Source of the DNA: Dimorphilus gyrociliatus
Lineage: Eukaryota > Animalia > Annelida
Direction of reading: 5' to 3'
Length of the DNA stretch: 35,143 nt
NCBI GenBank assembly: GCA_904063045.1
Contig: CAJFCJ010000082.1
Location: 56,056-91,198 of the forward strand
Below the pieces are notes generated by a model. It worked only from the letters and a program-made list of their open reading frames with translations. It searched no databases and had not been told where the DNA came from. Positions within the stretch are counted from its first letter, which is position 1, and the number at the start of each line of letters is the position of its first letter. The translations under genes were made by a program, and so were the position numbers. Below are positions 1 to 35,143 of this stretch, piece after piece.

Positions 1-399
1 GTCTTCCAATGTTGAGGAGTAGATGGATGGGTTCCAGTGGAGGTTGTTTCCAGGTTATCTTCCCAGGTCTTTGGGTCCAGATGAAGTTGCACACACATAG
101 AATGCAAATAGTGAGGATTTATATACTTTGAGGTTTGCCTCTGATATCCAATCATCACTTTACAATTGCCCAAATGTGAAGTTCATATTTATCTTTAGTA
201 ACAGGATGTTACAAGGTTCTACATTTAGGAAGGTTAATTGAATTATAACTTGGCCAAATCTTAACTGGTAATTAAAGATGACCCTTCAAGCTGACTAATC
301 AAACCTCTGTTTCGCCAATGTTATAGCATTTTTTTGCATAGGTTTTAAGAGGTACATGTATAAGTTGCATAAAATAATACAGTTCAAGCATGTTAAATA

Positions 400-765
400 T
401 AACCAAAGTTGTACAATATCATTGCTCCAAAATTTTACAGATTAAAATTTCAACTTGCAAAAAAAGAAAAATTTGCAGATTTGTTGCTATATTTTGAAGT
501 TACTTGGATTATGAACTCCATATGGAAACCAGAAAGTTGGTCTATATATGGATTATCCAAAAGGACTAAAACAGTGTGGAAGGTTGGCACAATAGAATGA
601 ATAGTAAAGTACTATCTAATGGATCATCTTATTGGCTGCTTGATGAACTGAAGAGAAAAATTGATTTAGTTAATATCTATGGAAAGCTCATATCTGAGAA
701 GAAGATTATATAGTACCAAAAAAAAGAGTCTATTGAGATAGAAACAATAATATTTGAAATTTAAG
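400..765 (+). pseudogene. Degenerate MULE transposase, 3' exon remnant
   Basis: ORF 409-600 has WIMNSIWKPESWSIYGLSKRT. A frameshift then continues (N)SVEGWHNRMNSK...LLDELKRKIDLVNIYGKLISEKK, matching the RTNNxxExWH catalytic-Glu segment of the other MULE copies. In-frame stops follow. Boundaries approximate. Confidence 0.85.
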
Positions 766-872
766 GAAATTATAGACTTGGGGGGCTTTTGACTGATTGA
801 CTATTAGTTAAAACATCATATTTTTATTCTCTAACATTCTTTTATTTAAATATTTTAATTTCACTGTTTATA

Positions 873-1822
873 TTAGGTACGATCGAAAAATTTCAAGCTC
901 TGTGTTTTTTTTGCAAGAAATCTTTGTGAAATTTTATTAATTTTTTTTATGTTATAGCCTATAGTCTACTCTAAAAATATTAACAATCGTATTTTCTAAT
1001 ATTCCCCTCCTTTCTCTATGCAAGCCCACCATTTGCTTGGAAGTAGGTTGATACTGTTCTGATAACAGGAGGATGGCTTTCTCCTTCGATAATCTTTGAT
1101 AATTTTTTTCAATTCTCCTAAATTATCATGATGGACCCCTCTGACATGGTCCTTCAATCTCCCAAAAAGATAATAGTCAAAGGTGGCCAAATCAGGGCTG
1201 TATGGTGGGTTAGGGCATAATGACCCAATTTTGGTCTCCTTTAAAGTCTGTTGTTAACAGACTTGTATGTTGTCTTGCATTATTGTGCTGTAAAATTATT
1301 TGTTTTCCAGGTCTGATTCTATGTAATCTCTTTCTCAGCCTCTTTAGGGTCTCAATATATTGCATGGAGTAGAAAACTTCTCCATACTCGATAAATTCAA
1401 CATGAACTAAGCCTTAACGGTCCCAGAACTCTGCTCTTTTCTGTTACAGATGTCTTTGGACAACCACACCTTGGCAAGCCTTCATAAATTTTTCTTCCCT
1501 TTTTTATGTCAGATACCCACCTTCTTATAGAACATTCACTCAGAGTTTCATCTCCAAAAAAGCTCTTTAACCTATATAAATTTTCCTTGGAGAGACCTTC
1601 TCATGCACAAAAAATGCAATGATATTTCATTGAATGGAATGTGTGGACATGACATGTGGTTACTTACACGAAAATAAAATTGAAATGGCTTGACGGAATT
1701 GAATGAAAGTTTACACAGTGATAGTTTACTAATTCACTAAGATTATTGGAAAATATCAGTGGGATTAGTTAAGCTGTTTTAGAATTATAGCACAGAGCTT
1801 GAAATTTTTCGAATGTACCTAA
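873..1822 (-). mobile_element. Mariner (Tc1/mariner) element, internally deleted and degenerate, 950 bp
   Basis: ~30-bp TIRs: ttaggtacgatcgaaaaatttcaagctctgtg at 873 and cacagagcttgaaatttttcgaatgtacctaa ending at 1822. TA on both sides (871-872, 1823-1824). Minus strand encodes an N-terminal HTH, then ILQHNNARQHTS and PPYSPDLATFDYYLF. The WVPHEL/first-Asp region is missing; stops and frameshifts are present. Confidence 0.93.
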
Positions 1823-2404
1823 TATATTTTTATCTTTCAAAGTTATGTGTTAATCTATTATTATTTTCTTAGTGTTATATATACTTTTCTTTAGTATTCA
1901 TAAAACAGAGATCTAAAATTTCAAGGGTGCAGTTTCACCCATATTCCGCTTTATCTGAACTGAGAAGGAGAAAGAGTGCATTCTATAAGTTCAAATATAA
2001 CAATATAATGTCACTTCACCCCTGCCAAACTGTTCTTTCTGTTACCATAATTAACATTACATTGCTCTATTTAAACAGTGCAGTGACATTTTGGCCCATT
2101 TTAGGACATTTCAGCCCACTTTGTAACATTCTGAGTTAATTACTAATTATATATAATAAATAAGAAAAAATAAAGAAATATAAAATTAATAAAAAATATA
2201 ATAAGTAACATAATATCGTGATTTCAGATATGTAAAAGAATTATTATAAAATTCAAAATATTTTCAGAGTCATGGTTACCAGTTTTCCTTATTTCAAAAG
2301 TATATTTTACATTGTTTTACAATTTCCTTTTCATGTTTTGACAAAAAGTAGAAGGTATATTTCTTTTCTTCATTCTTCATAGAAGCTTTGTTAGAAACCA
2401 CAAT

Positions 2405-3040
2405 GTGAATTTGAAAAACTGTTGGAAGTGTGGATTAAGATTTCATTGGACACAAAGAAAATTCAGATTAAAGTTGTTCAGATATTTTTATCATTCAAAA
2501 TGTTCCAAATGTAAGTAAACTCTCTAACTTTCTCAGGTATAATGCTTTATCAGTTATATATTAAGATGCAGATTATTGTCCTGATTGTCATGATGTCAGC
2601 AAACAAAAATTATTTATTAAATTAAAGAAAATAGATAATTATCATCAGAGGAAAATTCATCAAGAATATGATGAAACCCTGATATTAATATGAAACCATC
2701 AATAGATAATGCAAGTGAAAGGAATACAAATCAGGTAATTTCGATTCTTAAAAAACATTATTATCTCACCCTAATTTTTAAGAGTTAAGACTTTCCTTTG
2801 ACTTTAATTCACCTGAATCACGAAACAATGAAAAAGAGTCGAACTTTCCTGAAGATGGACAAGGTATGGCCAAGAGAGTTGATATAAGTGATGAAACTTC
2901 ATTTGAGATGGATAAGCAGCATAACATCATGGAAACAGAAAGAGATGATTTCAAAATTGTTGTAGGTGGAAGTACCAAAAATAAAGACTTACTTCTAAAC
3001 AAAAATTGTTCATACTCTGTAAAAAGGAAAACAGAAAGTT
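2405..3040 (+). pseudogene. Degenerate MULE transposase 5' half (PHD-like exon, exon 2, start of FLYWCH)
   Basis: NLKNCWKCGLRFHWTQRKFR...FYHSKCS, then DADYCPDC, LRLSFDF and FKIVVGGSTKNKDLLLNKNCSYSVKRKTES. This is colinear with exons 1-3 of the intact element at 25851. Truncated inside FLYWCH. Confidence 0.85.
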
Positions 3041-4181
3041 TACATTTGCATTACTTCTTCCACAACCTTGATTGAACCATAAAATAAGTGACACATTCAG
3101 AAATTTGTATTTGAATTGTTTGATAAAGTTTCAAATGGAGGATAAAAAATGTTGAAAATATTAATAGAAAAATTATGTATAAAATCTGTGTTGAAAAAGA
3201 ACAAAAACAAAACATTTAAACTTACATTTATTAGTAAAAAAAAGTACAAATTTTCCATACCACAGTCGGGAAAGATCATTTGGGTAACAGCAGGAAAAAT
3301 TACTTTGGCTGTAAAGTTAGGGATTAGCATGAATCAACAGGTTTGGAATTGAAGCAGTATTATGGTAAATTCGCAAAACTGTTATTTTCTTAAGATTATA
3401 TATTACTAATAATGTCCTCTCTATTCATTAGAGATAAATGAAGAAGAAACAACCTCTGCAGATGAAGAGAATCTGTATGGGTTGTCTCTTTGGGAGGTTG
3501 TTTTCTGGAACACCCACAAAAAATTCTTCACGACTTTCTGACTCCTCCTCATCCTCCTAATCAACATAATTAGTTTTGTTTTTATCCATTTTTGCTATTC
3601 AAAATTCCTAATTCCTGTTCATTCTTGTTTCTTCAATGAAGAAAATCTATTTTTAATACTGGAAATGCTACTGTTCAATTTAAAAGTAATTTCAGCAGAT
3701 GTACATGAGAGTATTGTTATGGTTTTATAACAATACATTATAAAAACAGTAGTTATACATAGGCTACAATAAAACCTCTGATAAATTTCAATCCCATTAT
3801 CTATGCTCTTCTATGGGTTTTGATTCCCTGTTTAGTATTGGATTTAATGCTAAATTTCTAATGCCATTCTCTTTTCAATTATCAATATCTTGTTACAAAG
3901 ATAGACAAAAATGTGAATATTCTGATGATAATTTTTTAATTTGACAATTTTCTGCCTGAAGACAGATAATATATGTAAGTGAAACTGATTGTTACTGTAT
4001 CATTTTCTTTCCTCCTCTGCTTCTCCCTCTCTCTCTGTTTTCCAGACCTATTCAGTCAACAATTGAATTTGGAATTGTCTATTCAAGATTTAATCAAACT
4101 ACATATACTTTTTGTGTTGAAGATGAACAACTATTAAAGAAAATCTGCCAAAGAGTTTATTGGATAAATTACAGAAATAAA

Positions 4182-5219
4182 ATGGAAGAGAAGTTGAAAA
4201 TTAGCGATAAAATTATTTTTCTATTAAAAAATGAAAGTTCTGAATTAAGGAAATTTGAAAATTGGATGAAGTGTAATCATAATTATTTGAATTACAGATA
4301 CAATGATTATCATATCATTCCATCATCCTATTTCTATTTTGTAAATACTTCAGAAACGGAAAGATATAGATCGTTATCTATGAGATTTGGAGATTTTCTT
4401 ATTCCTACTACAGCACCAAAAGTTTTAAGGAGTAAATTCTTAACAAAAAGGTATTGCTTTCTAACGTCGTTATGTCATTTATATGAAAAAACGGCGTCTA
4501 CCATCAGCCTGTATAGGATAAGTGTTTGTAGACATTTCGGTAAACTAGCTGATTCATTTCAAACCTATAACAACGAAATAGAAAAGATGGAGACAGAGTG
4601 ATACTTTAAATTAAAACAACTCATTAAACTTCCATTTCAATTTTCACTCGATTGTCAAATGATGAATGCAACAAATTTAAAACAGTGCAGAAAGGTTGCA
4701 ATGCAGACAAATGGAAAGATATTGCAAGTTACATGCTGTGAGAAAGTTGAATCCGATATGTCGGTGAATATGTTTCTGTCAAATAGTAGCCAAATTACAG
4801 GAATATTACAAGTTTATTCAAAACAATTTTTTTATTTAGTTTCCTTTGTGAATTTCACCAAATTGGAAGCAAATGTTTTTTGCCATCATTTCAATTATTC
4901 AAATGGTGAAATTACTAAATATTTTCTTCTCTATGATAAAATTCAAAGGGTTCTTTTTCAAATACAATGCTCATACAACACTAAAACATTGGAAGATTGC
5001 CAAATTGTTAATTATCGGAGTCAATACCTATTAAATTCATATTTTTTATCAGTGATGCTTTCCTGTTCAAAAGAAGAGAGGACAGGTTTAATAGAACAAA
5101 TATTGAAATTGTTTACAATTCAGCAATTCAGTAAAAGCTGTTTCCCTTCTCCAATATTGTTATTACCTATTTCCGGAACAATGACTCATCACTCACAAAA
5201 AATGGAGAAGATTTTGTAA
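4182..5219 (+). pseudogene. C-type-lectin-like + SRCR-like domain frame interrupted by one TGA
   Basis: ORFs 4182-4601 and 4659-5219 are in the same frame, separated only by TGA 4599-4601. SRCR-like pattern: GILQV...FTKLEANVFCHHFNYSNG...IQCSYNTKTLEDC...VMLSC. The upstream VCRHFGKLAD...NEIE segment is weakly CTLD-like. Confidence 0.5.
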
Positions 5220-5254
5220 AGAAAAGAATTTACAAGCGTTTTCTCCAACTTCTT

Positions 5255-5485
5255 TTCAAGGGCTCTTGTATCATATAAGGCAATGACTTCTCTTCCATTG
5301 CAGTTCTTTACTTGAAATTGAAAATCTTCTCTCCCTTTTACTTGAGAGGTACACTTGAAATGTGCAATTTTGTCCTCTTTAAAAATTGTCATTGTTCCTT
5401 CAGAAGTTTCTCTTTCATTGGGTTCCTCAGGTTCAGTATGTATTAGTATGTTAAAGGTGACTCTTTCCATTGCTGTGTTTTCCAT
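5255..5485 (-). pseudogene. Possible LTR-retrotransposon gag/protease remnant
   Basis: FQVKNCNGREVIALYDTRA resembles the retropepsin motif v.vnG..v.aLiDTGA, with G changed to R. No LTRs or RT found. Confidence 0.3.
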
Positions 5486-5890
5486 TCTTTGATGTGATTA
5501 AAATCTATTTTGGGTAAAATTTATGTTTGGATTAATTGGGTTGTTGTCAAATCTTCTTTTAAATTGTTTGAATTCTTTTTCATCTTCTTTCCTTGCATTA
5601 TTGAATGAAAGAAAACATCCATAAACTGAAGGAAAATGTCCATGAACCTATTTATGTAAGGGTTTATTAAAAAACCTTTTTTTTTCTTTATTATATAGTT
5701 TGGTTTGTGACATATTTGCATATATTTTTATGATTTGAAAAAGTAAAAATATTTCATCAATGTGAATTATTATTTAAAAAACTAAAATGTTGTTGAAAAA
5801 TTTCAGCTATTATGAATATTTGGAAAGGATATTGATTGATGTCTGACAATTATTTTTAATAATCAAGTGAATTTGTTCTGATTTCACAGC

Positions 5891-6480
5891 ATGGCTTTAA
5901 AATATAGTAATTGTGAATCAAAAATTTATGGAAGGCAAACATATTTGAAATGCTGACTTTGTGAGAATCTTATCCATAAAAAATGTTCAGGTATATTAGT
6001 TTTTAATTATGTTTTAGATAACTATATTTTGTTAACATATTGACACAGAAACACCTAGTATACCAGTTTGCACAACATGTAACAAATGAAAATGTACTAT
6101 TAGCCTTAAGATGTTAACTAATATGGAATTTGACCAATACCAAAAGAATAATAAGAATAACTTAAATGATGACAGAAGGATCACTCCTGCTGAATTTAAG
6201 GATTCAACTCTGGAACATGAAAATCCTGTACATTTAGTTAGCCAATCAATAGATCTAGACTGTTTGGAAGAAGTTGAGGGAAATGCAGAAGATGATAGTG
6301 ATTTAATCAGAAAGAATGATTTTGAGATTGTAAAAGGAGGGAGCAGAAAGGGACATGACATTCTTCTAAATGATGGATACTCTTTTGTTGTTAAACATAA
6401 AACATTTGCAAATTTGGGTGTGCAGTGTGAGAAATAAGAAGAAAAGATGTGTAGCTAGAATAAGACAAATGGTAATACAA
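5891..6480 (+). pseudogene. Degenerate MULE transposase 5' half (PHD-like finger + FLYWCH)
   Basis: MALK(Y)SNCESKIYGRQTYLKC*LCENLIHKKCS, GT donor at 5991, then PVCTTC. Later FEIVKGGSRKGHDILLNDGYSFVVK and, after a frameshift, WVCSVRNKKKRC. Confidence 0.85.
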
Positions 6481-6541
6481 AACTATTTTTGATTTTGTCA
6501 TTTATTAAATTTTTGTCAAAAACAATAGTGCCAGAAAAATG

Positions 6542-7640
6542 TCAAAAAAAGTAAAAAATAAACCTTTCAGAAACAAATCTGTTTTTTATCCATTTAAACA
6601 TCTTCTGCAGCTCATTAAATGAATAAATATAAGGATTTAGAATTGAATTGATTGGAATTAGTAATGTAATGACTAGTGTATAGTTTTTACTATTATTACT
6701 AAGCTGTATAATTTGAGAAAGGATTGCTGAAGGAGTTAATGCATGGTTAACAACAAGGCAATAAAATTGATATTGATACCTAAAAATGATACTGGCATCC
6801 AACATAGTAAATTAGAGAATGAGAGTATATAAATATTTATTGAAATTCTTTTACGTGTATGACAGATAGATTTGCCTGTCATTTTTTTTTGATTGGTATA
6901 TTGATAAAAATATAAGCATGTATTGTGTAAATATTGCAGAACTTAATAAAAACATCATCAACCCAAAGACAATAAAAGAATAGATCCAACATCAGTCTTA
7001 TCATATCCAATATAAATGTTTACACAAATTGGTAATTTAGCATAAAACTTCTTTATTTAAAAGGAAAAGAATAAACTTTAAAGAAAATTTAATTGCTAAA
7101 ATGCTCTACTAACTTTAAATCTTAACATGGGTATTGTTGCCAAAATTATGGATATTAAGAGTGCTAAAGTGCCCAATTTTTTTTGGTGTTCTTCAAATAT
7201 ATTTAATTTTAATGGAGCTGTTACAACTTCATATCTTCCCCTTGTCAATAACACGACATTCAAAATTGAAAATATTATTGAAAATGACATTATGAAACCA
7301 AGAATTTGGCATGATATACTATTCCTCCAGTTTTCTTCATTCTCTATATATTCATTTCCGGAATAGTACAGATCTGCAATACAAACTGACAAAACATATA
7401 AAGAGATTACCAAGTCACTAATGGCAACTTTTAGCCTATAAATTTTGGATGTTTGGTGTGATTTTAAGATTAGTATTAGGACAACAATAACATTTCCTAC
7501 AATGCCAGTAAGGCAAATGATCCAACAGAATATCTTAAGGAATTAAAATGGAAAGAGGTTATCACATGTTAGGAAAATTGGCAAATGAGGTTTGCAATAG
7601 ATGGCTGATCCAAACTTGAAAGCTAAACAACAAATTTGAT
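6542..7640 (-). pseudogene. 7TM region and hinge of an LGR/GRL101-like rhodopsin-class GPCR (disrupted)
   Basis: Hinge QICCLA...YCKPHLPIFLTCDNLFPF*FLKIFCWII; TM1-2 VGNVIVV...VAISDLVISLY; WRNSISCQILGF...RYEVV; ECL2 FYAKLPICV; TM7 LIPINSILNPYIYS. In-frame TAA at 7543-7545. Confidence 0.88.
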
Positions 7641-7645
7641 ATTGC

Positions 7646-8218
7646 TCACTTATCACCAACTTTAAACTCTAACATTTTGAAGGAACTGGTTAAATATTTT
7701 AGAGGAATTTTTGTCATATTTAAATAAAATTTCTCTAATGATATCAAATGAATCAAAGTTCCTTGATAAATAGATTGTGTATCATTTTTAACAAGGTTTA
7801 AAATTAACAATTTTTGCAATAATAAAAAGTCATTTTTCTCAATTTTTTGAATCTTCAAAAAAGAAACATCCAAGTAAAGTAAATTTGTGCAATTATACTA
7901 ATGTTAAAATTCCAAAGATTTAAAATTATTTCTTGACAAGTTTAAATGCTGCAGAAGTTTTAAATTTTGATTTGAAATAAAGCTTAAATTATTTAGTGTA
8001 TTTTCTGTCAATTGTACATTGACAACATTATTAATATTCTTAATTTTCCATTTAAAAATAAAGGAATTTCTCTGGACAATTAAAGATGTTAACTTTTTAG
8101 ATTGAAATAAATTTGGATATAGAGCATCTCCTCTTATTGACAAACTCTTCACTTCATTGGACATATTATGCAACATGAATGGTGGTTGTAAGGCTGGTGT
8201 ATCAATGTCACATTCCAT
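7646..8218 (-). pseudogene. Leucine-rich repeat region of the same receptor (frameshifted)
   Basis: LKLLQHLNLSRNNFKSLEF, LLLQKLLILNLVKN and LISLEKFYLN are LRR-like. The two LRR ORFs and the hinge lie in different frames. Confidence 0.8.
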
Positions 8219-8229
8219 GTGATAATTGA

Positions 8230-9103
8230 AATGCAGAAACCCTCAAGAAATCAACTATAAAATTGTGGATAACATTGGCAACCTTTGCCAATAGGTCTTT
8301 CAATTAAATTACCATGATTATCAAAATTTATATAGCATTACAAAATGTCGACATAATTATTCACACACCAGTCATCCAGAGGATTATATGAACAGACAGA
8401 TTCATCAATTCCATCAAGACAATTAGCTATTCCATTGCACTTTATTGATTTTGAGTAACATGAATTATCACATAGAATTTGATATTTATGATTACACTCT
8501 ATTTTACAAGTTTTCCCAAAATAGAAAGAAAATAAAAGGGATCAAAGCAAATAACCTTTTGTCATTTGTGTATCAATGGCAAGTGCATTATTGCATATTT
8601 CATCACTTTTATCAAAACAATGGTACATACTATCATACACTTTCTCTTTTTCAATACATTGCTTATTTCTTCATTGAGCACTGCAAAATTTGAAAAATTT
8701 ACAAAATGAATTAATTGATCAGAATTAGATGTATATTTTATTAGCTTGTATCTTATAATTAATATTTGATTTCTTATCTACTAAATAGAAAAATAGATTC
8801 CTTGTTAGACTGTTGCACTCTTTTTCAGCTGAAATTAAAAATTAATTATGAATTGTGACATTCGCCATCTTTCTTTATTATAAATTTACCGCAAAACTGC
8901 TCATCAGACCCATCCGAGCAATCAGGTATAAAATCGCAAACAAGGGAAGGACTGATTTCCTCTTTTCCTTTAAAACAGGTAAACATTTTCTTTTGGTTGA
9001 ACAATGAACAATCAGTTTCATCCTCATTAGTTAGGCAATCATTGATACCATCACAAACATAAATAATTTGAATATATATTTTACTTTTTGAGCAGAAAAA
9101 CAA
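8230..9103 (-). pseudogene. LDL-receptor class A repeats of the same receptor
   Basis: VCDGINDCLTNEDETDC; VCDFIPDCSDGSDEQFC; KCNGIANCLDGIDESVC; and a decayed repeat QCIEKEKVYDSMYHCFDKSDEKY with Cys-to-Tyr changes and stops nearby. Confidence 0.88.
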
Positions 9104-9271
9104 TGTAGATTGACATGAAAAATCAGAGTTGTTTAGTTTGATATTTGTAGATTACTTAGATAATTACTACTTGTCAAAATAACATTTTTTCCATTTTTCA
9201 CAACATTTTTTGTTTCTGAAGAAAATCATTTTATTAATTTTTGTCTGCCTAAGAACTTGTTATTTTGAGCT

Positions 9272-9515
9272 CTATTGTTTATTACTAGATAGGATATACG
9301 CAGGGTTTGATTTTGGTTTAGCATGGAAATTCTTGAAATGAATGTGTACACTAAAAATATATAATCTATTCTTTGATGGAATATCAGTTATTGTAAGATT
9401 CTTTTTTTGGCAAATTTCTGCAATATCTTCAACTGTTTTCTTTGTTTTAAATGATAAACTAAAATAGCAAATATTCTCAAAATGAAAAGTTGTTCCTCTG
9501 GGGCAAGAAACCTCT
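9272..9515 (-). CDS. C-type-lectin-like domain exon, probably part of the LGR (pseudo)gene
   Basis: SCPRGTTFHFENICYFSLS...VEDIAEICQKKNL fits the CTLD N-terminal pattern Cp.g...f...CY......A...C. Same strand, directly upstream of the LDLa exons. Confidence 0.55.
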
Positions 9516-9559
9516 GGAAATAAGCAAAAAACCATGAAATGTCCTTCATAGAAAAAATG

Positions 9560-9745
9560 GGATGCTATCGAAAATGTCCACAAATATTGGCTTTTACCCT
9601 AACCCTAACCCTAACCCTGCCCTTGGGTTTGCCTAACCATTTGCAATAGCCCAAACCCTTAGATGGTATCCTCATAAGTACAAATCAATGGTTATCTTTT
9701 TCCTCCTAAACATTTTTCAACCACTATTTTAATGAATTATGTCCA
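9560..9745 (+). mobile_element. MITE copy A (MULE-type terminus, TAACCC repeats), degenerate
   Basis: Begins ggatgctatcgaaaatgtcca (compare the MULE end ggatgcgacagaaaacgtcca at 14501). Contains three TAACCC units and the ttagatgg...aagtacaaat core shared with the other copies. Right boundary approximate. Confidence 0.7.
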
Positions 9746-9763
9746 GTTCTTCCAGAGGTGACC

Positions 9764-9952
9764 TATCTATGTGATTGACGATAGTATGTTTTACAATCAT
9801 TTATTTTTGATTGAGTACTATTACAATCTATATTTCTCAAGAAAATCTTTGCAGAATTTTCTTGATTCTTCCAGAAAGGGGAACTCTCTGATTGAATGGC
9901 ATGTTTGCCTGAAATGTAGCCAAAATGTTTACAAATTACTTGAATTTCCTTA
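9764..9952 (-). CDS. SRCR-like domain exon (absent from the ORF track)
   Basis: Hand translation: KEIQVICKHFGYISGKHAIQ...KIFLRNIDCNSTQSKINDCKTY, fitting the SRCR pattern A.VvC+.lGY..g...i.l..v.C.....l.dC. Confidence 0.65.
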
Positions 9953-10466
9953 TATCTTAAAAATAAAAAATTATAGTGTCAATTTTCAATTTTTAAATGA
10001 ATATATCATGTGGTAGAAAGAATTTTGCCATTTTTGTAAACTGTTCCAGGCTTTGTTCTTGTGAATAGATATTGTTGTTTGTCTAATGAGAAAAGTTATG
10101 TGAAAATATATTAATATGAAACATCTGACTTATACTTTTGTAGTTTGAACTTTGGCAGTTGATTGATGATTTTTACATAAATCTCTTTTTCCAACAGTTG
10201 TAGATTGTATTCTAAGTATTTTATTTGGCTGTTTTAAGAACAATTCAAATAGATTAGAGTTTATTTTTCTTGCAAATATAACTGAAGAATGTTAATTAAT
10301 TAATTTAATTAATTGGTAGAACTTTTTAAAATAAAAAACTTTTTACATGTTGAATTTATTTTAAAAACATTTCAAAATTAATTTCTCAAAAAGTTCAATA
10401 CTTTCAGAATTACTAAGAAAATATAATTTTCTCATGAAGAAATGGACATAGTTTGTATTAAAATAC

Positions 10467-12520
10467 CTACAAAGTACAACAAGGGTTCAATTCCTTGATT
10501 GAAACTGATTTTGCAGTTGTGCTATCCAAGAAATATTGAATATGACTAAACTTCTCACTATACCCATAGTTTTTGCATAACTTAGGAGTATTTGTTTGAA
10601 ACCACTTAAAATTTGTTTGATTTATTTGAACTAGGTTAATCCTGCTTATCTCTATGAGTGCTATTTGCATAGTACAATACTGGTTCAAAACTACTTATCT
10701 ATGGTAGAGTATAGTTGACGAATGTATGTGTACAGCTTGATATTGTTTTGAAAATAAATTGATGATTTTAATGATAATGAGAAATTAAGTCTTTGCTATA
10801 ATTTTAAAGATTTCAGTTTAGATTTTTTAAAGATACTTACTGTTTTCTGCTTTTTCGGTGCAGAATAAATCAATTTCTGTGATATTGTCATTGTTTCTAC
10901 CAATAATTTCTATTTGAATAATAGAATTAGTAAAATTAGAATTAACACAAAATGTTCCAGTATCTTCATTAAAGATTTTTTTAACTTCAATAAGATGCTT
11001 GACATTTTTTGAAGTAGTAAGAGTAAAATTATATTCAGTTATTGGATCTAATGACCTCATTTCTAACGTAAAAAAATAATCAGTATATTAATAAGCCTAT
11101 TGAACACATTGAATTTTTCCATCTTACTTGTTAAACAAATTTTTTTAATGATACTTTCATTAATTTTAACAACAATTTTCTTTTCACTAAAATATTTAAC
11201 AACATTTTCCGATTCATTCCTAAAGTAGATATTATCAGTTAAGACTGTTTTCATGTCTTTTGAATTATACATAATGCTTTCTATTATTTCACTTTTATCT
11301 AAAAAATTGTTTGAAACTAAATCTGAAAAAAGAATGAATGACTTTTTAATTTTTTTTACTTGAATAATCCATTGAAGAATTTGTCAAATTTCCATAGATA
11401 TATGTGTTAATGATTTTTAGTGGAAATCCATTACAAGGATTACAAGAAAGGATTAAATATTTTCCAAACATTGAATCATTTTCTTTTAAGAATTCAAGTG
11501 AATGATATGAATTATCCTGACCCTCTTCACCTTCAAATTGCAATTTTATTGAAGGTAAACTATCATTTGTTGTCAATGTTTGAGGATAATTGTCAATTGA
11601 CAAAAAAAGATTTGTTTGAAGATTACCTTAGTAATGTCAGAAAAAAATGGGAAAAGTGTAATTGTTGAAAAAAAAAAGAGAAATGAAATTACAAACTGCT
11701 TTGAATCATAAAAGTCACACTTTCTATTTTGATTGTTTTTCCAAAGTAAAATTTGATAAAATTAACAATAGTTATTTTATCAATAAATGTATTAAAATCA
11801 TAATCACTAAGAATATTAACATCTTGAGAACAATGAAACTCTTTCAAGTTCAGAATATCGAAATCTGTAATAGAAAATTAGATAAAAATATTTCTTCTAA
11901 CTCTAAAAACAATGATATTGCTGACAGTTTATCAAATGGGAATACTTTGCCTATCAACTGAAACATTCTTACCTCTATTCTTAACAAATGTCCCATAAAC
12001 TTGTACATCGCATAGTACCAATAAAGTTCCCATATTCTGTTTTCTTATTTCTAAAAATGAACCCCTGGAATTTGGATTACAAATTAAACATTCATGATCC
12101 GTTAAATTAGACGCCATTTTTATTGGATTTGACCCTTGACTTGCGCATAAAGTTCCACTGTCAGAGTTAGGATGATCTTTTAGTATAATATCAAATGTAT
12201 TTAGACTAAATGCTGAAATATTTAAATAGTATAAAAAAACTTGATTAAAAACCAAAAAAATTCAAATTACCATAGTCTGAAGAGATACTATTTAATATGC
12301 AAACCCTATTTATGGTGTAAATTTTACTTAAATCAATGATTACTGAGCTGTATCTAGAACTTTTCAAAAGATAAGGACATCTGTTGGCATTAATGTTATC
12401 ATCAACTATTGATTTTGCTGGTAGATATGTTATTCCTGAAGATTCCAAAATCATTGCATTTCTTGCTAGATTACCAGTTCCTTCAAAATCATTTTTATTT
12501 GTTAAAGCTTAATAGAATTT
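10467..12520 (-). CDS. Tandem F-type lectin (fucolectin/discoidin-like) domain exons; possibly the N-terminus of the LGR (pseudo)gene
   Basis: GNLARNA...AKSIVDDN...VIIDLSKIYTINRVCILN, then TLCAS...CNPNSRGSFLEIRKQ...LVLCDVQVYG, followed by more diverged repeats (MFGKYLIL...LKIINTYIYG). Multi-exon; full model not resolved. Confidence 0.65.
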
Positions 12521-13809
12521 TAATAATTATATTTTTTTTATAAAAATCAGAAAAATTTATGTAAATTTAAGAAACATTACCAAAGCTTGTGTAGTTTAAA
12601 AATACAAAAATACAGCTAATGCAGACAATTATTTTCATATTGAAGTTAAATTTTAATTGAAGACTGAATTTTTAAATGATAGTAAAGACTTATATATTAA
12701 TATATATATAGTATTGACATTCTATTAATTATTTAGATGTACATCAAAAAGTTTGCCTAAACTTATCGAAAAACAATTCTTTTATTCTTTAAGTCTATTC
12801 TTTTGTTGAAGAAACAATATGCTTTATTGACTACTTGAAAAGGCACAAAATGGCTGTCCTTCTAGTACATATTTCAAAATGACATAAATTTTAGTTTAGT
12901 TAAACTTATATGAAGTTTCTCTGCATATCTACCAGTTTTCATTTTAAATGTATATTTAAGTTAAATGTGTAAAGAATACATATTTGTCCCTTCATTATTC
13001 TATTCCCTTATTTATTATTGGTCAATTGATAGGAATTTGTTATAAATAAACATTAAATTACAAAATGTGAAAAAAATATTCTTAAACCACAATAGAAATA
13101 TCTGAATAATTTTGATGAGTCTCTGTAAAGGGGGAGGCCAAACCATAGTATGGCAATCACTAAAGTGTGTAGGTTCTTTATAAATGGAGAATGTGTCCTG
13201 AGTTATAACCATAGTGATACTCCCATGATCCAATATAGCACAGAAAGCACAGGGAATGAAAAAAACTTACATGAACTATTACATAGTGAAATGTCCAATC
13301 CGGAATTTAGCTCAAACGCCTAATAAAGCAAATAGATTTTTTATATGCACTGGAGAAACACCCAATATGATATATATGACTAAAGTTCTTTGGTGGTATT
13401 AAATTGATTTGGGAGTTAAGTGCATGAAAGAAAAGTGAATGTATAACTTTCTTGATAAATTGCATAACAATAAGTTTGAATAATTAGCTCAACCTTGTAA
13501 CAATAAAGATTCCCTATAAAATGTTAGGAAAATATCTATAAAATTGGTAAAAAATAGTCAATATATCTTTGAACAATGTTTGAACTGGAAATGAAAGAGA
13601 AGGAATTATTAATTCATTCTTTTGTAATATTTATAATGTATCAAAAAATTACGTTTAAATTATTTAAATAGCAACTATATAAATTGTAGATTGAACAAGC
13701 ATTTTACATTTGTATGTGAAAGTTTTGCTGAGAAAGGGAATTTGTCATCTTGATATCAACAGAATAATTTTTTATGTTATATGTGATATTTTGTATTTAA
13801 ACACATTGA

Positions 13810-14460
13810 TTCCGGGACATTTTGCCCCCTGGACATTTCATCCCCTTTGCCTTGACATAATATCCCTTTTGTATGGACATTTTTATGATTGGTCAGTAGA
13901 CCAATCTTCTTTTTAATCACTTTACCAGTTTTCTTAAGAGAATTTTTTCCCTTTTCTTATTTATGGAAAAGTCTTGTAGGAATATTTGATTTTTGGCTGG
14001 TGGGTTGATAGGAAATTTTTCCTGATGTCCACTTACAAGGCTGCTCTTTTCATTTTGAACAATCCATTTTAAGATATATTAAGGTATAATAATCTTTCTT
14101 ACAATTTTCATTTTCTCTAAATGTATGAATTTCTAAAAACTTTATTATATAAATGACTTCAAAGATAACAATTATGAAGGAAATATGTTGAGAAAGTTGA
14201 TGTGTCTACCATATCTTCCAAAATAATTCATTGCTTTCAAAATTTCACCAAATCAAGAATGAACTTTTAGAAAAGAATATATACTGCAATCTTGTGGAAT
14301 ATATTCAAAAAACTTATATTGATGGTAAGATTTGGATGCCAAAATTTTGGTCTGTCTACCAACTTCTTGTCAGAACAAACAATAAATGTTGAAGATTGGC
14401 ACACAAGATTAAATAGAGTGGTAGGAATTGATGAAATTTTTACAACCTTAATCAATTAAA
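13810..14460 (+). pseudogene. Degenerate MULE copy (last two transposase exons), preceded by ggacattt-cccc repeats
   Basis: PDVHLQGCSFHFEQSILRYIK with GT donor at 14084, then MLRKLMCLPYLP...WMPKFWSVYQLLVRTNN/(frameshift)VEDWHTRLNR. Close to exon 5 of the intact copy. Confidence 0.8.
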
Positions 14461-15035
14461 TACTAAAACTGTATTGATATTTGGTTATTCTGTGTTATGT
14501 GGATGCGACAGAAAACGTCCATGAAAGAAAACGTCCATGAAAGAAAACGTCCATAAACTGAAAGAAAACGTCCATGAACTGAAAGAAAACGTCCATAAAC
14601 TGAAAGAAAACAGCCATGAATCAAAAGAACACATAAAATAAAGAAATTTTCATTTAAATATAAATATATGTTGAAAAAAAATTAACACAAAACTTTAAAA
14701 AAACTGGTAGAAATGAAGAAATCTTCAGGAAAAGAGATACAAAATATCAACTTCCTCTTCTATTTTCACTCTCTTGAGGTAATATGAAATTTTTAATTTT
14801 TAGAGGTTTTTTTTGTTCTTAATAATCTCTGTGATTAAAAACTTATTGATTATTTTATTAATAATCAATCTAACATAAATTTAGCAATTTTATTTGTTAA
14901 TGAAGTTTTTTTTCAATGTTATTGTCAAAATACTAATTGTTACATAAATAATCATAATAATGATATGACAAATTCATTTATTAATTTTAGTTTAGCTCTT
15001 CTTTTTCTCCAATATTTTAGAAAAAATATTGAATA

Positions 15036-15133
15036 ATGGACAAGTGTTCTATTTGCAATGATAAATTTGTTGGTAGGCAAATAAAAGGCCAATGCTCATT
15101 GTGCCTGCATATTTGTCATATAAAATGTCTGCA
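15036..15133 (+). pseudogene. PHD-like finger exon 1 of the outer MULE transposase
   Basis: MDKCSICNDKFVGRQIKGQCSLCLHICHIKC has C-x2-C-x12-C-x2-C-x4-H-x2-C, the same spacing as exon 1 of the intact element. Confidence 0.8.
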
Positions 15134-15159
15134 TGGTTTGTACAGATTTGCTTGAATAT

Positions 15160-15606
15160 ATAGCTCTCTGAGAAATGGTCCGATCTTCTCTGATAAGCCT
15201 GTCAATTTCTTCTCTATTCTGACCTGTTACAGCTGTGCTTGGATGACCAGATCTTGCCAAATCTTCAAAATTTTTTCTTCCTTTTTTTATGTCAGATACC
15301 CACCTCCTTATTGAACTTTCACTCAGAGTTTCATCCCCACAAAAGCTTTTTAACTGCTTATAAATTTGTCTCGCAGACACCTTCTCATGCACTAAAAATG
15401 CTATGATTGGTCGTTGATTGGAACGTGTGCACATGACTTGCAGTTGCTTATACCAAAATAAATTTGTAATGCCTCAACAGAATCGAATGAAAGTTTGCAC
15501 AGTGAAAGTTTACTAATTTCCTAAGATTATTGGAAAGTATCAATGATATTAGTTAAGCCGTTTTAAAATTACAGCACAGTGACTGAAACTTTTCATTCGT
15601 ACCTAA
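15160..15606 (-). mobile_element. Mariner 5' half (TIR + HTH region), same family as 873-1822
   Basis: TIR ...cttttcattcgtacctaa ends at 15606, followed by TA. MCTRSNQRPIIAFLVHEKVSARQIY...SIRRW...FEDLARSGHP is a mariner HTH. The 3' half is missing; left boundary approximate. Confidence 0.88.
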
Positions 15607-15712
15607 TATGTATGCAGGACAAGGAGCTTTGGCATATCTCTGAGTACATCTCCAGGTGATTGAACTTTCAGTTTTTCTTTTTACTGAATATGAACAGTTT
15701 TTGTGTAGAAGA
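15607..15712 (-). pseudogene. Inverted FLYWCH fragment of the outer MULE transposase
   Basis: LLHKNCSYSVKRKTESSITWRCTQRYAKAPCPAYI on the minus strand stops exactly at the mariner TA. Opposite orientation to the other exons of the element. Confidence 0.85.
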
Positions 15713-15736
15713 TAGTACAAACCATATTCTTTCATT

Positions 15737-16614
15737 CAAATGTACTCTATTCATGTATTTTTGAACAAAAATGGACAGCTTAAGCAAGTTCCTTTGCTTT
15801 TTTCTTTTCTGTCTTCTAAAAAAAAGAGAGCATATAAACTACTTTTCCAGGTAAGAATTACATTTCATAAATATACTTACTAATAAGCAATCATGTTAAA
15901 TTTTTAAGGCTGTGAAGGATTTAGCTGAAAATTGTGCTCCTAAGAAAATAGTCTTAGACTATGAAAAGGCTGTTTGGAAAACTTTACAAAATATATGGCC
16001 TGATGCTGTCTTGACTGGATGTTCATTTCACTGGTCTCAGGCAATATTTAGAAAAATTCAGGTTTATTGATTTCTAAAATTTTTAACAATCCAATTAATT
16101 GTTTAAGGAACTTGGTTATAGCAGGGAATTTAGAAAAAAAGAGGGAGCTTGGGAATCCATGAGAATGATTATGTCTTTGCCATATTTGCCTCATGGCATG
16201 ATTGAAAATCAATTCACTAAAATTCAAAATCAACTGACAAAAGAAAATAAACTGTCTGATTTGTTGGACTATGTGTCTAATACTTGGATAAAAAATACAT
16301 TTTGGTCTCCAGAGACTTGGTCTGTTTTTGATCAAAGCATAAGGACAAATAATGATCTGGAAGGTTATCATCAAAGGCTGAATAAAATTGTTGGAGAAAA
16401 TGTTTCTTTTTATTTAGTGATTGATGAGTTAAAGAGGGAAGCAGACATGATAAATCTGTACAAAAAGCTTTTAAGTGAGAGAAAGATAATTAGACTTCAA
16501 AGGAAGACTTATAGCCAAATTCAAAAAGATCTTTTCTTAATTTGGGAAAATTTTAAAACAGGTGAAATTAATGCAAACCAGCTTCTGCAGCTTTGCTCAG
16601 AATTATATTATTGA
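15737..16614 (+). pseudogene. 3' part of the outer MULE transposase (partial exon 3 to 15850; exon 15909-16061; exon 16108-16614)
   Basis: MYSIHVFL...KQVPL (frameshifted); IVLDYEKAVW...GCSFHWSQAIFRKIQ; RTNNDLEGYHQRLN. The first catalytic Asp region is deleted. Confidence 0.9.
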
Positions 16615-16773
16615 AAATAATTGACAATACCTTGATATCAAAAAACTTTACTTGAAAACACTGGTCATTTAATTGTAAAACTTGAAAAAAGTTTGTCTTT
16701 CTTTTAAAGTTGTTTATAAATAATCAATACACAATTGATATGGTAAACCTAAAGTTGTATATATAAAAAGTTT

Positions 16774-18641
16774 GAGTTGGGGTGCGAACGTACCTGGGTG
16801 TGAACGTACCCGGGTGCGAACGTACCCTGGGCGGGTGCGAACGTACCTGGGTACGTTCGCACCCTATTTTTATATTTATTTTATTTTTGAATTTTTGAAT
16901 AAAAGATTTAGCTATAAATCTAAAAGTATGTATTTAAAAGACTAAATATTATACTAAAAAACAATAAAGCTTGACAAATGATATTTATGCTGGAGAGTAG
17001 ATATGGGATGTCTGCATTAATAGATCAATTGATGTCAATTTGTTCAACTTGAAATCATCCCATAAATCAAAAATTTTCTTTTGGATGTCAATATACTTTT
17101 TCTTTTGATGTTTGTAAATCCTTTTTTCTGACAGTAATTTCTCATAAACTGCAATCAACTCAGACTCTTTTTTTAGCTCATCAACCAGCATGTAAAAAGA
17201 ACCTTTAGCAGGCAGCTTACTATTCATTCTTTGATGCCATCCTTCACAATCATTATTGGTCCTAATAGACAAACCAAAAACTGACCAGTTATTTGGTTTC
17301 CATAATTTATTTTTGATCCAGTTTGTTTGGAAGTATTGCAGCAGGTCCAAAAATCTATTTTTTTCACAAAGTTCTGCATTTATGCTGTCAAATGTTGGTT
17401 GAATAATATGTGCTGGCAAGAATGGCAGAGCCATCAATTTTCTGAAATCTTTCCAATCATTTCCTTTTTCTTTGTATTTCTTTACATAGCCAAGAGCCTA
17501 TTCAATAATATAAGTTATTTAATAGATAATGTTATATATATTTGAATGTAACTGACTTGTATTTTCCTGTATACTGCTTGTGTGAAATGAAATACACAAC
17601 CTTGAAATTCAGTGAGGGGATATACTTTTGATAATGCTTTCCATAGTCCTTTTTCAAAATCCATTGTAATTCTTTTTGGATGAAAATCATTGATAAGATT
17701 GTTGATATGCTACAAAAAAGCAACTTTATTTATCATCACTTTTGAAGAGATAATATGAAATATTTACTTGAAATGCTTGTAAGTATGCTTTGGTATGCTT
17801 TGAAGTCAGAAAAATAAAAACAAGAGGAACTTGCTTCATATCACCACTCTTCTTAACAAATGAGTGAATAGTGACAAGTTGATAAAATGGTTCTTTTACA
17901 ATCTTGAAAGTACCATCAATGTACCAACAGTTGGATTTTGATAATAAATTCAGCTGATGGTTTGTTGCAAAGATTAAAATTCTTTCTCCATTTTCACAAA
18001 TATCTTTCTGCAAAAATTCATCAGGCAAAAATGTTTCATCTAAATTAAAGTTGTACACTTTAGGTTCCAATGGTTATCTAAAAATATTTCCAGTTATCAA
18101 TAAATTTCCTTTCCAAATATTCAAAATGGCTGAAATTTTATTTATGAAAAATATTCAGCTTTTTCACAATTGAAGATAGTATATTACATCAAAATATCAT
18201 GAATCAACAATCTCAATGATTAGATATAAATACTCACTTCTGTTGAAGCTTCCAAGAAGAACTTTGTCCAAATTTATTCAGTAAATATAGCTTTACTTTT
18301 GCAAGGATAAATATTCCAAGTGAAAGTTTATTTAATAAAACTATCACTATTAAAATGGCTGCTATTTCACTTTCAACAACATTTTCTTTTAAAGTAGTAA
18401 TTTAATATTGATGGGATATGTATTCTATTTAATATCTGCATTCTATCAAATCAATATATTAACAAATATATAATGAAGGAACAGAAGGAAAAAAGGGTGT
18501 CAATGTACATGTTTATTCAAAAATTCAAAAATAAAATAAATATAAAAATAGGGTGCGAACGTACCTGGGTACGTTCGCACCCGCCCAGGGTACGTTCGCA
18601 CCCGGGTACGTTCGCACCCAGGTACGTTCACACCCGACCCC
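16774..18641 (-). mobile_element. Inner MULE, 1868 bp, 5'-deleted transposase, nested in the outer MULE
   Basis: Perfect 9-bp TSD AAAAAGTTT at 16765-16773 and 18642-18650. ~130-bp TIRs built from gggtgcgaacgtacc units. Confidence 0.95.
16985..18070 (-). CDS. Truncated MULE transposase of the inner element (exons 17768-18070, 17557-17709, 16985-17497)
   Basis: The spliced frame is open and keeps WYIDGTF, TMDFEKG, GCVFH and RTNNDCEGWH. It lacks PHD/FLYWCH and an ATG start; an in-frame TAA lies just upstream of 18070. Confidence 0.85.
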
Positions 18642-18659
18642 AAAAAGTTTTCTATTAAC

Positions 18660-18850
18660 TTGTTTTTCAATATAGATTTACATTTAAATGAAATTTATTT
18701 TTATTCATGTTTTCTTTTAGTTCATGGATATTTACTTTTAGTTTATAGACATTTTCTTTCACTGTATGGACGTTTTCTTTCACTGTATGGACGTTTTCTT
18801 TCACTTTATGGACATTTTCTTTCACTTTATGGACGTTTTCTTTCACTCCA
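18660..18850 (-). repeat. Extra internal copy of the outer MULE subterminal repeat array
   Basis: About five ggac(g/a)ttttctttcact units plus the AT-rich TIR extension, lacking the terminal gacccc. A second, complete array lies at ~18960-19084. Confidence 0.85.
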
Positions 18851-19424
18851 TAAGGAAATATAATTCCTAAAAAATTAAGCTAATAGGAAAAGTTAAGTGA
18901 TTTTTTTTGTGAATATTTCATTTATTAATTATATGTTTAAGTAAACCTTTTACCAAAGGTTTACTTTTTCAACATATATTTATATTTAAATGAAATTTAT
19001 TTTAATGGACGTTTTCTTTCAGTTCATGGACGTTTTCTTTCAGTTTATGGACGTTTTCTTTCATGGACGTTTTCTGTCGACCCCGTGTTATGTATCCCAC
19101 ATATATTTTAATATAACATCTGAAATGAGACAATTGCCATATATCTAAAAAAAAACACCATCTGACTGAAGGAGAAGAAATTTAAACTATTTCCATAGCA
19201 ACAAATCAGTCACTTCAGAAATGGAAGTTAGTAATATTTTACAACTTTTTATTAGTGTTCTGCTATGTCAAAACAAAAAGGTTAGCATAAAAGAAAAATA
19301 ATAAGAATATGGGAATTGGATTTTTAAATATTTGTGACGGACTTCAAATGTCATCAAACCCTCTGAAGAATCTTTATTTATTTAACTGTGGTTTAAATGA
19401 AGAACTAATTGCAGAGTTTAGAAA

Positions 19425-19621
19425 GCTTTGCAATAGATAAGCCCAAAGACATCCTAACCCTAACCCAGCTTTTGGTTGTATCTAACTTTTTCCATTGCTG
19501 ATAACAGATGGAGGAGACCCTCCCAAGTACAAATCAGTTGATGTCTTCTTCTTCCTAACCATTTTGTTTATCCAAAATCTGGTCTTTATATTTCTTTTTT
19601 GTGGACATTTTCTGTTAACCC
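19425..19621 (+). mobile_element. MITE copy B, degenerate
   Basis: cctaaccctaaccc; agatgg...caagtacaaat core; ends gtggacattttctgttaaccc (compare ggacgttttctgtcgacccc). Left boundary approximate. Confidence 0.65.
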
Positions 19622-20795
19622 ATTTTGCAATAGACAAGAGTTTTAACATCTAGTAACTTGCAAAAATTAACATTCTTTCATTGCCAAAATAAATATCTTT
19701 CTGGAAAAATTCAAATGGCACTGAAAGGAAATTAATAGATTGAGGCAGTTCAATGATGAAACTGTTCAAAGTTTTATTAGAAGAAGTAAAGAAGAAAAGA
19801 ATCATGCATAAAAAGAAGGAAAGATTAACTCAGTTAATCAGTATATTAAATTGGCAAAGAGAGCAGAAATATTTTTTGATCCAAGGAAGGATGGTAAAAT
19901 GAGTAGAGTTAGGTTAGGGTTACAGGGAGGTCCCTTTTTAGTTGATTTTTGCTCCTGATCCTTGGAGCTTGCTTTTTAGTTGTTGATAAAAAATTTTTCT
20001 ACTAGGCCTTTAAACACATTGATATTGTCAATTGAATTAATAATGTTCTGAAGGTTTGCTGTTATATAATGAAACTTGAATATAATAATATAATATGATT
20101 TTCTTTTCTGAATGTGGAAAAAATATAAGAAATTGAAAAATTCAAGTAAAACAAGGTCTAAATTTCATTTCAAGTTGGGAAAAGTTTGTTTTTTATGAAG
20201 TAAATGACCAATTTAATAACATGTAATTACTGGATTGTGTTTCTTTTTGCAATACAACTAAGTAACATTACTATTTAAAAATTTAATGAAATTTGACTAA
20301 TTAGGAAAAATAGTTGTATGAATTTTATTTGGAAATTAACCCTGTTAATATAATTGTTTGTTTTTATTATCCTTCCAACATAACAGTCATGTTGAAAATC
20401 ATTTTATTATGGCTGTAGCAACTATTTTTCAAAAAGTTTTGTATTGTTTTTCATAAATCTATTCAAATAGAACTATGAGCTGTAATTAACAGTAGTATAG
20501 AAACACTTTGATGTATATGAAGTGTTCTAACCCAATTGTTTATCCCAATAGTTTGATTGTAAATCAATTAATCAACTACTGCTCTAACTAGACAATATTT
20601 CAAAAGAAATTGTCTTATCCATAGAGAAAGTGAACAAATAATGTCCAAAATCGAAATATTTTGATTTAAAAATAGAATGTATGGTTGTGAATATTTTTTT
20701 CTGTAGGGTAGATAACTTGTGAAACATCATGAAAAATTTCAGATAAATATCTATACTCAAAATCACTAGGAGGGTGGAGTTACAACTCACAAAAA

Positions 20796-21240
20796 CATCC
20801 AGATCAAATCCAAAATGGACAGCTAGACAAGTTCTAAAAAATTCAGCTGTTCACTAGTGTAAAAAAAATTCTCTGCAAATACAAATGAAATGGGAGAATT
20901 GCAGATAAAAAGCCAGCTCTAAACAGGAAGCAAATTAAAAAATGGATGCAGTTTTGCAATCAAAAACTGAAATGGAGCTCAAATATGTGGAGAAAAGTAA
21001 TATTCTGTGACGAGAGCAAAGTTGAACTCCATCCTCGTTGAAGGGAATATGTAAGAAGGCCAGTTGGTACTAGAAATGATCTAGAGTATACAACTAAAAC
21101 TGTGAAGCTTGGTGGTGGTAACATCATGGTTTTTGATTACATAAAATGGAGGGAGAGAGAGAGGACTCATCCCTTCTAGGATGCATGCCAAAGGTTATAT
21201 CAATATACTATCAGAAACTATGTTACCCAATTATAATTGG
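20796..21240 (+). pseudogene. Degenerate Tc1-like transposase fragment
   Basis: KPALNRKQIKK...WSSNMWRKVIFCDESKVEL...YVRRP...TKTVKLGGGNIMV...YINILSETMLP, with stops and frameshifts. No TIRs found. Confidence 0.85.
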
Positions 21241-22109
21241 ATTATCACATATTTGTAATGGAATCATTCATTCATCAAATACTTTATAAGAAATTTTGAT
21301 TTTAGTTCGTGTAATTCAACTGAAAATCAATCTACAAACATGCTGAAAGGTTGTTCTCAAATTGATTTTCATTCTTGTAATCTGTCTGAAAGTCAGTGTG
21401 CAAAATTTAGAAACATTCTCAAAGATCATCCAAGACATATTTTTCTATATGAATAAAGTTTTAAAAGCGACTATCATCATCATTACCATTGTCATCAGTG
21501 TCAAAACAAGTAGAGTATGTAGGAGATGTCTTGATGCAGGAAATTGAATCATACACTAAATCTTAATATTCGACAAGTAATAAACCAATGATTCACATCA
21601 CTCTATAAATTGTCAAATTCAACTAGAAAAGTGTAATGGTATGAAACAACAATGTGAGCGGTTCTTTTGGAGTGTTGGAACCCAAAGGTCTCGAGGATCC
21701 TATACAGATTATGTAAAAAAAGATGTTGATGCTCCTGATAAAATAATAAAACTTTCCAACAAACACTAACAAAAAAATCCTCTGTTCAAGTCAATATGTC
21801 ACTTTAGCATATCTTATCTATTGCTAAAGTTGTAAATATTGTAATCATCAATTATTAGGATAAAGTCCCATTGATATTTCCGCAACAGTCCTTTCTTTTC
21901 AATTCGTAATAATAGGTTTATAAATGAATCTGGATTTCATTATTTTTGGTCCATGTTAAGGTCAAAGAGGAGTTTAAGGACAAAAAAGATAACGTTATCC
22001 GCTTTTAGGTTAAGGTTAGGCTAAAAATGCAAAGTAGGGGATGTTCTTTCCAGCATCCTTAAGAATGTAATATTTAAAAATGTAAGAGTGTGAGAAAAAA
22101 TGTCACGGG

Positions 22110-22320
22110 ATAAGGGATTATATCCACAAAATGATGCTTTTACCCTAACCCCTGCACAACCCTTGTCTTTCCCTTACCTTGTTCATTATCCCTAACCCTC
22201 AGATGGGACCCTCTCAAGTACAAATTTAGCAGTTGTGTTATTCTTACTAACCAGTTTTCAACCCAAACTCTAGCCTTGAAATGTCTCATTTGTGGACGTT
22301 TTCCATTTATGGATTATCCT
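22110..22320 (+). mobile_element. MITE copy C, degenerate
   Basis: tccacaaaatgatgcttttaccctaaccc (matches copy A); ccctcagatgg...caagtacaaat core; gtggacgttttcc near the right end. Boundaries approximate. Confidence 0.65.
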
Positions 22321-22886
22321 TCATTCATATAGTTGTTTTGTTCAATCTAACAAATTAGAATTAGAAATTATATTATAGCTATTAAAAATGATCGTGAAGA
22401 TTTTTTTCTATAAAAAAAAAATCTATAAATAGATTCCAACAACTGACCTCAATCACCTAGTTTTTCATTAATCTACAATAAATATAAAAAAAATCTTAAA
22501 ATGTAAAAAAACACATTAGTTTTTGGTTTCAGATAATTTTACAGAATTTTTGTAATTTCATAATTTTATAACTGCATTTTTTTAATTCATCTAGTAAGAA
22601 AAAATTAATATTTTACCTGAGCGATAATATAGGTATTGAAAAATTTTGAAAAAAAATTTAGCCTATTCTACTACGGAATAGTTGTATTGATAAGAAATAT
22701 AAAAATTTTTGATTGATAAAAACAGACGTTCGTCTTCTTGATAAGATTTTAATCAACTTTTTAAAGAAGAAATATACGAATAAAAAATTTGTCGTTATTT
22801 TCAACTTGGTTTGTTTGGCATCAATTTTATTTTTAATTTAAAAAGAATAGAATTAAACATTCAGAAATAGAAATCAAACAAGTAAT

Positions 22887-24220
22887 CTAATCTACATTGA
22901 GTTTTCTAAAATGTTGAAGAACTTCTGTTGCAGGTTTCTTGCTTTCGTTATAGGACAAGTGCGCTGGATTGGAGATATCTAGAATATCATCTCTCATCAT
23001 TAGTACCCGATCAGCTGTTTGAGCTGGAAAATAAACAAAGAAAGATAAATTTTATTAATATAAAAAAAATGTATAATTGAGCACCTCCAATTTCTAGAAG
23101 AGATCCACATATTGGTCCATCATAATCATCCGGTAAGTACTCTCTAGGTAACATTCTTTTAGGTATGTGTTTGTATAATGATTCAAGCGTTCCATGTACA
23201 TGCGTCTAAGGATTGAGAAGATATTTAGAGAAATTTATTATAACCCAAACTGTGTTTTTAAAATTTACCCTTTCCTTATGTTTCTTTTTCATAAATGGTT
23301 TGTAAATGGAGAATATTGTTTCAAATAAACTTCCAACGTTATAGTAGTGTATACCTTTTATTCGACCAATCTGAGCATCCTAGTTTAATTAACAAAACAA
23401 TGATAACAATAAATCCTTTGTTTATAATCCTCAATGATTTTAATCAATACCTGACCATCTTTTTGATAATCAACCGAATCCGGATCGTTGAAAAGTGTCA
23501 TTATTTTCAAATTAATGCCAGTCATATCAAATAGCAGTACAATGCCATTAACTTGAAACATTTCATCTTTCATGAGCGAAACGAAGACAACGTTCATCAC
23601 TTTCATAAACTCTGAAAATCTATATTTCTTCTTTAACTCTTCAAAGGGTATCATATCTAAACAATACACAAAAGATTATGTATTTGAATCGTGAAGATTA
23701 CTATTATCTCTTCCATACTTAGCTTATAGAGCATAATTACTCTACCATCATCATCGTATCCAGGTAACACCATTAAATGGCTAAATAAAGAACCATATGA
23801 TTACAAGAAATGATATTGCATTTCAAAACTATTAAACATTTCCTACCCTCTTCTAAGAACTTCTTGAACTACATCGGATCTGCTATCCAAGTTGGAAAAT
23901 GAATTTCTATTTTTAGAATAAAAACAAGCCACCTTTTCAATTGTATATCTTGCTTTAGATTGACTGAATTTACTATGCCTCAATATTCTTAACAAGCTAA
24001 ATGTTCCTATGATAAAAAAGAATACAAACAGAAATTTAAGAAATCTTGAGTTTACAAAAAATATCAAACTTGTATCAAAAGTCAAATGTTCCTGTTCATT
24101 TACCCAATCTCTCAAAGCTTTGACAGCTGATAGCCTATCACTTGGAATCTCATTCAATTCATCTCTAGCCTTCTTAATATATTTTTCTTCCAAAGTGCAA
24201 ATATACTCATTCTCTGCCAT
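22887..24220 (-). CDS. CRAL-TRIO lipid-binding protein (clavesin / alpha-tocopherol transfer protein / RLBP1-like), 7 exons, 315 aa, intact
   Basis: Exons 24070-24220, 23847-24006, 23719-23780, 23451-23656, 23269-23379, 23085-23205 and 22887-23023; all GT-AG and phase-compatible (948 nt). Motifs: KARDELNE, LLRILRHSKF, QVNGIVLLFDMTG, RIKGIHYYN, LPREYLPDDYDGP, C-terminal FRKLNVD. Confidence 0.92.
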
Positions 24221-25553
24221 GTCTGCAAATGAACACTTTATATTTCTTCGCAATAAATACAGAGGGCGCTGATAATAAAAAAAAACCACTCACAAAAAAT
24301 CTATTAAATTTGTTAATGAAATTGGGTTGAAAACTGGTATTGTTTTGTACTTAGAGTGGCTTATAGTATATTTGTACATATTTAGGTTGTTAATGTACAC
24401 TGAACACTACTCTCACCAACATACTATACACTTTTGGCATACACTCAAATTGTTACATATCATTCATTGATAAAACTACAATATTGTAGTACAAGTGTTG
24501 AGCAGTGGTCTACATTCCCAATCTACAACTTGGACTATTCTTTAAACTACTTCTAACTTCAAATATTAAACTAATGAACATATACATAATATCTAATGAA
24601 TATTAGTTGTATCTGCTCTATTAAATCTCAAATCTCCAATACTTTATAATAGATATTTAATTGTTGGAATAGCCAATCTACATATAACCAGAGTATAAAA
24701 TGGATAAGCAGCTTATTAATAAAAAATATGGCGATTGCGATGACTCTTCTTCCTTGCTGCTGCTATTGGAATCATTTCCTGTATCTTTACCATCCTGCTT
24801 TATTGTCAAAGCTCTTCTTTTTGCATTTCTATTATCCTTTTCTAGTCTGATTTTCTTTTTCTTTTCAATAGATGATTTGGAACAAAGGCTGCCTCTGATT
24901 CTTTTAGACTGTAGCGTTTAACTTTTCTTTATCAACTGTGATTAGATTGTGAAGTAACCTCTCTTCCTTACCATGATCAGGAAATGATAAAAATTTACGC
25001 AAGCCAAGAACCAAGATTAGCCTGTCTGGATTTTTGTTGTTTTGATATGGAACAAAAGTTGTTCTATGTTACATTTTAAATAGCTGACCATTGAGGCACG
25101 GGACGGGTGCAAATCCACCACAAAAATCTGATCAAGATGGAAGAGTTACAGTTAACGCGAGACGGAATAAAAATGTATTAAAAAATTCAACTCAACTATC
25201 AGTTTTGGCAATTTGCCAAAATTCAATTTATATTAAAAAGTTTAATCATTATTTCCCTAATTTAATATCCTTATCACTCATTAATAATAAGTAACATTCC
25301 TTATCCTTACTTTCTTAAGTATTTCAGTCTGGATGCCATTTTTAATTTTAAGTTTGTGTATGTCAATTATGAAGTCATCCTTTGTTATTATTCTCTCTCT
25401 CTCTCAGTCCTTTTAGATTATTTTCATAGCAGCCTTATCTATTAGATAATTAGATTAATTAAGATTTATTAGTCTTTAAACTATTATTGGTCAAATACAT
25501 ATGCCACAGTCAGGAAAATTCACTCACTATTGACCCAGTCATAGTGTTATTAG

Positions 25554-28223
25554 GGGGTCGGGTCAGAACGCCCCAGGTCAGTACGCCCCAGGTCAGAACG
25601 CCCCAATTTTGGGTCAGAACGCCCCATTCTTGATTTTGAACGCCCCACTCATGAGTCAGAACGCCCCACTCTCTTTAGAGAATTATAGAAAACAATGCTG
25701 AGAGAAAAATATTCTTATATACCAGTTATTATAAATATTTTTACCAGTTTTTTTTTTATCAGTTTATTCTCAGAAATTGTGTTGCTTAAATATAATTCAT
25801 CTTAGTATAATTAATTTTTTTGCTGTTAATGTCTCACTGAAAAAAGGAGGATGAATTTAAAAACTTGTTGGAAATGTATGAAGAAGTTTCATTGGACTCA
25901 AAAGAAGTTTAGATGCAAATTATGTAGGCACTTTTACCATGCTAAATGTTCAAATAGTAAGATTTTATTCTTTAATATTTCTTTTCTATTTAACCATTTC
26001 CTCAGATGCAGATTATTGTATAGACTGTTTTAATATAAAAAACAAAAAGCTAATTGTTAAAATAAAAAAGCTGGAAAACAAAAAATCACCAACATGTTCA
26101 AAAGTATTTGGAAATGAAACTGTTAGTGAAAGTTCAAGTTCCGAACAGGTACAAAATATTTAACAAATATCTGTTAAAAAAACTATTTAATGTTTTACTA
26201 TAGCTGAGGTTATCTTTTGACTTTGAATCTAATTTCCCTGATGTTTCAAGTACTCCAGGGAATAATGGAATGGAGAGTTGTGATAAAGATATTGATATTG
26301 ATAATGATGGAATTTCAAGAGAAGATCAACATCAACCTGCTAAAATTGTTACAGAAAATAGTCCAGTTGTAAGAAGAATTGATATAAATAATGAATCTTC
26401 TTTTAATGATACAAGAGAGCTTTGTCTAAATGATAATTTAAAACATGATTTTGAAATATTTAAGAATGGGAGCAGAAAAGGAAAAGATATTCTTCTTCAC
26501 AATAATTTTACTTATACTGTAAAAAGATCAAGTGAAACAACCATTACCTGGAAATGTAGTCAAAGAACTAAAAAATCACCATGTCTTGCATCTGTAATTC
26601 AAAAAGATTTAAAGTTCATTTTGAAAAATTCTAATCACATTCACAAAAGAGAGAAAAATGATATGAGAAAAATTATTGAAGCAAGGTTAAATTTAAAGGA
26701 AGCTGCAATTATTGATAAAGACAAATCTGGTAAAAGAATTGCAGAAGATATCAGTCTGAAGTTCAGAAAGGATATTTCTCATATTCCAAGCATTGATGTC
26801 ATGAAAAGATCTGCTAATAGATACAGAGAAGGTGCCAGACCAAAGCACCCAGAAAACATTATGTTTGAATTAAATTTAAATGAAATTCCAGATAATTTTT
26901 TCTTAAAAGATATAAAAGGGAAGAAAAGCCGAAACATGATGTTTGCAACTGACCATCAAATTAAATTATTGAAACATTGTAAGATATGGTTTATTGATGC
27001 CACATTTAAAATTGTGAGAAAACCTTTTTACCAATTGTTTACAATTCATGGATTTATAAGAAAAGAAGGTGAATATAAACAAGTTCCTTTAATGTTTGTC
27101 CTCATGACAGGAAAGAAGAAGAAACATTATTCATTGATATTTGAGGTTGGCTTTCTAAAGTAAATATTTGAGTAAAAATTCTAAAGATATATTTTTCTTT
27201 ACAAGGAGTTAAAAATCTTAATAGATGGAAAAAGCCCAAAAAAGTTTGTTCTTGATTTTGAAAAAGCTCTTTGGATATCTTTAAAAAATGCTTTTGTTGA
27301 TTCTGATCTACAAGGATGTGCTTTTCATTTTAAACAAGCAATTCTTAAAAACATACAGGTAAATTAAAGTAATTATAACAATTCTGTTACAGATTTAATT
27401 TGTGAAATTAAGAAATTAACAAATACAAATTTTCTTTTTAGAAATTAGGATACATCAAGGACTATAAAATGAAAGGTTATAAAGGAAATGTGTTAAGAAA
27501 ACTAATGTGTCTAGCATACTTACCAGCATCATTCATCAAACAAAAGTTTTATCAAATTAAAGAGGAACTTTTGGAACTGAATTTATATGCTGATCTTCTT
27601 GAGTATATGGAATCTACTTACATTGAAAGCAATATTTGGAAACCAGAAAATTGGTCAGTTTATAAATTAATAGTTCGTACAAATAATCATGTAGAGTCTT
27701 GGCACACAAGAATCAATCAAAATTTGAAAAGCAATGAAAACTTTTATACTCTTATCACTGAACTTCATAGAGAAAGCAGCCTTATTGAAGTTTATGAGGA
27801 TATGTTGGTGGAAAATAAAATGAGACAGAATCAGAAGAATAAATATAAAGATTTGCAGGATATTATCTTTGAGTTGTGGAAGAAGTTTGAAGTAAGAGAA
27901 TTAAGTTTAGATAATCTCTTAAAGGGTTTAATTGACTTGAACATTGCTTGAAAAATTATTTCTTTTTTTGTGATCACTTATTATATTTGTTTAAGCTTTT
28001 GTACTTTAAGACAAAAAATACATTATGCATATATATTTTTATATTCAATTGACTTTTTTTAATTTAATAAGTACAGCATTAAAAAATATTATGTTCTTCA
28101 AAAATCAGTGGGGCGTTCTGACTCATGAGTGGGGCATTCGAAATCAAGAATGGGGCGTTCTGACCCAAAATTGGGGCGTTCTGACCTGGGGCGTACTGAC
28201 CAGGGGCGTTCTGACCCTAAGCC
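25554..28223 (+). mobile_element. Intact, probably autonomous MULE (Phantom-like) element, 2670 bp
   Basis: 117-bp TIRs (25554-25670, 28107-28223) made of ggtcagaacgcccc units. Direct repeat GTGTTATTAG at 25544-25553 and 28224-28233: a 10-bp TSD, or 9 bp if the left end starts at 25553. Confidence 0.95.
25851..27951 (+). CDS. MULE DDE transposase with N-terminal PHD-like finger and FLYWCH domain, 5 exons, 617 aa
   Basis: Exons 25851-25956, 26006-26148, 26204-27145, 27206-27358 and 27442-27951; GT-AG, phase-compatible, no internal stop (1854 nt). Motifs: CWKC-x12-CKLC-x4-H-x2-C...CIDC; FLYWCH FTY...TWKCSQR...C...HIH; WFIDATF; VLDFEKAL; GCAFH; RTNNHVESWH. Confidence 0.93.
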
Positions 28224-28458
28224 GTGTTATTAGCTTTCATAAAACACAAGAATTATGTCTATTGGACTTTGCCACATCCTCTTACTAAACATAGACTAGA
28301 GCATTCATCAACTGCAAATTGATGATTGGATAACATCAACTAACTGAAGAGTCTAAAAAACTCTTGCAGTTTTCATTCTAATCAGCTATCCCTATCTCTA
28401 TCTCTACCTCCCAATCTGGCCAGTTTCAAAGCATATTTTTTATACACGGAAAATTGAA

Positions 28459-28653
28459 AGTTGCGACAGAAAACGTCCTGAAACCCTAACCCTAACCTAG
28501 CCCTTGTCATTTCTTTACCATGTTTATCACCCATAACCCTTAGATGGGTTGTCCTTAAGTACAGATGAGTGGCCGTCTTATTCCTCTTAACCATATTTCA
28601 ACCCAAAATCTTATCCCGAAATATGTCATCCGAGGACATTTTCTGTCGATCCC
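28459..28653 (+). mobile_element. MITE copy D (best preserved, 195 bp)
   Basis: Ends agttgcgacagaaaacgtcc and ggacattttctgtcgatccc match the outer MULE TIR. Internal ccctaaccctaacc. The flanking 9-mers aaaattgaa / gaatttgga match 6 of 9, a possible decayed TSD. Confidence 0.85.
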
Positions 28654-28746
28654 GAATTTGGATTGTTTGTAACAATAACGTTAAATCTCAGTTCAAAATT
28701 GAACTAATTGTATTTATTACGATTATGCTGAATGCGTGTTTTGTGT

Positions 28747-30865
28747 TTATTTATAAAAACTAATTTTTTTGATATTAGCAATATTTTCAAAAGGATGAAC
28801 AATAAGTTTCTCTTCAAATGAATTACATACGAAAATTGATTTTCCTATTGGAAAAAATGAGCTTCTATAGCTGCACAGTTGTCTTGATAACCCGCTAGCG
28901 GAGGCAACACGCGTTGTTACTAGCATGTTCTTGTTCAATTCATCGCCGATAATTTCAACAACGTGAGGAATGTTGGCAGTCCATCCAGAAGACTTTGTCA
29001 AGCTAATTTCTCGTTGCGATAAGGAACAGGTATCGGAATCTTAAAAAACAGAAAATGAACACAAATTATCTAGTATTTCTCAAAAGAAATATGAATATTA
29101 TATCTTATTATATAACTACAATCGTAAGTCATCAATGTAAGTCCATGAAGGTCAATTTCGGAAATTTCATGAAAATCTGTAAATTCTAATACAACTTTTT
29201 CCAGTAAAGATATTGAAAATTGTTGACAAACAGTATTGATTGATTTAAAACTGTAGAAAAATTGGTGTGTAGTTGTATTACCAGTTAACAAATCCTCAAG
29301 AGTTATATAAGGATTTTGTATCCATTTAATATTCTTATGTTTCACTGGTAAAGGTGTTCAACAAAGGGGTTGAATAAATGTTATGTTTGATATCAACGAT
29401 ATGTTTATACTCACTTGTCAGACAAACGTGGTTTAAGAGTGATGAGTTGAAAGCAATAATCAAATTGGTATTGTAGCTAATCGACAAAGAATTTGAAGCG
29501 TAATAAATATTGTCGGTTAATAAATTCAAAGTACCACTATCTAAATTTGTTCCATTGATAAGAATTGATTGAATATTTTCTTTACGAGATAATCCCTGAG
29601 CTTGAATGAGAAAAAAAAAAGAAATCAATGATGTTTGTTTTTTAAAATGGTTTTTTTTTTTACAATATGTAAACGTTTTTTCTCTTTCTTTTCCATAGAT
29701 AACAAGCTCAGTTAGTTCAAAAATTGAATTGGCCGAAGGCTTTGATCCTATATAGATATATCTACCGGATAAATCGATATTGCACTTTTTGAAAACAGCC
29801 TCGTATAATCCTTTATCACTTAGAAAGTTGTTGTGGAAACACATCTTATAAGTCATATGTGTGAATGTGTCTGGAATATGTTTAATATTAACAAAGGTTC
29901 TTTGAAGACTCTTTGAAGTTACTGAAAGAATACGTTTTTAGTGGAATTAGATTAAAAATCTAAAGAAATTACATTCATTTAAGCCGGGAATTAACAAAAC
30001 TGCAACAATTTGAGTTAGAGTTGGTAGACGAACCATAATATATGGTTTATTAACGGATATTTCCGCTTGATAATAAGTACTGTAATCGTTATCAATCGCC
30101 TTATTGAAATGTCTCTGCGCACTGGAAAATGCTACACCGTACAGATCATTCGATGTCATTTTTAATGCAGAATAATCTGGAAAGTTTAATTAATGTTTTG
30201 TTTAATCAATTACTCATCGAATACTTTCAACCTCTATCTTTTACAAATGTACCAGACACTTTAACGTCGCACAACTGCAAATCAGCCCCATTCTGTTGGT
30301 GTTCAATATACACAAAAGACCCAACTATTGCGGGACTACACCCAAAACACTCGTAATCGTTTGCAGTTGTTGACATTGGTATTTTTATTGACGAAGATAC
30401 AGTTGCGCATATTTCGCCTTCCATCGGAAAATTTGATACTTTAATGACGAAATTAGTGAGGTTCGCAGCTAGAAATGAGAAATTTATTATTTACATTTCA
30501 TCAAAATCAACTTAATAAATCGTATTCAACAGACCATCCGGTATATTTCCATTCAAAATGCAAACTTTTTCAACACTATACACCTTCTCCAGATCAACTG
30601 TCCACCAGGCTTTCTCTAGAATTTGGTTCGTTTTCGAGCATTTAATAGGCTAAAAAAATAGGTTTACAATCATCTTTTAGTAAAAGATATTTCTTTTCTA
30701 TCTTTTCAACAAACATCATTAATTTCAATTGTACTATCAGTAGCCAAACTTGCAATATTTGGATAAGTTGTTGTGCTCTGGAACGTTAATTTATTCCTTG
30801 CAATATCATCTTCTCCATTCACAACAACTAAAATAGCTGAAATAAAATGTGTAACGAGTGTAAAA
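28747..30865 (-). CDS. Multi-exon secreted F-type lectin domain protein
   Basis: Hydrophobic leader IFTLVTHFISAILVVV; DIARNKLTFQSTT...ASLATD; CSKT...AWWTVDLEKVYSVEKVCILN; LTNFVIKVSN...ICAT...LQLCDVKVSG; later repeats (FNKAIDNDYST; LSGRYIYI...FELTELVIYG). Start codon and 3' end not resolved. Confidence 0.75.
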
Positions 30866-31584
30866 ATGATATTTTAACAATTTCAACCTGCAGTAAGAAA
30901 CCAAAATTCGCTTTTACTAAACTTATTGGTAGTCATCGTTTACCAGGCGAATGAAAAAAAATGGAAAAAGTGTATTTGTACTCAGTAATGGGGGTTTTTA
31001 ATTCAATAAGATCTTTATTAGACGATTTATTGGAATATTGGCTCTCGCTACCAAGTGATATGGAACAGAAAAGTACAAAAGGGCATTCAAGATTCTACAA
31101 TAGAAAGAAGAATTCTCTCAAAAACAAAACAGCCCTCTTTTTTTTTTTTTATTATTCATCATTTAGGAAAATCAACTGTAATGTTGATCCGATTTGATTG
31201 TTTCTCCTATTTTCGTTCAGAAATAATTGATTTCTTCAATACAAAAGGAAATATATTGAAGAAACGCAACAGAGCAATTTTTCTTCGAAACAAGCTCTTT
31301 TCCTTAAAAGAATACGTTATAGCCAATGGATTTTAACGATTAATCAGCTATAGAACATTTCCTGTATTCATTTACGCAGTGAATTCATGTTTTTGCACAC
31401 GAATTTGTAACTGGCATAGGCCTATAATAGTTTGAAACATAATAAAATATATATAAAAGTTTTTTAGAATGGCAAAATAGTCAATAGAAATAAAAATTGA
31501 TTCCAGAAAACATAAGATTTTTTTTTATTTTTCAGAAAGAGATAAATAATATATTTCATAAAGAGTGCTGCAATGAATAAACTA

Positions 31585-31600
31585 TCTCTCTCTCTCTCTC
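31585..31600. repeat. (TC)8 microsatellite
   Basis: tctctctctctctctc read directly. Confidence 0.8.
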
Positions 31601-31813
31601 ATTTGACTTTTGTATATAAATAAGTAATTTTTAAATAAGTCATCTATACATTTATTCAGTTTTTTATTTTGAACAAGTATTTGATTATTCAATTAAAATG
31701 AAATATTAAATATCTTCTTTGCTTATTAACTGGAAATATTTTCTATATTATTTTGCAGGGGAAGATGATGCGTTAAACACGTCATAGATTATTTCCACTT
31801 GGATATCTCAACT

Positions 31814-34800
31814 ATGATAAGTTTATTACTAGTCAAAATCTCTTTCTTCTTATTCGTATCATTTAAAAGCTCAGGTTAGTGCTGTTGAAAAAAAGTCATA
31901 AAGTAATTTGTACGAAAATAGGTCAACAAATTCATCTTTATTCTTTTCTATTTTTGTGTAGAATGCTCTTGTACAACTGATGATGACTGTTCGAATTTTG
32001 AACAATGCTTATTAGGAAAATGTTCATGCCAACCGCAATATGGTCAGGAAATTTGCGATGATAGTAAGGAGCCTTAAATACCGTATTCCTTCTCGTATAA
32101 TAATTGTCTAATTGAATAGGCGAAAATCTAATTTTGGACAGAAACAAATTCATCAGCAACGGACCGGTAGCCAATGTTGTGACACGTTCCGTTTATCAAT
32201 GCTATTCGACTTGTGTAACTATTACTCTTTTTGATTGTGTTGGATTTTTATTTAATGATATTAATGGCGGAACTGTCAGTTGTAAGCTTTATACAGAAAT
32301 ATCTCAATTAACTTTCAATTCAGACTTTTCGTTGATTATTCGAAAAAGTATAAAAAAAAAATAATATTCAAAGAAACGTTTTAATCCAAACTCAATAAAA
32401 AATTTTTCTAAATCTAAAACAGACAAAAAGTTAGGAGTTTGCGGAACAGATGATAATCAACTACCGCTATTCCATGAGTGTTATCATCTCTTATGGAATG
32501 GAAATGGTTGTTTTTCAAAACGGTTTAAAGTTGAGCCCGATCACCATCAATCAATGACTGTTTCGCAATTTGACAACTACGCAAAAGACGTATTTGAGAA
32601 AGCTACGGAGAAATTCGCTAAGGATTCAAATTCGAAATTTTATAGATTAATCTGCTTTGAACACGCAGATGGAAATGAAACGAACGTAGCATTCTATAAT
32701 GACAAAATTGAATACAAAGGGAAATTTAACAGCCCTTTACTCGATCCAAAACACGTTGTAGACGGTTTACATCACAGTAATATTAAATTGGGTTCGTGTA
32801 CAATATTACAGAGAGAGGGAGCTGAACAACCCCAAATAACAGTCTATTTAAAAGGGATGCATATCATTAAAAAGATTATCCTATGGCCAACCGAACAACA
32901 AAGTTAGAAAAGTAAAAGTTTAAAGCCTTTTTCTATTAATCATTCAAAGTAAATTTCAGCTACTCAACTATTGAACATTTACATGAATACAGAAAATAAT
33001 TTCTGCTCCGAAGATAACGACGATATTCTATTAGAAAACAATTCTTCAACTAAAATCCTATGTACAAATTCAAAGCAGGAGAGAAGTTCCAGCGTAACTG
33101 TTGTTGAAAAACAACAAGAATTTCTACATTTATGCGAAATTGAAGTGTTTTCAAGTAAATGCCAACAAAGTGAACAAACAAACAAACAAAATGAATGCTT
33201 ATTGTTCTTTTTCAATTACAGATAACATAGCCTATTTAAAAGGAGTCATTAACAAATATACATATTTAAAATTGTTTACATTAGCAGATGGTCATTCAGC
33301 TGTCATGAGAACTGTCTCATTGGGACAGCAGTATTGGGTTGCAATCAATCTATTTGCTTACTATAACGTTTTTGGTATAGATTTCGTAATACGGACAAAT
33401 TATCCCCTGCTCTCTAACACATTTCGCGTTGAACTGACCAATGAAAATCCTTATTTAACATATAACTCGTCAAAATATAGTTTATGCGGAGAAATAACAA
33501 GCTCTACTACAACTTATACTTTGTATACAGAAAGATTTTATTCACTTTTATGCCCTAAGGGAGGGGTTAAAGGTCAATACGTTGTGCTTAGATTAATTGG
33601 GTCATCCATTGTTCAGTTTTCTATTGGTGAAGTTGAAGTTTTTGGCAATTATTTAAGACACTCTGATCAGCAAAATACTAATATATTGTTACACAAGCCA
33701 GTATGGGCATATTCTGTTCATAGTTATCGTTTCCCACCTCAAAAACTAACAGATGGTCTATACGACATTTTCTATCATTCTGCTGACGTAGCAAATACAA
33801 AAGAATGGACAAGAATTGATATGCTTGCAACGTATACAATTTTTCAAATGGCAATTTTGAACAGAGATGAAGACTGTATAGTTTATTTTAAAATATTATC
33901 ATATAATGTCATCTATCTTATGTCTCTTTACAGTACACACAAGAGCAAGACATATCAATGGATTTGTGGCAACTTTCCAAGAATTTAGCCTAGATGAACA
34001 ACTTTCTCATTCTGAAAAATGCTTTAGCAATAACGAAGGTTTTAACAGCGGAGAATATAGACTATGGGCGTGCGAAACACCATTTCCGGTTGGCCGATTC
34101 GCCATCCTATTTCTTGATGAACTAGAAGTTATCAATATTGTTGAAGTAGAAGCCTATGGTCAAGAAATTGTAAATGATGATATGGCTCTTTTACCAATTG
34201 TGAATATTGATAGAAGTAGTAATGCTAATAGTATTCCTGGAAAGGAAGAAAGTGCCCAATATCCTATAAAGGTTATAGACGGTTTGGCCTTGAACACCTT
34301 GGAAACTGGATTTTTATCATGTTCTGGAACTTTGACAAGCAGCAACACTGAAGGTAGAATGACTATCTATTTGGAGAATCAGTATATGATAAATCAAATA
34401 GGTATTCTTAGGCCTTATGATGCACCTAGAGGTTGATAATATTGTCTTATTCATCCATTAACTAATTTTTTTTGTCTTTTACATTCTATTTAGAAAATTT
34501 TGAAAATATTCAAGTTGCAGTTGAAATGATCTTGAATTTAAATATTTCACAAAGACAAATTTGCTCAAGTTTAACAAATGCTTTAAGATACAACTTAACA
34601 CAATTACTATTCAAGTGTCAGTATATTGGTGACAGAGTATCTCTTTACAAAATTGGAGGAAATCATATTATGCAACTATGTGAAGTTTATATTTTTGGTA
34701 AAAAAGAACCCATTGAAAACAGTAACTTGAATCATTCTTTTGCCAGTGTTAGATATTCAATAGACACTTCAACAATCTATTCAAATTCAATTTGTAATAA

Positions 34801-35119
34801 TTACTCTCCTACTCAACATTATTTTTTACAATTACCAGTTTATCATAAAATTACTGCTGTTGGCTTTCTTTTAAGCAAGAGTGTAGATTTTCAATCAGGC
34901 CTACAGATTTTCGGTGTAGCTTACGGGATGGAGATACTATGCACAAATCAAACTATGTATAATCTACATGTTGACAATCCAACAAATTTTACATTTCATT
35001 GTAAAGAGGAAGTGGTTGCAAAATATTTAAGAATTACCTCACAAGTGAAAACTAATCACACCTGTAATTTTTATGTTATCAGTAAAGGAATTATTGACAA
35101 TAGTTCAGGTTGGAGATAG
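31814..35119 (+). CDS. Secreted protein: signal peptide + EB/EGF-like module + PAN/Apple + tandem F-type lectin domains (3' end may lie beyond the window)
   Basis: Exon 31814-31874 MISLLLVKISFFLFVSFKSS; exon 31962-32063 CSCTTDDDCSNFEQCLLGKCSCQPQYGQEIC; exon 32120-32347 SVYQCYSTC...CVGFLF...SCKLY; all phase-1 compatible. FTL motifs LHLCEIEVF, KGQYVVL...IGEVEVFG, NILLHKPV...KLTDG...WTRIDM...ILNR, VGRFAIL...IVEVEAYG, MQLCEVYIFG. Confidence 0.8.
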
Positions 35120-35143
35120 ATATGTTTTCTAATTCTATTTTAT

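Follow-up and report, generated by a model that had tools for sequence, protein, structure and literature searches.

A complete and very probably mobile Mutator-like transposon of Dimorphilus gyrociliatus with a compact, apparently PHD-derived finger

In the current study, we describe a transposable element within a 35,143-nucleotide stretch of the genome of the annelid Dimorphilus gyrociliatus (assembly GCA_904063045.1, contig CAJFCJ010000082.1, positions 56,056–91,198; hereafter, the window). The element belongs to the Mutator superfamily, as judged by its MULE-type DDE core, target-site duplication, inverted repeats, and C/D-x2-H motif. Taken as a whole, it is probably an autonomous, very recently active cut-and-paste transposon with a Phantom-type layout, the predicted transposase of which carries a compact accessory finger of PHD descent. 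The located features are collected in Table 1.

Table 1. Features of the element, in window coordinates (exons and their residues as predicted).
Feature	Position	Strand	Details
Whole Mutator-like (Phantom-type) element, probably autonomous	25554–28223	+	2,670 bp; at least seven full-length copies with common ends and distinct flanks
Left target-site duplication	25544–25553	.	GTGTTATTAG, 10 bp; target single at related empty site L039
Left terminal inverted repeat	25554–25671	+	outermost bases GGGGTCG
Six subterminal GGTCAGAACGCCCCA copies	25561–25672	+	three at 15-nt spacing, then 21-nt; putative transposase binding sites
TATAAATA, putative promoter element	25730–25737	+	114 nt 5' of the ATG; proposed from sequence
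Exon 1	25851–25956	+	35 codons and 1 base; start codon; ligands C6, C9, C22, C25, H30, C33
Exon 2	26006–26148	+	ligands C40, C43 (26017–26028); conserved basic helix-like stretch; poorly conserved linker
Exon 3	26204–27145	+	314 codons; linker, FLYWCH (26471–26644), first MULE half, D348 (26996–26998)
Exon 4	27206–27358	+	51 codons; second Pfam MULE half, D414 (27254–27256), C435-x2-H438 (27317–27328)
Exon 5	27442–27951	+	169 codons to 27948, then TGA; E533 (27694–27696)
Right terminal inverted repeat, mirrored subrepeats	28106–28223	-	outermost bases GGCTTAG (inward reading)
Right target-site duplication	28224–28233	.	GTGTTATTAG; target single at related empty site L039

Ends, target site, and copies of the element

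The two inverted ends, each approximately 118 nt long, are 94% complementary, with five mismatches and unlike outermost bases; this left–right asymmetry is identical in all seven full-length copies. Each end carries six copies of a 15-nt motif, and the ends of a sibling family (L029) display the identical subrepeat layout built from another 15-mer. These subrepeats are the only tandem arrays in the element, and no minisatellite was found ahead of the 3' inverted repeat. The window copy is flanked by a perfect 10-bp duplication and the six other full-length copies by perfect 9-bp duplications, each copy having its own, while the target sequence occurs once at a related uninserted site. A strict 9-bp duplication was considered for the window copy and rejected, because the six other copies fix the ends of the element and these ends call for 10 bp. 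With a duplication of 8–11 bp (usually 9) taken as characteristic of the superfamily, together with long terminal inverted repeats, the window element fits on both counts, and the near-identical ends and perfect duplication on which the original prediction relied are thereby confirmed.

The genome, which a D. gyrociliatus protein matches at 97%, contains at least seven full-length copies at separate loci, with 98.8–100% identity and each with its own perfect 9–10-bp duplication. Since flanks and duplications differ between copies, the notion that they are duplicates created by the assembly was discarded. One copy (L002) is identical to the window copy over 2,670 bp, and both of these have intact frames, ends, and duplications at different sites; the four closest copies diverge by no more than 0.2%. 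Few short non-autonomous derivatives were seen. The genome paper for D. gyrociliatus also reported MULEs and "very recent bursts" (PMC7854359). Given two identical intact copies, seven distinct duplications, and a related empty site, the element is complete and very probably still mobile, in agreement with its initial description as an apparently active Mutator element.

Gene structure and catalytic core

The predicted transposase frame spans five exons and 617 codons (82 wholly in exons 1 and 2, one split by intron 1, and 314, 51, and 169 in the remaining exons), and its introns, 49–83 nt in length, are all of the GT..AG type with compatible phases, although the donor of intron 3 (GTTGGC) is weak. 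Domain scans were run exon by exon, and residue numbers of the spliced protein were derived by arithmetic. The FLYWCH domain (PF04500), a WRKY-GCM1-type finger with the ligands W-K-C, C, and H-I-H, was recovered at residues 90–147 of exon 3 (39.9 bits; cutoff 23.6). The MULE domain (PF10551) is interrupted by intron 3, with exon 3 matching profile positions 1–50 (16.0 bits) and exon 4 matching positions 59–98 (22.3 bits); scanned singly, both halves lie under the cutoff of 27.6 bits, which homologues with 36–43% identity clear at 34–50 bits.

The residues D348, D414, and E533 form an RNase H-like DDE core, with a D–D gap of 66 residues, inside the published 60–76, and a D–E gap of 119, at the lower edge of the published range of about 120–135 (PMC13359780). 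Past the second Asp stands a C-x2-H motif (G-C-A-F-H, residues 434–438) that is kept in the sibling families. Exon 3 has 3,247 homologues, and a word search found no near-identical protein to it. In the model of one sibling protein, the core resembles the IS256-family transposase ISCth4 (Z 7.2) and integrase cores, and a Foldseek search with the entire AlphaFold model of the sibling P0085 returned integrase cores only, in matches that do not extend over the finger. The five exons are predicted to encode a 617-residue transposase with FLYWCH and a DDE core, and the open frame with DDE and CxxH that had been proposed at the outset can be read at the positions given.

A conserved finger at the start of the transposase

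The eight ligands supplied by exons 1 and 2 follow the C4HC3 spacing C-x2-C-x12-C-x2-C-x4-H-x2-C-x6-C-x2-C, exactly as had been claimed, and the first 43 residues are predicted to make up a two-zinc finger. All eight are invariant across the sibling families examined, and both intron positions are retained. Between these families the finger exon is 73–85% identical at the amino acid level, above the catalytic exons (41–66% for the core), and dN is 0.09–0.17 for exon 1 (with dS saturated) versus 0.23–0.38 for exon 4; the finger is under tighter constraint than the catalytic exons. Sibling-family conservation begins at the ATG and falls within the introns, while the ligands, GT/AG sites, and phases are all kept, so the gene structure of the finger is not a product of chance.

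Several observations connect this finger to the rest of the protein. A family lacking intron 2 (P0002) has the last Cys pair, FLYWCH, and MULE in one 369-codon exon, and the finger is joined to FLYWCH-MULE in gene models annotated for D. gyrociliatus as well as in relatives from other phyla that have no introns. A sibling family lacking intron 1 was sought as well; none was found, the long open frames all being in-frame retained introns with stops. Exons 1 and 2 appear to be part of the transposase, and their proposed place ahead of FLYWCH in one protein is supported by the splice sites and phases conserved across families and by the single exon of P0002.

Probable descent of the finger from PHD domains

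The second loop of the finger, between the sixth and seventh ligands, comprises 6 residues in the window element, 5–8 in its Dimorphilus siblings, and 21–25 in canonical relatives, and it falls short of the length of about 12 or more residues by which we recognized PHD fingers. Among the relatives compared, the short loop occurs in the Dimorphilus clade only. Related transposases of crustaceans, bivalves, annelids, and amphioxus open with a canonical Pygopus-type PHD finger, and an N-terminal finger was present in 18 of the 150 top homologues, at residues 2–16 or, in one long protein, 62. When compared with solved structures, a profile of these canonical transposase fingers matched the PHD finger of Pygopus (E 8.8e-9) and PHD3 of MLL1 (6.5e-6). 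The profile of exon 1 can be aligned over its full length with the canonical transposase N-termini (hhalign E 3.4e-5, probability 72%), and exon 1 ranks first (E 2e-4) when the canonical profile is run against the 755 open frames of the window. Among the three annotated compact fingers, the intermediate P0004 matched the canonical profile at E 3e-6, and the other two (P0002 and P0085) gave no score. In the tree, the Dimorphilus families constitute one clade (99), with the bearers of canonical PHD fingers scattered around it.

Residues 1–57 of the P0085 model match only PHD fingers among the best 50 matches listed (Z 4.8–5.9), led by BPTF (Z 5.9) and Pygo (Z 5.9, rmsd 2.3 over 55); this is a zinc-free fold of a sibling rather than of the window protein, drawn from an alignment that included canonical PHD sequences, with a pLDDT of about 73 for residues 1–30 and 50–60 for residues 31–60, and Z values below 8 may reflect a common arrangement. 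Scanned alone, exon 1 lies below the Pfam cutoffs for PHD_NSD (16.2 bits versus 23.9) and FYVE (17.3 versus 27.8), with PF00628 not listed, and its profile found nothing significant among solved structures (best C1 domain, E 0.11; FYVE, 1.6). The canonical relatives also score below threshold for PF00628 (17.6–20.9 bits), yet carry a precomputed PF27108 PHD_Pygo annotation. In the window finger, Phe takes the place of the canonical cage Trp, and there is no aromatic residue ahead of the first Cys. Because the finger is homologous to canonical N-terminal PHD fingers and the sibling model matches PHD fingers only, we consider it PHD-related; the earlier description as a PHD/FYVE-like finger was therefore right about the PHD relationship, although the sequence itself reaches neither a Pfam threshold nor a significant solved match. 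From these profile and model comparisons, the compact finger appears to derive from a Pygopus/MLL-type ancestor, with a second loop that would have shrunk from 21–25 residues to 6.

Comparison with known elements and proteins

As a trait special to this element, the combination of PHD, FLYWCH, and MULE was not borne out by comparison. In precomputed Pfam annotation, PHD_Pygo, FLYWCH, and MULE are assigned together to proteins from shrimps, bivalves, a tubeworm, and amphioxus, all of them uncharacterised. No paper describing this layout was found in the literature searched. The layout is widespread in animals rather than special to the window element, and the new part would be the compact finger, with a short second loop particular to the Dimorphilus clade. 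The proteins of Palaemon, Oratosquilla, Mytilus, Saccostrea, Lamellibrachia, and Branchiostoma share with the window element the domain order, the finger at the extreme N-terminus, 25–47% core identity, and six ligands in register. Their fingers are canonical, with a loop of 21–25 residues that includes a helix and W-x-C where the window finger has 6 residues, and with the motif C-D-x-C-x2-W-x-H-R-x-C; in the window finger, Phe stands in place of Trp. The sibling families (DgyrCDS14525, 14435, and 14653; L014, L029, and L031) also have the compact finger with a second loop of 5–8 residues, a phase-1 intron after H-x2-C, and ends of 15-nt repeats, and they belong to the same tree clade; they differ in their end motifs and in their cores, as given above, and their copies are mostly degraded, whereas the window family is intact and multi-copy at 99–100% identity.

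Among solved structures, the ancestral transposase finger is best matched by Pygopus and MLL1 PHD3 (4up0, 2vpe, and 3lqh), at E 8.8e-9 to 6.5e-6, and the same fingers match the compact sibling model at Z 4.9–5.9. The compact finger is without the long second loop of these two and has only some of their aromatic cage. Both bind methylated H3K4 and serve the host as chromatin readers.

As summarized in PMC3169594 and PMC6446971, the Phantom subclass (Marquez and Pritham 2010) has an N-terminal FLYWCH followed by a MULE DDE domain, 8–10-bp duplications, animal hosts, and inverted ends that are variable and sometimes built of repeats. The window element agrees on each of these points, FLYWCH lying N-terminal to MULE at the score given above. 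These summaries mention FLYWCH or SWIM and no PHD ahead of FLYWCH, and by that description the PHD finger sets the present element apart. Rehavkus (Repbase; PMC6446971), again compared by description, has a PHD in the transposase, a 9-bp duplication, inverted ends of 26–400 bp, and annelid and arthropod hosts, and resembles the window element in its PHD finger, 9-bp duplication, range of inverted-end lengths, and annelid hosts; it differs in having a minisatellite before the 3' end, which is absent here, and no FLYWCH is reported for it. Muta1 of Aedes aegypti is an animal MULE shown to transpose (PMC5499845), and hence a template for assays of activity, but it belongs to a different family.

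Insertion sites and possible roles of the finger

Five of the seven copies lie inside, or at most 1.5 kb from, other MULE fragments, and one (L003) is inserted within exon 4 of another MULE. In the mechanism that we propose, FLYWCH would read the 15-nt end repeats, and the compact PHD would have an accessory part in targeting or regulation by binding a partner, either chromatin or a protein and perhaps a histone tail. That the surviving copies lie in or beside Mutator remnants could mean that insertion is directed to closed chromatin rich in transposons; it could equally mean that, the genome being compact, insertions at other places were removed by selection. Candidate roles for the finger are chromatin reading, partner binding, and DNA binding, the last of which may be at least as easy to defend as the histone-reader or targeting idea.

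A wider proposal, which we offer as speculation and consider rather unlikely, is that throughout a large animal Mutator clade the N-terminal Pygopus/MLL-type PHD is a chromatin reader that chooses landing sites, and that in the compact Dimorphilus genome it has become a minimal two-zinc module of approximately 45 residues steering insertion to transposon-rich closed chromatin. If true, this would be comparable to the safe-haven strategy of chromodomain retrotransposons and would find a parallel in the PHD finger of RAG2; a bolder corollary would be that the Pygopus PHD finger and the transposase fingers share a direct origin.

Alternative explanations

Two alternatives concern whether the element works as a unit. 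It is unlikely that the family has stopped moving, its copies being remnants of an ended burst or its transposase being inactive: although four of the six other full-length copies carry frameshifts or a 22-bp deletion (some of which may be assembly errors), the intron 3 donor is weak, and non-autonomous short derivatives are scarce, such a history sits poorly with two intact copies at different sites that are identical over their whole length, and with the minimal divergence of the four closest copies. The idea that exons 1 and 2 stand outside the transposase messenger, forming a small gene of their own or a leader that is not translated, can draw on the weak conservation of the second half of exon 2, but it must contend with coding-type conservation, splice sites, and phases that persist across families, a frame uninterrupted through five exons, the family without intron 2, and the fusion of finger and FLYWCH-MULE in annotated models and intronless relatives; we consider it highly improbable.

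The remaining alternatives concern the nature of the finger. An independent or convergent zinc module of the C1, FYVE, or RING kind is suggested by a spacing that is nearly C1-like up to the seventh ligand (C-x2-C-x12-C-x2-C-x4-H-x2-C-x6-C), by single-exon searches headed by FYVE in Pfam and a C1 domain among solved structures, and by the two compact fingers that the canonical profile does not score. A C1 domain proper was rejected, because it needs an N-terminal His for which the five residues ahead of the first Cys leave no place. A non-PHD origin is in our view quite improbable, given the shared position at the extreme N-terminus of homologous transposases, the six ligands and one Gln that align in register there, the intermediate P0004, the place of the compact clade among PHD bearers in the tree, and the lack of C1, FYVE, or RING folds among the best 50 matches listed for the P0085 model. 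With PHD descent retained, the finger may still serve as a second DNA-binding module for the subterminal repeats or target DNA rather than as a chromatin reader, a reading that we regard as fairly unlikely. The piggyBac transposase offers a precedent, as its cross-brace cysteine-rich domain binds DNA; six ordered 15-nt repeats per end exceed the obvious need of one FLYWCH finger, sibling families swap the 15-mer and keep the layout, the finger is strongly basic, as is the helix after it, and the loop with which Pygopus binds its partner is deleted along with replacement of the cage Trp. Nevertheless, where the end repeats of sibling families differ at one-third of positions, their fingers are still 73–85% identical, and this near-constancy makes it less likely that the finger sets end specificity; moreover, its probable ancestors, Pygopus/MLL-type PHD fingers, are peptide binders.

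Significance

If active, the element would join a very short list of intact animal Mutator elements from a small spiralian kept in laboratory culture, and could be tried as a tool for insertional mutagenesis or transgenesis in D. gyrociliatus. In this species no other part of the transposase is as well conserved as the finger, and its compact form shows the extent to which a PHD may shorten and stay under selection. It may thereby provide a testable case of whether a histone-reader-type domain is used by a DNA transposase to choose or avoid chromatin.

Structure and Recent Movement of the Element

The window is AT-rich (29% G+C) and eukaryotic, and the Mutator-like (MULE) element within it ends in terminal inverted repeats of about 118 nt each. 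These differ by five internal mismatches, in agreement with the near-identical repeats of the original prediction, and the predicted target-site duplication, GTGTTATTAG, is present on both sides of the window copy. Each end is made up of six copies of GGTCAGAACGCCCCA, three of them abutting at 15 nt and the remainder spaced at 21 nt. The outermost bases are unequal (left GGGGTCG, right GGCTTAG, both read inward), an asymmetry shared by all full copies. The termini, GGGGTC...AAGCC, were fixed by six other full-length copies, each flanked by a perfect 9-bp duplication with its own sequence.

A search of the genome assembly (77.9 Mb, 349 contigs) yielded at least seven full-length copies with 98.8–100% identity, besides truncated ones. 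One of these, L002, is identical to the window copy over 2,670/2,670 bp and occupies a different locus with a different duplication. Frameshifts occur in L003 and L004 (single-base indels) and in L005 and L006 (a common 22-bp deletion), and L007 carries an in-frame 3-bp deletion; assembly errors may account for some of the single-base indels. A diverged repeat hosts the window copy; in L039, another copy related to that repeat, there is no interruption and the 10-bp target occurs once. Thus, the near-identical copies with their own duplications, together with this single target, show that transposition was recent and establish the exact boundaries. The DNA transposons of D. gyrociliatus are Mariner and MULE, and its transposons are described as old, or else as very recent bursts (PMC7854359).

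Coordinates of features in the window
Feature	Position	Strand	Remark
Whole element	25554-28223		2,670 bp
Target-site duplication	25544-25553 and 28224-28233		10 bp
Exon 1	25851-25956	+	
Exon 2	26006-26148	+	
Exon 3	26204-27145	+	
Exon 4	27206-27358	+	
Exon 5	27442-27948	+	followed by TGA
Degraded FLYWCH-MULE fragment	421-707		
Degraded FLYWCH-MULE fragment	2405-3039		finger at 2405-2506
Degraded FLYWCH-MULE fragment	6312-6434		
Degraded FLYWCH-MULE fragment	14018-14545		
Degraded FLYWCH-MULE fragment	15036-16590		finger at 15036-15128
Degraded FLYWCH-MULE fragment	17018-18094		
Telomere-type CCCTAA repeats	28466-28500		about 250 nt right of element

The Transposase Gene and Its N-Terminal Finger

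The predicted transposase gene consists of five exons (617 codons, TGA stop) separated by introns of 49, 55, 60, and 83 nt, all four with GT..AG borders and compatible phases, but with a weak donor (GTTGGC) at intron 3. Searches were run exon by exon, and residue numbers were obtained by arithmetic from the exon coordinates. Exon 3 encodes a FLYWCH finger (39.9 bits against a cutoff of 23.6), and the Pfam MULE domain is interrupted by intron 3 and shared between exons 3 and 4. With catalytic residues D348, D414, and E533 and the Mutator C-x2-H motif at 435–438, the model fits the 617-residue spliced frame with DDE and CxxH proposed earlier. Exons 1 and 2 encode exactly the predicted spacing, C-x2-C-x12-C-x2-C-x4-H-x2-C-x6-C-x2-C. 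The closest database proteins are D. gyrociliatus gene models, one of which matches the genome at 97%; a word search of the protein database found no near-identical protein.

That exons 1 and 2 belong to the transposase, ahead of FLYWCH, was borne out by sibling families. Diverged sibling families are numerous in the same genome, where exon 1 has at least 55 matches. In siblings with identities of 41–52% in exon 3 and 54–67% in exons 4–5, identity in exon 1 is 73–85%, with all eight finger ligands retained. In the nucleotide alignment of these siblings, codon-patterned conservation begins exactly at the ATG, is lost in introns 1 and 2 (whose lengths differ), and returns at the acceptors, GT and AG being invariant at both intron borders. 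Nonsynonymous divergence (dN) is 0.09–0.17 in exon 1, where synonymous sites are saturated, versus 0.23–0.38 in catalytic exon 4. The sibling family of protein P0002 has intron 1 at the same position and phase and lacks intron 2; therefore, a single exon of 369 codons encodes its last Cys pair together with FLYWCH and the first catalytic Asp.

Relationship of the Finger to PHD Domains

Judged by its own sequence, the finger is ambiguous as a PHD: exon 1 gave only sub-threshold Pfam matches (FYVE, PHD_NSD, RING), and its family profile retrieved nothing significant among solved structures (best C1 domain, E 0.11; FYVE, 1.6). The original PHD-like assignment holds instead through homology to canonical-PHD relatives. 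An exhaustive search with exon 3 returned 3,247 homologues, and 18 of the best 150 carry C-x2-C-x11-13-C-x2-C-x4-H-x2-C, at residues 2–16 in 17 of the 18; the exception is a long protein with the motif at residue 62. Most of these combine a canonical second loop (21–25 residues) with the motif C-D-x-C-x2-W-x-H-R-x-C. A profile built from sixteen homologues that bear the finger matched the PHD of Pygopus (E 8.8e-9) and MLL1 PHD3 (6.5e-6), and the protein atlas clusters for the finger are PHD and PHD_Pygo. The exon 1 profile aligned with canonical N-termini from Met to the sixth ligand (hhalign E 3.4e-5). The canonical-finger profile ranked the exon 1 frame first of 755 open frames in the window (E 2e-4), followed by the finger of another Mutator remnant; it also matched P0004, an intermediate D. 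gyrociliatus protein (E 3e-6), and gave no significant score with the siblings P0002 and P0085. Among all solved PHDs, that of Pygopus is nearest to the canonical transposase finger (P0142, P0020, P0133, and relatives), the two having in common H-R-x-C-x-T-G, a loop-helix Tyr, and W-x-C-x2-C.

The D. gyrociliatus families all group in a single clade (support 99) when a tree is built from the FLYWCH-to-MULE region, and canonical PHD bearers are dispersed over the remaining tree, some adjoining that clade. By this phylogenetic placement, the short second loop is evidently a derived state of the D. gyrociliatus lineage. An AlphaFold model was made of P0085, a natural compact-finger sibling rather than the window's own protein; confidence in the finger was moderate, and the modelling alignment included canonical sequences. 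In a Foldseek-independent search, all listed matches of residues 1–57 were PHD fingers (BPTF, Drosophila and human Pygopus, ARID5, DPF2, MLL1 PHD3, and MLL4 PHD6), with modest Z scores of 4.8–5.9; those of the core were ISCth4, a transposase of the IS256 family, and integrase cores.

Comparison With Known Mutator Elements

The element classifies as Mutator and, with FLYWCH in exon 3 and MULE over exons 3–4, has the domain layout by which Phantom is defined (PMC3169594). By description, Rehavkus likewise combines a PHD finger with annelid hosts but has a 3′ minisatellite (PMC6446971), which the element lacks. C-terminal PHD fingers were reported in some MULE proteins in 2006 (PMC1702500), and the literature searched, which took in a 2026 arthropod MULE survey, has no description of an N-terminal PHD before FLYWCH. 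The PHD-FLYWCH-MULE architecture is widespread, machine-annotated, and undiscussed: PF27108 (PHD_Pygo) accompanies FLYWCH and MULE in precomputed Pfam annotation of uncharacterised proteins from several phyla (Palaemon, Oratosquilla, Mytilus, Saccostrea, Lamellibrachia, and Branchiostoma). The new parts are the compact, highly conserved finger derivative and the intact young family.

Insertion Sites and Proposed Function

Of the seven full copies, five are embedded in other Mutator remnants or have one no more than 1.5 kb away: L003 (G000:C5:87287-92956) interrupts exon 4 of another Mutator element beside its Q-G-C-x-x-H motif, and Mutator fragments occur within 1.5 kb of L004, L006, and L007. 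The window itself is a transposon island in which other FLYWCH-MULE families have left at least six degraded fragments, two with N-terminal fingers still recognisable, a cluster that fits the gene-free, closed-chromatin islands published for D. gyrociliatus transposons. Such nesting fits either targeting to transposon islands or simply the persistence, in a gene-dense genome, of those insertions that do no harm. Three gene models, P0005 (2,396 aa), P0007 (1,155 aa), and P0001 (1,885 aa, nine matched stretches), contain Mutator transposase segments fused to other sequence or several transposase copies, and are probably chimeras created by gene prediction across nested elements.

The element thus encodes a cut-and-paste transposase of the DDE type that carries FLYWCH as a DNA-binding finger; its ends are built of repeats, and it is flanked by duplications of 9–10 bp. 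FLYWCH probably reads the 15-nt end repeats. A sibling family at locus L029 (G000:C76:179415-183691; 1032-1107, 3513-3651) keeps the 15/21-nt end layout with a different 15-mer, GGGACAATTCGGCCT, suggesting that the ends and the DNA-binding surface have evolved together. The N-terminal finger is nearly unchanged between families differing in this 15-mer, which argues against its setting end specificity and favours a putative role that the families have in common, for example contact with a chromatin mark, a host factor, or a transposase partner. The L029 family offers a natural series for the co-evolution of transposase and end repeats.
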